Assembly: GCA_964640545.1 (NCBI GenBank) | Contig: CAZXHL010000006.1 | Location: 1-54,922 of the forward strand | Length of the DNA stretch: 54,922 bases | From: an uncultured Bacteriovorax sp. | GTDB taxonomy: Bacteria; Bdellovibrionota; UBA2428 | Direction of reading: 5' to 3' | In this document: positions 1 through 54,922 of the stretch, piece after piece | How the letters are laid out: every line of letters starts with the position of its first letter | Position numbering within the stretch: the first letter of the stretch is position 1 | Notes under the pieces: generated by a model | Databases searched by the model: none | Told to the model about the DNA's origin: nothing | What the model saw: only the letters and a program-made list of their open reading frames with translations | Program-made: the position numbers and the translations under genes

Positions 1-96
1 GTAGCACTCCCCTTGTCCTGAGTAATGAATATAAATATTTAATATGACTTAGAAAGGCTACTACACGCGCCCTTACAACACTTAAGCGCGCACAGT
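1..96 (+). repeat. Partial copy (3' half, cut by window edge) of the ~220 bp palindromic intergenic element
   Basis: GCACTCCCCTTGTCCTGAGTAATGAAT...AAATATTTAA.ATGACTTAGAAA...CAACACTTAAGCGCGCACAGT closely matches the 3' half of the copy at 15607-15827. Confidence 0.9.
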
Positions 97-136
97 TTAA
101 TTAAGACCTGATTCGGGGCTTGGTATTAGGCAGTCA

Positions 137-724
137 TCAAGATTCGAGTTCGCGGCGAACCCAGGTTACAACTTCGGTCACTTTATCCAAAAAGGACTCC
201 TGACTCTTAAAGACCACACGGTTTTTGTGGGGCTGCCAAACTTTCTGAATCTTAGAATCGAGCTTCAACGCCTCTTCCGGACTTTCAGTTCGAACCGGAT
301 TCGAAAAATCGTAGCCCATTTTCGCACCAGGGGTTTCAAGATGGAGAACCGATGCGTAACGACTCAACTCTTTCTTGAGTGTAGTTCCTACCTCTCCGAG
401 AAAATCATCCAATCCCCCAGGAAAATAAGCCGCACAATCCAAGGTTCCTCGATCGCAGAGAAGAATCTGTGCCTTGGTTTTCTTCCCAAGTGCCAGGGCT
501 TCGGCTTGCTTCTGAACATAATAAATCGCTGATTGAACTCGTTTAAGCTCCAACTTGTTTTCAGCTCTTGGAAAACCGCCGTTATATAAGAGTGATGCCG
601 TTTCTGGCAAAACATACACACGACTTTGAAACTCTTTTCTCAAGACATCAGCTACAGCAGTTTTGCCAGCCCCGGGGCCGCCAGTGAGACAAATGACTTT
701 TAGATGTTCGCTTCGTGTTGGCAT
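137..724 (-). CDS. P-loop AAA/NadR-Ttd14-like (AAA_28) nucleotide kinase-fold protein
   Basis: N-terminal Walker A TGGPGAGKT, PETA, LLCDRGTLD and N-P-x-R-x-E motifs. Confidence 0.75.
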   Translation of the reverse strand: MPTRSEHLKVICLTGGPGAGKTAVADVLRKEFQSRVYVLPETASLLYNGGFPRAENKLELKRVQSAIYYVQKQAEALALGKKTKAQILLCDRGTLDCAAYFPGGLDDFLGEVGTTLKKELSRYASVLHLETPGAKMGYDFSNPVRTESPEEALKLDSKIQKVWQPHKNRVVFKSQESFLDKVTEVVTWVRRELES

Positions 725-777
725 ATTGTCGTCATATAAGAGACAACGATCTTGGTCCAGGGCTAAGACTTTTTTGA

Positions 778-1533
778 TTAGGGCGCTGCCTCTTGAAGTA
801 AGCCACTCCTCGCAAAGTCCACCTCTTCTTTTATTGCAACGGCATCTACTGCCGGATTGGCGATATGCCTAGGCTTTAAAAATTTTACCCAGGCCTTGCC
901 CTCCTTCATCCTGGCCAAACGCCAAACGGTCTGAAGCATCGAATCGTCATCAACAAAGGCTGTTTCTCTCAACGGCTCAAAATGAAGCATCACGGGTTGA
1001 ACAAGAACATCATCTCTCGCAGCAATTTTAAACGTTCCTAACTGCCATTGGTATTGATTCCATAAACCCGTTTTTCCAGAAGGATAGATCATCAGACGCT
1101 GCTCCTTCTCCACAATAGCATTACGCAATTCAACAACAGCTTTTCCCCTAGCCGCTCGACTACCCCCACGGTCCACCAAAATAAATCCCATTTCCTTAAT
1201 GGCCTTACCCAAAACCGGGACTCTCCCGACGTAACTATGAGAAAGGAATCTTAGCTCCAAAAATTTCCACATAACCATCCCATCAAGAAAACTCAAGTGA
1301 TTCCCCACATAAACACAACGCCTCTCAACAAAAGGTTGACCCTCCACCTGTACTTCCATGTTTAGAAGTTCAAAGAGTTCGTCCGCCCACTGTTTTTTAG
1401 CCTTTGTTAAGATCTCACTATCAGGCCCATGTCGCCTTGCTGTCTTCCCAAGATTTCCAATGCCAAACACAATCTTGGTTGAAATTTGAAAAAATTTCCA
1501 GATCGCAAAGGGGATCGAGTTTTTCACAGCCAT
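778..1533 (-). CDS. Lysophospholipid acyltransferase (PlsC-like)
   Basis: NHLSFLD (HX4D) motif, FILVDR, YPSGKT in place of FPEGTR. Confidence 0.8.
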   Translation of the reverse strand: MAVKNSIPFAIWKFFQISTKIVFGIGNLGKTARRHGPDSEILTKAKKQWADELFELLNMEVQVEGQPFVERRCVYVGNHLSFLDGMVMWKFLELRFLSHSYVGRVPVLGKAIKEMGFILVDRGGSRAARGKAVVELRNAIVEKEQRLMIYPSGKTGLWNQYQWQLGTFKIAARDDVLVQPVMLHFEPLRETAFVDDDSMLQTVWRLARMKEGKAWVKFLKPRHIANPAVDAVAIKEEVDFARSGLLQEAAP

Positions 1534-1541
1534 GCCATCGC

Positions 1542-2240
1542 CTACTTGAGGTTCAACATAAACTTTGCGTAGAACATACGCGCATAGAGTTGAAACATTC
1601 TATTGAAAACATGGGAGAGCTTTGGCAAAGGTCTCAGCACATCAACAACTAGAATGACACGTTCTTCATCACAATGATTGTAGACTTGGTGATTCCAACT
1701 ATCGTCGAAGACCATAGATTCACCTTCTTTCCAAGTGTACGTCTCATCGTGAACTCGAATTCGAGGCGGGTTGTTCTTCGGAACCTTCAATCCAAGGTGA
1801 AACCTCAAGTAGCCGAGATAAGGACCATCATGGGCGGGAATACTTTTTCGAGGTGAGAGTATCGAAAAAAAGGCCTGGAACTTGTAGGGAATCTGATCCA
1901 AGAGTGCCGCCGTTTGTGGACATCTGTTCCGGTTTTTTTGGATCTTTTTTCCCATCGCATACAGCATAAAAACCTTCCAAGTCTCCTGAACATTTTCCCC
2001 CTTGGAGATATCCGTTTGGTTTTTGTCGAGCTTATGATATTCCGGAATTGAAGCTTGGTCTGGCAAAATTCCCTCAAGCTCCTCGCGAATGACGCTCCAA
2101 TTATATTGGAGCAATTTCAAATGTTGATTCACTTCCGCTGGATCAAAGAATACAGGGCGTTCTTCTCCTCCAGACAATTTATATATCCAACGATTCATGA
2201 CAACATTGGGTAACTTCAAAACTTTCATTAAGGCTTCCAT
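1542..2240 (-). CDS. Aspartyl/asparaginyl beta-hydroxylase family Fe(II)/2OG dioxygenase (LpxO-like)
   Basis: FSILSP..IPAH.GPY.G.LRFHLGL, WKEGE..VFDDSWNH.V.N..ERVILVVDV motifs. Confidence 0.85.
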   Translation of the reverse strand: MEALMKVLKLPNVVMNRWIYKLSGGEERPVFFDPAEVNQHLKLLQYNWSVIREELEGILPDQASIPEYHKLDKNQTDISKGENVQETWKVFMLYAMGKKIQKNRNRCPQTAALLDQIPYKFQAFFSILSPRKSIPAHDGPYLGYLRFHLGLKVPKNNPPRIRVHDETYTWKEGESMVFDDSWNHQVYNHCDEERVILVVDVLRPLPKLSHVFNRMFQLYARMFYAKFMLNLK

Positions 2241-2391
2241 AACATCATCTCCTCTTTCTGAAGCTTGATGATACGAGCGATCAATGGCTCAGGTCTATTT
2301 TTGCGGGTGACAGTTACGGCAAGAGTTATCACCACATGTGATGATTATTGCTGGTTCTGAGGATATATCTGCAAAAACTTGAAAGGCTAAA

Positions 2392-2625
2392 TTAGGAAAG
2401 CAAGAGATCTTGCAAGCCCCAGAAAAATCCTGCGAGCATAAAAATCACACACATAAATTTGTGTTGGTAGAGCTTTTCTTCCGCCTCTAAAAGATTTTGT
2501 CTGAATTGATCAGAAATTCGACCTGGGTTTTCTTCGACTTTCTGGATAAACTTTTGAAAACCATGCATCAACACCACAGCAAAGGCAGAAATACTAAACA
2601 TAATCCATGGAAACGTAATACCCAT
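2392..2625 (-). CDS. Small two-TM membrane protein, hypothetical
   Basis: 77 aa with two hydrophobic segments; sigma28-like promoter directly upstream. Confidence 0.6.
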   Translation of the reverse strand: MGITFPWIMFSISAFAVVLMHGFQKFIQKVEENPGRISDQFRQNLLEAEEKLYQHKFMCVIFMLAGFFWGLQDLLLS

Positions 2626-2631
2626 ACCTAC

Positions 2632-2659
2632 TTATCGGCATGGTCGTGACTCAGCTTTA
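2632..2659 (-). promoter_or_regulatory. Sigma28 (FliA)-type promoter
   Basis: Minus strand reads TAAA-N16-GCCGATAA, 6 nt upstream of the ATG at 2625. Confidence 0.7.
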
Positions 2660-2697
2660 GTTGGGTTTTGCCCCGGAAACCAACCCTTGCTTCGGAC

Positions 2698-4437
2698 TTA
2701 GGCTTGAGCCTCTTTGTGGTCCCTCAAGTAACGCATAGCCACCCCATAGATTGATGCGGAGTAGACTCCCATTGTGCGGACATACGCTAAAGACCAACTC
2801 AAAGGAGCGGAAATATCGACAGGCAAGTCATACTCACCGCGAAGTCCCAGCTTCTGAAGAGCGTTGAAGTCGAGTATGCCATTCATTAAACTAGCAAAGC
2901 CTGAACTTCCTGTGTGATCGCACAGGTCGACTCGAGTGCCCAGAAATCCTGATTCATATCTCGCCTCGAGGAAAAGTGGATCTTTGAGTTCAAGAATCAA
3001 CTTTTCTGCCTCAACGAACATAGCTTTTGCTCTGTCTCCATCGCGCTGAGCAGAATAAAGCCTCGCCATCGAAGTGTAACCTCTCAGCATTGCAGATTTT
3101 TCTCTGAGTGACCAAGTTTCAGACGAATACTCAGACGCGTATTTCTCAACCAATGCTTCGCAAAGTGAAGTCAACCTTGGAGTGTCAAAACTAAAACTAG
3201 CTTGGGCCAAACTGCGAAGTGCAGACAATTCTGAGATTCGGGTTGGTGGACAAAGCTTAAGATGAGCTCCGTTATTTTTTACTCGATGTTCTTTGAGGGC
3301 TCTTTTGGCCCCAAGAAGATTCAATCGAAGATCCACCTGTTCTTCACCTAGATACTCACTTAAAATTGGCAAATCTGTGGAAAGGTATGGAAGAGTTCGT
3401 CCTTCGTTGAGCCCGAAAAATAGCTGAGCGGCCTGACGGTCTTTTGGAAGCACCGCCTCTAAAAGATCCTTCCCGGTCACCTCATAAAAATCTTCTGGCG
3501 CCGTTACCGCACTAGCTAGTGACAAAGTCGTTCCCGGCATTCGAAAATCTTCCATGATCAACTCAATGATTTCATGGGCCACTTGAGAATAGAAAGGGTT
3601 TTCTGTTTTCTTAAATGCCTCGGTATACAAGCTCAGCATTTCACAATTTTCGACGAGCAGTTTTTCGGTGCTTCGTGAGCGCACCCACTTTGAATCAAAA
3701 CTCCCCTGAGGCGCCTGTTTCGCAGCCTCGAAATTCCATTCAAGTGAACGAAAGAAGCCCCCACCAACAACATCGTACTGAGGCGACTTTGCCAGCTGCA
3801 ACAAAGCCATTTCACCAAAGCGAGAAAGATCGTCGAAAGCCATCAAGCTTCGATAGAGATCCGGAAACAAAAAACTTGACCCCTTACCAACAAAGCCGGT
3901 GGTCAAATCAATGCTCTGCTCAAGTGGCGTTAGATAACGAAACAAAACTTTTTTATCAAGCAGTTCGTCTTTGGCTTCAGAAAAGTTTTGTTCAAAGAAC
4001 TTCATTGGGTCTTTTTGCGAAAACTCTTGAGCTTCCTTTAGAGCCTGCTGTCTCAATTGAGTAGGGTCAACCTTCCAAGCCACAATAAGCTGCCTCAATA
4101 TTTTCAAGAAGTCCTCCGTCGCCATTGATGGAGACGCAAAAACTACCGTTCGAGTTTCGGGATCCAGAAAGAGGTTCAAAGGCCAACCAGCCATCCCTGC
4201 ACGATCTTGAACAAAAGCTTGAATGCCCTGATCCAGCTCTGGAGACCAATCGCGATTCCAATCCAAACAAACTAGCTCATCTTTTAAGGCCTGCCATTCT
4301 TCCGTGGCATTCAAATTGTCATTCCATTTTTTACACGCCAAAGACCAAGGTGCACTCCAACGCAAAAAGAGGAGCTTTTTATCTTTTTTGGCTTGTTCAA
4401 AAAGTGGATTCAATGAGTCGAAGAGTTTATTTGGCAT
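2698..4437 (-). CDS. YyaL/SSP411-like thioredoxin-domain plus six-hairpin protein, degenerate
   Basis: GWPLNLFLDP, YDVVGGGFFR, EKLLVEN motifs; the CxxC position reads SLAC; start placed at ATG 4437 (MPNKL) to avoid overlap with cinA. Confidence 0.7.
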   Translation of the reverse strand: MPNKLFDSLNPLFEQAKKDKKLLFLRWSAPWSLACKKWNDNLNATEEWQALKDELVCLDWNRDWSPELDQGIQAFVQDRAGMAGWPLNLFLDPETRTVVFASPSMATEDFLKILRQLIVAWKVDPTQLRQQALKEAQEFSQKDPMKFFEQNFSEAKDELLDKKVLFRYLTPLEQSIDLTTGFVGKGSSFLFPDLYRSLMAFDDLSRFGEMALLQLAKSPQYDVVGGGFFRSLEWNFEAAKQAPQGSFDSKWVRSRSTEKLLVENCEMLSLYTEAFKKTENPFYSQVAHEIIELIMEDFRMPGTTLSLASAVTAPEDFYEVTGKDLLEAVLPKDRQAAQLFFGLNEGRTLPYLSTDLPILSEYLGEEQVDLRLNLLGAKRALKEHRVKNNGAHLKLCPPTRISELSALRSLAQASFSFDTPRLTSLCEALVEKYASEYSSETWSLREKSAMLRGYTSMARLYSAQRDGDRAKAMFVEAEKLILELKDPLFLEARYESGFLGTRVDLCDHTGSSGFASLMNGILDFNALQKLGLRGEYDLPVDISAPLSWSLAYVRTMGVYSASIYGVAMRYLRDHKEAQA

Positions 4438-4466
4438 TTTAGGTCCTCGCCCACTAAGATAGCGGA

Positions 4467-5765
4467 ATGGGAACCCAATTGCCAACGAGCGATCATATAG
4501 AACTTATCACCATCGGCCGGGAAATCCTCGATGGACGCATTGTCGACACCAATGCCGTAGAAATTGCGCGCAGTCTCAGGCTCAAAGGCCTAGCCATTCG
4601 TTTTTCCCAGCGTATTGACGATCGTATGGAGGATATTGTAGCCGCATTTCAACTTGCAGCGTCACGAAGTCGTTTTGTTCTCGTCACTGGCGGACTCGGC
4701 CCCACATCAGACGACATTACAGTCGAGGCCTTTTCAAAGTTCTTGGATAAGTCCTTAGAGATAAATCCTGAGGCTCTCAAACATTTGGAAAGCTATCTCG
4801 CCGCAAGATCTCTTCAGATCACCCCCGCGCAGCACAAACAATGCCTGATGCCCGCGAGCACACACACTCTAGCCAATCCCAACGGCACTGCGTGTGGCTG
4901 CTATAACAACCCCCAACAAGAAGAAGCTCAATTTTTCTTAATGCCTGGAGTGCCCTCCGAAATGCTCCCGATGCTAGAAAATGAAGTCTTTCCCAAACTC
5001 CCAACCAACGAGAACATTCGTCAATACCGCTGGGCCACACAATTTGTTCCTGAGGCCATGCTGCAAGACAGGCTTCAAAGTATCTATGAAGAATTGCCAG
5101 ACTGGATCGAACTCAATTTCAGAACCCGGTTTCCTGAGAATCATGTAGCGCTATTTGCTGACTGCAAAAACGAAAGGGACCTAGAATACTACAAAAGTTT
5201 TTGCACTCGCATCACCGAAGTCCTAAATGAAGACAGTTACTTTCATGGACCAAAACTAAAGGAACTTCCTGAGGTTGTTATTGAGAGCGCTCTATCAAAC
5301 GAATATTGGATTGGAAGTGTGGAATCCTGCACCGGCGGTCAAATCGCCGCATCGCTAACATCCATACCAGGATCTTCAGGAGCTTTTTTCGGAAGCTGGA
5401 CGACCTATCACAATTCAGCAAAAGTTGGATTGGGCGTTGATAAAAAGCTAATCGCAAAACATGGCGCTGTTTCAGCAGAGGTTGCTGAGGCCATGGCCAA
5501 GGCTGGTTTAGCTCAGATGATTAAGTCTGGGGTGAGCTCGAACGATAAGCTGCTTTGCGTTTCGACCACAGGTGTTGCAGGTCCAACAGGCGGCACAAGC
5601 GAAAAACCGGTTGGTTTGTGTTTCGTCGGGCTAGCCTCAGCCGACGGGAGTATCACCCACGAGCGCGTGCAAGCCCGCGCACATCTCAGCCGTGAGAAAT
5701 ATCAAAAGTATTTTACCCAAAAGGCGCTTGAGCATTTGAGACGAAGTATCCCTGATCACATTTAG
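4467..5765 (+). CDS. cinA: CinA competence/damage-inducible protein (MocF-like N-terminus plus PncC NMN deamidase C-terminus)
   Basis: IGREILDGRIVDTN, TGGLGPTSDD, MPGVPSEM, ESCTGG, PGSS, TGVAGPTGG..KPVG motifs. Confidence 0.92.
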   Translation: MGTQLPTSDHIELITIGREILDGRIVDTNAVEIARSLRLKGLAIRFSQRIDDRMEDIVAAFQLAASRSRFVLVTGGLGPTSDDITVEAFSKFLDKSLEINPEALKHLESYLAARSLQITPAQHKQCLMPASTHTLANPNGTACGCYNNPQQEEAQFFLMPGVPSEMLPMLENEVFPKLPTNENIRQYRWATQFVPEAMLQDRLQSIYEELPDWIELNFRTRFPENHVALFADCKNERDLEYYKSFCTRITEVLNEDSYFHGPKLKELPEVVIESALSNEYWIGSVESCTGGQIAASLTSIPGSSGAFFGSWTTYHNSAKVGLGVDKKLIAKHGAVSAEVAEAMAKAGLAQMIKSGVSSNDKLLCVSTTGVAGPTGGTSEKPVGLCFVGLASADGSITHERVQARAHLSREKYQKYFTQKALEHLRRSIPDHI

Positions 5766-5865
5766 TTGATTAACGACTACTTTCTTCGGAATATCCAAAC
5801 AAGCGCCTTAGCCCCTCACCCATGCCATGAGAGGCATTCGCGCCGCGTTAGTTATGTAATATTTC

Positions 5866-6993
5866 TTGATTACGTCTCCAGATACTTCTCAGCGACGTCG
5901 ATACGAAGTTATGAGTCAATCTCCAGGATCTACCGATGTCTTTGGCCCTCTCAGAGCCTTACTGGAAGATCCCTCTGTATCTGAAATCATGGTGAACGGT
6001 CCTGATAAAATTTTTATCGAACAGAAGGGCATGCTCAAAAAAACTCCGTTGAAATTTGGCAGCTCTAGAGAAATTTATACGTTGATTGAACATATCGCGC
6101 GAGCTGTCGGTCGAACCATCAATGAAAAAGAACCTTATATGGACGCGAGACTACCTGACGGATCTCGAGTCAACGCCGTGATTCCTCCCGTCGCAGTCGA
6201 CGGACCTTCACTTACAATTAGAAGATTCCCTGCTAGCTCCCCAACACTGCAAGATCTCGTTGGGAAAAAAGCGTTGGACGAGAAGATGGCTTACTTTCTT
6301 CATTGCTGTGTCGTCGCAAAAATCAATATTTTAATTTCGGGAGGAACTGGTAGCGGTAAAACCACTTTGCTCAATGCCCTCAGTTATTCTGTGCCCTCAC
6401 ACGAACGCATTGTGAGTATTGAAGATGCTGCTGAGCTAAAACTCGTTGGAGAAAATATTGTAAGGCTAGAGTCTAGGCCTGAGAGTGAAAATAGCACTCC
6501 AATCAGTATCAAAGACTTACTCATCAATGCGCTTCGCATGCGTCCCGACCGAATCATTGTAGGAGAAGTTCGAGGCGTCGAAGCCAATGATCTGATCTCC
6601 GCCATGAACACAGGACACGACGGCAGCCTCACCACGATTCATTCAAACAACTCAAGAGATGCCTTACGCAGATTAGAAAGTTTGCTGATCGTTTCGCAAG
6701 AGGGAATGACCGCAGAAGTCGCAAGGTACAGCATGTCCAGGTCCATTGATCTCGTGATTCAAGTCAATCGCTTCTCAAACGGAGCTCGCCGAGTGACCGA
6801 GATTACCGAGATCGGTGGCATGGAAGGCGACATCATCCTCACTCAAGAACTTTTCAACTACAAATCCGACGTGGGTTTCCAATGCCTCGGTTTTGTGCCT
6901 AGATTCGTTTCGAGATTTGCAGCTGCTGGGATCGACTTCCCTAAGGACTTCTTTTCAGATACTTACAGCATAAAAATGAAGCCAAAAGTATAG
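5866..6993 (+). CDS. cpaF: CpaF/TadA family pilus secretion ATPase (alternative start ATG 5911)
   Basis: DARLPDGSRVNA, GGTGSGKTT, IEDAAEL, LRMRPDRIIVGEVRG, MNTGHDG motifs. Confidence 0.9.
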   Translation: MITSPDTSQRRRYEVMSQSPGSTDVFGPLRALLEDPSVSEIMVNGPDKIFIEQKGMLKKTPLKFGSSREIYTLIEHIARAVGRTINEKEPYMDARLPDGSRVNAVIPPVAVDGPSLTIRRFPASSPTLQDLVGKKALDEKMAYFLHCCVVAKINILISGGTGSGKTTLLNALSYSVPSHERIVSIEDAAELKLVGENIVRLESRPESENSTPISIKDLLINALRMRPDRIIVGEVRGVEANDLISAMNTGHDGSLTTIHSNNSRDALRRLESLLIVSQEGMTAEVARYSMSRSIDLVIQVNRFSNGARRVTEITEIGGMEGDIILTQELFNYKSDVGFQCLGFVPRFVSRFAAAGIDFPKDFFSDTYSIKMKPKV

Positions 6994-7047
6994 AAGTTTC
7001 GTCGATGCGCTTGCGCCCCTTCCCGCTTCATCCTAGTCTCGGGCCCT

Positions 7048-8841
7048 ATGTTGAAACACCAATTCTTCCGTACCACCACTTTCGCCTTTTCTCTTGCTTT
7101 GGCCTTAACTTTTCAAGCCTGCACTCCAAGCAAAGATGTTAAGGAAACAGAAAAAATCATCAAAGTTGCGATGGGCGATGATCCCAAAACGTTAGACCCT
7201 GCTCAGTCGAGTGACCAAGGGAGCTCGGGAGTGATCGGGAATATATTCGAAGGACTACTTCGCTTCTCGTATCTTGGTCCCGCTGGACAAGTCGAACCTT
7301 CACTCGCTAGGACTTTACCCGTCGTAAAAGATGGGGGCAAAACCTATATCTTTCACATCCGCAAAGAAGTTCTCTTCCAAGATGACCCAGCCTTCCCCGA
7401 AGGCAAAGGCCGCGAGGTAACAGCTCATGATTTTGTTTACTCATTCAAACGCATTGCCGACCCCAATCCTACCTCTCCAAATTGGTGGATGTTTGAGGGC
7501 ATGATTGTTGGACTTAATGAGTGGAGAGAGAAACTCAAAAATGCGAGCCCCGAAGAAAGACAAGGCATTTGGGATTCTTCTATTGAAGGACTTGCGGCCA
7601 CCGATCGACACACTTTGCAGCTCCAGTTAACTCGCGCCTATCCTCAACTTTTACAGATCCTCTCCATGACTCATGCTTCTGTGGTTGCTCGAGAAGTCGT
7701 CAACAAATATTCTGAAGATGTGGGCAACCACCCCATAGGCACAGGGGCTTACTACCTCAAAGACTGGATCCGAGGCTCAAAAGTTGTGCTGGCAAGAAAC
7801 CCAACGTTTCGTGAGGATACCTATCCTACGGTCGGAACTGACGAAGAACGCAAAGATGGCTTACTCAAAGCCGCTGGAGAAAAAATTCCTTTTGCTGATC
7901 AACTCCATTTCTCCATCTTCAAAGAAGAGCAGCCTCGTTGGTTAAACTTTCTAACTGGAAACCTAGATATTACCGGAATCCCCAAAGACAATTTCTCAGA
8001 CACAATCGGAGCCTCCGGCGACCTCAAAGAAGAAATGAGAATCAAAGGCTTCCGATTAAAAAAGCGCCTGTCTCTTACCTCTTGGTGGATTGAATTTAAT
8101 TTAAAAGATGAATTTCTCGGAAAACATAAAAAAGTCCGACAAGCTATGTGGCATGCCTTTGATCGTAAGCGCGCCTTGGAATTGCTATTCAACAACCGAG
8201 GCCAAATCGCAGGAGGCCCCATCACCCCAACCCTCGAAGGCGGAAGCCCCATCGAATCCAACCCCTACCCCTATGATTTAGAAAAAGCCAAAGCTCTCTT
8301 AAAAGAAGCTGGCTTCGAAGGCGGCAAAGGCATTCCTGAATTCACTTTTGATCTTCGAGGAGCAGGAGCCACCAACAGGCAACTTGGCGAGTTCCTAAAA
8401 GATAGCTTTGCTCAAATTGGAATCGAACTCAAAATCCGCGGAAACACCTTCTCTCAAGCGCTTCAAATCATGAAAGAGGCCAAGTTCCAGATCATGCTAG
8501 GAGGCTGGGCCGCAGATTATCCAGATCCTGAAAACTTCTTGCAGCTCTATTATTCTCCTAACAAAGCTCCAGGGCCCAATTCGGCCAATTTTGCCAACTC
8601 AGAGTACGATAAACTATACGAACAGATCCGCACCGAGCGCCCTGGGCCGTCTAGAAGCAAGGCCATTGCGAAGATGAACAAGATCCTACAAGACGAAGCA
8701 GCAGCAATTTTCTTTTTCCATTCAATGGCTTACACCGTTTATCGCTCATGGCTCAAGAACTTTGCCCCCCATGAATTCCTCTATGGAACTGAAAGATTCT
8801 GGGATATTGACCAAGAAGAAAAACAAAAACTCTTGAATTAA
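7048..8841 (+). CDS. ABC transporter substrate-binding lipoprotein, family 5 (OppA/DppA-like)
   Basis: Lipobox FQAC, KTLDPA, IFEGLL, PIGTGAY, GWAADYPDPENFL motifs. Confidence 0.9.
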   Translation: MLKHQFFRTTTFAFSLALALTFQACTPSKDVKETEKIIKVAMGDDPKTLDPAQSSDQGSSGVIGNIFEGLLRFSYLGPAGQVEPSLARTLPVVKDGGKTYIFHIRKEVLFQDDPAFPEGKGREVTAHDFVYSFKRIADPNPTSPNWWMFEGMIVGLNEWREKLKNASPEERQGIWDSSIEGLAATDRHTLQLQLTRAYPQLLQILSMTHASVVAREVVNKYSEDVGNHPIGTGAYYLKDWIRGSKVVLARNPTFREDTYPTVGTDEERKDGLLKAAGEKIPFADQLHFSIFKEEQPRWLNFLTGNLDITGIPKDNFSDTIGASGDLKEEMRIKGFRLKKRLSLTSWWIEFNLKDEFLGKHKKVRQAMWHAFDRKRALELLFNNRGQIAGGPITPTLEGGSPIESNPYPYDLEKAKALLKEAGFEGGKGIPEFTFDLRGAGATNRQLGEFLKDSFAQIGIELKIRGNTFSQALQIMKEAKFQIMLGGWAADYPDPENFLQLYYSPNKAPGPNSANFANSEYDKLYEQIRTERPGPSRSKAIAKMNKILQDEAAAIFFFHSMAYTVYRSWLKNFAPHEFLYGTERFWDIDQEEKQKLLN

Positions 8842-8926
8842 CCTAAAAAATTGCTTAGTTAGGCAATAGTCTTTGGAGCGCAGAAACTGCCTTTTGAGAC
8901 CTTAAGAAACAGAAAGAGGAAGATCC

Positions 8927-9124
8927 ATGCCTGTAGAACGCAAAAAAACTGAAATTCGCCGCACACACAAAAGAAAGAAACTTGGAGCCAAAGGCAAGCG
9001 CCTTCGCGAAAACCAAGGTACTACGGCTTCTTTTCCTCTTGAAGGCCCCGTTCCTGCATTGCGCTTTGGTCGCCCTTGTGAGGCTGACAGCATTCTAGTT
9101 CCTGAGACTCTTCTTAAAAACTAG
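8927..9124 (+). CDS. Small Lys/Arg-rich hypothetical protein
   Basis: AGAGGA SD-like sequence upstream; very basic N-terminal half; fits between two same-strand genes. Confidence 0.6.
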   Translation: MPVERKKTEIRRTHKRKKLGAKGKRLRENQGTTASFPLEGPVPALRFGRPCEADSILVPETLLKN

Positions 9125-9153
9125 TTTCAATTAGATAAAGCTGTAGAAAATCA

Positions 9154-10245
9154 TTGGCTGATAAAGCAACACCGAATTTTCAAGAAGCTACCAAAAATCT
9201 CTTTCGCCTATTAGATGAAAATGGCGGAAGAGATTTTTTGCATTCGCGCTCGCCTACTCAAAACAGACGCAATCAAAAAAACTTAGAACAACTTCGAAGT
9301 TGGCTGAGCGACGATCGCGGAAAAAGACGCAAAGGCTACATGAATGCGGAAGCTTTCTTCAAAGCTTATCTTTTCTACTACCTCCCACTACATCTCACGG
9401 AAGTTTTTTGGATCAACGAACAATTCCAAAAACGTATGGAAAATTTTTCTACCCGGACCTGGGTTGATATTGGATGTGGGCCAGGCACGGCAAGTCTCTC
9501 CATGGCTTTGTCGATCAAATACGCGAAGAAGAAGGACCCCAAAGAAGTTGTGCTCATGGACCAAAGCAAAAGGGCTTTGGCCTTTGCCAAAGAGGCCCTT
9601 CAAAGCATTTGCCCGAATACAAAAATCACAACAGTCAAAGTCGACCTTAGAAACGTGGTTGAAGCTCGTCGTGAAATCCCTAAACTCAAACAAGGCTGGG
9701 ATGCTGTACTTGTCAGCCACGTCCTCAATGAGTTCGGAAGCGGTCCTCGTTCTCGATCTGTAAAAGAAGACATGCTCGAATTTTTCAGTCGCTCACTAGC
9801 TGGAGACCGCACCAAGTTTTATGTTATTGAGCCGCCGCTCAAAAGCCAATCGATCGATCTCATGCAGATCGGAGACAAGCTCCTTGAAGAAGGCGCCAGC
9901 ATCATCGCCCCCTGTCCGCAGAGCCGCGAAAAATGCCCGATGCTCAAAGATCGAAAAGGTTGGTGTTATGCACAGCCTGATCGAAATGACTTTCGTGCAT
10001 TAGGACTAGGCCAACAAGACAAGGCCATAGAAAAAGGCCTGCGCATCCAACTCACGAATCCTGGCTTTTCCTACCTTGTTTATTTGCCAAGTGGCATGAT
10101 GAAGCTTGAATCGCCCCACCGTATTTCAGTGGCCAATGACCAAGCTCAAACTGGACTCTTCTGTGATGGCGGGAAAATAGTAAAACGGCCACGGAAAGAA
10201 TATTTCCGCGGCCAATGGGTCGACGCTAAAAAAGCTGAGACTTAA
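9154..10245 (+). CDS. SAM-dependent methyltransferase, Rsm22-like
   Basis: DIGCGPGT motif I, SHVLNE, VIEP, IIAPCP..CP..WC cysteine cluster, FSYL. Confidence 0.75.
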   Translation: MADKATPNFQEATKNLFRLLDENGGRDFLHSRSPTQNRRNQKNLEQLRSWLSDDRGKRRKGYMNAEAFFKAYLFYYLPLHLTEVFWINEQFQKRMENFSTRTWVDIGCGPGTASLSMALSIKYAKKKDPKEVVLMDQSKRALAFAKEALQSICPNTKITTVKVDLRNVVEARREIPKLKQGWDAVLVSHVLNEFGSGPRSRSVKEDMLEFFSRSLAGDRTKFYVIEPPLKSQSIDLMQIGDKLLEEGASIIAPCPQSREKCPMLKDRKGWCYAQPDRNDFRALGLGQQDKAIEKGLRIQLTNPGFSYLVYLPSGMMKLESPHRISVANDQAQTGLFCDGGKIVKRPRKEYFRGQWVDAKKAET

Positions 10246-11759
10246 TTTCTCTCGAACGCGCCCATATATCCCATAGTGAGATAGTTATCCGTAGTATTAC
10301 GCTTGCGGCCCTCGAGAGCGTTGATCGTAGATCGCTGAGGCTTGAAGTAAGAGTCACTTTCACGTTTTTGTTTGTCGCCGATCAAAGCGCGAATACGATC
10401 TAGCTCTGCCGTGAAGCTAGAAGCCTCTGGGTTAGCGATGAGCTCCAGCGCTTCCTCGTATCTCTCCGTACGGGCGATCGCCTTTTCGTTATCTTCTTTG
10501 AGCTTCTCAATCTTTTCTTCGTAGCGAGTGATTGCAGTCTGACGACGCTCAATCTCCCTATCTTCACCACGCTCTTCCGCACGCTCCAAACGCTCTCTCT
10601 CGTATTCAAGGCGCTGCTCCTGAACCTTTAGGCTTCCATGAATTCGAAGCTGCTGCGTGCGCGCATCAGAAAGTTTCTCATAAACGCGGGAACGACATTG
10701 AGCTACTAGCTTTTCCGCATGTCCTACTGGCGTATTCGTTCCAGCAAAGAGCGTGTTGTACATGCTTGTCGCACTTTCGCAACCAGGGATACTTTGTAGT
10801 TCTTCATTCACATTTTGGAAAGACTCTTGGAGCTCCCATTTGATCTTGTCGAGCTGATATTTGTTGTCGAGCTCAGCGGTCTTCAAGGAGAACTGTGCAT
10901 TTTCAATTTCTTGATCAATGGCGACTCTGTTCTCGTGAGTTTGGTTGAAGACTTCTTCCAATCGACCTTCTTTGGCAAGTTTTGCAACTTCAGTGATACG
11001 AAGCTTATCAAACATTCCTGCGACATTAGTATTCGGTAACAACTTAGGGACCCAAGTACGCCTGATGTAATCGGCACAGTCGGGGTCTCCCTTGCTGGAT
11101 GCTGCAAACATCGTAGCAAGCAAGGCCGCCATTCTATGTCCGACATCGTATTGTCCACTATAGACACGAAGAGCTCCTGCTCCTGACGTAAATTTAACGG
11201 CGTGTTGGTAAACCTCAGACCCACCAGCCATGGCTCTTACTTCATCTTCGGAAACTCCGGGAGCTGAACCATTTAACCAAGGAGCCAAAGTGTCAGCGTC
11301 AGCTTCTACCGAAGTCGCATAGTCCACAATCCATTGCTGGTATCCGCCAGCAAGAGGAATCGCTCGCCAAGTAGGAACCATATAGCTTCCAGAAAAGGTT
11401 CCGTACTGAGGATTTTCAATCCGAGACAGAACATCTTGGGCAGAAAACCCATTTCCCATATCAATCCGAAGCAAACTTGCGGAGCCACAGCCCGCTCTTG
11501 CCTCGGAATAAGTTGGAGTGAGTCCACGAGCATCAGCATGACCACCGTTGGCTAAGGCCCCGATACGTTCGTCTTTGCGAACTTCACCGCGCCCACTTGG
11601 CCCACCATCACCATCTGGTCCTGACGGCACCCTTTCGGATGCCGGGCTTCGCCCTGCATCCACATCACTTGATGCCGTAAACAACTTCGAAGAACAAGCG
11701 CTTATACCAAAAGCCATGAGAGAAAAAGAAAGGAGTTTCATAGGAGATACCCGTATCAT
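10242..11759 (-). CDS. Hypothetical lipoprotein with long C-terminal coiled coil
   Basis: Lipobox ISAC, RSPAS motif, E/R/K-rich heptad-like C-terminus; TAAACT 6 nt before the ATG. Confidence 0.7.
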   Translation of the reverse strand: MIRVSPMKLLSFSLMAFGISACSSKLFTASSDVDAGRSPASERVPSGPDGDGGPSGRGEVRKDERIGALANGGHADARGLTPTYSEARAGCGSASLLRIDMGNGFSAQDVLSRIENPQYGTFSGSYMVPTWRAIPLAGGYQQWIVDYATSVEADADTLAPWLNGSAPGVSEDEVRAMAGGSEVYQHAVKFTSGAGALRVYSGQYDVGHRMAALLATMFAASSKGDPDCADYIRRTWVPKLLPNTNVAGMFDKLRITEVAKLAKEGRLEEVFNQTHENRVAIDQEIENAQFSLKTAELDNKYQLDKIKWELQESFQNVNEELQSIPGCESATSMYNTLFAGTNTPVGHAEKLVAQCRSRVYEKLSDARTQQLRIHGSLKVQEQRLEYERERLERAEERGEDREIERRQTAITRYEEKIEKLKEDNEKAIARTERYEEALELIANPEASSFTAELDRIRALIGDKQKRESDSYFKPQRSTINALEGRKRNTTDNYLTMGYMGAFERN

Positions 11760-11874
11760 GACCCTAGTTTACAGCAGGCTCTCAAAGCATGCGAAATCTA
11801 TTCTTTGACACTTTTGACTGCTTTTCCCGGCAGAAACTTGACGCTTCCATGAAAGTACAGTGATTTGTAAGGAT

Positions 11875-12699
11875 ATGCCTGGAATCATGGACTCGATCGT
11901 TCTTGGAATCGTTGAAGGACTGACCGAGTTCTTACCGGTTTCTTCAACAGGCCACCTCATTCTTACGAGTCACCTATTAAAACTTCAATCAAGTGGTGCC
12001 TTCGAGATGATCATTCAGGCTGGGGCTATTTTCGCCGTGATTTGGCACTACCGCTCATCTTTCTTCGCCTCCATCAAACCCGCACTAACTTTCAAGGGAC
12101 CATCCTTCGATGCCTGGCTTAAAGTCTTCATAGCCTTTGTTCCCGCAGCTATTGTTGGGTTACTGTTTGCAAAAGTGATTAAGGCCTACTTGTTTGGAGT
12201 AGGTCCGGTCGTAGGTGCCTTGGTCATTGGCGGTATTGCGATGATCATCATCGAAAGACTTCTACCCAATACCAGAGATAAGAATGCTCCAGAAGAAGCC
12301 TTAGATATCGAAACCCTAGGAGCCATGCTCAGCTACAAGCAAGCATTAGGTATCGGAATTTTTCAATGCTTTGCCCTATGGCCAGGAACCTCTCGCTCCA
12401 TGTCGACCATTCTTGGCGGACGCATCCTAGGGCTCAACACGAGGCAAGCGACCGAATTCTCTTTTTGGCTAGCCATCCCAACACTACTCGCCGCAAGTGC
12501 TTATGACCTGTTCAAACATTCTTCTGAATTTTTGGGAAGTGCCTCTTTAGCTCCATTACTCGTAGGAATTGTTGTATCGTTTGTTAGCGCCTTGATCGTC
12601 ATCAGAATCTTCTTGGGTTTCGTCAAGAAACACTCTCTTGAGGTCTTTGGCTGGTACAGAATTGCCATAGGAGCGCTACTCTACTTTTTCCTCATATAA
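11875..12699 (+). CDS. uppP: Undecaprenyl-diphosphate phosphatase (start could be 11887)
   Basis: GIVEGLTEFLPVSSTGH, PGTSRS, EFSFWLAIP, FGWYRI motifs. Confidence 0.95.
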   Translation: MPGIMDSIVLGIVEGLTEFLPVSSTGHLILTSHLLKLQSSGAFEMIIQAGAIFAVIWHYRSSFFASIKPALTFKGPSFDAWLKVFIAFVPAAIVGLLFAKVIKAYLFGVGPVVGALVIGGIAMIIIERLLPNTRDKNAPEEALDIETLGAMLSYKQALGIGIFQCFALWPGTSRSMSTILGGRILGLNTRQATEFSFWLAIPTLLAASAYDLFKHSSEFLGSASLAPLLVGIVVSFVSALIVIRIFLGFVKKHSLEVFGWYRIAIGALLYFFLI

Positions 12700-12806
12700 C
12701 CTCCTTATCGCCCCCCTTAGTTAACGAGAACTCACAACACCATGCTTCATAAAAAGGCCTATCCAATCCGGCAAAAGAGCCCTATAACTTAGTCAGAATT
12801 TGAATC

Positions 12807-12825
12807 TGAAATGATTATTTTTTCA
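12807..12825. promoter_or_regulatory. Possible Fur/PerR-like operator upstream of sodA
   Basis: TGAAATGATTATTTTTTCA; its reverse complement contains ATAATCATT; only a partial consensus match. Confidence 0.3.
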
Positions 12826-12843
12826 CTATAGAAAGGAGGCTTT

Positions 12844-13452
12844 ATGCCTTTTGAATTACCTAAACTCCCTTACGAATACACCGCTCTCGAGCCACACATC
12901 GACGCTCAGACCATGGAGATCCATTACTCCAAACACCACAACGCTTACGTGAGTAAACTCAACGAAGCTCTTAGTGGATCTGAATGGACTGGAAAGTCTA
13001 TTGAAGAACTCATGGGAATGATGTCCAAACTGCCTGCTAGCATTCGTAACAACGGCGGTGGTCACTACAACCATTCTCTATTCTGGTCAGTCATGTCCCC
13101 CAAAGGTGGCGGCAAACCAAGCGGTGATCTTGCACAAGCCATCGATACAGCTTTCGGAAGCTTTGATGCTTTCAAAGAAACTTTTGGAACAGCTGCAGCG
13201 ACTCGCTTTGGTTCAGGTTGGGCTTGGCTCATTGTGAACGGTAGTGGCAAGCTTGAAGTGACGTCTTCTCCAAACCAAGACAACCCGCTCATGGACATTG
13301 CGGACGTTAAAGGAACTCCAGTTCTTGGTCTTGATGTTTGGGAACACGCCTATTACCTCAAGTACCAAAACAAGCGCCCTGACTACGTTGGAGCTTGGTG
13401 GAACGTTGTTAACTGGGATGAAGTTTCTAAGCGTTTTGCTTCTGCAAAATAA
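12844..13452 (+). CDS. sodA: Superoxide dismutase, Mn-type signature
   Basis: [36 protein letters not shown]; strong AAGGAGG SD. Confidence 0.93.
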
Positions 13453-13475
13453 TTTAAGAAACGGAGAACGAGATT

Positions 13476-13808
13476 ATGTTTGATAATGTGACAACCAATC
13501 CAGACGGAGCCCCTGAAATTACAATTGCGGAGTTCAAATCCAAATTGAAGCAAGGTGGTTTCCATATCATCGACGTCCGTCGCCCCGACGAATACACTGG
13601 GGAACTAGGGCATGTCGAAGGATCTCGATTGGTCACATTGGAAACTGATTTTGAAAATACGCTGCCTACGCTCAACAGAGACGAAACTTACGTTTTCGTT
13701 TGTCGCTCTGGCAAACGTTCTACGAACGCAACTCTCTTTGCGATGCAGGCAGGCTTCAAGAAGGTCTACAATCTTGAAGGCGGAATGATCGCCTGGAACG
13801 AAGGCTGA
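13476..13808 (+). CDS. Single-domain rhodanese/sulfurtransferase
   Basis: IDVRRPDEY..GH, active-site CRSGKRS, NLEGGMIAW. Confidence 0.9.
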   Translation: MFDNVTTNPDGAPEITIAEFKSKLKQGGFHIIDVRRPDEYTGELGHVEGSRLVTLETDFENTLPTLNRDETYVFVCRSGKRSTNATLFAMQAGFKKVYNLEGGMIAWNEG

Positions 13809-13864
13809 TATTTAGTTCAAACTAGCATTTACTGGCCCTTGCTCAAATCCAAATATCGACAATA

Positions 13865-13901
13865 AAAAAGGCCGCCTCCTGATTAGGGAGGCGGCCTTTT
13901 T
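13865..13901. terminator. Bidirectional intrinsic terminator
   Basis: AAAAAGGCCGCCTCC-TGATTAG-GGAGGCGGCCTTTTT between convergent genes. Confidence 0.9.
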
Positions 13902-13950
13902 ACTGAGCAGGACAAATTTAGCAGAACTAAATGCCTTCGAGCTTTAAGAA

Positions 13951-14685
13951 TTAAAGCTCAACCACCTGGTTCATACTTCCACCGTTCAAAGATCTTACGT
14001 GAATCAAGTAACGACCTTTCATGCTGCTTGGAAGCTGAATCTCTTCAGAGAAAGCCTGACCTCTATCACGGTCGTTAACTACATTGGGATCACAACCTTC
14101 TGGAAATTCAACCAAAGGAAGAACAACAACAACGTTGCCTGGCTCTTCGATCATCTGAACTTTTTGAAGTTTGGCACATGCCTTTGGAAGTCTTCCTTCA
14201 AGCACGAATCCACGATCACCCTTGCGGATCAAACCAAAAACGTTTGCGTAAACAAAGTCATCAGAAGAATCTACAGGTGCGATTGAAACAGGCATAAGTT
14301 GCTGATCCGCCTTGTTGTTGACTTGAACGTGGTAAGAACCAGCTTTCAACAAGCCCAAAGAAACCACCTCAGTGAATGGAGTGTAGAGCATCAAGCAAGG
14401 ACGGTTGGAGTGAAAAAATGAAGTCACTTCAACATCAATAGTTTTTGTTTCGTCATTCACAAGAGCATCAACTCGGCCCACTTGGTAGCAAGTGTTTGGA
14501 TAGGCTCCAGTGATCACAACCTGAGCATTGTCGTTATTATCAAATCCTTTTGGTACAAAAATTCCATTGATAGGTGCCGCAACTTCTTCAACAGCATTGG
14601 AATCATCCCAGTCGCTAGCGCTTGCTGCAAAAGTTAAAAGTACCGCAGGGACAAGAAATAAATTTTTCCAATTTAAACGTTTCAT
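13951..14685 (-). CDS. Secreted hypothetical protein with two similar Cys-containing beta domains
   Basis: Signal peptide (ASA-S), AAAGGAG SD before ATG 14685, repeated G..P..C...C pattern. Confidence 0.7.
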   Translation of the reverse strand: MKRLNWKNLFLVPAVLLTFAASASDWDDSNAVEEVAAPINGIFVPKGFDNNDNAQVVITGAYPNTCYQVGRVDALVNDETKTIDVEVTSFFHSNRPCLMLYTPFTEVVSLGLLKAGSYHVQVNNKADQQLMPVSIAPVDSSDDFVYANVFGLIRKGDRGFVLEGRLPKACAKLQKVQMIEEPGNVVVVLPLVEFPEGCDPNVVNDRDRGQAFSEEIQLPSSMKGRYLIHVRSLNGGSMNQVVEL

Positions 14686-14780
14686 AAAATCTCCTTTTTC
14701 CGGCTTCACTTCCGACATCATGTCGCTTTAGCAGGTCCCGGAATATGACCTCAATATAGGCGGCTAGTAGCTATGCCAAT

Positions 14781-14794
14781 ATGATGGCGGTCAT
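14781..14794. promoter_or_regulatory. Candidate FNR/Crp-type box in divergent intergenic region
   Basis: ATGAT-GGCG-GTCAT resembles TTGAT-N4-ATCAA and lies next to a Crp/Fnr gene. Confidence 0.45.
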
Positions 14795-14919
14795 GTTGCA
14801 CAGGAATTAGCCTCAACACCAGCAAAACAAACAACGCATAGCATTAAGACGCTGTATTCACGTACAACAACCCCATCAAAAACCTTTATTCAGAGGCAAA
14901 ATCCTCCTAAAAGTTCGCA

Positions 14920-15600
14920 ATGCAACACAATCCAGCGCGCTGCCCCGTTTGTAGAGAAGGACTCGGTGGCTTTTTTTGTGTCCTCGACCCTGAACACATC
15001 AACGACATTGATCGCAGTAAAACCACAAAATCCTTCCGCACCGGCGAAGTGGTTTTTGAAAGAGGCGATTCTCCTCAGGGTTTGTTCTGCATTGTAGATG
15101 GCCTCATCAAAGTTGAAACGGAACAAGAAGAGGGGAAGTCACACATTCTACGACTAGCCGGACCAGGCGAGAGCATTGGTTACCGCGCACTTTTTGGACG
15201 AAGGCGATATGAGGCGAGAGCCGTTGCCCACGAAGACTCCAAAGTCCACTTCATTCCACGCTCCACAATTGACGATCTGATGATCAAACAACCACAGCTT
15301 TCCCTAAAATTTTTAGAGCTGCTATCCGAAGACATCAAACAAGCTGAAGAGAGACTTTGCGCGGCAACTGACAAAGATAGTGCTTCGAGAATTGCGGAAA
15401 CGATTCTTTTTTTAGACTCGAACTACACTCCCGATAAACCATGGACCCGCAAAGACATCGCAGACTGGGCGGGAACAACTCCTGAGACGGTCATGAGACA
15501 GCTGACTCAGCTGGAAAACCAAGGAATGATCGCAAGTGAAGGCCGGAGAATTTTGATTACTGATCCATCATCCTTGAATCAAGTCGCCCAAACGCTCTAA
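14920..15600 (+). CDS. Crp/Fnr family transcriptional regulator with N-terminal cysteines
   Basis: CPVC...C N-terminus, cNMP-binding fold (GE..F..GD, GESIG), HTH TRKDIADWAGTTPETVMRQL. Confidence 0.9.
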   Translation: MQHNPARCPVCREGLGGFFCVLDPEHINDIDRSKTTKSFRTGEVVFERGDSPQGLFCIVDGLIKVETEQEEGKSHILRLAGPGESIGYRALFGRRRYEARAVAHEDSKVHFIPRSTIDDLMIKQPQLSLKFLELLSEDIKQAEERLCAATDKDSASRIAETILFLDSNYTPDKPWTRKDIADWAGTTPETVMRQLTQLENQGMIASEGRRILITDPSSLNQVAQTL

Positions 15601-15606
15601 ACTGGA

Positions 15607-15827
15607 ACTGTGCGCGCTTAAGTGTTGTAGGGGCGTATCTGGTCTCAGAGGCCTTTCTAAGTCATTTTAAATATTTAGGTTCAGTCGAAGGACTATGGGG
15701 TGAATTGCTGGCGCCAGCCAGCAAGAGGGGAGTGGCACTCCCCTTGTCCTGAGTAATGAATCTAAATATTTAAAATGACTTAGAAAAGCCACTAAACACG
15801 ATCTTGCAACACTTAAGCGCGCACAGT
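15607..15827 (+). repeat. Complete ~221 bp palindromic intergenic element (copy 2)
   Basis: Arms ACTGTGCGCGCTTAAGTGTTG...TTTCTAAGTCATTTTAAATATTTAG / CTAAATATTTAAAATGACTTAGAAA...CAACACTTAAGCGCGCACAGT around core AGGAC-TATGGGGTGAA-hairpin-hairpin-GTCCT. Confidence 0.92.
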
Positions 15828-15839
15828 CTAAACTTGAGC

Positions 15840-17147
15840 CTAAGTTCCCTTAGTCCCACTAGGCGCTTTAGAGAACTTGATCAGCTTTAACAAGCCGCGA
15901 GCCTCCAAAACCATAGAATCATTTTGAATCTTCTCTTGGAATTTAGAAACTTTTTTCTTTTCAGCTTCAGGCTCTTTGGCATTGTCCAAGTGTCCTTCGA
16001 GGTCGGCTTCACTTCGGGAATAAAGAGAGGCTTTGAGCTTTTTTGCTGTCTCTTCATCGAGAGGAAGAAGTGGGTAGTCAGGCTCAATGCCCTTAGCCTG
16101 AATCGATCGCCCTTTGGGCGTGAAGTATTGCGCAACAGTCACCTTCAAACCTGATCCGTCTCCGAGAGGTAAAACGGTTTGCACCGACCCCTTACCAAAG
16201 CTTTTTTGTCCCGCAATGATCGCTCGTCCCATATCTTGCAATGCACCCGCAACGATTTCACTCGCGGAAGCACTACCACCATCAATCAACACAACTAGCG
16301 GCAGGTCTGTGACCTTGTTACCCTCTTGAGCGAATAGTTTTTCTTGCGCCTTCGTGGAGCGTCCTTTGGTATAGACTACCAAGCCCTTATCATTAAAAAG
16401 GTTTACGACTTGAACGGCTTGCAAGAGGAGCCCTCCAGGATTCCCTCGAAGGTCGAGAATGATGCCTTTGATGTTTGAATTTGTCTTATGTTTTCTAATC
16501 AATTCAGCAAGGTCTTGCCCTGTGCTTTCGGAGAACGATGCGATTCTTGTGTAAAGAGTGTCCTCCTTGATCACAACTCCACGAACAGACCTCATTTTAA
16601 TGATTTCACGAGTAACATCTAACTCTATCGTTTTGCTATCACGCCCAATAGTGACTTTAATTTTCGAACCAGGGTCACCCCTCATCAATGAAACTGCTTC
16701 AGGCAAAGACATTTTCTTCGTGGAATGCTTTCCAATTTTTAAAATTACATCTCCAGCCAGAATCCCAGCCTTGTCGGCAGGAGTTCCCTCGATGGGAGAA
16801 ACAACTGTGATGTAATTTTCATCAATGCTGACTTCAACCCCTAGCCCACCGAACTTTCCAGAAGTTTCATCTTGCATTTCGCTGAAGATTTTCTTTTCTA
16901 GATATGCCGAATGCGGATCAAGATCTCGAAGCATTCCCTTGATGGCGCCTTCAATGATTTCTTCTTGAGAAACGTCGTGCACATAGTTTTCTTCGAGGTA
17001 TTGAAGAATCTTCGCAAATTTTTCTAGCGATGGGTAATCAACCTTTGCGGAAGCCTGAAAAGAGAAAGCCCCCAGCACTCCTCCGCACACAACTGATAGC
17101 AAGAGCTTCTTGGGGGATCGTAAGGAGTGAAACTTGGATTGGTTCAT
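15840..17147 (-). CDS. ctpA: S41A carboxy-terminal processing protease
   Basis: LDPHSAY, PDZ GGLGVEV, DLRGNPGGLL, SASASEIVAG, GKGSVQ motifs. Confidence 0.92.
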   Translation of the reverse strand: MNQSKFHSLRSPKKLLLSVVCGGVLGAFSFQASAKVDYPSLEKFAKILQYLEENYVHDVSQEEIIEGAIKGMLRDLDPHSAYLEKKIFSEMQDETSGKFGGLGVEVSIDENYITVVSPIEGTPADKAGILAGDVILKIGKHSTKKMSLPEAVSLMRGDPGSKIKVTIGRDSKTIELDVTREIIKMRSVRGVVIKEDTLYTRIASFSESTGQDLAELIRKHKTNSNIKGIILDLRGNPGGLLLQAVQVVNLFNDKGLVVYTKGRSTKAQEKLFAQEGNKVTDLPLVVLIDGGSASASEIVAGALQDMGRAIIAGQKSFGKGSVQTVLPLGDGSGLKVTVAQYFTPKGRSIQAKGIEPDYPLLPLDEETAKKLKASLYSRSEADLEGHLDNAKEPEAEKKKVSKFQEKIQNDSMVLEARGLLKLIKFSKAPSGTKGT

Positions 17148-17177
17148 AGAATCATTCTATGGCCGATGTAGAAAGGT

Positions 17178-18050
17178 TTACAGAGCTACTTTAGCCAAAG
17201 ATTCGGCACGAAGCACATCTTTTGGATTTGTCGCCACACCTTGTCGCCTATATTCGAAATAAAGGCGATCTAAAGACATTCCTAAAGACTGACCAGCTTG
17301 AATCTTTTGTCCCTTTTTGAGGGAACGTAATGTCGAAGGATTAAGATTGGCATAGACCGTTAGATGCCCTGCACCATGATCGAGCATTACCACCCGGCCT
17401 CGTCCTGAAATTTCTCCCACAAATACGACTGTAGCTGGCGCGCAGGAAACCACTTCTTCATGCGGAGTCGATAACCACCAACCAAGAGAATTCCACTCAA
17501 GTTCCGTCTCTACGTCCTTTTGCATTCCAAAACCCTGGATAAGCTCAACCTTGTCAGCGGCATTCACCGGTAGATCATTGCATACAAATCGAACTTTCGA
17601 GTTCTGCTCAATAACGGGCTTTTGCTTTAGGAATTCTTCTTGCTGAATCTTGGTCCATTCCAGTTCAGCCTGAGCCTCGATGCGCCTGGATTCAAGCAGA
17701 TCCAAATCCCTAACACTTTCCTTAAGACCAAGTGCCAAAACCTTTAGAGACTTATCTCGACCTTCTGAGGTGGTCTCAGCATCCATCCAAAGATAGCGAG
17801 GACCAGCCACCGGCTTTTGTTTTAAACGATAGAACATCCGAGATTTCTGACGAATTTCTTTCTTCTGATCACCTATGCGATGGTCAATCTCGTCTAGCAA
17901 TCTGACTTGTACCTGAATCTGTCGATCATATTCACTAAGTTCTGAATCTTCGACAATGTCGTCTCCTGCCTCTTCGCCGCCAATTGCCGCATAGACCTGA
18001 GCACTAAACAAGCAGAGAGCAGAAACCGCAAAAAGTGAACGCCAATTCAT
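17178..18050 (-). CDS. envC: EnvC-like murein hydrolase activator (coiled coil plus degenerate M23 domain)
   Basis: Signal peptide, coiled coil, DHGAGHLTVYANL and LYFEYR without M23 metal ligands; downstream of ftsEX. Confidence 0.7.
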   Translation of the reverse strand: MNWRSLFAVSALCLFSAQVYAAIGGEEAGDDIVEDSELSEYDRQIQVQVRLLDEIDHRIGDQKKEIRQKSRMFYRLKQKPVAGPRYLWMDAETTSEGRDKSLKVLALGLKESVRDLDLLESRRIEAQAELEWTKIQQEEFLKQKPVIEQNSKVRFVCNDLPVNAADKVELIQGFGMQKDVETELEWNSLGWWLSTPHEEVVSCAPATVVFVGEISGRGRVVMLDHGAGHLTVYANLNPSTLRSLKKGQKIQAGQSLGMSLDRLYFEYRRQGVATNPKDVLRAESLAKVAL

Positions 18051-18055
18051 GAAAT

Positions 18056-18951
18056 CTAAAGCTCCTGAGCTGGCTGATCAATAAGCGGCCAAGTCAAGAA
18101 CGCCCCAGCAACTGAAGCCAAAATACCTAGACCTGCAAGACTCAAGCTTGAATTTATAGAGAGAGCTGTCATCTGAAACTCAGACGGAAGCAAGAATAAC
18201 TGGCTATGAGGCACAATGTACTTGAAGAAAATTGTGACACAACCAATGGACAGAACCCCGCCCGCAATTCCAAAAATCATTCCTTCAAGAAATAAAGGAG
18301 CAAAAATCCGACCACGTGAAGCACCTAAGATTTTCAAAGTTTCAATTTCACCGCGAATAGCCTCGAAGGCCAACCGAATCAAGTGACTCACGAGCAAAGC
18401 AACAACCACAAAGACCAAGAGTAGCAATCCTGTTGCCCATGAGAAAACTCGTTCACTAACAGCTTCTTGCTTAGGAGAAAAAGCTCCCAAGCCTTCGTCC
18501 ACGTCCAATACCCCTGGGCGCGAACGCAAATCATTAAGCAAGTTTAAAAACTCAGTTCGAGTCAAGCTGCCCGATGCAAACTGCAAGTTCATTGTGACCG
18601 GAAGAGACTCTTCATCGAAAACCTTTGAAAGTGTGTCACCGAACTGAAGCTTTAGAGATTCCAAAGCTTGTTCTGAAGGAACAATGTTTGCTGATGCAAA
18701 TCTAGGACTTTCAAGAAGTTCCATTTTGAAATTCTCTAGCTCGTTCTCACTAAGCTTCGGATCCACAAACACAGTCAATCCTGCGATTCCACCATTAGTG
18801 ATACTTTGCTTGCCCGTAACCCTTACGCGCTCAAGGTTTTCCACAACAGTCCAAAAACCACCCAGCATCGACAAAGAAATCGTAATCGCGATCAAAGTCA
18901 AAAAGGCAGAAAATGGCCTAGTAAGAATATGTCTAACAGTGAATTTCCAAA

Positions 18952-18955
<4 letters not shown>
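18056..18955 (-). CDS. ftsX: Cell division permease FtsX
   Basis: One TM, periplasmic domain, three TM; EIETLKILGAS...PLFLEG; follows ftsE. Confidence 0.88.
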
Positions 18956-21936
<2,981 letters not shown>

Positions 21937-21955
21937 ACGCTAAAAATCAGTTCAC

Positions 21956-22486
21956 TTACTTGTTGATGTAAATGAATTCGCTTTCAAGACCGCCGGCCAG
22001 AATCTTCATGCGAAAAACTGACTTTACATCTCCCGCATAGAACTTATCAGCCAATGTGTAACTCACTATGCTTTTGCCTTCGACCGCGATAGTCGTTCCA
22101 ACAAAACTAGCGCTATCATCCGTTCGTTGATTCTTGATGGCGCCGTCTTGAGTGAGGAAGACATCATAGATTTCTACAGTCGATGACTTTTTGATTTCAT
22201 AAAAAGGATCACAAACTTCACCTTCGCTTTCAATTTCTTGGCAAAGATCAATCAATACCGTGAAGTCGCCAGCCAAATCCATCTGCCAGCTCAATTGAAA
22301 GATATCGGCATCAAGAGTCTCGTCGTAGCTTTGGTAAGTTTTTGCAGCCTGTGGCTGAATCGTGCTAGCTGAAGGTGCTGGACTTGGACCAGGAGCAGGC
22401 GCCCCTCCTACACCGCCATTACATGCGGAGAGCAAAGCGAGGGCAAAAACAAATACGAGTGGTGTTTTGTATTGTGGTGTTTTCAT
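21956..22486 (-). CDS. Hypothetical lipoprotein
   Basis: Lipobox LSAC followed by a Pro-rich linker. Confidence 0.7.
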   Translation of the reverse strand: MKTPQYKTPLVFVFALALLSACNGGVGGAPAPGPSPAPSASTIQPQAAKTYQSYDETLDADIFQLSWQMDLAGDFTVLIDLCQEIESEGEVCDPFYEIKKSSTVEIYDVFLTQDGAIKNQRTDDSASFVGTTIAVEGKSIVSYTLADKFYAGDVKSVFRMKILAGGLESEFIYINK

Positions 22487-22582
22487 TAGGCCGTTTTATC
22501 CACCTAACACGGCGCATTCAACTTAAAAGCTATTACATAACCCGGACAAGGTGTTGATATTACGCTTGTGCGTTCCGCAGAC

Positions 22583-23734
22583 CTACCAGCTAAGGGTGCC
22601 CTGACCGTAGTATCTGCGATCGACTCCAATGCCTGGGCCGGAACCAAGATTCTCAGCGTAACTCCCCACTTCGAGCTCAAATACACTCCATTTGAACCCG
22701 AGACCACCCCCCAAATTTCCCTTAGCCAGGTGGGCACGCATATAGGTCGTATAGAATGAACGCGGTCGTATTGTGAATTGGAGGGCGGCGTGAAAAATTT
22801 CCAAAAATTCATCAAAACCCGTTCCGAGATCTCGCAGCTCGAAAGAAAGTGTTGGTTCAATGATTCCTGAATTCATAAGCTTTCCTGCAATTCCAAAATT
22901 GTATCGTCTAATCATCGATGGAGGGGTGGAAGAACCTGCACTCAAACGAATGGGAAATGAAGTTGCCAGAAGATTTTGAGCTGCAAGCCCCGTCGTAACC
23001 TGCAACCGGGAACCTTTGGTCAATTGAAACGTCACCATATCAAATTGCATTCCTAAGTCGAAGTCCATCCCCAAACCAGTCCCGGCAAAATCAGAAAAAT
23101 TGTCTGTCACGTTGGCAATGGAATCGTTCTCTAAGTCTGCGCGCAATCCACTCCGGTAAATCAACGGTTTCCAGGTGAAGCCGATTCGGAGCCTCCCCGC
23201 CATAAACGGGTGTCCATAGGCAAACGCAGCTCCGCCCTGAGCCACACCAAATAAATCAGCTTGAGCAAAAAGCAAAGAAGGCGTTCGAATTCGAATAGAG
23301 CTTTGAACTCCAAAAGGGTTCACCGCAATTCCAAATCGATGCTTGGTCCAATAAGCATCTAAAATTGAAAAGTCGAGTCCAGCAGTCGTTCCATTGAGAA
23401 TCTGAAGCTGCTCTGAAATTGTAGAACTTCCGCCTGAAGTCAATTCTTTTAGTCGATCAATCAAATCAAAGAAGTTTGCAGATATTCCAAAGTTGGCGAA
23501 CTGAGGCAATAGAAGCTCTCCTCCCTCTTCAGACACTAGAGCCAGACCTGCAGGATTGACATAAATTGAATTGAAATCATCCACGATAGCTGTGGTTGCC
23601 ATCCCCATTGATCGAGATTGTGCAGAAGCAAACCACTCTTGCGTCGCAAAACCAGCTTGGGCGTCGAAACTCATCGCGCCCCACAGAAAAACAATAAATG
23701 AGGAAAGGCCCCTCAAGCGAAAAAATAAACTCAA
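22583..23734 (-). CDS. Outer-membrane beta-barrel protein (TraF/PorV/FadL-like N-terminal motif)
   Basis: Signal peptide; RSMGMATTAIVDD..SIYVNPAGL motif; amphipathic strands; C-terminal aromatic residue. Confidence 0.7.
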   Translation of the reverse strand: MSLFFRLRGLSSFIVFLWGAMSFDAQAGFATQEWFASAQSRSMGMATTAIVDDFNSIYVNPAGLALVSEEGGELLLPQFANFGISANFFDLIDRLKELTSGGSSTISEQLQILNGTTAGLDFSILDAYWTKHRFGIAVNPFGVQSSIRIRTPSLLFAQADLFGVAQGGAAFAYGHPFMAGRLRIGFTWKPLIYRSGLRADLENDSIANVTDNFSDFAGTGLGMDFDLGMQFDMVTFQLTKGSRLQVTTGLAAQNLLATSFPIRLSAGSSTPPSMIRRYNFGIAGKLMNSGIIEPTLSFELRDLGTGFDEFLEIFHAALQFTIRPRSFYTTYMRAHLAKGNLGGGLGFKWSVFELEVGSYAENLGSGPGIGVDRRYYGQGTLSW

Positions 23735-24363
23735 GATGATGTCATTTTATCAAGTAATTTCAAAATTTGGCTTCTGAACTCAGACAGATTCCCGTCGTTT
23801 TTGATCAAAAGTTGCGCCTTAGCCTCGAGCTCAGCATCCGACATCTGCATCGCCAAAATACTCTCGACATCCTTTGCCGGTCGCTGGTCCCGAAGAGAGG
23901 CTCTTTCAACCTTCTTGGAATCATCAGCCAACACCCCGATCACTCCGTCCAGAATCTTACTAAGACTGGCTCTATCTCCAGAGTCAAACATATCTATCGC
24001 CTCAATAAAGGCAAACGGCTTCTGCGATACGATCAAAACCTCCGCCATCCATGTTTTAATGTCATCACGAATCAAGGGATGCAGGATAGAAGTAAGCTTT
24101 TTTTTATTAGAAGTATCACCGTCGGGACTCTTGGCAAACCAATCACGAACCACCCGTCGATCCATGACTTCGCCATCAAAGGCCTGTGGCCCCACAAGAT
24201 CAATGATTGATTTTTTGGTTTGATAGAAATTCTTGTGCGCTGGCTCCGTTACTCGCCGCGCTAGTTGATCGGCGTCCAAGACCCGAAACCCCAACTCATC
24301 GAGATATTTCAACATAGAAGATTTTCCACTTCCGATGCCACCAGTGATGCCCCAAAACTTCAT
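23731..24363 (-). CDS. coaE: Dephospho-CoA kinase
   Basis: GITGGIGSGKS, DADQLAR, ILHPLI, QMS, IKNDG motifs; start at MKFWG. Confidence 0.92.
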   Translation of the reverse strand: MKFWGITGGIGSGKSSMLKYLDELGFRVLDADQLARRVTEPAHKNFYQTKKSIIDLVGPQAFDGEVMDRRVVRDWFAKSPDGDTSNKKKLTSILHPLIRDDIKTWMAEVLIVSQKPFAFIEAIDMFDSGDRASLSKILDGVIGVLADDSKKVERASLRDQRPAKDVESILAMQMSDAELEAKAQLLIKNDGNLSEFRSQILKLLDKMTSS

Positions 24364-24383
24364 TTGAGTTAAGATTAAAGCTA

Positions 24384-25226
24384 ATGAGCGCCAATTTACA
24401 AGAGCAGAGCCGAATGATTCGCCATGCAGGGCTAGAATTGTCGGGCACACATTCTGCTAAAACTTGTATTACGGTTCTAGACCACTATCCCGACTCACAT
24501 CGACTCGTGCTCTCAGAAGTTCATTCGAGCATGGGGAGGGAAACCCTCGGCAACAGTGACGAAATCTTACGCCTACAACTCAATAGCCTTGGTGTTTCAC
24601 CTCATGAAAATTTTGAGTTTGCCGGAATCTGCACTCAAGCTCCCACCTCGCTCCCACCTCACTTCAGCGAGGCTGACAATGCCAGCCAAGAAGTTTCATG
24701 GCTGAACGATTACTGGCAAAAAACAAAACCGCAACCAAGAAAATTTCTTCCATACCTCAATCGGCCCTTTGAAATTTGGATGCGTTATTTTACACCCGAG
24801 AAATTTCGAATGCCCGAAAGCATGGGAGCAAACCTTGCCCCCATCGCAGCTCGCATGGACTTCATTAAACAAGAATTAAAATTTCCAATTTACGAAAACT
24901 TTCCAAGAGCTACCTTTCAAAGACTCAATTCTGCAATAGGCGGACAAAAGTCGTGGGTCCGTGATTACACAGACATCGACAAAGGTATTCCCACTCGAGA
25001 AAGATTCATTCAAAGACTTCTCGACAAGTCTCCGGGAATTTTTATCTACGAACATGATTTGGATATTCTAGTTTTCGAGCTTCAAGTCTTCCAAGCTTTT
25101 CTATCTGCGCTCTGCCTGTATCTTAACCAAAACAAACAATGCGAAACACGTCCTAACAACTTTCCACAGAAAAGCACTTGGGGCCTTCTTCCCAGGCAGC
25201 ACATCGCTTGGGAAAAGCTGGTTTAA
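24384..25226 (+). CDS. DUF429-like (RNase H-fold) hypothetical protein
   Basis: GLELSG...TC, QAPTSLP and YENFPR patterns resemble the DUF429 GIDL/DAP/E.YP motifs. Confidence 0.5.
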   Translation: MSANLQEQSRMIRHAGLELSGTHSAKTCITVLDHYPDSHRLVLSEVHSSMGRETLGNSDEILRLQLNSLGVSPHENFEFAGICTQAPTSLPPHFSEADNASQEVSWLNDYWQKTKPQPRKFLPYLNRPFEIWMRYFTPEKFRMPESMGANLAPIAARMDFIKQELKFPIYENFPRATFQRLNSAIGGQKSWVRDYTDIDKGIPTRERFIQRLLDKSPGIFIYEHDLDILVFELQVFQAFLSALCLYLNQNKQCETRPNNFPQKSTWGLLPRQHIAWEKLV

Positions 25227-25340
25227 TCGAAAAAGTCTCCCCTCCCCTCCGAACAGCATCTGGAATTCGGCACGTTACACGCACAGCTCTTAACACAAAC
25301 TTAATTTGCTCGTTATTTACAATGCCTCTAAAATCGATCC

Positions 25341-25928
25341 ATGAGATTCTCCATTCTTTTACTATTGTCTTTGACGTTTTCACAGCAAGCCTTCTGCGTT
25401 GAAGCTACTTCTGCGCCCGCTACGTCAGCACCAGAGGCAGGGGGGAATTTTTTTAGCAAGCCATCCAATGGCGTTTTTAGCACACCATTCAACGACCCCT
25501 ACGAAGACCGTCCATACCAGTCAGAGGCGGAAAAAGTTAACTACTGCAAAGTCAGACAAGCTCAAATAGAATCCAATAAAACCGCTCTCGAAAAACTCGA
25601 AGCACAGCTCAAAGAACAACAAAAAGCTAATTTAGCAACAGACATAGCAAAGATAGCTGAATGTGAGAAAGAGACGGATGCCCTACTCAATAGTGATGCA
25701 GACATTGAGCTAGTTATGAAAGCAGCTGCAGGCACGTGTGACACCCCCACCTGCACCAACACCTGCGAAATGTCACAACGGATTGAAAGAATGATTAGTT
25801 TTCGTCGGCACCTTCTCATGAAACTTGAATCGACATTTCACAATGAAGGCTGTCGGGCGGCCTTGAGAATCGACGAAAGATCCAACCCTCCATCCCACGG
25901 TGATGACCACGATAATGGCTCGCTTTAG
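25341..25928 (+). CDS. Secreted Cys-containing helical hypothetical protein
   Basis: Signal peptide; TTGCTC-N17-TAAAAT-N6-ATG upstream. Confidence 0.7.
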   Translation: MRFSILLLLSLTFSQQAFCVEATSAPATSAPEAGGNFFSKPSNGVFSTPFNDPYEDRPYQSEAEKVNYCKVRQAQIESNKTALEKLEAQLKEQQKANLATDIAKIAECEKETDALLNSDADIELVMKAAAGTCDTPTCTNTCEMSQRIERMISFRRHLLMKLESTFHNEGCRAALRIDERSNPPSHGDDHDNGSL

Positions 25929-25931
25929 GAA

Positions 25932-26366
25932 ATGTTGATGCGCCAACTTTTCTCATCTGTTTTCTTTATTATGGTGGCCACAGCTTCTCAACCGGGGTTA
26001 GCGAGTAGCGACGATCCACTTTTTGGAAACGATAAAGAGAGTCGCAATCGTACAATTTTTAAGAATATCGAACTGAGGGCAGAAATTATCTTCAAAGAAT
26101 ATAACAAGAGCAAAAATTTAGATGGGGTGAAGGCTCAAAAGGCCTACATCAACGAAAAACTCGAGTTACTCTTTCTAGGAATAGACCCAGAATCCTGGAG
26201 TCGCAGACTAAGCACAAAGACGGGTTCGCTACAAAAGATATGCTACATCAACTCCTTGATGGACTCCTTAGAGTTCATGGCGATCGCAGAAGGTAAACGA
26301 TTTCTACACAAAGAAGTTGCTGCTACACTTCGCATCGTATCCAAACGCTGCTCAACCCCGCGTTAG
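25932..26366 (+). CDS. Secreted hypothetical protein
   Basis: Signal peptide-like N-terminus; 3 nt after the previous stop. Confidence 0.65.
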   Translation: MLMRQLFSSVFFIMVATASQPGLASSDDPLFGNDKESRNRTIFKNIELRAEIIFKEYNKSKNLDGVKAQKAYINEKLELLFLGIDPESWSRRLSTKTGSLQKICYINSLMDSLEFMAIAEGKRFLHKEVAATLRIVSKRCSTPR

Positions 26367-26596
26367 ATTTAGACGCGTTACCGCGAGTCTTAGTAACATC
26401 AAATTAAGAATTCGTTAGCTTTTTGACAAACCTGACCATTTTTAATGATTTCAACACATTACTCCTAGAGATTTTTGGCGAATGTCATAAAGTTTATGTG
26501 ATATTTCCAGCCGGTCTCGTTATAATAAAACTAGGCTATACGTGGAACCTTGGTTCTCCGTGGCTAGAGTCTTCGGATTCGAAAGGAGGTGGTGTA

Positions 26597-26650
26597 GTGG
26601 ATTGTTCGTATCAGTATAGTCACTTAACCGTAAAGGGGGTTAGCGGCTGA
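26597..26650 (+). CDS. Candidate 17-aa small ORF (MDCSYQYSHLTVKGVSG) in a short standalone transcript
   Basis: AAAGGAGGTG SD 7 nt before GTG; TATAAT at 26521; terminator at 26685-26722. Confidence 0.45.
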   Translation: MDCSYQYSHLTVKGVSG

Positions 26651-26684
26651 ATAAGTCGATAACTTCATCAAGGTAAAATTGACC

Positions 26685-26722
26685 GAGGTGCTTATCTTAG
26701 ATGATAAGCGCCTCTTTTTTTT
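26685..26722 (+). terminator. Intrinsic terminator
   Basis: GAGGTGCTTATC-TTAGAT-GATAAGCGCCTC followed by T8. Confidence 0.85.
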
Positions 26723-26939
26723 CTGCCGCCCACTAAAGTTAACAGCCCAACTCCTCTTCAAAGTCATCCACATTATCAATCGTATACACTTTGGTCGGCT
26801 GACTAATAAGTAGCTAAATTATTAAGTTTACTTGGGTTATTTTGTTAAGCTAATATAAAGATACCAAGCTAATTCTAAACTCTGTTCGTTAGCCCCTACT
26901 TTCCCTCCCCAGCTGCACGTGAACCCGAAAGGTTTACAT

Positions 26940-27680
26940 ATGCTAGATTTAAAAAAATTACTTATTGCCCTCGTTATTCTCAGCCAAGGTGCTTGTCAGC
27001 TAATCATTGAACCTGTGGCTAAAGACAACGGTCAAGACAAAGAAACGACTACGCCCCCAATAACACCAACCCCATTACCGGAACTCTTAACTTATAAGTG
27101 TCTAAAATCAACTAGCTCAGGAGCAGTAAGCTTAAGTTCATTAGAAAGTGCCGTCGACCTCACGGAAGCCGTAGCAAATTTTGCCTCTCAGCCAAGGGTG
27201 ATTACAGGGTTTGGAATTGATTTGTCAGCTGCTGGTATCTCAGGAATTGAAGTTGAATCACAAAGTTTTGACGAAGACATGCTTTTAGACTCAACTTCCA
27301 CTTTGCTTCATTCCGACGGCAATCTCGGCACCAATGAAATATTTGTATCAGCACCCGAGGGATATTTCATCAGCAGTGTGGGAATTGTTCCACACAGCAC
27401 CGGAGCCCGTGTATCTAGTGTTTACCTTACCGTAAGCAAGGCGAATCCGAACACCAATAGCTTCGAGCAAAAATATTGCTTTGCGAATAGCTACGAAGTT
27501 CAATGTGGCGATGAAGATTACAGATCATACCTGTCATCTACAGGACTAGGTCGGCTTGCTGAACTATCAGGCGCTTCTAATCAAGGCTTGGTATCTTTGG
27601 GGGCTAGTATGGTTGACATCAATCACGCCAGCTTCAGCGGCTCGAAGTCGACATTAAGCTTTGGAACTTGCGTCGAATAA
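26940..27680 (+). CDS. Hypothetical lipoprotein, Ser/Thr-rich beta protein
   Basis: Lipobox QGAC, Pro/Thr linker, paired cysteines. Confidence 0.7.
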   Translation: MLDLKKLLIALVILSQGACQLIIEPVAKDNGQDKETTTPPITPTPLPELLTYKCLKSTSSGAVSLSSLESAVDLTEAVANFASQPRVITGFGIDLSAAGISGIEVESQSFDEDMLLDSTSTLLHSDGNLGTNEIFVSAPEGYFISSVGIVPHSTGARVSSVYLTVSKANPNTNSFEQKYCFANSYEVQCGDEDYRSYLSSTGLGRLAELSGASNQGLVSLGASMVDINHASFSGSKSTLSFGTCVE

Positions 27681-27686
27681 CAGAGG

Positions 27687-28340
27687 CTAGCTTGAGGGCT
27701 CGTTCCACTTAAATCTAAAGAACATCTTGGGGGGTTGAGTTCCCAGCGGCCAATCGAATTCAAAACTTGTTAACTCGCCATCTTCTCCGAGGATCACATT
27801 GGCTGACTTAGTCCAGTTTTCCAAATCTTCTGAGACTTGTAGCTCATACAGCACCCCCTCTTTGCCACCCTTGAGATCAAGCTTCACTCTAGTGACATCG
27901 GGCTGTCCATCTCCATTGGTATCAATATGGGTTATACCCAGATTGCTCGCCTGAGGTTTGGGAGGCTCATTAGGAACGTAAGGCTCGGTAACGGGGAAGA
28001 TCGAATCCGAAAAAGCACTCTCGAGACCAGAGTTGTTATAAGCCGTAGCCGCAATTTCATACGCCGTTGCGTTTTTCATATTTCCAATTGTAAAACTTGT
28101 GACATTTCCGACGTCTACAGTCGTCCACGGTGTGACACCTATTTCTCGATAATGAATTTTATAGCCTGCAAGATCTGATTCTGGATTGGGGTTCCAAGCA
28201 ACCCCCAGAGAAGCTGTCGCGAATTGACTTCCACTAAAAGAGGTATCGCCGGATCCTCCATGCCCCGATTGTGCCCGAGAGAACGAAGGCATCCCTATCA
28301 AAACTAAAAATAGCGCAAATCGACATAAGTGATTTTTCAT
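27687..28340 (-). CDS. Secreted fibronectin type III domain protein
   Basis: Signal peptide; W.PNPESDLAGYKIHY...Y.IAATAYN.SGLES FN3 pattern. Confidence 0.8.
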   Translation of the reverse strand: MKNHLCRFALFLVLIGMPSFSRAQSGHGGSGDTSFSGSQFATASLGVAWNPNPESDLAGYKIHYREIGVTPWTTVDVGNVTSFTIGNMKNATAYEIAATAYNNSGLESAFSDSIFPVTEPYVPNEPPKPQASNLGITHIDTNGDGQPDVTRVKLDLKGGKEGVLYELQVSEDLENWTKSANVILGEDGELTSFEFDWPLGTQPPKMFFRFKWNEPSS

Positions 28341-28462
28341 TCCCCACTGAGTATAGCGTATCTTTCTGGGGAATAAACAAACTCTGCGTGAAAGGTGTTT
28401 TCTGAGCTGCCCTTTTAGATACCTTGCAAAGCCATTAACGAAAGCTTAACTATAAATAGCTT

Positions 28463-29146
28463 ATGGAAAGAATGGAATTTGATCTCCAAAAAGGCTGGAG
28501 CAAGGGCTTAAGAATCTGCTTTGAAGAAGCTTCTTCAAGTGACGATTTCAACATCAAAACAGCTCTCCATGTGAAACAAGTTCATGGCGACAAGATCTAC
28601 GATGTTGGCCCAGAAGATCTTATGAAGATCTCCCCCCTAGCCGAGGCTGATGGAATGATGGTCCAAGGAGATTTTTTTCGCTCCTTCAAGCGCCCCCTAC
28701 TCATCAAAACGGCGGACTGTGTTCCCCTGATCTTGATCGACCGTGAGGCTGAAACGATTGCTATCATTCATGCAGGATGGAGAGGACTTGCTCAAGGCAT
28801 CCACACCAAGCTCATTGACCAGGGGCACTTTGAACCCAGTAAAACTTGGGCATGGATAGGCCCCTCTCTCAGCGGGCGAGAATTCGAAGTCAAAGAAGAC
28901 ATGTGGAGCCAGTTCCCCGAACATAAAGATCCTACAATCTTCGAGCCAGGCCCCACCTCCGACATCAAATATTTCCACACTTGGAAATACCTCGAAAAAT
29001 GCTACGACGATCTGGGACTAGAAGTCATCTACAACCCCGAAGTTAGCACCTACAGCAACGAAGCCTTCTATTCCCACCGAAGATCTATTCACAGAAACGA
29101 AGAGCGCAAAGGCCACAACTACACCTGGCTCAGATTCTACGAATAG
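28463..29146 (+). CDS. pgeF: PgeF/YfiH (laccase-like / purine nucleoside phosphorylase) family protein
   Basis: QVHG, EADG, TADCVP, HAGWRG, IGPS, FYSHRR motifs; adjacent to rluD. Confidence 0.88.
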   Translation: MERMEFDLQKGWSKGLRICFEEASSSDDFNIKTALHVKQVHGDKIYDVGPEDLMKISPLAEADGMMVQGDFFRSFKRPLLIKTADCVPLILIDREAETIAIIHAGWRGLAQGIHTKLIDQGHFEPSKTWAWIGPSLSGREFEVKEDMWSQFPEHKDPTIFEPGPTSDIKYFHTWKYLEKCYDDLGLEVIYNPEVSTYSNEAFYSHRRSIHRNEERKGHNYTWLRFYE

Positions 29147-29149
29147 CTC

Positions 29150-29369
29150 GTTGTACGCCAGAAGTGCTTGGTAGAGCGCGCGAGTATCATTTCTAAATCA
29201 GTTGAAATATTTGTGTTCATTACTCAGGACGAGGGGGAGCGCAGCCCCCCTCTGGCAAGTTTGCACTTGCCATTCACCCCCATAGTCCTTCGACTGAACC
29301 CAGATATTTCAACTGATTTAGAAACGCTCCATCTTTTTTGCGCTCTACCAAACACTTCTGGCGCACAGT
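29150..29369 (-). repeat. Complete ~220 bp palindromic intergenic element (copy 3, core on minus strand)
   Basis: Arms CGCCAGAAGTGCTTGGTAGAGCGC...TTTCTAAATCAGTTGAAATAT / ATATTTCAACTGATTTAGAAA...GCGCTCTACCAAACACTTCTGGCGCACAGT; core 29226-29289. Confidence 0.92.
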
Positions 29370-29379
29370 GAATTTACAG

Positions 29380-30525
29380 TTACTTGATCGTCGTGAAAGT
29401 CATCGGCTTGCCAGTGGCGGGATGATCCAAATACAAAGTATGGGCATGCAGAAGCATTCGTGTGAAGGTTTGCCCGCCATAAAGGTTGTCGCCCAAGATC
29501 GGAATTCCCAAAAAAGACAGATGAACTCTGATCTGGTGAGTCCTTCCCGTCTCCAATTGAACATCAAGCAGCGAGTAGTGAGAATCCTCTGCGAAATCTG
29601 ATTCCTTAAGCGAGAAGCACTTAAAAACTTCTGGTGCGAGTTTATGCAATTCGCTGACACGATTGTGATGCATGATCTTAAAATGAGTCAGGGCTTTTTT
29701 GCCAGTTAAAGGATCCACTGCAAATCGAAGCCGATTTTTGGGATCTCGCCCCAGAGGCGCTGCCAAGGAATGTTTTCCGTTCTTAAGAACTCGAAAGGCC
29801 AATTTAGAAGGGTGATCCTCTAGAGCAAGGCGAGCTTTACGGTGCAATGATGACTGCAAACTTTTGGCATTACCATCAACCCAAGCCCAATAATGTCTAC
29901 CAGCGAGCTTCTTCGCAAACTGAAGCGACAAAGCTTCATGTGATTTAGGATCTTTGGCAACGACCAAACAACCCGAGGTGCCTCTGTCGAGACGGTGGAC
30001 AATGCCAGGCCTCGCCTCTTCAAGGACCTGATCTCCCCAACTTAAATGCTCGTTATTGGGGGCGACGTAGTTGTTCTTAAGAAGCCAAGCGACCAAAGTT
30101 TCTTCCAGTGGAACTCCGGCCCCGGGATGGACCGTTAAACCAGCGGGCTTGTTGATGACCATGATGTGATCGTCTTCGAATAAAATCTCCGGAGATTTTG
30201 GGAAACGAAAGTCCAAATCTTTCTTTCCAATCATTGAGTTCATCTCAGATTTTGAAAGAGGTTCTTGCTTTTTAGTTGAGGAATCTTCTCCGACAAAATC
30301 ATCTACTTCTGGATTCAACTCCAGTCGCTGCCCCACCTCAAGACGAGCACTCGCTTTGGCAATGGAACCATTCAATAGAAAAAGATCTCTCGAAATGAGT
30401 TTGGACCACCGGCTACGAGAAATATCGGGGAAATGCTCGGATAGAAAAACGTCTAGGCGCTTGGTCACGAGACCTTGCTCAACTTCGACGCCTAATTGTA
30501 TGGGAAAGTGCTTTTTCAGGTCCAT
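29380..30525 (-). CDS. rluD: RluA/RluD family 23S rRNA pseudouridine synthase with S4 domain
   Basis: RLDVFL S4 domain, NKPAGLTVHPG, HRLDRGTSG, TGRTHQIRVH, LGDNLYG motifs. Confidence 0.9.
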   Translation of the reverse strand: MDLKKHFPIQLGVEVEQGLVTKRLDVFLSEHFPDISRSRWSKLISRDLFLLNGSIAKASARLEVGQRLELNPEVDDFVGEDSSTKKQEPLSKSEMNSMIGKKDLDFRFPKSPEILFEDDHIMVINKPAGLTVHPGAGVPLEETLVAWLLKNNYVAPNNEHLSWGDQVLEEARPGIVHRLDRGTSGCLVVAKDPKSHEALSLQFAKKLAGRHYWAWVDGNAKSLQSSLHRKARLALEDHPSKLAFRVLKNGKHSLAAPLGRDPKNRLRFAVDPLTGKKALTHFKIMHHNRVSELHKLAPEVFKCFSLKESDFAEDSHYSLLDVQLETGRTHQIRVHLSFLGIPILGDNLYGGQTFTRMLLHAHTLYLDHPATGKPMTFTTIK

Positions 30526-31322
30526 TAAAAGGAAGGCTTAGGTAACTTGTCTTCCTCTTTCAAGCGATTAACGAAGCGCTTAGCCAATTCCTCGGGATTG
30601 GGGATCTTTAAGACGCTGCAAACGATCGCTACATGTCCTCGTATATACACCGGTAAGGGGTCGTCCCTGAGATCTTCTTCTTCTATGGATCGGATCCTAG
30701 ATGCTGCCAATTTAGAACAACTAGCAAGCTGCTCCACCGAAATCTGCCTATATACCCTAACAGCCCTCAGAAAGGCCCCATCAATGGACTCACAATTTCT
30801 GATCTTTTCTTCAAACTCTGGATTAGCCTCGAAGTGCATTTCGTCATCATCAGCCCCCGAGGAGCTAACAACTTTCATCGCAGGTGCCTCGTTGACCTTT
30901 GAAGGCTTGGTGATCGTCTTAGGTGCGCTGGTGCCTCCAGAGAAATCAATTTCATCAAAGGGATTGTCGGATCCCTCATCAGACGTCCCAGATGAGGTGA
31001 TGCTTGGTTTGCTGAATTCCTCACGAAAGGCTTCTCTAGCTTCATCTTTGTCATTCCAAGTGTTGAAACCCATCTTGATATCATATTCACGGCGACGAGA
31101 AGGGTGCCCTAAAACTTCATAAGCATCTTCGATTTCTTTCATGATCTGATCATTGTTGTCCTCTTCAATCAAAGAATAGGCAGCCAACGAATCCTGTGTA
31201 TAGGTGATTTTAGCCCGCTTATAAGCGTGATGAATTTCGTTTTGACTAGCCCCGGGGACAATATCGAGAGCGAGATAATAATTTACGCGAGATCCTGTAG
31301 CAGTTTGTGTGTCTTTGCTCAT
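30525..31322 (-). CDS. J-domain-like plus RodZ-type HTH fusion protein
   Basis: NYY.ALDI..AS..EI..AYKR...IEDAYEVLG..RRREYD without HPD; C-terminal GAFLR..R...IEE...VYIRG. Confidence 0.75.
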   Translation of the reverse strand: MSKDTQTATGSRVNYYLALDIVPGASQNEIHHAYKRAKITYTQDSLAAYSLIEEDNNDQIMKEIEDAYEVLGHPSRRREYDIKMGFNTWNDKDEAREAFREEFSKPSITSSGTSDEGSDNPFDEIDFSGGTSAPKTITKPSKVNEAPAMKVVSSSGADDDEMHFEANPEFEEKIRNCESIDGAFLRAVRVYRQISVEQLASCSKLAASRIRSIEEEDLRDDPLPVYIRGHVAIVCSVLKIPNPEELAKRFVNRLKEEDKLPKPSF

Positions 31323-32416
31323 GGGAACAGACCTTTCATTTCACCAACTAGGGTCCGAGTAATACGGTCGAAGCGGCTTGTTAAAATTGAAGTTGGGAAT
31401 TCGTGCACAACCGAATTTTTGGAACGCACAGCTCTCCAAACGGAATTGTCATACTCCAAGTAACCGACGTAGTTGAGGGACAGGCCGAAGTATCGCCGAC
31501 ACACACTACAAATCGCCTTACCGACATCGATGTCGGCTTGTGACCTTACTTGGTTCACAATAATGTTGGGGTGGTAATCTTCAACAACTTTCTGAAGGAC
31601 ACTTAGCGCTACGGGATCAAGTCTCTCAACGACAGCCATCAGGTCAGCCGGAGTTCTAATCCCTAAAAAGTTTTTCTGATCGAAAGAAGCCTCGATCACG
31701 TCTTTGATACTTTCAGAAACGTCTGCCTGAGAAAGTTTCGATAGAAAAATAGTGCGAATAAATCGGTAAGCATTTTCTACACTGGTAGGCTCCGGCAAGA
31801 TCGACAACACACCTTCATCAGCTCCAAGGAAAAACTCTACAGTCGACTCTTGAGTTCCAGCACCTAAGTCAATAACGATGTCATCATAGGGTAATTTTCG
31901 AAGATCGCGAAGAAGATCGGTTTCTTTGGACTCCGTTCTGCGAATCACGTTGATAGGATCCGCTGATCCCGTGATCAAATGAAGATTCTTTTCTCGAGTG
32001 TGCATGCAGAGCTGCCTAAGGTCCGTAACCCTTGAACTCATATAATCACCAATGCTATTTTTTCCAGCATCAACACCAAGACAAGTGTGAAGGTTAGAAC
32101 CTCCAAGGTCCAAATCAACGGCGAGGACTTTGTGTCCCATTCGAGATAACATTATTGAAAAATTGGCGCATATGAGACTCTTGCCCACACCACCTTTTCC
32201 ACCTGCAATCGCCCAAACTTTTGGCTGTTTCTGAAGATTCACCTCGGGGACAAAGGCTTCAGAAGTACCGCTACGTAGAGAGCTGCCGCCCTCCACAGGC
32301 TCAGTAGAAACCATAGGCTCTGCAGAGTTGGACTCATCATCTTCCCAACTGGATTCAGCCAATTGCGACTCAACTAAATTGCTGTGCTCTTTCAAGCTGC
32401 TTTCCTCTCGATCCAA
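31319..32416 (-). CDS. MinD/FlhG(FleN)-like ATPase
   Basis: Deviant Walker A GGKGGVGKS, VDLDLGGSNLHT, IDLGAGT, PEPTSVENAY. Confidence 0.85.
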   Translation of the reverse strand: MDREESSLKEHSNLVESQLAESSWEDDESNSAEPMVSTEPVEGGSSLRSGTSEAFVPEVNLQKQPKVWAIAGGKGGVGKSLICANFSIMLSRMGHKVLAVDLDLGGSNLHTCLGVDAGKNSIGDYMSSRVTDLRQLCMHTREKNLHLITGSADPINVIRRTESKETDLLRDLRKLPYDDIVIDLGAGTQESTVEFFLGADEGVLSILPEPTSVENAYRFIRTIFLSKLSQADVSESIKDVIEASFDQKNFLGIRTPADLMAVVERLDPVALSVLQKVVEDYHPNIIVNQVRSQADIDVGKAICSVCRRYFGLSLNYVGYLEYDNSVWRAVRSKNSVVHEFPTSILTSRFDRITRTLVGEMKGLFP

Positions 32417-32507
32417 GTCAATGCCCCCCTATCCAAAATTCTCACACTACTATGCGCCGAACGCAAGTTTTCGCAAAAAAATCAATGAGCTACTCAAAGG
32501 GTGTCGA

Positions 32508-33545
32508 TTATCGGAGAAAGTCTAGAAGAGACGGCGTCAGGAGTTTTTTGTTACTGTCCAGGGTTGCTGAGAGCAGTGATTCGTTCCTCGCGAGTTCAGA
32601 ATAGACTTGCTCTAAGTCAGCGTCTTCCACGTTGGAAAGTAGTGTTTTGTTCGTAACCTGCTGTGACTCGACCAAATCACGGTTGGAAATCACAGAATTC
32701 TGCAAAGCACCTATGGTCGCACGAGATGCCGATACTTGGCTCATAGCTTGATCTAAACTCTCAAGAGATTCATTGATAAGATCCGTTCTACCGGTCGCCA
32801 GCCCCTCAGAAAAGGTTTTGAGAACGGCGAAGACATTCACACCTGTGTTGGACTGAATACTGGCGAAAGCTTCCGGATTTTCCCCTGGATCCACACCTTG
32901 ATTATGCGCAACGATCGAGGCCGGATCTCTAAATTCTGGCCCTACAGTTGGCCCACGGTCCGAACCTAATTCTCTGTTTTTATTTGGTATTTCTTCAACA
33001 CCAAGAAAGGGCGCCAAGCCCGGCATATTAAACTGAACACGTTGACCAGGCTGAACTTCGATCTCGATAGCTCCAGTATCACCGTAATAGTTCCCGTCAA
33101 CATCAAACGGCGGATGATCGGTTTGGTAGCCTGCAAAGACGTAATGCTCTCCAATTCTTGCGTTAGCAAGCTGAACAGCTTGAAAAAATAGCTCGTCTAC
33201 TTCGGATTTTACGGCTTGCATAGCCTCTGGAGCCTGGTTCGTCCCAGAACTCATCTGAATGGCGAGCTCCTTGGCCCTGGAAAGAACTGATGTCATTTCA
33301 CCAAGTGAGCTGTCCGTCACGCTTAAATAGCTATTGGCGAGCTCCATATTTTTCAGAGCCTGTTCGTTTCTGTTGACCTTATGTTTTAAACCGATCGACC
33401 GAATCATCCCTTGAGGGTCGTCTGATGGGCGGTTGATGCGCTTGCCCGAAATGGCTTGTTCTTGGTTCTTTAAAAGCGTGTTACGGGTGCGGTGCATCGC
33501 CCGGTCTGCTTTTTCATAAAGTAGGCCTTCTGTGACTCTTGCCAT
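32508..33545 (-). CDS. flgL: Flagellar hook-associated protein 3
   Basis: SGKRINRPSDDP, YVFAGY.TD.PPF, C-terminal SLLDFLR. Confidence 0.92.
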   Translation of the reverse strand: MARVTEGLLYEKADRAMHRTRNTLLKNQEQAISGKRINRPSDDPQGMIRSIGLKHKVNRNEQALKNMELANSYLSVTDSSLGEMTSVLSRAKELAIQMSSGTNQAPEAMQAVKSEVDELFFQAVQLANARIGEHYVFAGYQTDHPPFDVDGNYYGDTGAIEIEVQPGQRVQFNMPGLAPFLGVEEIPNKNRELGSDRGPTVGPEFRDPASIVAHNQGVDPGENPEAFASIQSNTGVNVFAVLKTFSEGLATGRTDLINESLESLDQAMSQVSASRATIGALQNSVISNRDLVESQQVTNKTLLSNVEDADLEQVYSELARNESLLSATLDSNKKLLTPSLLDFLR

Positions 33546-33548
33546 CTT

Positions 33549-34970
33549 TTAGAACCTCTTCAAGCTAAGCACGGTCTCCATCATGGAGTCTGCTACTTGG
33601 ATCAATTTTGCGTTAGCATTGAATGCTTTTTGGAACTTCAACATGTCAACGGCTTCTTCATCGAGAGAAACTCCAGACGTTTCTTCTCGCAAAGTCTCAA
33701 GTTGATTCATAACTCCTATTTGAGTTTCCATAGAATCCATCACGGATCGAGACTCAACGCCAACGTTTCCAATCATACTTGTGAGGTAGTCGGTAAAATT
33801 CGCCTCGCCATTCTCGAAGATTTTTTGATCTTCAAGATCAGCCATCGCCATCAAGGTTCGGTTGTCACCTTTGGCGCCCCGCGCCTCTCCGGCAGAAATT
33901 TTTGTTAAGTCATTCTTAACAGCGTCCGATACCTTGATAAGAGAGGCTGCATCTTTCACTCCACCTTCAAGTGAAAAAAATTCGTTTCCTGTTTGACCGT
34001 CGAGGCTGTAACCCTGCTGGTGCAAGCTATTTAAAGACTTCGCAAACCCAAAGGCCAAGGTATCCATTCTTTCTTTGACCATAGGCATGACCTTGTCTCT
34101 AGATTCAATAAGTCCACCAATGGCGCCATTGTTAAGGTGCCTTGTCACATCTTTACCCAAAGACCCATCCGCCTCTTTGGTGCGAATTCTTACTGTCGAA
34201 TCCAGAACGTCATCAGCCTCTCTTACGGTGGCCAATTCATAGTTGCTAGATACGTCGACCAAGAGCCCAACGCGCTTCGAGGAAACGGCAATTCCCCCAT
34301 TTTCAAGGTCTGTTACATCAACAGGAATAAGTGCTGACAATTCCTTAACAGCCACATCACGACGGTCACGTTCATCATTGGCGAATGAGCCCTTGTTGAC
34401 TTCAATATCGACGATCCTCTGGTTAAGTCCCGCGATCTTATTCGTTAACGAGTTCACCTCGGCTACAGATGATTCAATTCTACGATCAAAGTCATCTTTC
34501 ATACCTTTTAAATTGTTAGATATGTTCTGGAAGCGACTCACAACTGACTCGGCACTTTCACGAACCGCAGAACGCAAAGGGATTGACGAGGGCTCAGTCG
34601 CGAGAGATCTGAGATCATTAAAAAATTGCGACATACGTGTCGAAACACCCGACTCGGATTCAGAACCAAGGTCGGCCTCAAGCTGAACATAAGTTTCATT
34701 AAGAGCTGAGAATTTTCCCAAGTCTGAACTTTCTTCTTCAAGTCGCTTATTGACGAAATGGTTGGTCGACCTAGAAACTTTTCCGACTAGGACACCTGTC
34801 CCCAGACGGTGACTACCGTTTGTCACAGGTTCGTTCGATTCAAAATCTACTCGTTGGCGGGAATAGCCCTTGGTGTTGGCATTAGCAATGTTGTGCGAAG
34901 ACGTAGCAAGACCCAACTGGTTTGCCGCCATAGCACCCTTCCCCTGAGAGAGAACGCGATTGATACTCAT
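33549..34970 (-). CDS. flgK: Flagellar hook-associated protein 1
   Basis: HNIANANTKGYSRQRV, SGVSLDEE..M..FQ motifs. Confidence 0.95.
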   Translation of the reverse strand: MSINRVLSQGKGAMAANQLGLATSSHNIANANTKGYSRQRVDFESNEPVTNGSHRLGTGVLVGKVSRSTNHFVNKRLEEESSDLGKFSALNETYVQLEADLGSESESGVSTRMSQFFNDLRSLATEPSSIPLRSAVRESAESVVSRFQNISNNLKGMKDDFDRRIESSVAEVNSLTNKIAGLNQRIVDIEVNKGSFANDERDRRDVAVKELSALIPVDVTDLENGGIAVSSKRVGLLVDVSSNYELATVREADDVLDSTVRIRTKEADGSLGKDVTRHLNNGAIGGLIESRDKVMPMVKERMDTLAFGFAKSLNSLHQQGYSLDGQTGNEFFSLEGGVKDAASLIKVSDAVKNDLTKISAGEARGAKGDNRTLMAMADLEDQKIFENGEANFTDYLTSMIGNVGVESRSVMDSMETQIGVMNQLETLREETSGVSLDEEAVDMLKFQKAFNANAKLIQVADSMMETVLSLKRF

Positions 34971-34992
34971 AAATCTCCCCTCCCCCCGGAAG

Positions 34993-35574
34993 CTACACCT
35001 GACCGGAAACTAGTCTTCCAGACTGGCCTTGTTGCTTTGTTACTTTTGCATTCTTTCCATAAGTTGTGTTTTTCGACGGGGAAGTCTCCGACTTCTCCCG
35101 ACCCGTTTCGATCGAGTCCGTAATCGCCTGAGCCAGCCCCCTAAGATTGCTCACGCTCTTCTCTATAAAACGTTCGTTCTGCTTAACACTTAGCTTTGTT
35201 TTTTCGATTAACGATTGAATTTTTTCGCGAATCACGAGCATACGTCGACCCAACTCGCGGTCGCCCTCGCCACCTTCAAGCAAAGTATCGGCGAAATATT
35301 TAAGAGTCACGCCAGCGGAAGGCACTTCATTAATCATCGCATAGTAGTCTTGGATTTTGAGGCGCTCTTTATCGAGCTTGCGAATCGTGGAGAGAATCTC
35401 GTCCTTTTCACGCATCTCTTGATAAAGTCTTTCAAAATTCATCTCAATGAGAGACTTTCGTTCCAAATCAAGAATCGGCAATGCACGCGCATACAAAGAA
35501 TGCATCTGCTCCAAGATCACGCAGAGCCTTTGCATTAAATTCGGCATCTCTCCTTGATTAAAACTCATCTTCAT
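34993..35574 (-). CDS. flgN: FlgN flagellar export chaperone
   Basis: Helical protein between flgM and flgK; C-terminal TYG..A pattern. Confidence 0.7.
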   Translation of the reverse strand: MKMSFNQGEMPNLMQRLCVILEQMHSLYARALPILDLERKSLIEMNFERLYQEMREKDEILSTIRKLDKERLKIQDYYAMINEVPSAGVTLKYFADTLLEGGEGDRELGRRMLVIREKIQSLIEKTKLSVKQNERFIEKSVSNLRGLAQAITDSIETGREKSETSPSKNTTYGKNAKVTKQQGQSGRLVSGQV

Positions 35575-35609
35575 TATCCCCTAAATAAACTGAAACGTAA
35601 CATTCTCGC

Positions 35610-35948
35610 TTAGCCGCGAGTCAAAATATCATCCTCGAGAGAAGTGGCGATCATCTTGTCAGCCAACGCTTTTGAATCCACCTTATAAGAGCCATCTGCA
35701 ATCGCAGCTTTTAAAGCCGCAACTCTATCAGCGCGAACACCACTACTTGCCTTAGCATTGCTGAGAACTTCATTGGCCAACTTTGCTTGAGACGACCACT
35801 GAACTTTTGCAGAGTCAGATGTGCGTGCACTTTCGCCGACGTTCTGAGAGTCACGTTTTTCAACCTGAGTTTTTTTGTTGTTAGCTTGCTGAGCTTCATT
35901 CGCTCGGTCTTGCTGAATTCTATCTGTTCCTAATTTTGAAATATCCAT
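35610..35948 (-). CDS. flgM: Anti-sigma28 factor FlgM
   Basis: RADRVAALKAAIADGSYKVDSKALADKM. Confidence 0.92.
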   Translation of the reverse strand: MDISKLGTDRIQQDRANEAQQANNKKTQVEKRDSQNVGESARTSDSAKVQWSSQAKLANEVLSNAKASSGVRADRVAALKAAIADGSYKVDSKALADKMIATSLEDDILTRG

Positions 35949-35980
35949 AAAGCCCTCCTGGCTTTCACCGTTTGCCCCAA

Positions 35981-36430
35981 CTACTTATTATAGTTTACAC
36001 GAGGCTGCGTGCGAACTCCACCCTTTCCTTCAAGCTGCTGTACCACTAAATCTGACACCCCAAATGGGCGGCGTTTTGCCACATTTTCCATAACCAGTTG
36101 ATCATGCATTGATTGAAAGATCTTTTCTCCGTTAGAAGGTGCAAAGGGGCTATCTGGATCCACCCACATCCCTTGCGAACTCTTAAGCTGGCCGTAGAAA
36201 TGATTCACCATCATGCTCTCATAAGCGTCACCTACTTGACGGTATTGCTCAGCCATCGACGGTTGTTCCTCAAAAGGTCTTTCTGCCTGTGTGGAGACGG
36301 TCATCTGATTGGCCTGGGCCCAAGATGGGTTCATTCCCGCAAGCAGAAAAAGCGCTATAGAAAAAAATTGGATTATAAAAAATTGGTCATTAAAAAATTG
36401 GATTGAGGAGCTCCCGGTTGCGTGACGCAT
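35981..36430 (-). CDS. flgJ: FlgJ-like rod-binding protein without muramidase domain (start uncertain)
   Basis: YESMMV...EKIFQSMHDQ...GVSDLVVQQL rod-binding pattern; between flgI and flgM. Confidence 0.7.
   Translation of the reverse strand: MRHATGSSSIQFFNDQFFIIQFFSIALFLLAGMNPSWAQANQMTVSTQAERPFEEQPSMAEQYRQVGDAYESMMVNHFYGQLKSSQGMWVDPDSPFAPSNGEKIFQSMHDQLVMENVAKRRPFGVSDLVVQQLEGKGGVRTQPRVNYNK
36362..36406. repeat. 15-bp tandem repeat, three copies
   Basis: AAAAAATTGGATTAT / AAAAAATTGGTCATT / AAAAAATTGGATTGA. Confidence 0.7.
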
Positions 36431-36570
36431 CCTGCATTCACGGTCCGTTCGCTTCGGTTTTCCCTGGGAGGAATTCAAAACTTTTTGATCGAGTCCAGAA
36501 ACTCCCCAATCCCTTCGCTTCAACGCACATCCTATGCGTATAGGCCAAATTAATCCGCGGGCTCTACTCA

Positions 36571-37743
36571 TCACAACACTTCCAACTCAGCTTGCAGCGC
36601 GCCCTGCGCTTTTAATGCCTGCAGTATCGAGATCAAGTCTCTAGGAGAAACCCCTAAAGCATTGAGCCCTTTTACGACATCCCCAAGGGTTGCTCCCGTA
36701 GGCACAGTAATTAGTTTATCACCGGACTCACCAAACTGGACTGTAGTTTCTTTGACAGTCTCGGTGATTTCACCGCCAGTAATTTGATCCCCATTCGGCT
36801 TGGTGATCGTAGTGGTGTTGTCTGGAGTTGTGGTCGTCGTTTCTTTGGTTTGAATTTCGAGAGTGAGGTTTCCATGAGCAATTGCGACGGTATTTATCCT
36901 TACAGAATCGCCCATAACGACAGTTCCCGTTCTTTCATTAATGACTACTTTGGCTGCATTGTCTGATTCGATAGGCAATCTTTCAATCAAGGCTAGAACC
37001 TCAACAACTCCACCATCAAAATCATAAGGAACCATCACATCAATTGTTGAGGAATCTCTCGATCGAGCAAAGATTCCCCCCAGTTCACGATTGATGGTCT
37101 TTGCGACTCGAGCTGCTGTCGTGAAATCTGGATTATGCAGAGCTAGGCGGAAAGCATTGCGGTTTGAAAAGTCGAGTTTCACCTCTTTTTCAACCAGAGC
37201 TCCATTGGCAATGATGCCTGCGGTGGGATGGTTCTTAGAACTGGAAGCTCCGCCGCCCGACCCCGCAAAACCACCGACCAACATAGGCCCCTGGGCCACA
37301 GCATAAACAGCTTTGTCACCACCGCGCAGTGGAGTCATCAGCAAGGTTCCACCCTGAAGCGACTTCGCATCTCCTATGCTCGCCACACTGACGTCGATCT
37401 CCTGCCCGACTCTCGCAAATGGCGGAAGCTTTGCCGTAACAACGACCGCCGCTACGTTTTTGGATTCAATCTGAGCCTGAGTCACGGTGACACCCATTTG
37501 CTTGAGCATCTGAGACATGGATAGCCCGGTAAACTCTTTACTGGAGTCTCCTGTACCCTGCAGACCTACGACGAGGCCGTATCCAATGAGTTGGTTTTCT
37601 CTCACGCCTTTAATGCTCACAATATCTTTAAGCCTTGAAGCATACGTGCTCTCCACTAACACGACTGAAAGAATGATCGCACATACAATGAGAAAAACTT
37701 CTCTATAGCGGTTTAGCCTTTGTTGATGATTCAAGATGCTCAT
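36571..37743 (-). CDS. flgI: Flagellar P-ring protein
   Basis: RLKDI...GVRENQLIGYGLVVGL.GTGD, KVVINERTGT, ILQALKAQGALQAEL. Confidence 0.97.
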   Translation of the reverse strand: MSILNHQQRLNRYREVFLIVCAIILSVVLVESTYASRLKDIVSIKGVRENQLIGYGLVVGLQGTGDSSKEFTGLSMSQMLKQMGVTVTQAQIESKNVAAVVVTAKLPPFARVGQEIDVSVASIGDAKSLQGGTLLMTPLRGGDKAVYAVAQGPMLVGGFAGSGGGASSSKNHPTAGIIANGALVEKEVKLDFSNRNAFRLALHNPDFTTAARVAKTINRELGGIFARSRDSSTIDVMVPYDFDGGVVEVLALIERLPIESDNAAKVVINERTGTVVMGDSVRINTVAIAHGNLTLEIQTKETTTTTPDNTTTITKPNGDQITGGEITETVKETTVQFGESGDKLITVPTGATLGDVVKGLNALGVSPRDLISILQALKAQGALQAELEVL

Positions 37744-38561
37744 TTGGTCAACTCCACTTTGGATTCTAGAACTAAGGTTGAAGAAATCTGACCATCTGGA
37801 GAAACATCTTCGTGGCGGATTCTTCCTGTCATAGCAATTCGGTAGGGGGCATTTCGAATAAAGACTCTACGATCTCCAGCAATTTTGAAAATTCTCTGAT
37901 CCAAAGACTCCACAACTCGCACTGGAATCTTGTCGAGATTCACATATTCTTCTTTAAGGTCGATAGCTGACTCAACCGACTGACCAAGATCTCTCCCGAT
38001 CGCCTCCCCCACACGTTTGTTGCCAATTGCTGTTCCGAGTTTGTCACCAACGGCACTCGCCACTTCTTTTTCAGCTTCTTCAGCTGCGATCTTACGTACA
38101 CTTTTCCCATTTTGGCCCAGCAATGCAGCTATCTTCGCGTTTAAAGTATCGTTCACATCGCGCTCAACTGTAACATAAAGAATGTCACCAACTTTGAAGT
38201 TGGTGTTTACTGTAAAGTAGAAGTTGTCCTGACTATCAGGATTCCACAGCGATCCTTCGTTCTCAGGGCCTGTCCCATACCACGGATCTTTTCCATTGCG
38301 ATAGTTTGAAGTCACCCCAAACTCATTTCGACCTAGGTCACTTCCGATGGGCTGAGACGTTATGTTTCCATCAAACTCTGTGTTTGTGATTACGACTGAA
38401 CCTTTTTTACTAGATGCTGGAGAACGTCCACCGCCCTCATCCTCGAGTTCAGCCTGGGATTCTCCCATGGCCATTCTTTTCAAATCAGACAAAGACGAGC
38501 AAGAATTCAGCATCAGCACCAAAGCCAAAAAGGCTAAAATATTTCCGGAAAGCTTTTTCAT
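37740..38561 (-). CDS. flgH: Flagellar L-ring protein, divergent
   Basis: Lipobox LNSC, GSLW, KVGDILYV, GRIR.EDV..G.ISS; position between flgA and flgI. Confidence 0.8.
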   Translation of the reverse strand: MKKLSGNILAFLALVLMLNSCSSLSDLKRMAMGESQAELEDEGGGRSPASSKKGSVVITNTEFDGNITSQPIGSDLGRNEFGVTSNYRNGKDPWYGTGPENEGSLWNPDSQDNFYFTVNTNFKVGDILYVTVERDVNDTLNAKIAALLGQNGKSVRKIAAEEAEKEVASAVGDKLGTAIGNKRVGEAIGRDLGQSVESAIDLKEEYVNLDKIPVRVVESLDQRIFKIAGDRRVFIRNAPYRIAMTGRIRHEDVSPDGQISSTLVLESKVELTK

Positions 38562-39329
38562 TTAGAGTTGAACCTCCACTTTATTCGGACCAGTGATCAA
38601 CCCTCGAACAATTTTTTTAGTTTCAAGTTGCTCCACGCGAATCACCTCACCAATACTTCCGGCCTGTTTCGCCAAAGCTCTGGACCGAATAATCACTCCA
38701 GGACCAGACTGGACCGTCAGCACAACAGCCGAGCCGATCTTAACAGCGGAAGGCCCACGAAGAAGTTCTGGATAGAGAATTGATCCGCGGCTTACGGTTC
38801 GTTTTAATGCGCGGCCATTGAGGTCACTTTGTGAAGTTAAAAAAGCATTCGAGGGCAGTCTCGACCAAGGCATCGTGGTGAGCCTCATGGAATCTGCAGA
38901 GATCACTTGGTCACGGTTCAAAGTAGAGGCCGCAACCCAAACAGGACCTGTGACCTTTACCAATCCAGATAGAGTCACTTCTTCGATGGATTGCTGGTTG
39001 ATTCGAATGCTAGCAGGAACACTAATCAATCCATCGATTCTGGAAGAACCGTGAGTGCCCAGAGCAAAGATCTCCAGAAGCTCAATCTTATCACTGGCCT
39101 CAACCGGCGGCATGATCAAAAGATTACTTACCGTCACTTCAAAAAGGGAGGAATCGAGATCCATTTTTGAACTCATCTGACCGACCAAAAGATCTGCAAA
39201 TGAATGTTCAAGACTTTTAACTTTCATTGGAACACTGGAAGCAGAAGACGCAAGCGTAGACACGCTCCAAAAACAACTCAATAAGATCCACACCATTTTC
39301 ACGTTAGCTACCCTCTTCCCCATCTTCAT
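38562..39329 (-). CDS. flgA: P-ring formation chaperone
   Basis: Signal peptide, SAF domain, A.AKQAG.IGEVIRV; position in operon. Confidence 0.85.
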   Translation of the reverse strand: MKMGKRVANVKMVWILLSCFWSVSTLASSASSVPMKVKSLEHSFADLLVGQMSSKMDLDSSLFEVTVSNLLIMPPVEASDKIELLEIFALGTHGSSRIDGLISVPASIRINQQSIEEVTLSGLVKVTGPVWVAASTLNRDQVISADSMRLTTMPWSRLPSNAFLTSQSDLNGRALKRTVSRGSILYPELLRGPSAVKIGSAVVLTVQSGPGVIIRSRALAKQAGSIGEVIRVEQLETKKIVRGLITGPNKVEVQL

Positions 39330-40111
39330 TACCGAATGCTATTCAGCGAGTTCATCATCTGATCCGCTGTTGAAATCACTTTCGAGTTCAATTCATACAC
39401 ACGTTGAGCCCGGATCATATCTGTCATTTCGGTCACAGGCTTCACGTTCGAAGCCTCTAAATATCCTTGGTGAAGCCGTCCCAAACCACCATCAGTTGGA
39501 GTCCCAGGAATCGGCGCACCACTTGCAGGCGTTGCATTGTATAGATTGCCACCTTCAGCCTGAAGTCCGGCGTCGTTCGCAAAGGACGTCAACTGAATCT
39601 GACCAATTTCGGTGGCACCGCCTTGATCGTCTTTAACTTCAACACGGCCATCAAAAGAGATATTGATGTCTTTTGTATTTTGCGGAATCTGAATCTCAGG
39701 AACAACCGCATATCCGTTGGCATTCTGAAGTTGCCCTTCAGGCCCCACCCTCAAACTACCATCGCGCGTATAGGCGATGTCGCCATTTGGTTTTTGGATT
39801 GCAAGAAAGCCAAGACCTTCAATCGCAACGTCTAGTTTTCTATTCGTTGGACGAAGCGTCCCACCCTCGTGATCTCGAGATGCGCCCACAACTTTCACAC
39901 CCGCGCCGATCTGGACTCCAGTGGGATTCACAGTCGTAGCAGAAGTCGCAGCCCCCGGAGCTTTGATGTTTTGATAGAGAAGATCTTGAAAGTCAGTCCG
40001 TGATTTTTTGAATCCGGTCGTGTCTGCGTTGGCCAAGTTGTTGGAAATCGTTTCAATTTGCTTTGATTGAGCATCCATTCCTGTCGCAGCGGTATTGAGT
40101 GTGTTCAACAT
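39329..40111 (-). CDS. flgG: Flagellar basal-body rod protein FlgG
   Basis: AATGM.AQ, NNLANADTTGFK, FQDLLYQ, YTRDG, LEASNV, AQRVYELNSK. Confidence 0.95.
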   Translation of the reverse strand: MLNTLNTAATGMDAQSKQIETISNNLANADTTGFKKSRTDFQDLLYQNIKAPGAATSATTVNPTGVQIGAGVKVVGASRDHEGGTLRPTNRKLDVAIEGLGFLAIQKPNGDIAYTRDGSLRVGPEGQLQNANGYAVVPEIQIPQNTKDINISFDGRVEVKDDQGGATEIGQIQLTSFANDAGLQAEGGNLYNATPASGAPIPGTPTDGGLGRLHQGYLEASNVKPVTEMTDMIRAQRVYELNSKVISTADQMMNSLNSIR

Positions 40112-40131
40112 ATCTCTATTCCTTTACTTTC

Positions 40132-41031
40132 TTAAAACTTTCCAACTTCTGAGAGTCGTCCGGTCATTTCGCCAACACTTTGCATGATTTTTAAGTTCTG
40201 CTCATAAAGACGGTGCGCCTCGATGAGTTTGGTCATTTGCCCAACAGGATTCACGTTTGATGCCTCAAGCATTCCTTGATGAATCTCAGGCTTGACAGTT
40301 GTGGGCCCAAGGGGATTGTTTCTCACGAGGACCTCTTCCGGAATCACAGAAGCTGGACCACGGCCTTGGGCTTCGTTAGGGTATTTCAAGAAGGCATCTT
40401 CTCCGGCCTCCCACATCGTATTTCCCACTGGCTTCAAGGCATCTGGATTTTCGACTTGTACGAGGCTTAATTTGCCAACTCTTTCACTCGCACCATTGAT
40501 CGACCTATAGACGTCACCTTCTTGACTAATTTGAAGACGTCCTCGCCCAAGAGTGATCGCGCGTTTCGAAGGATCTTGCTGGGCTGCGTTGGCCTGAGAC
40601 TCGCCAAGGATCAAAAAACCGTCACGATTGACCAGTTGTCCTTTGTCGTTAAGTGACAAGTTCCCGGCACGTGTCAGACGAATGCCATTGGGACTCAAGA
40701 CTTCCAAGAAGCCATTTCCTTGAATTGCGATATCGAAAGGATTGCTCGTTTGGCGCATCGCGCCCTGCTTCAAGTTGGCATAGTCACGGCCGTGTAAGAC
40801 AGGTCGGTTTTCTGTCGCTGGCCTTGCTAAGATCTCGGATTTTCTGAGTGGACCCGGCGCAATATCACTCCGGTCATCCTGAGCCTTGGCATCCTCGAGC
40901 ATCTCCTCAAATATGAGATCACGGGATTTAAATCCGGCGGTATCGGCGTTGGCAACGTTGTTCGCAAGCGTTTCAATGCGACGACTTTGAGCCAATGCGC
41001 CTGACAAAGATGTGACGAGTCCTGATTCCAT
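40132..41031 (-). CDS. flgF: Flagellar basal-body rod protein FlgF
   Basis: ANNVANADTAGFK, LTRAG, QGMLEASNVN; first gene before flgG. Confidence 0.88.
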   Translation of the reverse strand: MESGLVTSLSGALAQSRRIETLANNVANADTAGFKSRDLIFEEMLEDAKAQDDRSDIAPGPLRKSEILARPATENRPVLHGRDYANLKQGAMRQTSNPFDIAIQGNGFLEVLSPNGIRLTRAGNLSLNDKGQLVNRDGFLILGESQANAAQQDPSKRAITLGRGRLQISQEGDVYRSINGASERVGKLSLVQVENPDALKPVGNTMWEAGEDAFLKYPNEAQGRGPASVIPEEVLVRNNPLGPTTVKPEIHQGMLEASNVNPVGQMTKLIEAHRLYEQNLKIMQSVGEMTGRLSEVGKF

Positions 41032-41052
41032 ATGTTCTCCAACAAGGTATGG

Positions 41053-41069
41053 AGCAACGGGTGTGCCAA
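41053..41069 (-). promoter_or_regulatory. Sigma54 (-24/-12) promoter of the flgF operon
   Basis: Minus strand TTGGCAC-ACCCG-TTGCT, 21 nt upstream of the flgF ATG, with a GGAG SD. Confidence 0.85.
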
Positions 41070-41129
41070 CATGAAAGCGTCAGGAAGTTGAACTTTGACA
41101 GGCCCACATATGCCGTGATTAAAAGCGAC

Positions 41130-42002
41130 ATGGCACAATTGCTTGACGGTAAAAAATCAGCACAAAATCTTCTCGACGAACTCAAAGCCACGATCTCCAC
41201 AACGCTCGCCGCGGATCCTTCGAAAGAAGCCCCATGCCTCGCCATTCTCCAAGTTGGAGCCAATCCCGCATCAGCCGCTTACATTCGTAGAAAAATCAAA
41301 ATCGCTGACGAAATTGGAGCTTCAACCAAACACATCTCTCTTAGTTCCGACACAAGCGAGGAAGAAATTCGCAGGCAAGTGAAGAGGCTTGCTGAAGACT
41401 CTGCCGTCGACGCTTTGATTGTCCAACTCCCACTTGACCAGAAACAAGTTTCATCTTCAAAGTGGGTGCATGAAACATTAGAGATGATTCCTCCCGTTAA
41501 AGATGCTGATGGGCTTCATACTCAAAACCTCGGACACCTCGCTGCGGGATCTTCCACTCCCTCCCACTGGACGGCTCCGCTTCCTGCCACCGCCTATGGG
41601 ATTATGGATCTTTTGAATTTTTACAAAGTGCCATTGCTTGGAAAACGAATTTTGATTCTTGGCAAATCACGACTTGTGGGAATGCCAACCGCACAACTCT
41701 TGATGCACGCAGGAGGAACAGTCTCCGTTGCTCACTCAAAAAGTGGTGACTGGTCGGACCTGAGCCGCAATGCCGATGTGATCGTCGCCGCCGCAGGAGT
41801 GAAACATCTGCTAAAACCCGAGCAGATCAAAGAAGGCGTCGTACTTGTTGATGTGGGCATCCACCGTGACGAAGACGGATTAACGGGCGACATCGATCAC
41901 GGTTGCTACGAGAAAGCTGGAAGCTATTCTCCAGTTCCTGGCGGAGTCGGACAGATGACGGTTGCTTGTTTGATGGCTAATTTGGTCAACTTATGGAAAT
42001 AA
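41130..42002 (+). CDS. folD: Bifunctional methylenetetrahydrofolate dehydrogenase/cyclohydrolase
   Basis: LLDGK, YIRRK, VQLPL, KDADG, GKSRLVGMP, VDVGI, PVPGGVG; start placed at MAQLLDGK. Confidence 0.95.
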   Translation: MAQLLDGKKSAQNLLDELKATISTTLAADPSKEAPCLAILQVGANPASAAYIRRKIKIADEIGASTKHISLSSDTSEEEIRRQVKRLAEDSAVDALIVQLPLDQKQVSSSKWVHETLEMIPPVKDADGLHTQNLGHLAAGSSTPSHWTAPLPATAYGIMDLLNFYKVPLLGKRILILGKSRLVGMPTAQLLMHAGGTVSVAHSKSGDWSDLSRNADVIVAAAGVKHLLKPEQIKEGVVLVDVGIHRDEDGLTGDIDHGCYEKAGSYSPVPGGVGQMTVACLMANLVNLWK

Positions 42003-42093
42003 TTTAAACATTTTTTTTTAGAACATCATCGCCGTTGTCAAAAAATATCAACGACTTGTCTCGCTAAGTGGCAGTTTTGCAACACGCCAATAT

Positions 42094-42121
42094 TAACATA
42101 ATTTATCCCACGTACCGAATA
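42094..42121 (+). promoter_or_regulatory. Possible sigma28-type promoter
   Basis: TAAC-N16-ACCGAATA, 7 nt upstream of ATG 42129. Confidence 0.4.
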
Positions 42122-42128
42122 TATAGAT

Positions 42129-42770
42129 ATGTTTGAGGTCCAAATGATTGATTCCCATCAAGGCGTTAACGTCAACGGGATCAACTCGGCCTCAGAATCG
42201 ATCAACCCACTAGTTAAAATTTTCGTAACCGCCGTTGCGGCCCTGATACTTTTTACTTCTTCTGGCGCATTCGCAAGTTCTGCAGCATCAATAGGCTACA
42301 ATTTTCATGCAGGCCCTGTTGATAACAGCATCACAAACGCGAGTAGCTATTCTGGAGTCATCAGTTCAGAAGGCGGAGAAAAAGCCTTTCGAATCACTTA
42401 TGGCATTGGCGGCCAGTACAGCAGTGCTTTGTTTTACTTGAATTCAGAAGAATATTCCGCAACGATTTTTGGTGGAGAGATGAGACTCGGACTTTCTTTC
42501 CATGCTCTTGCTGACAACTTCTTTTCTCCCATCTTCGCTGTGAATGGAGTTTTTGGAGCTAACGTTTACAAACTAGCTGATCCACCAACTGGCGCCTCAG
42601 CTAGTGAGATGAGTTTTCAATATGGCTACGAGGGCGAGTCAGGAATGAGTCTGAAGTTTGGCCGCAAGAGGCTGAGACTGACAGGTGCCTACCGCTGGAT
42701 CAAAAGCAGCTATAGATCTACAACAATCACACTCAATGCGATGTCGTTTCGCTTAGGTATGGAGTTCTAA
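42129..42770 (+). CDS. Outer-membrane beta-barrel protein, 8-strand-like
   Basis: Signal peptide AFA-S, alternating aromatic/Gly strands, C-terminal F. Confidence 0.7.
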   Translation: MFEVQMIDSHQGVNVNGINSASESINPLVKIFVTAVAALILFTSSGAFASSAASIGYNFHAGPVDNSITNASSYSGVISSEGGEKAFRITYGIGGQYSSALFYLNSEEYSATIFGGEMRLGLSFHALADNFFSPIFAVNGVFGANVYKLADPPTGASASEMSFQYGYEGESGMSLKFGRKRLRLTGAYRWIKSSYRSTTITLNAMSFRLGMEF

Positions 42771-42771
42771 G

Positions 42772-43689
42772 GTGAAAAAGAACTTCTCGCATGCGATAAT
42801 GCTTCTGGCTGCAGCTATGGTGCTAAGTCAGTGCGGCCAGCAAATGCGCTCGACGGGTGCCGACGATGGAGGGTATTCCGAATCAAATCCCGTTGCAAGT
42901 TCTGGAGATATTGTGGTCTCAAACGGAGCTAGCGACTCCATCCTCCTTCTCGATCCTGATGGCTTCTATAAAGCGCTTCTCTTCAATGCTGACAACACCT
43001 CGGAGTCTCCTGGCGGTGTCACCTACAATACCGACACCAATGAAGTCGTTTTCGTCGTCGACGGAGCAGACCGCTTAGCTGCTGTATCACTCACCGATCT
43101 GACCTACAGAAATGTTGTAACAAGCACGCTACTATCCGGAGTTCTGCGCGGCATAACTCAACTCATTAATGGCGACTACCTCATCATCGAGTCCAACGTC
43201 ATCGAACGCTACACTGCAGATGGATTTCCCGCGGGAAGCCCTTGGCCCAGATCTGGACTCCAAACGAACCCTAACGGAATTTCTGCGAGAGCGGCCGGAG
43301 GATTTGTCATGTGTTCCTACGGAACTGATGTCGTACGAACTTATGACGATTCAGGAACTCAAATTGCTACGGCTTCATCTGGCATTGCTGGAACCACCGA
43401 TGCTTACGCCTGCACCGAATTGAGCAATGGCAACATTGCCGTCGCCTGGAGTGGCACGACAGATACTATACAGATACGATCTCCGGACTTGAGCACGGTC
43501 ATTGCCAGCTACTCAAACACTTCAATATTAGGGGACCCCGAAGGTATAGCCGAGGACAACGATGGCAACTTGCTCATCACCGACGGAACTTTCCATCATA
43601 TTGTCGTCATCGATAGCTCCGCAAATTTTGTTACCATCAAAGCCAATTCGGTCCTTAACCTCCCGCGCTGGTTATTTGTAGTTCCTTAG
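42772..43689 (+). CDS. Beta-propeller (NHL/SMP-30-like) lipoprotein
   Basis: Lipobox LSQC; repeated P.GI..D..G.L.V.D blades. Confidence 0.7.
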   Translation: MKKNFSHAIMLLAAAMVLSQCGQQMRSTGADDGGYSESNPVASSGDIVVSNGASDSILLLDPDGFYKALLFNADNTSESPGGVTYNTDTNEVVFVVDGADRLAAVSLTDLTYRNVVTSTLLSGVLRGITQLINGDYLIIESNVIERYTADGFPAGSPWPRSGLQTNPNGISARAAGGFVMCSYGTDVVRTYDDSGTQIATASSGIAGTTDAYACTELSNGNIAVAWSGTTDTIQIRSPDLSTVIASYSNTSILGDPEGIAEDNDGNLLITDGTFHHIVVIDSSANFVTIKANSVLNLPRWLFVVP

Positions 43690-43720
43690 AAAAAATTGAA
43701 CGTGAAAAGTGAAAAGTTGT

Positions 43721-45133
43721 ATGGCGATCCCAGAAGATAAAAAACTAGAGCTCATTAAGTTTGAAATTGAAAAAATTCCTTTGAACGCCGATGGAACCGC
43801 CTTGGTGGACTTCTACGTTCACCTTCCACGCAATGATCGCTACATTCGCTTTGTCTTAGCAGGCGACAGCTTCGGCGAAAACCAAACTAGAATGCTTCAA
43901 AAACACAAAGAACCCATCATCTTCTGCAAGTATGAAGAATTTGTAGCTGAGCACTCAGGTTTTGCGATACCTCCCTCGGAGCACAACAAAGAAGTTCTCG
44001 AGATTTTTCAAGGGAGCGGGCAGATCAGCGAAAATTTACCCCATTTAATCTTTGAGGCAAACCCTACCCCTACTTCAGATCAAGAAGCAGGTAGCACCAA
44101 CAACCAACCCCCGCATCTCAAGATCATTCGAGGGGATGATGCCGATCTACATACTCATAAAAACCAAAAAATGGTTTTCAAAGGAAGCAATGATCTAGCT
44201 TCACGAGAAAAAGGGAAATTCTTAACTGACGAGACTTCATCTAGGCAATCCCACGGCCCTAGCGAAGACGAGCCCTCCAGTCGGCACACTAGACTTTATC
44301 AAGAAGAAGACTATTCGGGAAGCAAGCAAAGTTTGTCGACGGCAAACACAAACGACGGCGAGAGCATGGAAAACATGATCGCTCAATTTGGACAAGAAAA
44401 GTCTTCGTATCTAAAGAAAACCATCACAAACGAGCTCAAGTCTGCCTACAAACAACTCCATTCTGAAAGCCCGGCAACGATCAATCTAGAGGAAAGCCCT
44501 ATTCAAGATATCGCCTCTAATCTACTTGAAGTCATCGCACCTGAAGTAGAGAAGCTCCGAGATCACCTGAAAAAGATTCCCGATTATGTGGGGGTGATGA
44601 ACGATTCTGCCGCCCTAACTGCGATCACAACACTGGTCTGTCTTGCCAGAGGACAAACCTCGAGAAGCATTTTTAAAGAAATGTCTTATGCCGTTCTACT
44701 CATGGATATGTCCATGACTAGTCTTGACGATGAAGCTTACAAAAACTACTTTATCAATCCAGACGCTCTATCCGAGAAGCAAAAAAAGATTGTGTTCACC
44801 CACCCTAGAGCCTCCTACGAGTTAGTTCAGAAAAAGTTTAAGAACCTACCCGATATTGTGAGTCAACTCATTCTCGGCCACCACGAGCTTTTCAACGGCA
44901 AGGGCTACCCTCGCAAAGTGCGCTCCGAGTTGCTCGCCCCACTTGTTCGAATATTAGCTTTTGCTGTGGATATTTTTGAGCTGATGAAGCGCAATCATTA
45001 CCTCGGCAAAAAGCTTAGCATCGTTGACGCTGTGGACAGTTTGCTCAATGCTGACGTCCCCCCTCACCTCAGGCGCCACAATGTTGTGTTGATGCGAGAG
45101 GTGTATCAATATCTTACGGTAGACCCTGAGTAA
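43721..45133 (+). CDS. Degenerate HD-GYP domain protein
   Basis: HP..SY, HHELFNGKGYP, RILAFAVDIF; the HD dyad reads MD (LLMDMS). Confidence 0.8.
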   Translation: MAIPEDKKLELIKFEIEKIPLNADGTALVDFYVHLPRNDRYIRFVLAGDSFGENQTRMLQKHKEPIIFCKYEEFVAEHSGFAIPPSEHNKEVLEIFQGSGQISENLPHLIFEANPTPTSDQEAGSTNNQPPHLKIIRGDDADLHTHKNQKMVFKGSNDLASREKGKFLTDETSSRQSHGPSEDEPSSRHTRLYQEEDYSGSKQSLSTANTNDGESMENMIAQFGQEKSSYLKKTITNELKSAYKQLHSESPATINLEESPIQDIASNLLEVIAPEVEKLRDHLKKIPDYVGVMNDSAALTAITTLVCLARGQTSRSIFKEMSYAVLLMDMSMTSLDDEAYKNYFINPDALSEKQKKIVFTHPRASYELVQKKFKNLPDIVSQLILGHHELFNGKGYPRKVRSELLAPLVRILAFAVDIFELMKRNHYLGKKLSIVDAVDSLLNADVPPHLRRHNVVLMREVYQYLTVDPE

Positions 45134-45220
45134 TAGCCCCCAGAAACTGGGCCCTTAACCCACCGCACAAGAGCCTAATCCTCGCTCGACAAGATCAGCT
45201 CCACATGCTGGATTCAGCCC

Positions 45221-46312
45221 ATGTTAAAGACGACTCCTCTTCATCAGTGGCACCTCGATAACAAAGCAAAAATGCTCGGTTTTTCTGGTTACGACATGCC
45301 CATTCAATACGCGGGAGTCATGCAAGAACATGCCACCGTTCGTGAAGATGTCGGCCTTTTTGATGTAGCCCACATGGGACTACTTCTTGTCGATGGTGAA
45401 AAAAGTATCGAAGTTCTCAACCAACTCATCACCAAAGATTTGAACAAGCTCGATGATGGTCGCGCGGTTTACACCATGTTTTGCAATGAAAACGGTGGAA
45501 TCCTCGACGACCTCATTGCCTACCGAGCCAGCTCTTCAAAAGTCTACTTGGTTTTAAATGCCGGCAACAAAGACGCCGATCTTGCCCACATTTTATCTTT
45601 CGACAATCAGCACCAGATGAGACTCACGAGTCTTTTTGATGACGTGAGCATACTCGCCCTGCAAGGACCGAGGTCTTTTGCGCTCCTGAATGAATTGGGT
45701 GTGATTGATTTGAAGGCAAATCCCGAAGGCCCTCGCCCCTTTGATTTCATCTCATCCGAAATAAGAGGCATCTCCGTTCAAGTCGCCTTCACGGGCTACA
45801 CAGGTGAAAAGGGCTGTGAGATTTTCGTCTCTAATGATCAAGCCGAAGCCTTATGGACTTTGCTTTTGGAGGCTGGCCAGCCTCACAATATCAAACCCTG
45901 TGGACTGGCGGCCCGTGATACCTTGAGACTAGAAATGGGCTATTCCCTTCATGGCCAGGACATTAGCCCCGAGATCTCACCTATTGAGGCGGGACTAAAA
46001 TGGGCCGTCGACTTTGGCAAAGAAGCGTTTCTCGGAAAGCAAGCACTCGAGGCTCATGTTAAGCAGCCTCCTCGCAAATGGATAGGCCTCAAAAACGACT
46101 CCAAGCAGGCGCCCAGAACTGGGATGAAGATTTTCGATGCCCGAGACCAGGAGGTTGGCGCCATCACGTCCGGAACCTATGCACCGAGCCTTGGCCACGC
46201 CATCGGAATGGGACTCGTCAATACTGACGCAGTCGCCCCCTTCTGCGTCGAAATTAGAAAGAACAAAATTCCATTTGAAAGCACGAAAAGACCTTTCTAC
46301 AAAGGTCAGTAA
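45221..46312 (+). CDS. gcvT: Glycine cleavage system aminomethyltransferase T
   Basis: TPLH, MPIQY, LFDVAHMG, TGYTGEKG.E, GLAARDTLRLEMG. Confidence 0.96.
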   Translation: MLKTTPLHQWHLDNKAKMLGFSGYDMPIQYAGVMQEHATVREDVGLFDVAHMGLLLVDGEKSIEVLNQLITKDLNKLDDGRAVYTMFCNENGGILDDLIAYRASSSKVYLVLNAGNKDADLAHILSFDNQHQMRLTSLFDDVSILALQGPRSFALLNELGVIDLKANPEGPRPFDFISSEIRGISVQVAFTGYTGEKGCEIFVSNDQAEALWTLLLEAGQPHNIKPCGLAARDTLRLEMGYSLHGQDISPEISPIEAGLKWAVDFGKEAFLGKQALEAHVKQPPRKWIGLKNDSKQAPRTGMKIFDARDQEVGAITSGTYAPSLGHAIGMGLVNTDAVAPFCVEIRKNKIPFESTKRPFYKGQ

Positions 46313-46367
46313 GTTAGAGCCAAAATATTAGGCCACATATAAGGTCCCATAAGCCGGAGGAAACAAA

Positions 46368-46754
46368 ATGTCTGAAATTCGCCCTGAACTTTTCTACACC
46401 AAAGAACACGAATGGATTAAAAAAACTAACAATCCAAAAGTATTTCAAATGGGAATCACTGACTTTGCGCAATCCGCTCTTGGCGATGTGACTTATCTAG
46501 AACTTCCTGAATTGGATTCCACAATTTCTCAAAATGATGTTGTCGGAAGTATTGAGTCCGTAAAATCAGTTTCAGAACTCTTTGCACCTCTAAGCGGAAA
46601 AGTCACAGCAAGGAATGAGTCGCTTTTGGATGACCCTTCTCCCCTGAACTCTTCCCCCTATGATGATGCTTGGCTACTCGAGATCGAAATCACGAATGAA
46701 AGTGAACTCAGTCAACTGCTAGGCCCCGAAGCTTACGCCTCTGTAGCTCAATAG
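46368..46754 (+). CDS. gcvH: Glycine cleavage system H protein
   Basis: TKEHEW, GITDFAQ.ALGD, lipoyl ESVK. Confidence 0.96.
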   Translation: MSEIRPELFYTKEHEWIKKTNNPKVFQMGITDFAQSALGDVTYLELPELDSTISQNDVVGSIESVKSVSELFAPLSGKVTARNESLLDDPSPLNSSPYDDAWLLEIEITNESELSQLLGPEAYASVAQ

Positions 46755-46799
46755 GTTTGGCTCAATAGTGTTAGCTCAATAGTTTTGACTTAATAATTT
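46744..46799. repeat. 14-bp tandem repeat, four copies, overlapping the gcvH stop
   Basis: TAGCTCAATAGGTT / TGGCTCAATAGTGT / TAGCTCAATAGTTT / TGACTTAATAATTT. Confidence 0.75.
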
Positions 46800-46850
46800 T
46801 TGTCGAGCCGCCTAGTCGAGCCGACTGATAAAGAATGCGAAATAGAAAAT

Positions 46851-48227
46851 ATGAGATACTTACCGCTTACCGAAGATGAAAAAACAAGAATCCTTGAGAA
46901 GTGTGGCGTCGGCAGCTTTGAAGAACTAACGCCCAACATTCCCGAAGAATTGAGAGTTAAGGGGCTTCTCAATTTGCCTTCACGCATGAGTGAAGCAGAA
47001 TTACTCGAAACTTTAGAGAAACTATCCTCCATCAACAAAGGTGCATGGATGCAGAATCACCTCGGACAAGGTGTTTACGACCATACCTGCCCAACCTGGA
47101 TTGACCAGATTCTTGGTCGCGGGGAGTTTCTTACCTCCTACACTCCCTACCAACCGGAGGTAACACAGGGAACCCTTCAAGGAATTTTTGAATTTCAATC
47201 CATGATCGCCGAGCTCTTCGGGATGGAAGTATCCAACGCGTCTTTATACGATGGGGCAACTGCTGTCCTCGAAGCTGTGTTGATGGCCGTGCGGACACGT
47301 AAGAACAACAAGCCGATTGTTTATATTTCAGAAGGAACTTACGACAACACTCGCAAGATTCTTGAAAGCTGTCTTCCCGACATGGGCATCGAAGTCAGAA
47401 CCTGGTGGGCCGATCCGAAATCTCTAGAATCCACACCTGAAACTTTTGAAAATGATTGTGGCGGCGCCCCTGCCGCGATTGTTCTTCAGTCTCCTAACCG
47501 CTGGGGTGTTGTTGAAGATTGGGCAGGACTCGACAGCGTTGCAAAGAAAGAAAATGCTAGAAGCGTCGCTTATGTGAGTCATGCGCTTTCTCTGGGAATC
47601 TTCTCCCCGCCGGGAGAGCACGATATCGATATCGCCGTCGGCGAAGGGCAAGCCCTAGGAATTCCCCCAGGCTTTGGCGGACCACATCTCGGCCTTTTCT
47701 GCTGTAAGAAGGCTGACATCAGACAAATGCCTGGCAGACTTGTCGGTCATACCGAGGACGCTCGCGGCCAACAAGCTTTTTGCGTGACACTTTCAACTCG
47801 CGAGCAACACATCCGTAGAGAAAAGGCGACCAGCAACATTTGCTCGAACCAAAATCTCATGGCTCTAAAAGCTGCGATGTATATGACAGCTATGGGGCCT
47901 GAGGGCCTAAGCAAACTTGGCAAAGGCTTGCGTTCCCGAATCTTTTATCTTCGCACTGCCATCGAAAATAAATTTAAAGAAAAGAACATCCCGCATCAAG
48001 TCGTGCAAGGTGAACTTTTCAACGAGCTTACGATCATGGTCGGCCCCAAACACAGCCTTTGGGTCGACGAAAAAATCACCCAGGCACAAGATCAAGGCAT
48101 CCTGATTGGACTCGATGTCAGTGTTCCCAGAAGCTCAGGGTGCGTGAGAGGTCTCAACATCGCCGTTACAGAACGTCATTACCAGTCAGATCTCGACAAG
48201 CTCGTCGAAATCTTGGGAGAATCATAA
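46851..48227 (+). CDS. gcvPA: Glycine dehydrogenase subunit 1
   Basis: MRYLP, YTPYQPE.QG.LQ, NASLYDG, REQHIRREKATSNIC. Confidence 0.95.
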   Translation: MRYLPLTEDEKTRILEKCGVGSFEELTPNIPEELRVKGLLNLPSRMSEAELLETLEKLSSINKGAWMQNHLGQGVYDHTCPTWIDQILGRGEFLTSYTPYQPEVTQGTLQGIFEFQSMIAELFGMEVSNASLYDGATAVLEAVLMAVRTRKNNKPIVYISEGTYDNTRKILESCLPDMGIEVRTWWADPKSLESTPETFENDCGGAPAAIVLQSPNRWGVVEDWAGLDSVAKKENARSVAYVSHALSLGIFSPPGEHDIDIAVGEGQALGIPPGFGGPHLGLFCCKKADIRQMPGRLVGHTEDARGQQAFCVTLSTREQHIRREKATSNICSNQNLMALKAAMYMTAMGPEGLSKLGKGLRSRIFYLRTAIENKFKEKNIPHQVVQGELFNELTIMVGPKHSLWVDEKITQAQDQGILIGLDVSVPRSSGCVRGLNIAVTERHYQSDLDKLVEILGES

Positions 48228-49702
48228 TGTCTAATTGGCCCTTAAAAACTAAACTATCTATAGATCTCAGCACGCCCGGACATCACGGCTACAGTTTTCC
48301 AAAAGCCGACGTCCCTCAAGCTCCTGCGCCCGGGAAGAACTGCCGATCCACAAAAATCAACCTCCCGGAATTGTCAGAACTTTCCTGCGTGAGACACTTC
48401 ACTCGGCTTTCACAGCAAAACTTTTCAATCGATGCCGGCATGTATCCTCTAGGATCATGCACCATGAAATACAACCCGAGGGTTAACGAAGTTACAGCAT
48501 CTCATAGAGGCTTCACCAGACTTCACCCTAGAACCCCTGCCAAGTATTCACAGGGCGCACTAAAGCTCATGTTCGAACTAGAGAACTTACTTTCTGAAAT
48601 TTCTGGGTTTTCTAGAATCAGCCTTCAACCCGCAGCCGGTGCACAAGGAGAATACCTCGGAATCAAGATGATGCGAGCTTGCCTCACAGACCGAGGCGAA
48701 ACCCGCAATAAAATTATCATTCCAGAGTCAGCACACGGAACCAACGGAGCCTCGGCCGCCATGTGTGGATACGACGTTCTCCCCCTTCGGAGCAATGAGT
48801 ACGGACTTGTCGACTTTGCCCAACTAGACGAACTCACTAAGTCAGGTGACGTTGCTGGTCTCATGATCACCAACCCAAATACACTTGGACTTTTCGAAAC
48901 AGAAATCCAAAAAATATGCAAACTCATCCACGATCGTGGCGGCCTTGTTTATCTTGATGGCGCCAATTTGAATGCCATGATGGGCATCACTAGACCGGGA
49001 GACGCAGGAGTCGACTGCATGCACTTTAATATGCACAAAACCTTTACCACACCTCACGGAGGCGGTGGTCCTGGCTGCGGCGGCTTAGGTGTTTCAAAGA
49101 CTTTGATCCCCTACCTTCCCACACCGACTGTTGAGAAAATTCCATCGGGAGATGATGAATACGTCTTAGTTGAGAACGAAGAGAAAAGCGTCGGAAAGAT
49201 TAAAGATTACTACGGTCATTTCTTAATGATGGTTCGCGCCTACACTTACATTCGAGAGCTCGGAGCCCGCGGCGTTAAGAAAGTTGGCGAAGACGCGGTC
49301 TTACTCGCCAACTTCATTCGCAAAGATCTAGAAGGACACTATGACATTCCTTTTCCTAAGACTTGCATGCATGAAGTCGTCCTAACGGATAAGTTCCAAG
49401 TTAAAAATGGAGTCAAAACCTTGGATATCGCGAAGCGCTTGATCGACGAAGGCTTTCACCCCCCGACGACTTACTTCCCTCTCATCGTGTCGGGCGCACT
49501 CATGATCGAACCTACAGAAACAGAATCTCTGAACATGGTTGAAGAGTTCTGCAACACAATGAAACTCATCGCAAAAGAAGCTTCGGAAGAAGATGCCTTT
49601 GAAAAACACTTCAAGGATCGTCCACGTCACATGGCCTATGCTCGTGTAAACGAAACACTTGCCGCAAGACAGCTAAAGTTGACTTGGAAGGACCTGAAAT
49701 AA
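48227..49702 (+). CDS. gcvPB: Glycine dehydrogenase subunit 2
   Basis: YPLGSCTMKYNP, AHGTN, PLP lysine in NMHKTF..PHGGGGPG, IEPTETES; TAATG overlap with gcvPA. Confidence 0.95.
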   Translation: MSNWPLKTKLSIDLSTPGHHGYSFPKADVPQAPAPGKNCRSTKINLPELSELSCVRHFTRLSQQNFSIDAGMYPLGSCTMKYNPRVNEVTASHRGFTRLHPRTPAKYSQGALKLMFELENLLSEISGFSRISLQPAAGAQGEYLGIKMMRACLTDRGETRNKIIIPESAHGTNGASAAMCGYDVLPLRSNEYGLVDFAQLDELTKSGDVAGLMITNPNTLGLFETEIQKICKLIHDRGGLVYLDGANLNAMMGITRPGDAGVDCMHFNMHKTFTTPHGGGGPGCGGLGVSKTLIPYLPTPTVEKIPSGDDEYVLVENEEKSVGKIKDYYGHFLMMVRAYTYIRELGARGVKKVGEDAVLLANFIRKDLEGHYDIPFPKTCMHEVVLTDKFQVKNGVKTLDIAKRLIDEGFHPPTTYFPLIVSGALMIEPTETESLNMVEEFCNTMKLIAKEASEEDAFEKHFKDRPRHMAYARVNETLAARQLKLTWKDLK

Positions 49703-49705
49703 AAC

Positions 49706-51223
49706 GTGCTATTTTTCACAATTCTTCTGCTGATTCTCTTTGTTCTGAGGTTATGGCTTAGCGGTTTTACAGGCATTCATCCCGATGAAGCTTACTATTG
49801 GGTCTGGTCTCTCGATCTGAAGCTAGGGTACCTTGATCACCCCCCCATGATCGCTTGGATCATTGCAGCGGGGAGATGGATCATCGAAACGATCTCCCCC
49901 AACTACCTCCAGTTAGAATACCCGGCTTTTTTCTCAGTCGTTAAACTTAAGGCCGGCCCCTTCTTTTTGAGCTGCGTAGCTACTCCAGTTCTCGTCGGGA
50001 AATGCATCGAGTGGGTTCAAAGAGCCCCGCTTCGAGTGACCCAAATGATTGTCCTCCTGGTGACTCCGCTTCTGTTTGTTGGTCCACAGATTGTGACTCC
50101 CGACACCCCTCTGTTTTTTTCCTGGACACTCTGCTTGCTCATGGCGATTAGACTTCAAAAAAGACGCTATTACAAAAATGATACAGGAGACTTGTCTCCC
50201 CCACTATGGTCCATAGCGGTCACCCTTGGAATCGCCATGGCATTTGCAGCCTACTCCAAATACACTGCCGTACTTCTTGCTTTTCTAGTATTGATTTCAG
50301 GCGCGGGTCTTTGGAATGCTATGATTTGTGCATTGGTTTGTAGTGTTCTCATTGCCCCCTATGTCTATTGGCTGGCAACTACTGGTGTAGCGGAAGAAGC
50401 TGGAATCTTCTTCCAGTTTGGCAACGCCATTGGCGATGTTCTGAAACCAAATAATTTTAAATTTGTTGGAGATCTCTGGGCTTCTCAAATCCTATTTTGG
50501 ACACCGATGATTTTTCTTGGAGTCTTCGGATTTCTTTTTACAGATGTTAGACGTTTCTTTCTATCCGACAAAAAACACCGTCTCTCTGGAACGTTATTCA
50601 TATGGGCCATTGCCCCACTAGTTCTCTTCTCTCTCACCGCCTTAAAAAGACCCGCCGAAGCTAATTGGCCCCTTGTCGGAGGCATTGCCGCCATCGTGAT
50701 GTGCGTGGCCAGACTTCGACTAAGAATGTTCTCTCTCACGCTACTCACGATTCAAAACGTTGCTATCATTTCAGTTGCGTGGCTTGTCCTAACTCAAGCG
50801 CCAAAACTCTCTGTATTTTTTGAGGACATTTCCCCGAGGGCTTCCGCCCTACTGGAAAAGCCTTCTAGGTTGCGCGAATTTGAGGGGTGGCCAAGACTTC
50901 ACACCCTACTCAAAGATGCTGTCCTCAATGAAGACTCCCCGATTGTTGTAGAAAGTTTTCAGATACTGTCATCGCTTTTATTTGTGAATTCCTCGCTAGA
51001 GGAAGAGAACAAGCTCAAGCTATATTTCTGGGAAGAAGGGTCGAGAAGAAGCGAATTCAATCGCACACCCAAATATCTTCTCGCAAAAGAAGAACTCAAC
51101 AAAGGACATTGGCTCCTCACAAGAGATCAGAAAAATGTTCCGGATTGTAGGCTCTACCAGGGACTGATCAAAAGTGTGTCGGAAGTGTATTTCCTCTATA
51201 CCTGCAAAGGTCTGAGGCCATAA
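49706..51223 (+). CDS. ArnT/PMT-like polyprenyl-sugar-dependent glycosyltransferase (GT-C fold)
   Basis: PDEAYYW.WS..L..GYLDHPPM, TPDTPL, SKYT, EANWP; multiple TM segments. Confidence 0.85.
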   Translation: MLFFTILLLILFVLRLWLSGFTGIHPDEAYYWVWSLDLKLGYLDHPPMIAWIIAAGRWIIETISPNYLQLEYPAFFSVVKLKAGPFFLSCVATPVLVGKCIEWVQRAPLRVTQMIVLLVTPLLFVGPQIVTPDTPLFFSWTLCLLMAIRLQKRRYYKNDTGDLSPPLWSIAVTLGIAMAFAAYSKYTAVLLAFLVLISGAGLWNAMICALVCSVLIAPYVYWLATTGVAEEAGIFFQFGNAIGDVLKPNNFKFVGDLWASQILFWTPMIFLGVFGFLFTDVRRFFLSDKKHRLSGTLFIWAIAPLVLFSLTALKRPAEANWPLVGGIAAIVMCVARLRLRMFSLTLLTIQNVAIISVAWLVLTQAPKLSVFFEDISPRASALLEKPSRLREFEGWPRLHTLLKDAVLNEDSPIVVESFQILSSLLFVNSSLEEENKLKLYFWEEGSRRSEFNRTPKYLLAKEELNKGHWLLTRDQKNVPDCRLYQGLIKSVSEVYFLYTCKGLRP

Positions 51224-51230
51224 AGCTTGA

Positions 51231-51447
51231 ACTGTGCGCGGTAAAAAGTGGAAAGCCCTAAAAGCTCAGGCTCTCAATCATTCTAAATATTTGGATTTGT
51301 TACTCAGGACAGGGGGAGCGCAGCCCCCCTCTGGCAAGTTGGCACTTGCCATTCACCCCCATAGTCCTAAGCACAAACCAACTATTTAGAATGATTGAGA
51401 ACCCGAACTACGGCTTTTATGGCTTTCCACTTTTTACCGCGCACAGT
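51231..51447 (-). repeat. Complete ~217 bp palindromic intergenic element (copy 4, core on minus strand)
   Basis: Arms ACTGTGCGCGGTAAAAAGTGGAAAGCC...CTCAATCATTCTAAATA / TATTTAGAATGATTGAG...GGCTTTCCACTTTTTACCGCGCACAGT; core 51306-51368. Confidence 0.92.
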
Positions 51448-51452
51448 TTTAG

Positions 51453-52571
51453 CTAAATCGTAATCTTCGATCTTCGCTTGAAGAGCCACCAATCGAGAAA
51501 CAATAAGAATAAATTAGGTGCTCCGATCACAATCCAGGCCATAATTTCATATTTAGAAAAGCTTGCAATTGAAGCACGCTGGTACCATGTCGCCATTGCA
51601 AAATATGCGGTCCAATAACCAATAACCACAACCAAGCCAATAGCCACCGCACGGTTTTTCGCCGTCCTTCTATTGTCTAAAGCCAATAGAAAGCTCAACG
51701 GCACAAACAACAAACAAGCCAATCCTACTGCAAATCTTCTTGCAATCTCGACCCAGTTGCCACGAGGATCCGCTCCAGATGTTTTCAACTCTTCCCGCTT
51801 TTCAATTAACGCTTGCCACCCCTGACTAGCTGGAGAATTTCGCCCACCTGCCATATCGACGGAATAATCTACAAACAACTTATATTCGTCAAAACGTATA
51901 CGTTGAATGCGATTGCTATCGTGATCTTGCACTAAGATCAACCCATCAAAAAGCCTTAGGCTACCAAGCCCGGAATCACTCCCTTCCCACCTTCCATGAC
52001 TAGCTGAAATGGAAGTGTTCTTGGTAAACGAGCTTTCATCATATAGAAAAACTCGTTTTAGCTCCTGGGTAAACGGATCAACCTCGTCCACAAAAACGAC
52101 CATTCCAAGAAAACCCTCAGCGAAAGTTCCAGACCGAAGAACATTGGTTACCTTCTTTCGATAAATCGTATCAATCGCAATTTCAAAATTACGGTTACCT
52201 TTTGGTCCTAAATCAAAAGAAACCCAGATGGATGCCATCGCAACAAGAACACCTAGAAAAAGACCAGGCTTCAACAGTCGTGCGGGCTCATACCCCATTG
52301 ACTGCAGTGCAAGTAACTCTCGATCAGAAGACATCCTTCCAAAAACGATCAATAAGGAGAATAGAAATGAAACGGGTAGAACAACCGGCAAAAAACTCAC
52401 ACAAAGACCAGCGACAAGCCTTAAGATCAAGCTCCAATCCAGGCCTTGACTCACAATCAGACCAGAAAGACGAATCCCCTGGAGGCCGAGCAAGACTAGT
52501 TCCGCAACGACAAGGCCGACCAGAAAAGTCTTTATGAGCTCTTTTAAGAAGTATTTATCTAACTTTGTCAT
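51453..52571 (-). CDS. lptF: LptF/LptG family LPS export permease
   Basis: LDKYFLKE, LPVSFL, GRMSSDRELLALQSMG; 3 TM, periplasmic domain, 3 TM. Confidence 0.82.
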   Translation of the reverse strand: MTKLDKYFLKELIKTFLVGLVVAELVLLGLQGIRLSGLIVSQGLDWSLILRLVAGLCVSFLPVVLPVSFLFSLLIVFGRMSSDRELLALQSMGYEPARLLKPGLFLGVLVAMASIWVSFDLGPKGNRNFEIAIDTIYRKKVTNVLRSGTFAEGFLGMVVFVDEVDPFTQELKRVFLYDESSFTKNTSISASHGRWEGSDSGLGSLRLFDGLILVQDHDSNRIQRIRFDEYKLFVDYSVDMAGGRNSPASQGWQALIEKREELKTSGADPRGNWVEIARRFAVGLACLLFVPLSFLLALDNRRTAKNRAVAIGLVVVIGYWTAYFAMATWYQRASIASFSKYEIMAWIVIGAPNLFLLFLDWWLFKRRSKITI

Positions 52572-52677
52572 TGATCTGTCAGTTTCTTGTCGCCTTAGTT
52601 TATCAAAGTGCCAGAATCTTTCTTCCCTCAGAAAATATTTTTTTTGCCAAATGCCAATATAGCGTAAAATAGAAAGA

Positions 52678-53310
52678 ATGAAGAGTGAACGGATTCTACT
52701 TCGATTGGCGCTTTTGACGGTATTTGTGTCGGGGCCTGCGTTCGCAGGTTACTTTGAGCTCTCCGGCAATGGATCTTATTACAAATACAACAACGGCCAA
52801 ACGCTAGGAGAAGCAAACAACACAACGGTCCAAAGACTTGGTGCGGGTATTGGATATAATTTCTTAGGCAATGCTTCTATCGAGTTCAAGTACACCAATT
52901 CAAAAAATACAGATAAGTATACTCAAGAGTCCCTAGGTGAATCTCGAATTTACCGAATCACTAGAACTTCGCAGTTCAACAATTACGGAATCAACCTCAT
53001 CCTCAATTTCGCAGACCGAAAGGCGAAGTTCCGCCCCTTTATCACCGGGGGATTGGGCTACATGATACGCGAAGATGGAATCACAGGCACCTACGAAGAC
53101 TCCGTGTTGCTCGACGGTCAGCAAGCCCTACAATTTGCCGAAGAAGATCCCGTAAAATCTATTTCGGCTGACGGTGGAATCGGCTTTAAAATCTATATCG
53201 TGGAGAGAATCGCGCTTGAGGGAAGCTTTAACGTCTTTGCCACAGACCTCGACAAAGAAGAAATTTACCTACACTATTCCGCAGCTGGCGGCTTACGAGT
53301 CGTATTCTAA
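52678..53310 (+). CDS. Outer-membrane beta-barrel protein
   Basis: Signal peptide AFA-G, RPFITGGLGY, C-terminal GLRVVF. Confidence 0.75.
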   Translation: MKSERILLRLALLTVFVSGPAFAGYFELSGNGSYYKYNNGQTLGEANNTTVQRLGAGIGYNFLGNASIEFKYTNSKNTDKYTQESLGESRIYRITRTSQFNNYGINLILNFADRKAKFRPFITGGLGYMIREDGITGTYEDSVLLDGQQALQFAEEDPVKSISADGGIGFKIYIVERIALEGSFNVFATDLDKEEIYLHYSAAGGLRVVF

Positions 53311-53313
53311 GCC

Positions 53314-54321
53314 ATGCCCCTTCGGATCCTGCTTCCACTTTCTTTGCTTTTGCTTTCGTGTCAACATAGTCTTCCGCATTACCTGGCCACCCAAGGCCTG
53401 CAACAAGGAGCTATGTATCTCAAGGCTCAACCCATTAAAAAACTTTTAGACACACCAAAAATATCTTCTCGTGAGAAAAAATACTTAAGCCTTTCTTTAG
53501 AAGTCTTAGATTTTGCCCAAAACAAGCTCGGAATGAAAACAGGCCGCGCCTATCAAAACTATTCAAGAATCCAAAAATCGGCCGTTACATGGGTCGTGGT
53601 AGCCGCTGAAAAGGCTGAGCTAAAAGCACATCTCTTTCATTACCCAATTCTCGGAGCTCTTCCTTATAGAGGCTATTTCAAAGAAGACGAAGCTAATGTT
53701 TTTGCGAAGCGGCTGAAAAAAATGGATCTCGACGTCATAGTAAGACCTGTAAGGGCTTATTCTAGCACGGGATGGTTAGCTGATCCCGTAATCACAACCA
53801 TGTTCACGAATGAACTGGAGTTTGTTGAGTTGTTATTTCATGAATTGCTTCATCTGCAATTCTACTGGGCAGGGCAAGCAGACTTCAATGAAGCCTTCGC
53901 AACCTGGTATTCCCAAAAAGCGACCCTAAAATTTCTACAAGAATCCAAGCACTTTAATCTAGGAAGCCCTAATGCCATCGCAGAATACCGAAGAATGTTG
54001 GAGCAAGATCACATCGGCCTCAAATCGACAGAAGCGGCCATTGCTTTTGCCGAGAGGGAATACAAAAATGTGAATTCTAGCAATGTGGAGTCAGTTCGAA
54101 GTCGTGTTTTTGAAGGTGTAAGAAATATCTATAGAGATGCTGGACTTCTGAAACTATCGGAATCCGAGTGGAACAATGCCAAAATTGTAAGCCTATCCAC
54201 TTACTCAAGACTCGTTCCTGAAATTGAGAAGCAATTCCAAAAATCAGGATTAGATTTCATTGAATTTACAAAACAAGTGATGAGCCTAGGCGAACAGTGG
54301 CCCACAACTTACACAAACTAA
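53314..54321 (+). CDS. Putative zinc aminopeptidase lipoprotein (DUF2265-like)
   Basis: Lipobox LLSC, PYRGYF, AYSSTGW.ADP, HELLH...FNEAFA zincin motif. Confidence 0.8.
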   Translation: MPLRILLPLSLLLLSCQHSLPHYLATQGLQQGAMYLKAQPIKKLLDTPKISSREKKYLSLSLEVLDFAQNKLGMKTGRAYQNYSRIQKSAVTWVVVAAEKAELKAHLFHYPILGALPYRGYFKEDEANVFAKRLKKMDLDVIVRPVRAYSSTGWLADPVITTMFTNELEFVELLFHELLHLQFYWAGQADFNEAFATWYSQKATLKFLQESKHFNLGSPNAIAEYRRMLEQDHIGLKSTEAAIAFAEREYKNVNSSNVESVRSRVFEGVRNIYRDAGLLKLSESEWNNAKIVSLSTYSRLVPEIEKQFQKSGLDFIEFTKQVMSLGEQWPTTYTN

Positions 54322-54327
54322 CGGGCA

Positions 54328-54921
54328 TTATGGGGCTACTACTACCACCGGGCCCGAGCTATCAATACTGTTGCCTGGCCCAATAGGAATTATCGCCGTA
54401 GCTGGCCGTGGTCCCGGCGGCGGTGGTGGTGGCGCCTCAGTAGCCGCATCTCGTACAATGTCCGTATAATTATCAAAATTTCCAGGCTGAACAATTCCTC
54501 CCCCAACAAAAGTCCCGTCCATCTTAACTGGTGAATCAGAATCATTCACACCTTCTCGAGCAACCGTTGTCGTGTATTGAATTCCACCCGTAGTGGCGGG
54601 CATAATTACCCCCCCCACATCACCTTTTCTGATCAACACGGTTTGAATGGGCGGTGCTTTGATAACCGGCTTCACAATTGGGCCACTATTATTCACCGGC
54701 TTCACATCAACCGCCGTATTCTGACGGCCCTCGACACCAACTGATGCTGGTCCACGCTTAAGCTTATTCGTCTCCGTCTGTTCATCTACAACAACAACCG
54801 TGTTTCCTTTTTCATCGAACTCCACACGTGAAACTTCTTCTCGCTTCACTCCATCAATGATAGGCCCTGCTTTTGCACTATCAGGACTGACTTGAGCTCC
54901 ACCGTCAGTATCAATCGGCAA
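54328..54921 (-). CDS. C-terminal part of a Pro/Val-rich hypothetical protein (5' end outside window)
   Basis: Open frame to the window edge; RGPAS motif; poly-Pro tract. Confidence 0.55.
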   Translation of the reverse strand: MPIDTDGGAQVSPDSAKAGPIIDGVKREEVSRVEFDEKGNTVVVVDEQTETNKLKRGPASVGVEGRQNTAVDVKPVNNSGPIVKPVIKAPPIQTVLIRKGDVGGVIMPATTGGIQYTTTVAREGVNDSDSPVKMDGTFVGGGIVQPGNFDNYTDIVRDAATEAPPPPPPGPRPATAIIPIGPGNSIDSSGPVVVVAP

Positions 54922-54922
54922 A

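Follow-up and report, generated by a model that had tools for sequence, protein, structure and literature searches.

The window, by which we mean the whole stretch of 54,922 nt analyzed here (contig CAZXHL010000006.1 of an uncultured Bacteriovorax sp., assembly GCA_964640545.1), contains a gene for a Crp/Fnr-type regulator that faces a convergent gene for an S41 C-terminal processing peptidase (Table 1). Both genes are confirmed by Pfam, and the gap of 239 nt between them is occupied by a full copy of a MITE, hereafter copy 2. Three other copies of the same family are found in the window, one of them cut by the start of the contig and two on the opposite strand. The initial annotation of this region had singled out a conserved branched core at 15689-15756, and the letters that it gave for this segment are correct. 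This core is the apex of a long-hairpin MITE of approximately 221 nt, and is not a free-standing element.

Table 1 Features of the window discussed in the text, with their positions and strands.
Feature	Position	Strand	Remarks
MITE copy 2, full	15607-15827	+	Long, imperfect hairpin capped by the branched core; nhmmer 210.7 bits
Left terminal inverted repeat of copy 2	15607-15632	+	Begins ACTGTGCGCGC; pairs with 15802-15827; 21/26 identity to the end of IS variant 2 (contig C75)
Right terminal inverted repeat of copy 2	15802-15827	+	Reverse complement agrees at 24/26 positions with the right end of IS variant 2 (contig C75)
Closing helix P1, 5' strand AGGAC	15689-15693	+	Partner GTCCT at 15746-15750; 95.5% of cells paired (28 copies)
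Cross-phylum pattern match	15697-15730	+	Exact match; G-run, TGAAT, hairpin 1, GA, start of the second G-run
Hairpin 1	15705-15724	+	8-bp stem, GCCA loop; double-sided changes in 4/8 pairs within the genome
Hairpin 2, AGGGGAGT / ACTCCCCT	15726-15744	+	G-run against C-run; 92% of cells paired, 7 G-U cells, double changes in one pair
MITE copy 1, right part only	1-97	+	Cut at contig start; 89% identity to 15732-15831; nhmmer model positions 125-221
MITE copy 3	29153-29369	-	Core 29221-29289, module 29247-29280; nhmmer 130.6 bits; left terminus decayed
MITE copy 4	51230-51447	-	Core 51301-51368, module 51326-51359; nhmmer 210.5 bits
Flanking gene, Crp/Fnr-type regulator	14920-15600	+	Pfam cNMP_binding 9.9e-20, HTH_Crp_2 3.9e-15; stop codon 7 nt ahead of copy 2
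Flanking convergent gene, S41 C-terminal processing peptidase	15840-17147	-	Pfam Peptidase_S41 5.7e-56 and PDZ domains; stop codon 13 nt beyond copy 2

Folded with DNA parameters, the 68-mer 15689-15756 gives a three-way junction as its MFE structure on either strand (z -4.5 and -4.3), as had been predicted in the initial annotation, and an identical junction recurs at the tip of the whole 221-nt element folded as RNA, which reaches -128.8 kcal/mol (z -16.7, with 0 of 200 shuffles as good). The wider context, in which the core forms the tip of a hairpin with a stem of approximately 100 bp and terminal inverted repeats, had been missed in that annotation. The boundaries of copy 2, at 15607 and 15827/15831, are the points at which contigs of other copies diverge among the Logan contigs of four DNA runs. 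A simple scan around copy 2 detected no promoter-like site, and a simple terminator scan of 15300-16100 detected no terminator-like site other than the MITE, while the window copy itself also scores none.

The MITE family and its candidate partner

With an nhmmer profile built from 20 full copies, we detected 52 MITE loci in this 2.9-Mb draft genome of 219 contigs, 26 of them full and 26 partial. As 23 of the 26 partial copies stop at contig ends, the repeat evidently breaks the assembly, a fragmentation of practical importance. The depth summed over the bin with the MITE is 55-112, against 3-8 in the neighboring bins (Logan contigs, four DNA runs). The elements are 215-232 nt long and have no coding frame, their arms show 61-73 Watson-Crick positions out of about 85 per copy, and members of a subfamily share 87-97% identity. 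The ends, ACTGTGCGC...GCGCACAGT, occur in this genome as 25 pairs at most 600 nt apart. The same ends also enclose a different apex on contigs C21, C34, and C107, and a 128-nt form has no apex, indicating that the apex is not needed for the presence of the element. The arms show a wobble asymmetry of 69 G-T to 43 A-C, which was not accepted as decisive, since the copies are not independent.

The family is present in three of the 41 related genomes, including this one. G010, from a different genus, carries a copy 97% identical to those found here, with flanks that match nothing in this genome, while G001, from the same genus, retains a 30-nt end fragment only. In G001, both flanks of copies 3 and 4 are kept, and the gap between them is 59 nt for copy 3 (274 nt in the window) and 68 nt for copy 4 (308 nt in the window). 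These are the empty sites of the two copies, at a sequence identity of approximately 70% that is too low to place the exact point of insertion. No joint across a MITE, of the kind that an empty allele would give, was found among the contigs of the four DNA runs over 14500-30500, and no transposition within the population was seen. The 24 entries listed as carrying the locus include no RNA run.

A target-site duplication was looked for and not found, the best direct repeat being on average 4.5 nt long when the flanks are matched and 3.9 nt long when they are mismatched, with only two of 25 copies reaching at least 7 nt. This is unusual for a MITE of the DDE type. Immediately outside the repeat, 99 ends share an A+T-rich palindromic consensus of 11 nt, whose inverted flanks specific to a given copy hardly exceed the background (6.6 versus 5.8 of 12 positions).

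Ends of the MITE type are also found 1198 nt apart around an ORF of 361 aa, at 29460-30657 of contig C2 of this genome (G000). The two ends of this IS are identical to each other at 22 of 26 positions, and match a MITE subfamily (C45:16704) at 23 of 26. A second IS fragment, with 61% identity to the first one, lies on contig C75; 24 of 26 positions at its end agree with the right end of copy 2. Judging from these end sequences, the MITE and a matching IS coexist in one genome.

The 361-aa protein passes the threshold of no Pfam family, including DDE_Tnp_IS1. The NCBIfam model for IS1 transposases, NF033558, matches residues 6-134, comprising an N-terminal zinc finger and HTH, with an E value of 2.7e-9 and 37.2 bits, below its cut-off of 100. 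At E values up to 0.001, we found 361 homologues, none of which has a Pfam domain and some of which are named 'transposase-like protein' by JGI. An AlphaFold2 model based on 35 homologues (pLDDT 84.3, pTM 0.82) has retroviral integrases and the ISCth4 transposase as its best Foldseek matches in the PDB, with a probability of 0.98-0.99 and with low TM-scores, which are to be expected of multi-domain chains. Language-model neighbors of the protein include DDE_Tnp_IS1 clusters at 0.91-0.92, which we take as a lead only. From the predicted fold, we infer that this protein is a DDE transposase that would mobilize the MITE in trans.

Covariation among the copies

We aligned 28 copies, 27 from this genome and one from G010, to a named structure consisting of the lower stem, P1, hairpin 1, and hairpin 2. 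Standard pairs are found in 95.8% of the cells, compared to 87.5% after shuffling and 35-53% in slid controls. Changes on both sides occur in 20 of the 43 pairs, amounting to 103 double-change cells, and none of 500 shuffles equals the alignment in either pairing or covariation score. Covariation in a larger alignment, which had been set beforehand as the test of the proposed structure, thus held. In P1, one pair shows double changes from G-C to A-U, in three copies. Only about six variants of hairpin 1 exist among the 28 copies, which implies that few independent events lie behind the double changes. All of the 24 invariant columns of the alignment lie within the core, and the arms vary.

The hairpin 1 comparison in the initial annotation is accurate: copy 2 (TTGCTGGC) and copy 3 (TGGCAAGT) differ in four of eight pairs with perfect pairing in both, and the GCCA loop reported for copy 4 is present. 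The invariance claimed for the unpaired letters fared less well. The flanking GAGTA, described as essentially invariant, is found in 16 of the 26 copies that reach this position, the others having GAGCA (three), GAGAA (four), or GTG.. (three), and loss of its conservation across more copies, which the annotation had itself named as evidence against its proposal, is what we observe. In the segment TATGGGG(G)TGAA, GGTGAA is conserved in 28 of 28 copies, but TAT is replaced by TATC in three copies and by TAA in one. The proposal of sequence-specific single-stranded segments is borne out for GGGGTGAA(T) and the G/GA linker, and fails for GAGTA and TAT.

A module shared across phyla

The invariant letters define a module of approximately 55 nt, which consists of a G-run, TGAAT, hairpin 1 (a free sequence closed by U-A, K-M, G-C, and C-G pairs), GA, and hairpin 2 (a second G-run with a C-run). 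We converted these letters into a search pattern, namely GGGGTGAAT, K, GC, 12 free bases, GC, M, AGAGGGG. In its strict form, this pattern matches at least 96 stretches in contigs of one genome per species, including Rhodobacteraceae, Myxococcota MAGs, and Clostridia. Among the matches listed, we examined 80 loci with 83 instances: 52 loci are in records of Alphaproteobacteria or Pseudomonadota, mostly of named Rhodobacteraceae genera, 24 in Myxococcota MAGs (Polyangiaceae, Kofleriaceae), three in Clostridia, and one in the MAG that holds the MITE of the window; copies from related genomes are not independent, and such counts overstate the support. A reversed-pattern control gave no match in 9 + 401 genomes, and the pattern itself gave none among 2.9 million viral contigs. 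In the phylum of this genome, the module is found in two of 401 sampled genomes, with 25 matches in this genome, all inside MITE copies, and one in G010.

Hairpin 1 is paired in 98.0% of cells over 82 distinct sequences from several phyla, with a covariation score of 0.653; shuffling gives 0.135, and none of 500 shuffled sets attains the observed value. The K-M pair is U-A in 51 sequences and G-C in 29, and each of the four pairs left free by the pattern shows three to four Watson-Crick types. The selection for structure that had been proposed at the outset is supported by the covariation within the genome, and much more strongly by this cross-phylum pairing. Hairpin 2 is found, by the C-run rule, in 73 of the 83 instances of other genomes, with widely different loops. 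TAT, GAGTA, and the closing helix AGGAC/GTCCT are absent outside this MITE family. The three-way junction had been put forward as the conserved unit; as its closing helix exists in this MITE family only, the conserved unit is instead the G-run, TGAAT, hairpin 1, GA, and hairpin 2, and the helix would merely be the top of the MITE's own stem. These comparisons show that the apex is a structurally constrained module common to distant phyla and not specific to this MITE.

The annotation had also suggested that the 5' G-run might pair with the C-run of hairpin 2, which would give two alternative folds. Consistent with this, the length of the 5' G-run equals that of the C-run in 37 of 53 non-Myxococcota instances (r 0.65), which are related to one another and provide no independent test, and one relative repeats GGGAGGG before GGGAGGG..CCCTCC.

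The surroundings of the module differ between groups. In a Polyangiaceae MAG, it lies within a different repeat of approximately 195 nt, with its own inverted ends and extra hairpins, and in Kofleriaceae within a repeat of approximately 70-100 nt, which can be tandem. Rhodobacteraceae genomes have one to three strict matches each, with hairpin 1 sequences that differ within a genome, and a conserved leader of approximately 27 nt ahead of the G-run, with no conservation farther out. Matching loci across species retain the module, for example in two Paracoccus and four Shimia records. Downstream of hisF, 30 family members include relatives with other linkers and stems, some without hairpin 1 and with a directly repeated G-rich word, and the Rhodobacteraceae variants at this position occur in both orientations, implying turnover or repeated insertion at a single locus.

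At one locus, L108 in a Lachnospiraceae prophage, the module is part of the setting of a diversity-generating retroelement (DGR), with the stop codon of the variable tail-fibre gene on one side and the template repeat and reverse transcriptase on the other. No reverse transcriptase matched at the other 79 of the 80 loci, and the IS protein is absent from all 80. A common upstream gene was considered and rejected: among 36 upstream ORFs scanned, 20 have Pfam families, all of unrelated housekeeping types, and the three upstream ORFs from Clostridia show no homology to one another. Y1 transposase genes are present in five of five genomes tested and in six of 14 control genomes, and the three Y1_Tnp matches of this genome (G000) are on contigs without the MITE.

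No Rfam 15 family matched the window or 15 module loci at the gathering threshold, and relaxing the search to E values up to 10 gave a best E value of 0.3, which is at chance level. We found no description of the module in the literature, in a search that covered mainly papers outside subscription journals. The module may be related to the alphaproteobacterial intergenic repeats of Caulobacter (Chen and Shapiro 2003).

Placement and strand

The placement of the elements is biased relative to gene ends. Of the 25 full MITE copies that have a neighboring gene at either end, 16 lie between convergent genes, compared to 346 of 2201 junctions genome-wide (binomial p 7e-8), and stop codons are located 6-7 nt from many MITE ends in this genome. 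For 55 non-Myxococcota instances of the module, we called the coding strand of the neighboring genes by third-position G+C. The gene on the hairpin 2 side is on the opposite strand in 29 cases and on the same strand in five (20 not called, one lacking sequence), which means that it is nearly always a gene's 3' end that the hairpin 2 end faces. At the other side, next to the G-run, the gene is on the opposite strand in 10 cases and on the same strand in 17 (24 not called, four lacking sequence). The bias of 29 to 5 places the module antisense to the gene that it abuts, so that either strand may be the one that matters. On the G-run strand, 13 G-T pairs are found versus three A-C (four versus two in hairpin 1, nine versus one in hairpin 2), a small excess that is partly due to slippage of the G-run.

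Of 73 instances with hairpin 2, the T-run that follows it has 0, 1, 2, and 3 T in 6, 41, 18, and 8 cases, respectively; L108 has CCCCTCTTTT. On sequence, the case for a terminator is weak.

Possible functions of the module

The reading that we favor, with a confidence evenly balanced between acceptance and doubt, is that the module works in a folded, single-stranded form at gene 3' ends, most likely as RNA, with a transcript-end or insulating role, and that a MITE with the module is thereby helped to occupy sites between convergent genes. According to this scheme, the IS protein would move the MITE in trans, the module would fold as a single strand and act in a terminator-like, transcript-end, or insulating manner, and an element bearing it would be tolerated, or even useful, between convergent genes.

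Alternatively, the module might act as DNA. Hairpin 1, with hairpin 2, would be extruded as a hairpin or cruciform or would fold on a single DNA strand, and a recombination or transposition protein, or else a retroelement, would recognize this structure and the fixed letters beside it as a site for landing or processing. The spread across phyla and the occurrence inside unrelated MITEs would then reflect the module's own mobility. A structure that is kept while the stem sequence is free is also the rule reported for the DNA hairpin downstream of the variable repeat of a DGR (PMC3240598), and at L108 the module occupies the target position of such a retroelement; this is nevertheless one locus in 80, the only one with a reverse transcriptase, and the IS protein is missing from 80 of 80. 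The variants in both orientations downstream of hisF, the 5' G-run, whose length follows that of the second G-run and in one case its sequence too, as in a duplicated target, and the very patchy distribution in the phylum of this genome (2/401 genomes) would also fit a mobile DNA hairpin, yet no protein consistently neighbors the module, the upstream genes are unrelated housekeeping genes, and Y1 genes are found in six of 14 controls as well, the three of this genome lying away from the MITE contigs. REP elements served by a single transposase are not known to vary their hairpin within a genome, unlike hairpin 1, which differs between copies of a single Rhodobacteraceae genome. The bias in placement relative to gene direction is, in addition, easier to explain via transcription. 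We regard an action as DNA as the foremost alternative, though a rather unlikely one.

It seems quite improbable that the apex is without function here. It would then have been captured once by an ancestral MITE and conserved because the copies are young, the compensatory changes would mark a few old subfamilies, and the hairpins would persist as palindromic DNA that is copied faithfully. The 87-97% identity within a subfamily, the few events behind the 103 double-change cells, given about six hairpin 1 variants in 28 copies, and the elements with the same ends and another apex or none could all be accounted for in this way. It is harder to reconcile with the core being the most conserved part, with all 24 invariant columns while the arms vary, or with the same linker letters being found in other phyla next to fully diverged stems and kept at matching loci across species. 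We also considered a catalytic or ligand-sensing RNA, either a ribozyme that cleaves itself or a switch based on the competition between the two G-runs. Invariant unpaired letters beside covarying helices, and two G-runs that compete for one C-run with lengths that track each other, might be expected from such an RNA, and small ribozymes are frequently carried on repeats. Nevertheless, no ribozyme or riboswitch of Rfam 15 matches, either at gathering score or at E values up to 10, the element follows genes instead of lying in leaders, and hairpin 2 adjoins its own G-run and is predicted with it in all six folded strands, which makes a ribozyme or switch highly improbable.

A bolder reading is that the module represents an undescribed class of portable structured element, and that some factor present in distant bacteria recognizes it as a single strand in its folded form. 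Unrelated MITEs (in the Bdellovibrionota-like genome, Polyangiaceae, and Kofleriaceae) and a short repeat of Rhodobacteraceae would have acquired it repeatedly, and the target site of a phage retroelement on one occasion. We offer this reading tentatively, as possible rather than probable. Such an element might serve as a mobile cassette for transcript ends or insulation in both directions, or as a landing-pad hairpin for recombination, and the paired G-runs would provide it with two states.

Comparison with known systems

MITEs are usually regarded as junk derived from a parent IS. The most conserved part of the present MITE is not derived from the IS; its unpaired letters are identical in at least four phylum-level groups, and one of its stems has fully diverged and still pairs. 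If this holds, Rfam 15 lacks a structured element that is widespread, be it RNA or single-stranded DNA, and unrelated mobile elements share a functional cargo, which would bear on how repeats are tolerated against convergent stop codons in compact genomes.

REP and REPIN elements are hairpins rich in G+C whose foot bears a conserved unpaired motif. They lie after genes, often between convergent ones, and form long hairpins when paired in inverted orientation. As a rule, they have one hairpin sequence per genome and a conserved tetranucleotide at the foot. In the module, hairpin 1 varies within a genome, and there is no GTAG-type motif. An identification as REP/REPIN elements with their RAYT transposases (PMC3337134) was rejected, since Y1 genes are common and none lies beside the elements.

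The DGR hairpin or cruciform is a DNA structure downstream of the variable repeat whose structure matters and whose stem sequence does not (PMC3240598). The module resembles it in lying directly after a gene end, in the freedom of its stem sequence, and, at L108, in occupying exactly the DGR position. It differs in that 79 of 80 loci have no retroelement, and the copy of the window lies in a MITE between housekeeping genes. The partner IS resembles the IS1 family in its N-terminal zinc finger and HTH and in a predicted RNase H-like catalytic fold, but its score is below the NCBIfam cut-off, it has a single ORF of 361 aa, and no duplication of 8-9 bp was seen.

IS-derived bacterial MITEs are reviewed in PMC3184786. 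Like them, the elements of the present family are short, have no coding frame, and have their terminal inverted repeats in common with an IS; they occur as many dispersed intergenic copies, form a long stem-loop, and are present in some relatives and absent from others. It is distinguished by the lack of a detected target-site duplication, by an apex common to other phyla and to unrelated MITEs, and by a partner transposase family without a Pfam model. Two systems outlined in PMC3184786 come closer to the proposed function. SPRITE are terminator-like repeats biased to convergent gene ends and confined to one genus, whereas the module crosses phyla and has no clear U-tract in most copies. The bcr1 repeats of the Bacillus cereus group are transcribed, have 5-bp direct repeats at their flanks, and keep a cruciform-like structure through compensatory base-pair changes, as the module retains its structure; a cross-phylum core like the module is not described for bcr1 in the account of these repeats in PMC3184786. 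By analogy, SPRITE, bcr1, and REP elements would be the nearest functional analogues, and what sets the present element apart from known MITEs is a module with fixed linkers that is common to unrelated repeats of distant phyla.

Element ends and variation within the MITE

A total of 99 MITE and IS ends share an A+T-rich consensus, approximately TWAARNTTWAA, in the 11 nt immediately flanking the repeat. Many of these ends also lie exactly 6-7 nt from the stop codon of an ORF, and such stop codons may be brought by the element or targeted by it, or the element may be longer than the repeat of high identity. At the empty site of copy 3 in the same-genus genome G001, we observe a hairpin with a 10-bp stem containing AGGAC...GTCCT, whose five letters match those of the MITE closing helix; this may be a chance likeness.

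Inside the element, the left-arm internal loop of the window copy and the matching part of the other subfamily A copies hold a segment of 8-14 nt, which is nearly wholly different between copies whose remaining sequence is at least about 90% identical, and certain versions of which are common to two or three copies. The apex varies as well: three elements with MITE ends carry a different, larger apex, and shortened forms occur in the same genome (Table).

Coordinates of the features described (G000, genome containing the window; C, contig; L, locus)
Feature	Location	Remark
Partner IS	G000:C2:29460-30657 (= L021:1061-2258)	1.2 kb, one 361-aa ORF; outside the window
MITE ends, larger apex	G000:C21:22436-22666	
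MITE ends, larger apex	G000:C34:19927-20156	
MITE ends, larger apex	G000:C107:5683-5914	
Short form	G000:C12:36279-36406	128 nt, without module
Short copy	G000:C91:1719-1853	135 nt, internal deletion
Left-arm segment with the variable internal loop	window 15629-15650	
11-nt outer consensus	window 15596-15606 and 15828-15838	example, outside both ends of MITE copy 2
Empty site of copy 3	G001:C58, about 64331-64391 (L014)	
Diversity-generating retroelement	L108:1405-4964	prophage, Lachnospiraceae MAG record

Elsewhere in the window, position 20459 is joined to 20737 in contigs from two of the four DNA sequencing runs (X2 and X5), skipping 277 nt. A length polymorphism is only weakly indicated, because the shorter side of the joint comprises just 21 letters.

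The module in other genomes

In the L108 prophage, the module occurs immediately after the stop codon of a tail-fibre-region gene, whose 3' end carries a variable repeat; downstream of this gene lie both a template repeat, 84% identical to the variable repeat, and a reverse transcriptase. In one Polyangiaceae MAG (L063 and 11 other loci), which has 20 strict module matches genome-wide, the module occupies the middle of a repeat of about 195 nt; this repeat has inverted ends of its own and contains four additional hairpins. Downstream of hisF in Rhodobacteraceae genomes, module relatives occur that differ in their linkers (L156, L169, L175, L160, L170, L179). Two hisF-downstream relatives lack hairpin 1 and show a direct repeat of the G-rich word, and further ones at the same locus are reversed in orientation or arranged as an inverted pair.

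The partner IS and its protein family

The IS protein combines a zinc finger, an HTH and an integrase-like fold, the fold being predicted. Homologues with E of 0.001 or lower number 361; many of them are on contigs of 1-2 kb, and a Pfam domain is absent from all 361. This protein and its homologues look like a widespread family of IS1-like transposases without a profile.

Follow-up and report, generated by a model that had tools for sequence, protein, structure and literature searches.

MITEs are defined in PMC11602168 as elements of 50-800 bp with terminal inverted repeats and target duplications of 2-10 bp, which are mobilized in trans by an IS. Correia elements of Neisseria and ERIC elements of enterobacteria are hairpin-forming MITEs that, in the account given in PMC10969869, are co-transcribed with neighboring genes. 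According to that account RNase III cuts Correia transcripts at the terminal repeats, and ERIC elements at gene 3′ ends change mRNA levels. BOX modules and possible riboswitch-like motifs are also mentioned there.

The DNA analyzed here, which we call the window, is a stretch of 54,922 nucleotides that makes up the entire contig C6 of an aquifer MAG from an uncultured Bacteriovorax sp. (genome G000; 2.9 Mb in 219 contigs, 46% G+C). It contains copies of a palindromic element of about 220 bp. We present evidence that these elements are very probably MITEs, mobilized in trans by the DDE transposases of IS1-like elements with matching terminal repeats. A MITE with a resident parent IS is an ordinary type of element. 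What stands out as unusual is a conserved, folded center and a preference for the gaps between convergent genes.

Four copies of the element in the window

An earlier note on this DNA had placed four copies of the element within the window, and on reading the sequence we find all four at the following positions.

1-96, + strand: copy 1, subfamily A, partial, comprising the 3′ part of the center, the right arm and the right terminus; the contig start cuts the copy
15607-15827, + strand: copy 2, subfamily A, complete, 221 bp, with the center in + sense
15607-15630, + strand: left terminal inverted repeat of copy 2, ACTGTGCGCGCTTAAGTGTTG..., with its partner at 15804-15827
29150-29369, - strand: copy 3, 220 bp, a lineage of its own ("D"), with the center in - sense at 29215-29299
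51231-51447, - strand: copy 4, subfamily B, 217 bp, with the center in - sense at 51295-51378

The lengths of the three complete copies are those given in the earlier note, as are the termini ACTGTGCGC...GCGCACAGT, the degenerate left end of copy 3 (GTTGTACGC) and the orientation of the center (+ strand for copies 1 and 2, - strand for copies 3 and 4). The inverted arms of ~70 bp described there are also recovered by a repeat search, which finds them to be in two parts. The arm pairs are 15607-15643/15791-15827 and 15647-15683/15757-15793 in copy 2, 29152-29179/29340-29367 and 29190-29219/29295-29324 in copy 3, and 51224-51265/51413-51454 and 51263-51297/51375-51409 in copy 4. By alignment, copy 1 corresponds to positions 126-221 of copy 2 with 89.6% identity. 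A repeat search of the window gives 89% between 1-100 and 15732-15831, and 98% between 29232-29289 and 51311-51368. Copy 2 is predicted to fold with an energy of -128.8 kcal/mol on the + strand (z -16.7) and -118.6 kcal/mol on the - strand (z -16.1).

Copy number and subfamilies

The exact 9-mer terminus occurs 105 times in the genome, compared with ~22 occurrences expected from genome size alone. The longer terminus pattern ACTGTGCGCSNNNAANNGT has 97 matches, and the reversed pattern used as a control has none. Pairing of the tips yields 27 short elements and one of 1,200 bp, and addition of copy 3, with its degenerate left tip, brings the short elements to 28. A covariance model of the center has 27 matches in the genome, of which three are partial and lie at contig ends. 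Further copies are thus present, as the earlier note had expected, and they explain the fragmentation of the MAG: 53 of its 438 contig ends are broken inside a copy. Because copies break the assembly, the true number is probably ~50, given 28 complete short elements and 53 broken contig ends. The rate of one copy per 14 kb, extrapolated genome-wide to about 200 copies, was too high for a genome with ~50 copies in 2.9 Mb.

The elements are 217-232 bp in length and carry no transposase gene. The only in-frame reading that we find by eye is an ATG frame of 2 or 20 codons, differing between subfamilies. In the 28 paired elements the termini are complementary at 18-25 of 25 positions. Three subfamilies can be distinguished by their outer arms.

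Subfamily A: outer arm ACTGTGCGCGCTTAAGTGTTG, 219-221 bp
Subfamily B: outer arm ACTGTGCGCGGTAAAAAGTGG, 217 bp, with several sub-lineages
Subfamily C: outer arm ACTGTGCGCCGGGAA.GTTGG, 225 bp

By the same feature copy 3 is a lineage separate from A, B and C. The modules of the elements form mosaics. In B2 hairpin 2 is of the A type and the terminal repeats are of the B type, and in copy 3 B1-type hairpins are found together with A-type inner arms. Near-identical copies are numerous in the genome, and those at C8:25758 and C10:36308 are identical, with imperfect flank repeats in both. We also noted that elements on contigs C21, C34 and C107, 231-232 bp in length, have the same tips and a different center, and that there are shorter derivatives of 130 bp at C12 and 137 bp at C91.

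The probable parent IS and its transposase

It had been stated that there is no cognate enzyme near the elements. This is correct for the window, but not for the genome. Searches for relatives of the element's transposase, Y1/HUH transposases, tyrosine integrases and reverse transcriptases gave no match on contig C6. Contig C2 carries an IS with the same termini, at C2:29459-30658, and this is the long version around an ORF that the earlier note had suggested should be sought. It is 1,200 bp in length with the ends ACTGTGCGCCGG...CCGGCGCACAGT, and has a single ORF of 360 amino acids.

The NCBIfam IS1 model NF033558 aligns to residues 6-134 of the transposase with E 2.7e-9 and 37.2 bits, compared with a cut-off of 100. 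When the protein was compared with Pfam at E values up to 1, weak helix-turn-helix families alone were returned, and PF03400 gave no match. A profile search of PDB sequences returned zinc-finger and helix-turn-helix noise alone. A large protein collection contains at least 285 homologues, and the precomputed annotations assign a Pfam domain to none of them. The nearest Atlas clusters carry the name IS1 family transposase, and their commonest phyla are Bdellovibrionota and Spirochaetota. In an alignment of 27 homologues C9, C36 and C39 are invariant together with several D/E residues, and C6 is found in at least 90%. An AlphaFold model built on these 27 homologues has a pLDDT of 80, and its best Foldseek matches are the ISCth4 transposase, retroviral integrases and Mos1, all of the DDE/RNase-H fold. 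As modeled, the transposase is a combination of a zinc ribbon, a helix-turn-helix and a predicted DDE/RNase-H-fold domain, and a distant relative of IS1.

Pfam has no family for this transposase clade, although in the phylum 91 of 301 genomes gave a homologue. Distant homologues also match the IS1 model, at scores under its cut-off. The IS measures 1.18-1.31 kb in relatives. The tips are of the ACTGTGCG type in G001, G011, G012, G007, G005 and G006, and ATTGTGCGC in G004 and G214.

Two more variants of the IS, seen in G000 as contig ends alone and with transposases known from fragments, are denoted IS2 and IS3. IS2 has the A-type terminal repeat, with left ends on C56, C161, C167 and C174 and right ends on C75, C113, C154 and C94/C99. 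C75, which has an A-type terminus, encodes the final 135 amino acids of a second transposase that is 61% identical to that on C2. IS3 has the B-type repeat, with left ends at the end of C2 and on C133, C200 and C40, and right ends on C16, C78 and C138. A metagenome locus carries a transposase C-terminus that matches IS3.

For each of the MITE subfamilies A, B and C there is one IS variant with a matching terminal repeat of ~22 nt. For copy 2 about 21 of 22 nt agree with the IS2-type ends, a figure counted by eye and not computed. Because each subfamily shares its ~22-nt terminal repeat with one resident IS variant we identify the elements as MITEs, and finding a family with an IS1-like parent removes the puzzle of an element that lacks an enzyme. 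We propose that these gene-less elements would be mobilized by the transposases of resident 1.2-kb IS elements with (A/C)ACTGTGCGC tips and ~22-nt repeats. Three IS variants would coexist, and subfamilies A, B and C would each carry the repeat of one variant while the center stayed unchanged. From the sequences we infer that it is a transposase of the C2 type that actually moves the MITEs. If this is true, one covarying center carried on three sets of IS repeats would clearly exemplify how a non-autonomous element can follow several transposases.

Distribution in relatives and a site without copy 4

A BLAST search with copy 2 finds the element in two of 41 genomes, G000 and G010. The latter belongs to another genus, and its copy is 97% identical. 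The covariance-model search that the earlier note had proposed locates the center in three of 150 genomes, these two and G014, which has one diverged copy. A pattern scan using one genome per species revealed one further MAG with the element. In metagenomes a scan yielded 49 stretches, with 30 complete elements among them. For 24 of these elements the joined flanks match G000, in 21 cases with 98-100% identity on both sides. Because both flanks are this similar to G000, the 21 loci represent the same insertions in the same population. A scan of viral contigs with the center pattern returned 14 stretches scoring 14.4-14.9 bits (E 0.19-0.28), which we take to be chance matches. One of these that we read is a gene end with a terminator, and others lie within phage tRNA arrays.

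Genome G001, of the same genus as G000, has 34 tips of the same kind. The eight MITEs that we read there are 149-182 bp in length, with a terminal repeat of ~24 nt as their common part. Their interiors are heterogeneous, with neither long arms nor a common center. The site in G001 that is orthologous to that of copy 4 appears to be empty, with the flanking genes 68 bp apart compared with 308 bp in the window; identity between G001 and the window is ~70% here, and the exact junction is not readable. No polymorphic filled or empty site was seen in four DNA runs or among the 24 metagenome loci with joined flanks matching G000. An IS with shared termini, the small number of carrier genomes and the lack of copy 4 at its orthologous site in G001 all support the earlier suggestion of a lineage-specific, non-autonomous element that is mobilized in trans. 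The other option of the earlier note, a multicopy structured RNA or ssDNA, may also apply; the center does have a covarying structure.

Target site and duplications

The sequences directly outside the tips of copy 2 are as follows.

15597-15606, + strand: left 10-nt flank, CTAAACTGGA, including the TAA stop of the ORF at 14920-15600
15828-15837: right flank, CTAAACTTGA, with a direct match to the left flank at 9 of 10 positions

Over the genome the 10-nt flank outside the tips has the consensus T-W-A-A-R-Y-T-T-W-M (TWAARYTTWM), with A at position -7 in 47 of 56, and T at -3 in 43 of 56 and at -4 in 42 of 56. Near-identical copies differ in their flanks, and therefore these 10 nt are target and not element. 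At position -1 a tally by eye gives A for most ends of subfamily A and C for most of B1, and in 22 of 28 elements both ends have the same letter. From this pattern and the agreement of the ends, we take the true tip to be (A/C)ACTGTGCGC. In the mechanism that we propose, insertion would prefer an A/T-rich and roughly palindromic site, T-WAARYTTW-M, next to the tip.

No consistent target-site duplication had been seen in the window, and this holds for the elements of G000. With an offset of 1 and a length of 8, none of 28 elements (27 MITEs and the IS) has a perfect duplication, and four match at 7 of 8 positions. The mean flank match is 4.3/8, compared with 3.7/8 for mismatched pairs (permutation p 0.004); the complete IS on C2 matches at 4/8. 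For offsets of 0-5 on both sides and lengths of 3-11, the flanks exceeded mismatched pairs by 0.09 at best. Perfect repeats are found across rebuilt IS ends, where C56/C75 have a direct flank match of 10/10 and C35/C154 one of 8/8 at offset 1, these two pairs being chosen among 4,560 end pairs. The MITE of G010 has TAATAATA on both sides, an 8/8 match at offset 1. We infer that the duplication would be 8 bp in length.

The two flanks of one copy each fit the consensus yet look like independent draws. Imperfect duplications could result from replicative or recombinational histories. We also considered flank swapping, in which the partner of a duplication lies at another copy. The few perfect cross-pairs were mostly the palindrome TTAAGCTTAA, and the idea was rejected.

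The flanks have inverted symmetry at positions -4 to -1, with 2.75 matches compared with 2.02, a value reached by none of 5,000 shuffles. Extension of the inverted repeat into the flanks was significant at these four positions alone. This symmetry, the long hairpins and the general lack of clean target duplications would fit a REPIN-like element, in which pairs of REP-type palindromes are moved through ssDNA hairpins by a Y1/HUH enzyme (RAYT or IS200-type), and G000 has three Y1_Tnp genes above the Pfam cut-off, on C95, C120 and C81. However, a paired terminus lies within 2.5 kb of none of the three (there is one solo fragment near that on C81), an IS encoding a DDE-fold transposase is bordered by the termini of the elements in G000 and six relatives, and the MITEs of G001 have 24-nt terminal repeats with no hairpin body. 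We therefore consider a REPIN-like origin to be extremely improbable, and favor movement by the IS1-like transposases.

Gene context

All three complete copies in the window lie in convergent spacers; that of copy 2 is bordered by the ORFs 14920-15600 (+) and 15840-17147 (-). The same arrangement prevails in the genome. Of 27 elements with two neighbors, 17 are convergent, 4 divergent and 6 tandem. This is 63% convergent, compared with 385 of 2,253 gene pairs (17.1%) overall (binomial p 1.3e-7), where genes were called with a longest-ORF heuristic. Stop codons are often located 5-7 nt from the tip, and the AA of the flank consensus is often part of a stop codon. The target motif is densest in convergent spacers, at 0.30 per kb compared with 0.02 in coding sequence; 7 of these hits lie next to elements, which makes the test circular in part.

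The convergent bias probably has contributions from both target preference and selection against harmful insertions. The target would often include the TAA stops of convergent genes, and those copies that survive would accumulate between such genes.

The conserved center

The structure of the center was derived from an alignment of 21 distinct centers. In copy 2 it is positioned as follows.

15679-15761, + strand: conserved center, 83 nt, three-way junction (covariance model R1, 107.7 bits)
15689-15693, + strand: P1, pairing with 15746-15750
15694-15705, + strand: J1/2 joiner, TATGGGGTGAAT
15705-15724, + strand: hairpin 1
15724-15727, + strand: AGAG
15727-15743, + strand: hairpin 2

The centers of copies 3 and 4 score 96 and 102.2 bits with the covariance model. 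In order, the center comprises an outer helix of 5 bp, a small internal loop, P1 (AGGAC/GTCCT) and the joiner TATGGGG(G)TGAAT of 12-13 nt, followed by hairpin 1 with an 8-bp stem and a GCCA-type loop, AGAG, hairpin 2 with a 7-bp stem, 1-3 nt and the return to P1. Standard pairs occupy 96.8% of cells, and 9 of 25 pairs are changed on both sides. When the partner was slid by 1-3 columns as a control, 39-54% were paired and 0-4 pairs were changed on both sides. A 25-nt look-alike of hairpin 1 at 11333-11357 of the window lies within an ORF of 505 amino acids, and we ascribe it to chance.

The mean pairwise identities among six lineages vary along the element.

Tips (1-10): 0.95 at the left end, 0.85 at the right end
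Terminal repeat 11-24: 0.56
Mid-arms: 0.32-0.42
Inner arms: 0.61-0.74
P1 and J1/2: 0.94
Hairpin 1: 0.72, with a minimum pairwise value of 0.50
J2/3 (4 nt): 1.00, with no substitution
Hairpin 2: 0.79

In the diverged copy of G014 all three helices differ from the G000 consensus, and ...GGGAGTGAAT and AGAG are retained, as judged by eye and not by realignment. This copy is located within a palindrome without ACTGTGCGC tips.

The center matches no family described in Rfam 15. The search gave no match in the whole window at the gathering threshold, and with ten element sequences at E values up to 10 or 5 it returned sub-threshold hits alone, none near a gathering score. Most of these hits were to plant and animal microRNA models, with Tymo_tRNA-like and STnc290 as noise. 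We found no description of the element in Rfam or in the literature searched. We also compared the center with the IS ends. One of 60 comparisons (IS end by MITE by strand) exceeded z 3.5, at z 3.7 and in antisense, and homology to the IS ends is unsupported.

The MITEs of G001 share ~24-nt repeats alone, and because of this the long arms and the center are probably unneeded for recognition by the transposase. The conservation of the center therefore needs another reason. One that fits within movement by the IS1-like transposases is a role in RNA. Once read through from the flanking genes, the center and its ~70-bp arms would act as a long RNA hairpin. By analogy with other hairpin-forming elements the center may then have an RNA-level role, a suggestion that we make tentatively; otherwise it would be a neutral passenger.

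The center might instead be the functional unit, a structured RNA under selection for which the MITE arms are a mere vehicle, with the repeats swapped so as to follow the active transposase. This would be consistent with the high identity of P1+J1/2 and of J2/3 compared with that of the two hairpins and the mid-arms, with the two-sided changes and the loss of pairing on sliding, and with the joiners of G014 that persist while the helices differ, in the absence of the tips. It would also fit with the lack of significant similarity between the center and the IS ends, and with a transposase that probably needs the ~24-nt repeats alone. The strand in the sense of the center is the more stable in 18 of 22 elements. 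However, the sequences in the model are few and related (effective number 1.35), and whole hairpins appear to have been shuffled between lineages. Template switching in palindromes can make "compensatory" changes without selection, and could mimic compensation here. Subfamily A does not share the stability bias, its elements differing in sign, copy 2 revealed neither a promoter-like nor a terminator-like site, and the motif was found in 3 of 150 genomes alone. We regard a center that is itself the unit of selection as unlikely. In a more specific form, the center would be an undescribed three-way-junction RNA with invariant UAUGGGG(G)UGAAU and AGAG joiners, exploiting three IS1-like transposases through changes of its terminal repeats, and kept by acting on transcripts when convergent genes are read through into it. 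On the sequences available this is improbable. Were it true, the action could be processing, 3′-end protection, insulation or provision of a protein-binding site.

Alternatively the center could be a neutral relic of one ancestral MITE that spread recently, in which recombination with IS ends replaced the outer arms and there was little time for divergence. The mosaic modules of B2 and copy 3, the many near-identical copies and the small number of related genomes are consistent with this. Against it, the copy in G014 keeps its joiners after all of its helices have changed. Moreover, the identity of hairpin 1 falls to 0.50 while J2/3 is invariant and P1 with J1/2 is at 94%, and therefore the pattern is not one of uniform recency. 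We consider a neutral relic to be possible, without finding it probable.

Comparison with known systems

For the MITEs moved by IS1-like transposases that we favor, the parent IS may be compared with the IS1 family. IS1 has GG...TG tips and an A/T-rich target preference, and makes duplications of 8-9 bp. The parent IS is similar in the N-terminus of its transposase, with a zinc-binding motif and helix-turn-helix, in the DDE-type fold, and in the putative duplication of 8 bp (up to 10 bp) in two IS copies rebuilt across contig ends. It differs in scoring below the NCBIfam cut-off, in having no PF03400 match, in its single ORF of 360 amino acids and in its ACTGTGCGC tips.

The pneumococcal BOX and E. 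coli BIME elements resemble the family in their modular mosaic structure, with hairpin modules that recombine between copies. Neither is known to have IS-type terminal repeats or a cognate DDE transposase.

Correia and ERIC provide an analogy for a possible action between convergent genes. We see no sequence relation to either. Here there is an IS1-like parent, and in place of an IHF site the center has a covarying three-way junction.

Of the described systems, bacterial MITEs are alike in being small and ORF-less. They too share their terminal repeats with a resident IS, are dispersed over intergenic sites in tens of copies and have a strong predicted hairpin. The inverted arms here are however ~70 bp, extending far past the ~22-nt repeat of the IS, and the duplications are mostly imperfect. 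The shared center, the enrichment between convergent genes, and flanks that fit the consensus but are rarely true duplications make the family worth the attention of specialists. Unlike other bacterial MITEs, its three subfamilies share one center and carry the repeats of three IS variants.

Variant elements and their surroundings in the source genome

The source genome (G000, with contigs numbered C) contains MITEs of 231-232 bp (loci L103-L105) that have the long arms and ACTGTGCGC tips of the main family, with a different centre comprising GCAGGAC...GTCCTGC placed around other hairpins. There is also a 130-bp version, and a rearranged copy of subfamily A of 137 bp. The genome encodes three Y1_Tnp (HUH) transposase-like genes with open frames of 226-230 aa; when these were checked for MITE tips, no association was found.

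Variant MITEs and Y1_Tnp genes in the source genome
C21:22436-22666, MITE of 231-232 bp with variant centre
C34:19927-20157, MITE of 231-232 bp with variant centre
C107:5683-5914, MITE of 231-232 bp with variant centre
C12:36278-36407, 130-bp version of the MITE
C91:1718-1854, rearranged subfamily-A MITE, 137 bp
C95:4536-4823, Y1_Tnp transposase-like gene
C120:6385-6732, Y1_Tnp transposase-like gene
C81:10940-11191, Y1_Tnp transposase-like gene

The MITE at C45:8053-8269 is bordered by 12-nt flanks that are perfect inverted repeats, GCCTGAATTTAA and TTAAATTCAGGC. This symmetry reflects either a palindromic target or the nesting of this copy in another hairpin. The element at C12:3241 is found again in a metagenome contig (L056, 1849-2068), where the left flank is identical to that of the source genome, and part of the right flank matches contig C208, not C12. 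Either a rearrangement or a chimera formed at a repeat during assembly could explain the switch. Among the main causes of the fragmentation of the source assembly is the IS/MITE family: 53 of the 438 contig ends, including the start of the window, lie within family copies.

A tandem array is found at 46744-46799 of the window, where a 28-nt unit (TAGCTCAATAGGTT-like) is present in three overlapping copies spaced 14 nt apart, i.e. a 14-nt motif in short tandem (repeat family D4).

Related elements in other genomes

In G001, a genome of the same genus, there are 34 tips of the ACTGTGCGC type. The MITEs here (loci L137-L144) are 149-182 bp in length and have only a terminal repeat of ~24 nt in common, their interiors being unrelated. 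The flanks of several, e.g. L140 and L142, are inverted rather than direct repeats.

Examples of MITEs in G001
C31:41606-41765, MITE
C28:37014-37161, MITE

A genome of another genus, G010, carries a MITE (C62:8478-8698, L002) with 97% identity to window copy 2, together with the right end of an IS3-type element, one of the IS1-like variants, on contig C95 (L018). Compared by eye, this end does not differ from metagenome locus L067 over the 77 nt available, and the three IS3-type right ends of the source genome (46-51 nt each) give the same reading. The flanks in G010 have no match in the source genome. These G010 sequences suggest that the elements spread horizontally not long ago or that the mobilome is shared, though they may instead arise from mis-binning.

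A further relative, G014, has one diverged copy of the centre (C1:20067-20149, L110:1501-1583; 42.9 bits), in which every helix is altered and the joiners are retained. It lies in a palindrome that is without ACTGTGCGC tips. Lastly, a subfamily-A copy in run X20 (coded; labelled hot springs metagenome) has 18 differences from window 15606-15826 and other flanks; thus relatives of the MITE exist beyond the aquifer runs.

Follow-up and report, generated by a model that had tools for sequence, protein, structure and literature searches.

Between two convergent open reading frames (ORFs) in a draft metagenome-assembled genome of an uncultured Bacteriovorax sp. lies an imperfect palindrome of 219 nt, which fills the gap between the two genes and is one of four copies of the same repeat family in the window (Table 1). 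The window is the whole 54,922 nt of contig C6 of this genome (G000), a short-read assembly of 2.9 Mb in 219 contigs. The copy between the two ORFs, at 29151-29369, is referred to as copy 3. The stop codon of the left-hand ORF is found at the same position in a genome of the same genus (G001) and is, therefore, native. Copy 3 is short and noncoding, as is usual for MITEs: it contains no internal ORF of at least 80 aa, and the sole ORF overlapping it is a spurious frame of 87 aa that runs into the neighbouring gene. Its predicted fold has a minimum free energy of -116.9 kcal/mol, with outer arms of 28 nt and inner arms of 30 nt, both pairs of arms being 93% complementary. The left terminus of copy 3 is degenerate, with TTGTACGCC in place of ACTGTGCGCC. 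Copy 1 is present only as a half because it is cut by the start of the contig.

Copy 3 was also found in independent assemblies. The 24 sequencing runs are all of DNA and were used as contigs, and the contigs of four runs were compared with the copy 3 region. A contig of 534 nt spans 28970-29503 with 0 differences, and a second one, of 542 nt, has 2 differences. An empty allele of copy 3 was not seen among the contigs of these four runs, none of which joined across the element. A contig of 151 nt from a strain that is roughly 94% identical departs from the window just past the stop codon of the left-hand gene and is too short to interpret.

Table 1 Features of the window and partner insertion sequences (IS); positions without a contig or locus name are those of the window
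Feature	Position	Strand	Remarks
Copy 1	1..97	-	Subfamily B; half only
Copy 2	15607..15827	-	Subfamily B; core inverted; between convergent ORFs 14920-15600 (+) and 15840-17147 (-)
Left neighbour ORF, 227 aa	28463..29146	+	Stop codon 4 nt before copy 3
Copy 3, probable fold-back MITE	29151..29369	+	Subfamily E, single member; core in + orientation
Copy 3, outer left arm	29152..29179	.	Terminal inverted repeat (TIR); pairs with 29340-29367; nearest to E/F-type IS ends
Copy 3, inner left arm	29190..29219	.	Pairs with 29295-29324; without IS counterpart
Copy 3, core hairpin 1	29233..29250	+	Sequence type common to subfamilies A and E2
Copy 3, core hairpin 2	29253..29272	+	Both sides changed in 4/8 pairs across the family
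Copy 3, inner right arm	29295..29324	.	Partner of 29190-29219
Copy 3, outer right arm	29340..29367	.	TIR; 20/30 positions match the right end of the C2 IS
Right neighbour ORF, 381 aa	29380..30525	-	Convergent with the left ORF; stop codon 10 nt after copy 3
Copy 4	51231..51447	+	Subfamily A; between convergent ORFs
A-type IS	L079:2001-3199		Conserved ACTGTGCGC termini
IS, 1200 bp	G000 C2:29459-30658		TIR matches at 22/23 positions; transposase 56.6% identical to that of L079
Partial IS	G000 C75:3-413		Conserved ACTGTGCGC termini

Extent, structure and placement of the family

A search of the genome contigs with an nhmmer profile built from three copies gave 97 hits, which fall into 53 loci. 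Full-length copies were obtained at 25 of these, and many others are cut by contig ends, which shows that the repeat interrupts the assembly at dozens of points. Many of the copies other than copy 3 were confirmed by metagenome contigs with an identity of 99.3-100%. Full-length copies measure 217-232 nt. Every one of them folds into one long hairpin (minimum free energy -107.7 to -139.8 kcal/mol), the arms of which pair over roughly 75 nt each, that is, beyond the TIR alone. Alignment of the 25 copies (alignment A1) allowed the subfamilies A (n=5), B (n=9), C (n=3), D (n=3), E (n=1), E2 (n=1), and the divergent F (n=3) to be distinguished. The termini of all 25 aligned copies read ACTGTGCGC...GCGCACAGT, and in 22 copies the terminal 8 nt are exact.

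A poorly paired and asymmetric middle region is retained in 25/25 copies. It comprises columns 26-48 and 191-218 of A1, corresponding to about 29176-29189 and 29325-29345 in copy 3, and is hypervariable: 19 types were counted among the 25 copies at a threshold of 85%, with the remainder of the element being nearly invariant within subfamilies. In subfamily B, the stems are about 96-100% identical. The idea that the middle region is copied from the flanks, as in guide- or bridge-type systems, was rejected: the longest k-mer shared by it with the flanks of its own copy had a mean length of 7.76, versus 7.59 for the flanks of other copies.

Apart from the full-length copies, a number of incomplete or deviating forms were observed. 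A copy with an internal deletion, of about 150 nt and with both termini kept, is located at C91:1712-1862, and a truncated fragment consisting of the left arm and half of the core at C29:20112-20177. A hairpin of 238 nt at C2:11672-11909 (locus L023:73-310) has the same two-hairpin core combined with arms and termini that are entirely different. Its perfect terminal repeat of 29 nt is unrelated to the IS ends, and the hairpin is unique in the genome. A core with a fold-back can, thus, exist without the TIRs of the family.

In a short-read MAG, palindromic repeats are easily misassembled as fold-backs, and apparent mosaics could result from chimeric paths. The metagenome locus L092, with an element at about 2001-2216, has flanks that form a perfect inverted repeat of 15 nt, such that the contig leaves the element via the reverse complement of the flank through which it entered. 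In sequencing run X17, a joint of opposite strands was seen at window positions 29211/29302. Both are probably fold-back assembly artefacts, a source of error worth bearing in mind when palindromic repeats in MAGs are read.

The family is narrowly distributed. Among 31 genomes compared by BLAST, the element was detected in G000 and in one genome of another genus (G010), 29 of the 30 relatives being without it. Counts of the terminus pattern agree with this, being 22 in G000, 1 in G010, and 0 in each of the 29 others. The copy in G010 shares 96.9% identity with copy 2 but has unrelated flanks. When one genome per species was scanned for the exact core, 18 loci were retrieved, and the full element was present only in L046 (JAACVK010000103.1); the other 17 loci contain short chance matches at most.

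Both syntenic sites examined in G001, those of copies 3 and 4, are empty. The copy 3 site consists of a spacer of 18 nt with a small hairpin, bounded by the same stop codons. At the copy 4 site (L055:2440-2450), the element is absent, and the convergent genes overlap by 11 nt (TTAAACCGTAA); in the genome studied here, the C-termini of both genes are kept on either side of the element. The copy 2 site was uninformative as an empty-site test in G001 because its left side is not syntenic. Dispersed copies, 53 loci in all, that differ in presence or absence between relatives are as expected of a MITE. The small hairpin at the empty copy 3 site (L012:2148-2172) has a 10 bp stem, AAACTAGGAC GGTG GTCCTAGTTT, and extends over the stop codon of the gene on the right. 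With AGGAC/GTCCT in its stem, it is similar to the basal helix of the MITE core, possibly by coincidence.

On both sides, the flanks of the copies follow the consensus TAARNTTWA. In a strict 9 bp in-register comparison, the two flanks of a copy match at 4.0/9 positions, the same as in cross pairs. Only when flank lengths of 8-11 were allowed did the two flanks of a copy resemble one another more closely than they did the flanks of other copies (permutation p 0.00125). As direct repeats, the flanks are imperfect, with 2-9 matches of 8-11 positions even where the bodies of the copies are identical, and the strong target consensus confounds the test. Such imperfect repeats next to identical bodies mean either that target-site duplication is unproven or that the bodies were homogenised after insertion. 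Two complete A-type ISs are flanked by TAAGATTTA / TAAGATTCA (8/9 positions) and CTAAGATTTA / TTAAGTTTTA (8/10).

The family marks convergent gene ends as preferred landing sites. Placement between convergent ORFs was found for 15/24 copies, compared to 421/2443 junctions (17%) in the background (binomial p 9e-7), and these copies often lie 4-10 nt from the stop codons. A target resembling TAA-N3-TTA, which carries a stop codon on each strand, in combination with tolerance of insertions, would direct copies to the gaps between convergent genes.

Covariation of the arms and the ends of partner insertion sequences

According to the original prediction, which was based on the four copies in the window, the arms diverge between copies but remain complementary within each copy. 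This was confirmed using the 25 full-length copies: the complementarity of a left arm to its own right arm averages 0.952, while left arms of different subfamilies are 0.693 identical, and the best-matching right arm of each left arm belongs to its own subfamily in 25/25 copies. The statements made about the sequences themselves all proved correct, namely that there are at least three arm subfamilies with variants mirrored within the same copy, that copies 3 and 4 have nearly identical cores (98% over 58 nt), and that GGTTCAGTCGA adjoins the core in both copy 2 and copy 3.

Standard pairs make up 94.3% of the 1695 pair cells in the 25 copies, versus 79.5% in shuffles. Both sides have changed in 38/71 modelled pairs, a count reached in 0/500 shuffles; in a control in which the partners were slid by 1-3 columns, 8-15 pairs were changed on both sides. 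Decay of identical MITE copies does not give this pattern, as had been argued beforehand. The covariation extends to both small core hairpins (helices 5 and 6). A tree that combined the left arms with the complemented right arms bore out the expectation that the left and right arms of the same subfamily cluster: the subfamily labels require 6 changes, the minimum possible, and the left/right label requires 15. This tree places the two arms of the same copy as sisters in E, E2, and F_C107. The covariation of the arms is real.

A scan of the metagenome with the A-type terminus revealed 57 loci, most of which are copies of 220 nt or halves at contig ends. An element of 1.2 kb with the same termini and a single ORF of 360 aa is present in L079 and L095. 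The flanks of these metagenome loci are 99.3-100% identical to contigs of G000 (99.8-100% for L079 and L095), indicating that they are from the same population, and the IS is located where the G000 contigs end. As is usual for MITEs, the genome thus also contains an autonomous element with these TIRs.

The first 30 nt of both arms of each copy were compared with the available IS ends. The closest IS was the A-type one for both arms of the A, C, D, and F_C107 copies (22-27 identities) and, by its end, the C75 IS for both arms of the B copies (22-25 identities). For E2, F_C34, and F_C21, with both arms, and for E, with the right arm, it was the C2 IS (19-24). In 49/50 arms, the IS end with the best match agrees with the type expected of the subfamily, the exception being the degenerate left arm of copy 3. 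The outer 22-30 nt of the MITE equal the IS TIRs. The match of the ISs to the MITE profile is confined to about 40 terminal nt, which indicates that the inner arms and the core are not derived from these ISs. At least three IS lineages that differ in their TIRs are co-resident, and each of the three outer-arm types (A/C/D, B, and E/F) corresponds to one of them. With the outer arms being the TIRs of three IS lineages, their covariation is as predicted from the end specificity of transposases. The prediction had offered templating of one arm by the other or selection for a long duplex as causes of arm matching. No special mechanism of this kind is needed for the outer arms; for the inner arms, either may apply.

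The transposase of the partner IS is only distantly related to described families. In a comparison with the NCBIfam IS1 model NF033558, the 360 aa protein obtained an E value of 2.5e-10 and 40.6 bits over residues 4-163 only, the cut-off being 100, and it does not, therefore, belong to the IS1 family at the curated cut-off. It does reach the cut-off of 28 for the IS1/IS1595 zinc-binding domain (NF050000), with 28 bits. Pfam gave nothing above threshold for this protein, nor was a Pfam domain present in any of the 120 homologues listed among the 256 found. In 26 transposase sequences, C4, C7, C34, and C37 are invariant, as are D118, D146, D206, and D247, with E260 nearly so. A structure model built on these 26 sequences (pLDDT 87.7) was best matched in Foldseek by the ISCth4 transposase, retroviral integrases (MMTV / RSV), and Mos1, with probability 1.00 and E values from 4e-5. 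On the basis of the conserved residues and the model, the protein is a transposase with a Zn-ribbon, an HTH, and a DDE domain that is distantly IS1-like, a label that is to be taken loosely.

Like IS1, the partner IS combines an N-terminal zinc motif, an HTH, and a DDE domain with a length of 1.2 kb and flanking repeats of ~9 bp. IS1 itself has a two-ORF frameshift arrangement. Unlike IS1, the partner IS has a single ORF of 360 aa and a score far below the IS1 cut-off; its termini, ACTGTGCGC..., are presumably also unlike those of IS1. The transposase family was detected in 8/18 relatives of the same family, with the same CTGTGCG...CGCACAG ends. The 1.2 kb IS group looks like an unclassified branch near IS1/IS1595.

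Maintenance of complementary arms

The stretch at 29151-29369 is probably one copy of a nonautonomous fold-back MITE with the TIRs of co-resident ISs as its outer arms and with a fold-back that is kept at the DNA level. The IS transposases would mobilise the copies in trans, and as both outer arms of a copy would have to fit the same transposase, they would covary. Copies would land at AT-rich TAARNTTWA sites and be bordered by imperfect direct repeats of 9-10 bp. The inner arms would most likely stay matched because mobilisation continues only in lineages with a long fold-back that is intact. Conversion between the arms or template switching during replication would help in this process by turning single mismatches into new Watson-Crick pairs.

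The mismatches in the arms bear on the level at which the fold-back is kept. In the 25 copies, 47 G:T, 63 A:C, and 124 other mismatches were counted; in subfamilies with at least three members (A, B, C, D, and F), the changes on a single side comprise 7 G:T, 8 A:C, and 10 others. One-side-only (wobble) states are rare in the arms. The orientation of the core in co-directional gene contexts is mixed (2 same, 3 opposite). The lack of both an excess of G:T and a bias in core orientation argues for a constraint on DNA and not on RNA. The complementarity of the inner arms is strand-symmetric, which points to selection that keeps the fold-back intact or to templated correction.

Templated correction as the main force, with template switching or arm-to-arm conversion in situ making complementarity a mutational by-product that needs no selection, is a possible reading, although it would not be our first choice. 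Template switching in quasipalindromes copies one arm from the other and perfects an imperfect inverted repeat; it has been established in E. coli and has been proposed to maintain stems and to create multi-base compensatory changes in them (PMC7202029, PMC8794818). The demonstrations were made with short reporter palindromes, and for RNA genes the mechanism was deduced; for the arms of a MITE it is only one candidate contributor. Several observations are in line with it. Within the near-identical subfamilies A-D, there are 7 cells in which a double change kept the Watson-Crick pair versus 24 cells with a change on a single side. Sister copies resolved an ancestral C:A mismatch (A1 columns 51/188) in opposite directions, one having T:A and two having C:G. 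Some of the compensations are transversions (T:A to A:T, G:C to T:A), wobble intermediates being scarce, and a variant in the population has T:A in place of the T:G pair 29211/29303. In addition, both arms of the A/C/D copies are closer to the left end of the IS (22-27/30) than to its right end (19-23/30). On the other hand, all copies of A, and likewise all copies of D, have left/right mismatches in common that persisted while the copies spread, which means that any templated correction is slow relative to this spread. The asymmetric and poorly paired middle region was not erased in any of the 25 copies. The stem sequence of the B copies is itself conserved next to a highly diverged middle region, which calls for a constraint on the stem or for homogenisation between copies, neutral templating alone being insufficient. 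If templated arm correction were shown, the family would provide a natural test bed for quasipalindrome template switching.

Rather doubtful, but still to be weighed next to selection for an intact fold-back, is concerted evolution, in which homologous recombination or gene conversion among dispersed copies and between their inverted arms would make the conserved parts uniform, shuffle modules, and produce arm matching as a side effect. Module exchange between copies had been part of the original prediction and is partly supported, being suggested by the mosaic composition of the subfamilies. One outer-arm type is common to A, C, and D; one hairpin-1 type is common to A, E, and E2 and another to B and C; a hairpin-2 type is common to A, D, and E; and a junction type is common to B and E. 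All four combinations of junction and hairpin-1 types occur. The arm tree groups A+C+D (93/91), while the core tree groups B+C (64/91) and A+D+E (76/73); these trees exclude the F copies, the core of which does not align, and the groups tested were named after the data had been seen. The exchange of modules stands insofar as the arm data reject A+D+E (p-AU 0.005) and A+E+E2 (0.04). It falls short insofar as these data do not reject B+C (0.079) and the core data do not reject A+C+D (0.225), the AU tests on such short alignments being mostly nonsignificant. Identical bodies in copies with imperfect flanking repeats would also fit concerted evolution. Conversion between copies alone does not, however, match a left arm to its right arm, and the mosaics are of a kind that chimeric short-read assembly could mimic.

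A further reading, which we regard as unlikely, is that the inner fold-back and the core, which occur once with unrelated termini (C2:11672-11909), are not IS debris but form a self-standing module that was captured by three types of IS ends, with arms matched mainly by template switching and with the core as an essential cis-acting site for a host or transposase factor. If true, the family would be a natural record of palindrome self-correction, that is, of 'compensatory' evolution without selection on RNA.

An RNA-level explanation of the matching arms is unlikely, and a structured RNA (a gene, a 3'-UTR element, a bidirectional terminator, or an RNase III target) with a stem selected as RNA is the least probable of the readings considered here. 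The folding of each copy into one long hairpin, the reach of the covariation into the two core hairpins, and the compensatory changes at the RNA level reported for Bacillus bcr1 (PMC3184786) would fit such an RNA. They are countered by the absence of an excess of G:T over A:C on either strand, the mixed orientation of the core relative to the neighbouring genes, and the identity of the termini with IS inverted repeats. Rfam had no match at the gathering score in the whole window, and a search with copy 4 up to an E value of 10 gave only chance-level hits (best E value 0.21, 17.7 bits versus a gathering score of 84). Neither a curated match nor strand-specific covariation with wobble, by which a structured RNA family is recognised, was thus found. 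An intrinsic terminator would have a GC-rich stem directly followed by a T-run; the flanks of the elements conform to TAARNTTWA and not to a T-run. A terminator scan, which models loops of 3-8 nt and is blind to a long hairpin, found no terminator-like site in 15607-15827 or 29151-29369. Integron attC sites, REP/RAYT elements, CRISPR, a sigma-54 promoter, and Tn7-like or V(D)J-like heptamer ends were discarded, on reading of the sequence, for a misfit of context or spacing.

Relation to known repeats

IS-derived bacterial MITEs such as MITEAba12 and the Correia elements of Neisseria are small, noncoding elements with TIRs shared with an autonomous IS and with dispersed intergenic copies. Relatives have empty sites in place of them, and the elements are bordered by short direct repeats and fold back into a secondary structure. 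The present family resembles them in being noncoding, in its IS TIRs, its dispersed copies, and its empty sites, and in its fold-back. It differs from MITEAba12 and the Correia elements in the pairing of arms of ~75 nt, in having three types of TIRs for three IS lineages, in a core that is not IS-derived, and in a partner transposase from a group without a Pfam model.

The ERIC or IRU sequences of enterobacteria are intergenic imperfect palindromes with compensatory changes that keep the stem. The bcr1 repeat of the Bacillus cereus group is described as an intergenic imperfect palindrome of a type measuring 125-155 bp, in which compensatory changes keep a long stem; it has flanking direct repeats and a nonconserved genomic distribution, and the compensation is read as acting at the level of RNA (PMC3184786). 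The family described here is likewise an intergenic imperfect palindrome with a long compensated stem. Unlike bcr1 and ERIC / IRU, it shows no strand asymmetry, and its termini are IS ends. A bias for convergent gene ends is known for REP and SPRITE sequences (PMC3184786). REP and BIME sequences differ from the present family in that REPs are 20-40 bp long and tied to RAYT transposases, not to the termini of DDE ISs, and such tags are absent here.

A literature search for the terminus ACTGTGCGCG gave only unrelated papers, and a search on MITEs of the IS1 family did not give a description of this family among the matches listed. The family is a new MITE family of an uncharacterised IS group, a kind of system that is already known. 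What began as a covariation signal can now be annotated as a MITE family with three lineages of poorly described DDE ISs. It also holds a warning for the discovery of RNA motifs: covariation at the level seen here (38/71 pairs, 0/500 shuffles) can arise from DNA palindromes and the end specificity of transposases instead of a functional RNA. Elsewhere in the window, at 46744-46799, a short tandem array of ~4 copies of a 14 nt unit (TAGCTCAATAG...) was observed, which is unrelated to the MITE family.

Follow-up and report, generated by a model that had tools for sequence, protein, structure and literature searches.

The window, which is the whole stretch of 54,922 nucleotides that was analyzed, is one complete contig (C6) of a draft genome (G000) that comprises 2.9 Mb in 219 contigs and has a G+C content of 46%. 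Two convergent genes in the window are separated by a gap that is filled by a 217-nucleotide repeat, hereafter called copy 4, whose bounds run exactly from ACTGTG to CACAGT. We describe the repeat in the sense orientation of its asymmetric core, which for this copy is the + strand. The parts of copy 4 and the adjoining stop codons are as follows.

51221..51223, + strand: TAA, the stop codon that ends the upstream gene (49706-51223), at a distance of 7 nt from copy 4
51231..51447, + strand: copy 4, the whole element from ACTGTG to CACAGT, with the asymmetric core in sense orientation
51231..51254: left terminal inverted repeat (left side of helix 1), pairing with 51423-51447
51255..51268: outer internal loop, short side, 14 nt, from the comparison of loops across copies
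51269..51294: left side of helix 2-3, 26 nt, pairing with 51378-51403
51306..51310: inner stem AGGAC, pairing with GTCCT at 51364-51368
51312..51329, + strand: core hairpin 1, with a stem formed by a G-run and a C-run
51333..51350, + strand: core hairpin 2, with a 7-bp stem and the loop TTGGCA
51404..51422: outer internal loop, long side, 19 nt, containing the extra bases GCCGTA (TACGGC on the + strand, 51409-51414)
51423..51447: right terminal inverted repeat (right side of helix 1), from the alignment-based structure
51453..51455, - strand: end of the convergent gene (51453-52571), whose stop codon reads CTA on the + strand and follows copy 4 by 5 nt

When folded as DNA, copy 4 is predicted to form one long hairpin on either strand, with energies of -81.2 kcal/mol for the + strand (z = -17.2) and -88.7 kcal/mol for the - strand (z = -19.8), and none of 200 shuffled sequences folded as well in either case. 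In the - strand fold, the six bases CCGTAG (about 51408-51413 on the + strand) are unpaired on the 5′ arm. There were no matches in the window at the Rfam gathering score, and the best match below threshold (17.7 bits compared to the 84 needed, E = 0.2) is at chance level, so no known structured RNA family is matched. We also considered a hammerhead-like reading of the letters CTGAGTA and CGAA around the inner stem, but by eye their order and the core letters are wrong for that motif.

Three other copies were found in the window, one of which is cut by the window start.

1..96, - strand: copy 1, subfamily B, truncated at the contig start
15607..15827, - strand (core): copy 2, subfamily B, flanked by a direct repeat that matches at 9 of 10 positions
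29150..29369, + strand (core): copy 3, a lone variant with the degenerate left end GTTGTAC

A genome search with an nhmmer profile built from the three complete window copies yielded 50 loci in G000, of which 25 are full length and the rest are truncated at contig ends. The genome also contains 95 termini that fit the inverted-repeat pattern, many of them at contig ends with other interiors, and the family is therefore larger than these 50 loci. The full-length copies are non-coding, range from 217 to 232 nt, and sort into seven sequence groups: A (5 copies, including copy 4), B (9, including copy 2), C (3), D (3), E (1), F (3, including the 232-nt copy at C107:5683-5914), and copy 3 alone. 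All of them have the same anatomy, in which a 25-bp terminal helix, an internal loop, and a 26-bp second helix are followed inward by a small inner loop, a 5-bp inner stem (AGGAC/GTCCT), and an asymmetric core of 51 to 54 nt that carries two small hairpins.

The original prediction for this site was made in the orientation that is the - strand at copy 4, and thus the reverse complement of our sense orientation. It held that extra bases always occur on the 5′ arm about 30 to 45 nt from the end, and this proved to be correct. The outer internal loop is located 26 to 45 nt from the ends, has 14 to 22 nt on one side and 18 to 28 nt on the other, and is longer on the same arm by 3 to 7 nt in 26 of 26 full-length copies (25 from G000 and one from a second genome, G010), although these copies share ancestry and therefore do not represent 26 independent events. 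The 25 partial copies at contig ends were excluded from all arm counts. Loop sequence is the most variable part of the element, and the asymmetry is nonetheless kept in every copy. The side of the bulge is thus constant rather than random across the family.

A bias toward G-T wobbles in the same orientation had also been proposed. By direct reading, the stretches of copy 4 on which this proposal was based do pair through five G-T wobbles (three plus two) on the - strand, and the arm alignment gives no G-T and four A-C mismatches in the opposite orientation. Core hairpin 1 of this copy likewise has an A-C mismatch on the + strand that is a G-T pair on the - strand. Copies 2 and 3 are mixed (3:4 and 5:3), as had been noted. 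Summed over 25 copies, there are 76 G-T pairs in the predicted orientation compared to 52 in the other. When each mismatch site is counted once per subfamily, the ratio of G-T to A-C becomes 45:31 (binomial P = 0.14), and the subfamilies are heterogeneous (P = 0.003). The individual ratios, with the predicted orientation first, are 6:4 for A, 6:3 for C, 3:1 for D, 6:0 for E, and 11:3 for F, and the direction is reversed in the largest subfamily, B (10:15), and in copy 3 alone (3:5). Mutations private to single copies are balanced (23:17). A family-wide G-T polarity is therefore not upheld. The bias is weak and inconsistent across the family, and the five wobbles of copy 4 characterize its subfamily and do not mark a polarity for the family as a whole. 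A mutation bias between replicating strands was rejected as the cause of the G-T excess because it suits A and B but fails for C, E, and F, and because the private mutations are balanced. The minimum free energy of the RNA is lower in the predicted orientation for 21 of 25 copies, and the G-rich core contributes to this difference in stability.

Conservation of pairing extends well beyond copy 4. In an alignment of 26 sequences, which are related by descent, the structure pairs 94.3% of cells, and both sides have changed in 38 of its 70 pairs; none of 500 shuffles reached either value. Pairing falls to 36 to 46% when the partner is slid by 1 to 3 columns, and RNAalifold alone recovers compensatory change in 34 of 58 pairs. 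Pairing is constrained along the whole arm, which means that the propagation of the element is influenced by the formation of a hairpin, whether of DNA or of RNA, or by binding sites that are symmetric. The 25 terminal pairs covary in step with the inverted-repeat types of three transposase lineages that reside in the same genome, and so this covariation is explained by protein recognition of double-stranded ends and is no proof of folding. Symmetric inner binding sites could mimic the covariation seen in helices 2-3.

Three other parts of the element provide the strongest indication that it truly folds. First, the stems of the two core hairpins are preserved by compensatory changes around a conserved loop, and in hairpin 2, 4 of the 7 pairs are altered on both sides across subfamilies. 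Second, the inner stem AGGAC/GTCCT covaries to AAGAC/GTCTT in subfamily D. Third, copies of one subfamily differ mostly in the internal loop. Mean pairwise difference in subfamily B is 0.38 and 0.18 on the two sides of the outer loop, compared to 0.03 to 0.08 in the helices and 0.04 in the core, and subfamily A follows the same trend of loops varying more than helices. A candidate alternative pairing of the core G-run with the distal C-run fails in subfamily D, although the lengths of the two runs covary in A, B, and F.

The terminal inverted repeats connect the element to larger, protein-coding elements, which are listed here.

G000:C2:29459-30658: autonomous partner of 1,200 bp with the same inverted ends and a 361-amino-acid open reading frame
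C75:9-413: partial second gene, 60% identical, at the contig start beside an end of the subfamily B type
L069, L070, and L074 to L076: loci with the same ACTGTGCGC... ends around a protein with a predicted DDE fold

The repeat and these insertion sequences share the terminal ~27 nt of each arm (ACTGTGCGC...), with 27 to 35 nt that can be aligned, and the same ends occur on complete relatives taken from metagenome contigs and from a MAG record for Bdellovibrionota. Groups of the repeat can be matched to three lineage end types, which are GGTAAAAAGTGG for groups A, C, and D, GCT(T/A)AAGTGTTG for group B, and CCGGGAA..GTTGG for groups E, F, and copy 3. The left end of copy 4 is of the GGTAAAAAGTGG type, which is also found on transposase-bearing elements. 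These end types explain the termini present at contig ends in G000. Apart from a motif of 7 to 10 nt, no homology to the insertion sequences could be detected in the interior of the repeat, which comprises helices 2-3 and most of the core. This shared motif, GTTGGCAC, makes the loop of core hairpin 2 in the repeat and lies 45 to 55 nt inside the transposase-upstream (left) end of the insertion sequences, and the core therefore probably descends from the region just inside that end. By the same weak inference, our sense orientation may be that of the transposase. A sigma-54-like motif upstream of the transposase was rejected as a feature of this region because just 5 of 46 loci have the strict pattern.

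The transposase has 361 relatives in a large protein collection, all of them free of Pfam domains. For several, the source gives the name “transposase-like,” and the majority are encoded on contigs of 1 to 2 kb. A Pfam search with the transposase itself gave no family match at E ≤ 0.1 except for weak helix-turn-helix hits. NCBIfam models gave a zinc-finger hit, and an N-terminal zinc finger is of the IS1/IS1595 type. Residues D120, D207, and D248 are invariant acidic residues in an alignment of 25 relatives, with D207-D248 as a putative catalytic spacing. A structure model of the protein (mean pLDDT of 82) has its best matches among solved structures to ISCth4 (6xg8, E = 1e-4), retroviral integrases, and Mos1, with low TM-scores (0.2 to 0.35) as expected for multi-domain chains. 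From this model and the domain hits, the partner protein is predicted to be a transposase of the DDE (RNase H-like) fold with a zinc finger and a helix-turn-helix.

Family models do not support placing this protein in either of two established families. Membership in IS630/Tc1/mariner would fit the TA target described below, but there was no NCBIfam match to an IS630 model, catalytic-domain models are unmatched, and Mos1 is only a low-ranking fold match (ranks 16 to 32, E = 3e-3 to 9e-3). Membership in IS1 is likewise not supported, as the match to NF033558 scores 37 bits compared to a curated cut-off of 100 and covers only the N-terminal part (115 of 199 positions). An unclassified DDE-fold insertion-sequence family is the most suitable label for the partner.

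A BLAST search revealed the element in 2 of 41 relatives and in 2 of the 20 genomes of the order (G000 and G010). Although G010 belongs to another genus and its shared genes are about 65 to 75% identical to those of G000, its copy is 97% identical to copy 2 of the window, and the flanks of this copy match nothing in G000. The transposase is present in 12 of 41 relatives. No match to it was obtained in G010 (90% complete) with the query used, though copies are present there, whereas G001, from the same genus as G000, has seven transposase matches and lacks the element with both queries.

G001 also provides a view of unoccupied sites. At its counterpart of the copy 4 site, the gene pair overlaps by 11 nt and there is no element, and at the copy 3 site an 18-nt gap with a small hairpin separates the genes, again with no element. 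All four C-termini at these sites are of equal length in the two genomes. This comparison covers two sites in one genome whose genes are about 70% identical to those of G000, and which is therefore too distant to fix the exact boundaries of the element. The left neighbor of copy 2 is not syntenic in G001, and the neighborhoods of C44 and of one copy on C8 are rearranged. Contigs from four metagenome DNA runs (X1, X9, X10, and X21) contain no empty-site joint at copy 4; contigs of these runs break at 51230/51231 and 51447/51449 and run on into other flanks.

Sequences adjoining the ends point to a preferred target. At least 12 of 24 insertion-sequence copies in the wider family have TA immediately beyond each end. 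Of the 95 termini in G000, 29 follow TA, 23 follow TA+A, and 15 follow TTTC, such that 52 have TA or TA+A before ACTGTG compared to a genome TA frequency of 4%. Only 3 of 25 repeat copies have a flush TA on both sides. The flanks of a copy are inverted complements over 4 to 17 nt, which we read as the trace of a symmetric AT-rich target (roughly AAGCTT-TA-AAGCTT) and not as part of the element. Such a target would read TAA on one strand and TTA on its complement, and thus resembles a junction of convergent stop codons.

Longer target duplications gave a mixed picture. Short direct 4-mers located 3 nt beyond the ends were noted for 11 of 25 copies compared to 13% in the null, but the repeated 4-mers (AGCT, AATT) are mostly palindromic, so a symmetric target is sufficient to explain them. 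A duplication of 9 to 10 bp gains just 0.3 to 0.7 matches above the null on average. Members of the IS1 family duplicate 8 to 9 bp of their target. In the 9-bp register, 4 of 23 insertion-sequence copies have at least 7 of 9 matches compared to 2% in the null, and most have only TA.

We used open reading frames to assess the context of 24 full copies, with the remaining full copy located at a contig end. The flanking genes are convergent for 15 of them, divergent for 4, and in tandem for 5, which is an excess of convergent contexts over the expected 25% (P = 1e-4). For most copies in convergent contexts, stop codons are 0 to 12 nt from at least one end of the element. In a convergent position both strands would be transcribed, and no single strand is picked out. 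Copies in tandem contexts have no preference relative to the flanking transcription (2 co-directional and 3 opposite), and an orientation tied to the transcription of neighboring genes is therefore not found.

Orientation relative to replication was assessed through GC skew, which is strong around the copies (0.04 to 0.15 absolute) and stable for contexts of 3 to 20 kb. The analysis retained 39 of 50 loci, since the others have too little context or an ambiguous strand. Over all full copies, the core-sense strand is the G-rich strand in 17 of 25 cases (17:8, P = 0.11), which does not establish an association for the family. The outcome depends on the subfamily: the core-sense strand is G-rich in 9 of 9 copies of B, 3 of 3 of C, the single copy of E, and 3 of 3 of F (where the skew is weak), in 1 of 3 copies of D, and in neither copy 3 nor any of the 5 copies of A. 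A and B differ by Fisher test (P = 0.0005), although this split was made post hoc. When halves at contig ends are included, the ratios are about 14:1 for B and 3:8 for A, with the caveat that half-copy calls are less sure and every broken copy yields two halves. On contigs with two copies, the pair always differs in both orientation and group. Orientation relative to replication is non-random within subfamilies alone, and a single-strand or fork-linked step, though improbable, would be compatible with it. A published analysis has described orientation biases that are specific to families of ordinary insertion sequences, with IS630 being mixed (PMC3971601).

We favor the conclusion, to which we assign a probability of roughly 80%, that the repeat is a MITE mobilized by DDE-fold insertion sequences and that its asymmetry was inherited from an ancestral MITE. 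As is characteristic of MITEs, the element is small, non-coding, and multi-copy, it has ends in common with a transposase-bearing element, and it differs in presence or absence between genomes. It would be a non-coding passenger that is mobilized in trans by the insertion sequences of 1.2 to 1.5 kb found in this genome and its relatives. The transposase, of roughly 360 amino acids, presumably binds the shared terminal ~27 nt, and insertion would occur at short AT-rich, roughly palindromic sites (TTWA / TWAA) centered on TA. Such sites are common at convergent stop codons, which would account for the exact fit of copies into the gaps between genes and for the undisturbed reading frames on both sides. 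Every subfamily would have inherited its lopsided loop and asymmetric 53-nt core from the ancestral MITE, with the core probably derived from the parent element as judged from GTTGGCAC. Simple double-stranded cut-and-paste does not predict the compensation in the inner stem and core, the loop asymmetry, or the skew orientation, and these observations stand against this reading. Also counting against it are the absence of empty-site joints in the four metagenome runs, the distance of G001, an interior that does not align to the insertion sequences, the lack of a transposase match in G010, and the want of a clean target duplication, the one usual MITE trait not seen in the copies of G000.

The same observations are those that favor the strongest alternative, in which one folded single strand of DNA is used at the replication fork in the manner of attC or IS200/IS605 and the loop marks the active strand. 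Under this unlikely scheme, the hairpin would be extruded on the lagging-strand template, and excision or insertion would occur at a fixed orientation to replication; we give these details equally little weight. The loop asymmetry is kept in 26 of 26 copies despite its hypervariable sequence, pairing is compensated along the whole arm and in the core hairpins, and the core-sense strand is G-rich in all copies of B and C and in none of A, with B remaining strongly biased when contig-end halves are added. Moreover, G000 holds three Y1_Tnp (PF01797) genes. However, none of the three is located on a contig that bears a copy, and the partner with matching ends is a predicted DDE-fold transposase and neither a tyrosine HUH enzyme nor an integrase. 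The long (25-bp) terminal inverted repeats and TA-centered sites are unlike those of IS200/IS605, and the G-T excess falls on the G-rich strand in A and B but on the other strand in C, E, and F. Furthermore, orientation over all full copies is 17:8 (P = 0.11), and family-specific orientation bias occurs in ordinary insertion sequences (PMC3971601). A similarly doubtful reading is that the conserved asymmetric loop, together with the core type, dictates the polarity of uptake of a DDE-transposase MITE at the replication fork. By this low-probability account, B and C would insert such that their core-sense strand is the G-rich one, and A and copy 3 would do the opposite.

The proposal that the element acts as one specific folded strand thus fares unevenly. 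Conserved pairing, compensatory change, and loop asymmetry agree with it, whereas the G-T counts and the orientation relative to transcription do not. The asymmetry is real and inherited, and a single-strand mechanism is unproven.

Still less probable is a host-kept RNA element, in which a hairpin of ~95 bp within the 3′ ends of transcripts serves as a barrier, processing site, or insulator and only one strand is functional. The position of 15 of 24 copies exactly between convergent stop codons would suit such a role, as would the better conservation of stems than loops within subfamilies and the very stable RNA folds (-108 to -146 kcal/mol). There is also precedent in the MITE hairpin RNAs of Correia/NEMIS and ERIC, which affect neighboring transcripts, for ERIC in an orientation-dependent manner (PMC2229807). 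However, convergent genes would transcribe both strands and mark neither, the orientation in tandem contexts is 2:3, and a simple scan found no terminator-like sites at copy 4. Copies are absent from the orthologous sites of G001, so the genes do without them, and a TA-rich target explains the position after stop codons equally well. Lastly, a host repeat of the REP/BIME type, with termini that match by coincidence or because insertion sequences target it, is very improbable: the element is extragenic, palindromic, and present in many copies, most without a clean target duplication, but its ~27-nt termini are identical in type to those of three insertion-sequence lineages and covary with them, it is confined to 2 of 20 genomes of the order yet is 97% identical across genera, and at 217 to 232 nt it is far above REP size.

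Among previously described MITEs, RUP is linked to IS630-Spn1. Both Correia/NEMIS of Neisseria and RUP of Streptococcus pneumoniae are bacterial MITEs with TA-centered insertion (PMC2229807). The element reported here resembles them in being small, non-coding, and multi-copy, in its terminal inverted repeats and TA at junctions, in its potential to form a long stem-loop, in its intergenic location near gene ends, and in possible effects through RNA hairpins. It differs from them in being twice as long (217 to 232 nt) and nearly all one hairpin, in an internal loop whose asymmetry is conserved, in the two small hairpins of its 53-nt core, in the match of three subfamily groups to three transposase lineages, and in a partner that has no Pfam family.

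MITEs of the Stowaway type belong to the Tc1/mariner/IS630 superfamily. They share with our element a junction TA (in the wider family), a transposase of ~360 amino acids with a predicted DDE fold and an N-terminal DNA-binding region, and a hairpin MITE. However, the transposase described here has no match to an IS630-type model and has an N-terminal zinc finger of the IS1/IS1595 type. ISY100 is a bacterial member of this superfamily that duplicates TA (PMC2170065).

ERIC/IRU elements of enterobacteria are imperfect long palindromes in transcribed intergenic regions, and the orientation of ERIC matters for its effect on the upstream transcript (PMC2229807). Our element is also an imperfect long palindrome in intergenic regions. 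Unlike ERIC/IRU, it has no orientation preference toward flanking genes, its autonomous partner has been identified, and it is known from DNA alone.

Both REP/REPIN-RAYT and IS200/IS605 elements form hairpins and have an orientation linked to replication, and they rely on a Y1 HUH transposase that acts on single strands and have no long terminal inverted repeats (PMC5027513, PMC2817692). The element described here is likewise a hairpin-forming repeat, with a subfamily-specific association with skew. It departs from those systems in its predicted DDE-fold partner, its 25-bp inverted ends, and the lack of linkage between Y1_Tnp genes and copies. Membership in IS200/IS605 or REP-RAYT was rejected because the Y1 genes are on contigs without copies and the element has terminal inverted repeats. 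Integron attC sites are about 60 to 140 nt and are located in cassette arrays beside an integrase. They too are imperfect palindromes with extra bases on one arm, but the neighbors of our copies are ordinary convergent genes. A limited literature search found no paper on MITEs in Bdellovibrio-type bacteria.

These findings have several implications for the genome and for the repeat family. Many contigs end inside copies, which explains the breakup of the draft into 219 contigs, and the copies mark true gene ends, which is relevant to gene annotation. The repeat is also linked to an unannotated, widespread transposase family for which there is no Pfam model, and near-identical copies are present in two genera. 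One MITE interior that rides on the ends of three diverged transposase lineages represents a clean case of its kind. If replication-fork polarity were true, then a folded single strand and not the duplex would be read in mobilization or retention, and a hairpin-polarity mechanism would exist in an element of the DDE type. The loop asymmetry, the hypervariable loop, and the skew orientation, if upheld in closed genomes, would bear on how hairpin MITEs are recognized.

Within subfamilies of the long-hairpin MITE, sequence variation is highest in the outer internal loop, where the mean pairwise difference reaches up to 0.38, compared to 0.03-0.08 in the stems. The length asymmetry of this loop nevertheless remains constant.

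Window 51255-51268 and 51404-51422: outer internal loop of copy 4 (51231-51447), with equivalent parts in the other copies

How the core is oriented relative to local GC skew varies by subfamily. Among full copies, subfamilies B (9/9) and C (3/3) follow one direction, whereas subfamily A follows the opposite one (0/5). The GC skew of the window + strand is negative, and thus the B copies of the window (e.g., 15607-15827) have their core on the - strand, whereas the A copy at 51231-51447 and the lone variant at 29150-29369 have theirs on the + strand.

G000 is the genome that includes the window.

G000:C2:29459-30658 (outside the window) and loci L069, L070, and L074-L129: insertion-sequence family of 1.2-1.5 kb
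G000:C95:4536-4823, C120:6385-6732, and C81:10940-11191: Y1_Tnp (PF01797) matches in three genes, ORFs of about 228 aa

The insertion sequences have termini reading ACTGTGCGC... and junctions with TA, and they encode a single ~360-aa zinc-finger/HTH/DDE-fold transposase that lacks a Pfam model. The protein collection contains 361 relatives of this transposase, which occurs in 12 of 41 related genomes. The three Y1_Tnp genes of G000 show no linkage to element copies.

Of 46 loci, 5 (L069, L070, L082, L085, and L088) have a sigma-54-like motif (TGGCAY-N5-YYGCW) 28-44 nt upstream of the point where the transposase match begins; the insertion sequence on contig C2 carries this motif as well (about 29505-29525). 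Controls using the opposite strand and the gene interior each yielded 0 motifs. The motif may act as a transposase promoter or as a binding site.

Contig ends or starts fall within the copy at window 1-96 and within many others (e.g., on C8, C26, C28, C35, C49, C82, and C86), making this repeat family a main cause of assembly fragmentation. A 130-nt derivative (G000:C12:36279-36407) has an internal deletion and ends of the group-F type. Beyond the element ends, the flanks of the copy at G000:C45:8036-8284 are complementary at 16 of 17 nt (GCCTGAATTTAA and TTAAATTCAGGC), and it looks as if the insertion target of this copy had been the loop of a small hairpin already there. The empty site in a same-genus genome (L034 in G001) that is orthologous to window 29150-29369 contains a small hairpin, AAACTAGGAC-GGT-GTCCTAGTTT, whose stem is similar, possibly by chance, to the element inner stem AGGAC/GTCCT.

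A genome of a different genus (G010), in which a search for a transposase match found none, carries a copy (L040; G010:C62:8478-8702) that is 97% identical to window copy 2 and resides at an unrelated site. Gene identity between G010 and G000 is about 65-75%. On the basis of these sequence comparisons, the L040 copy points to recent horizontal spread of the element.
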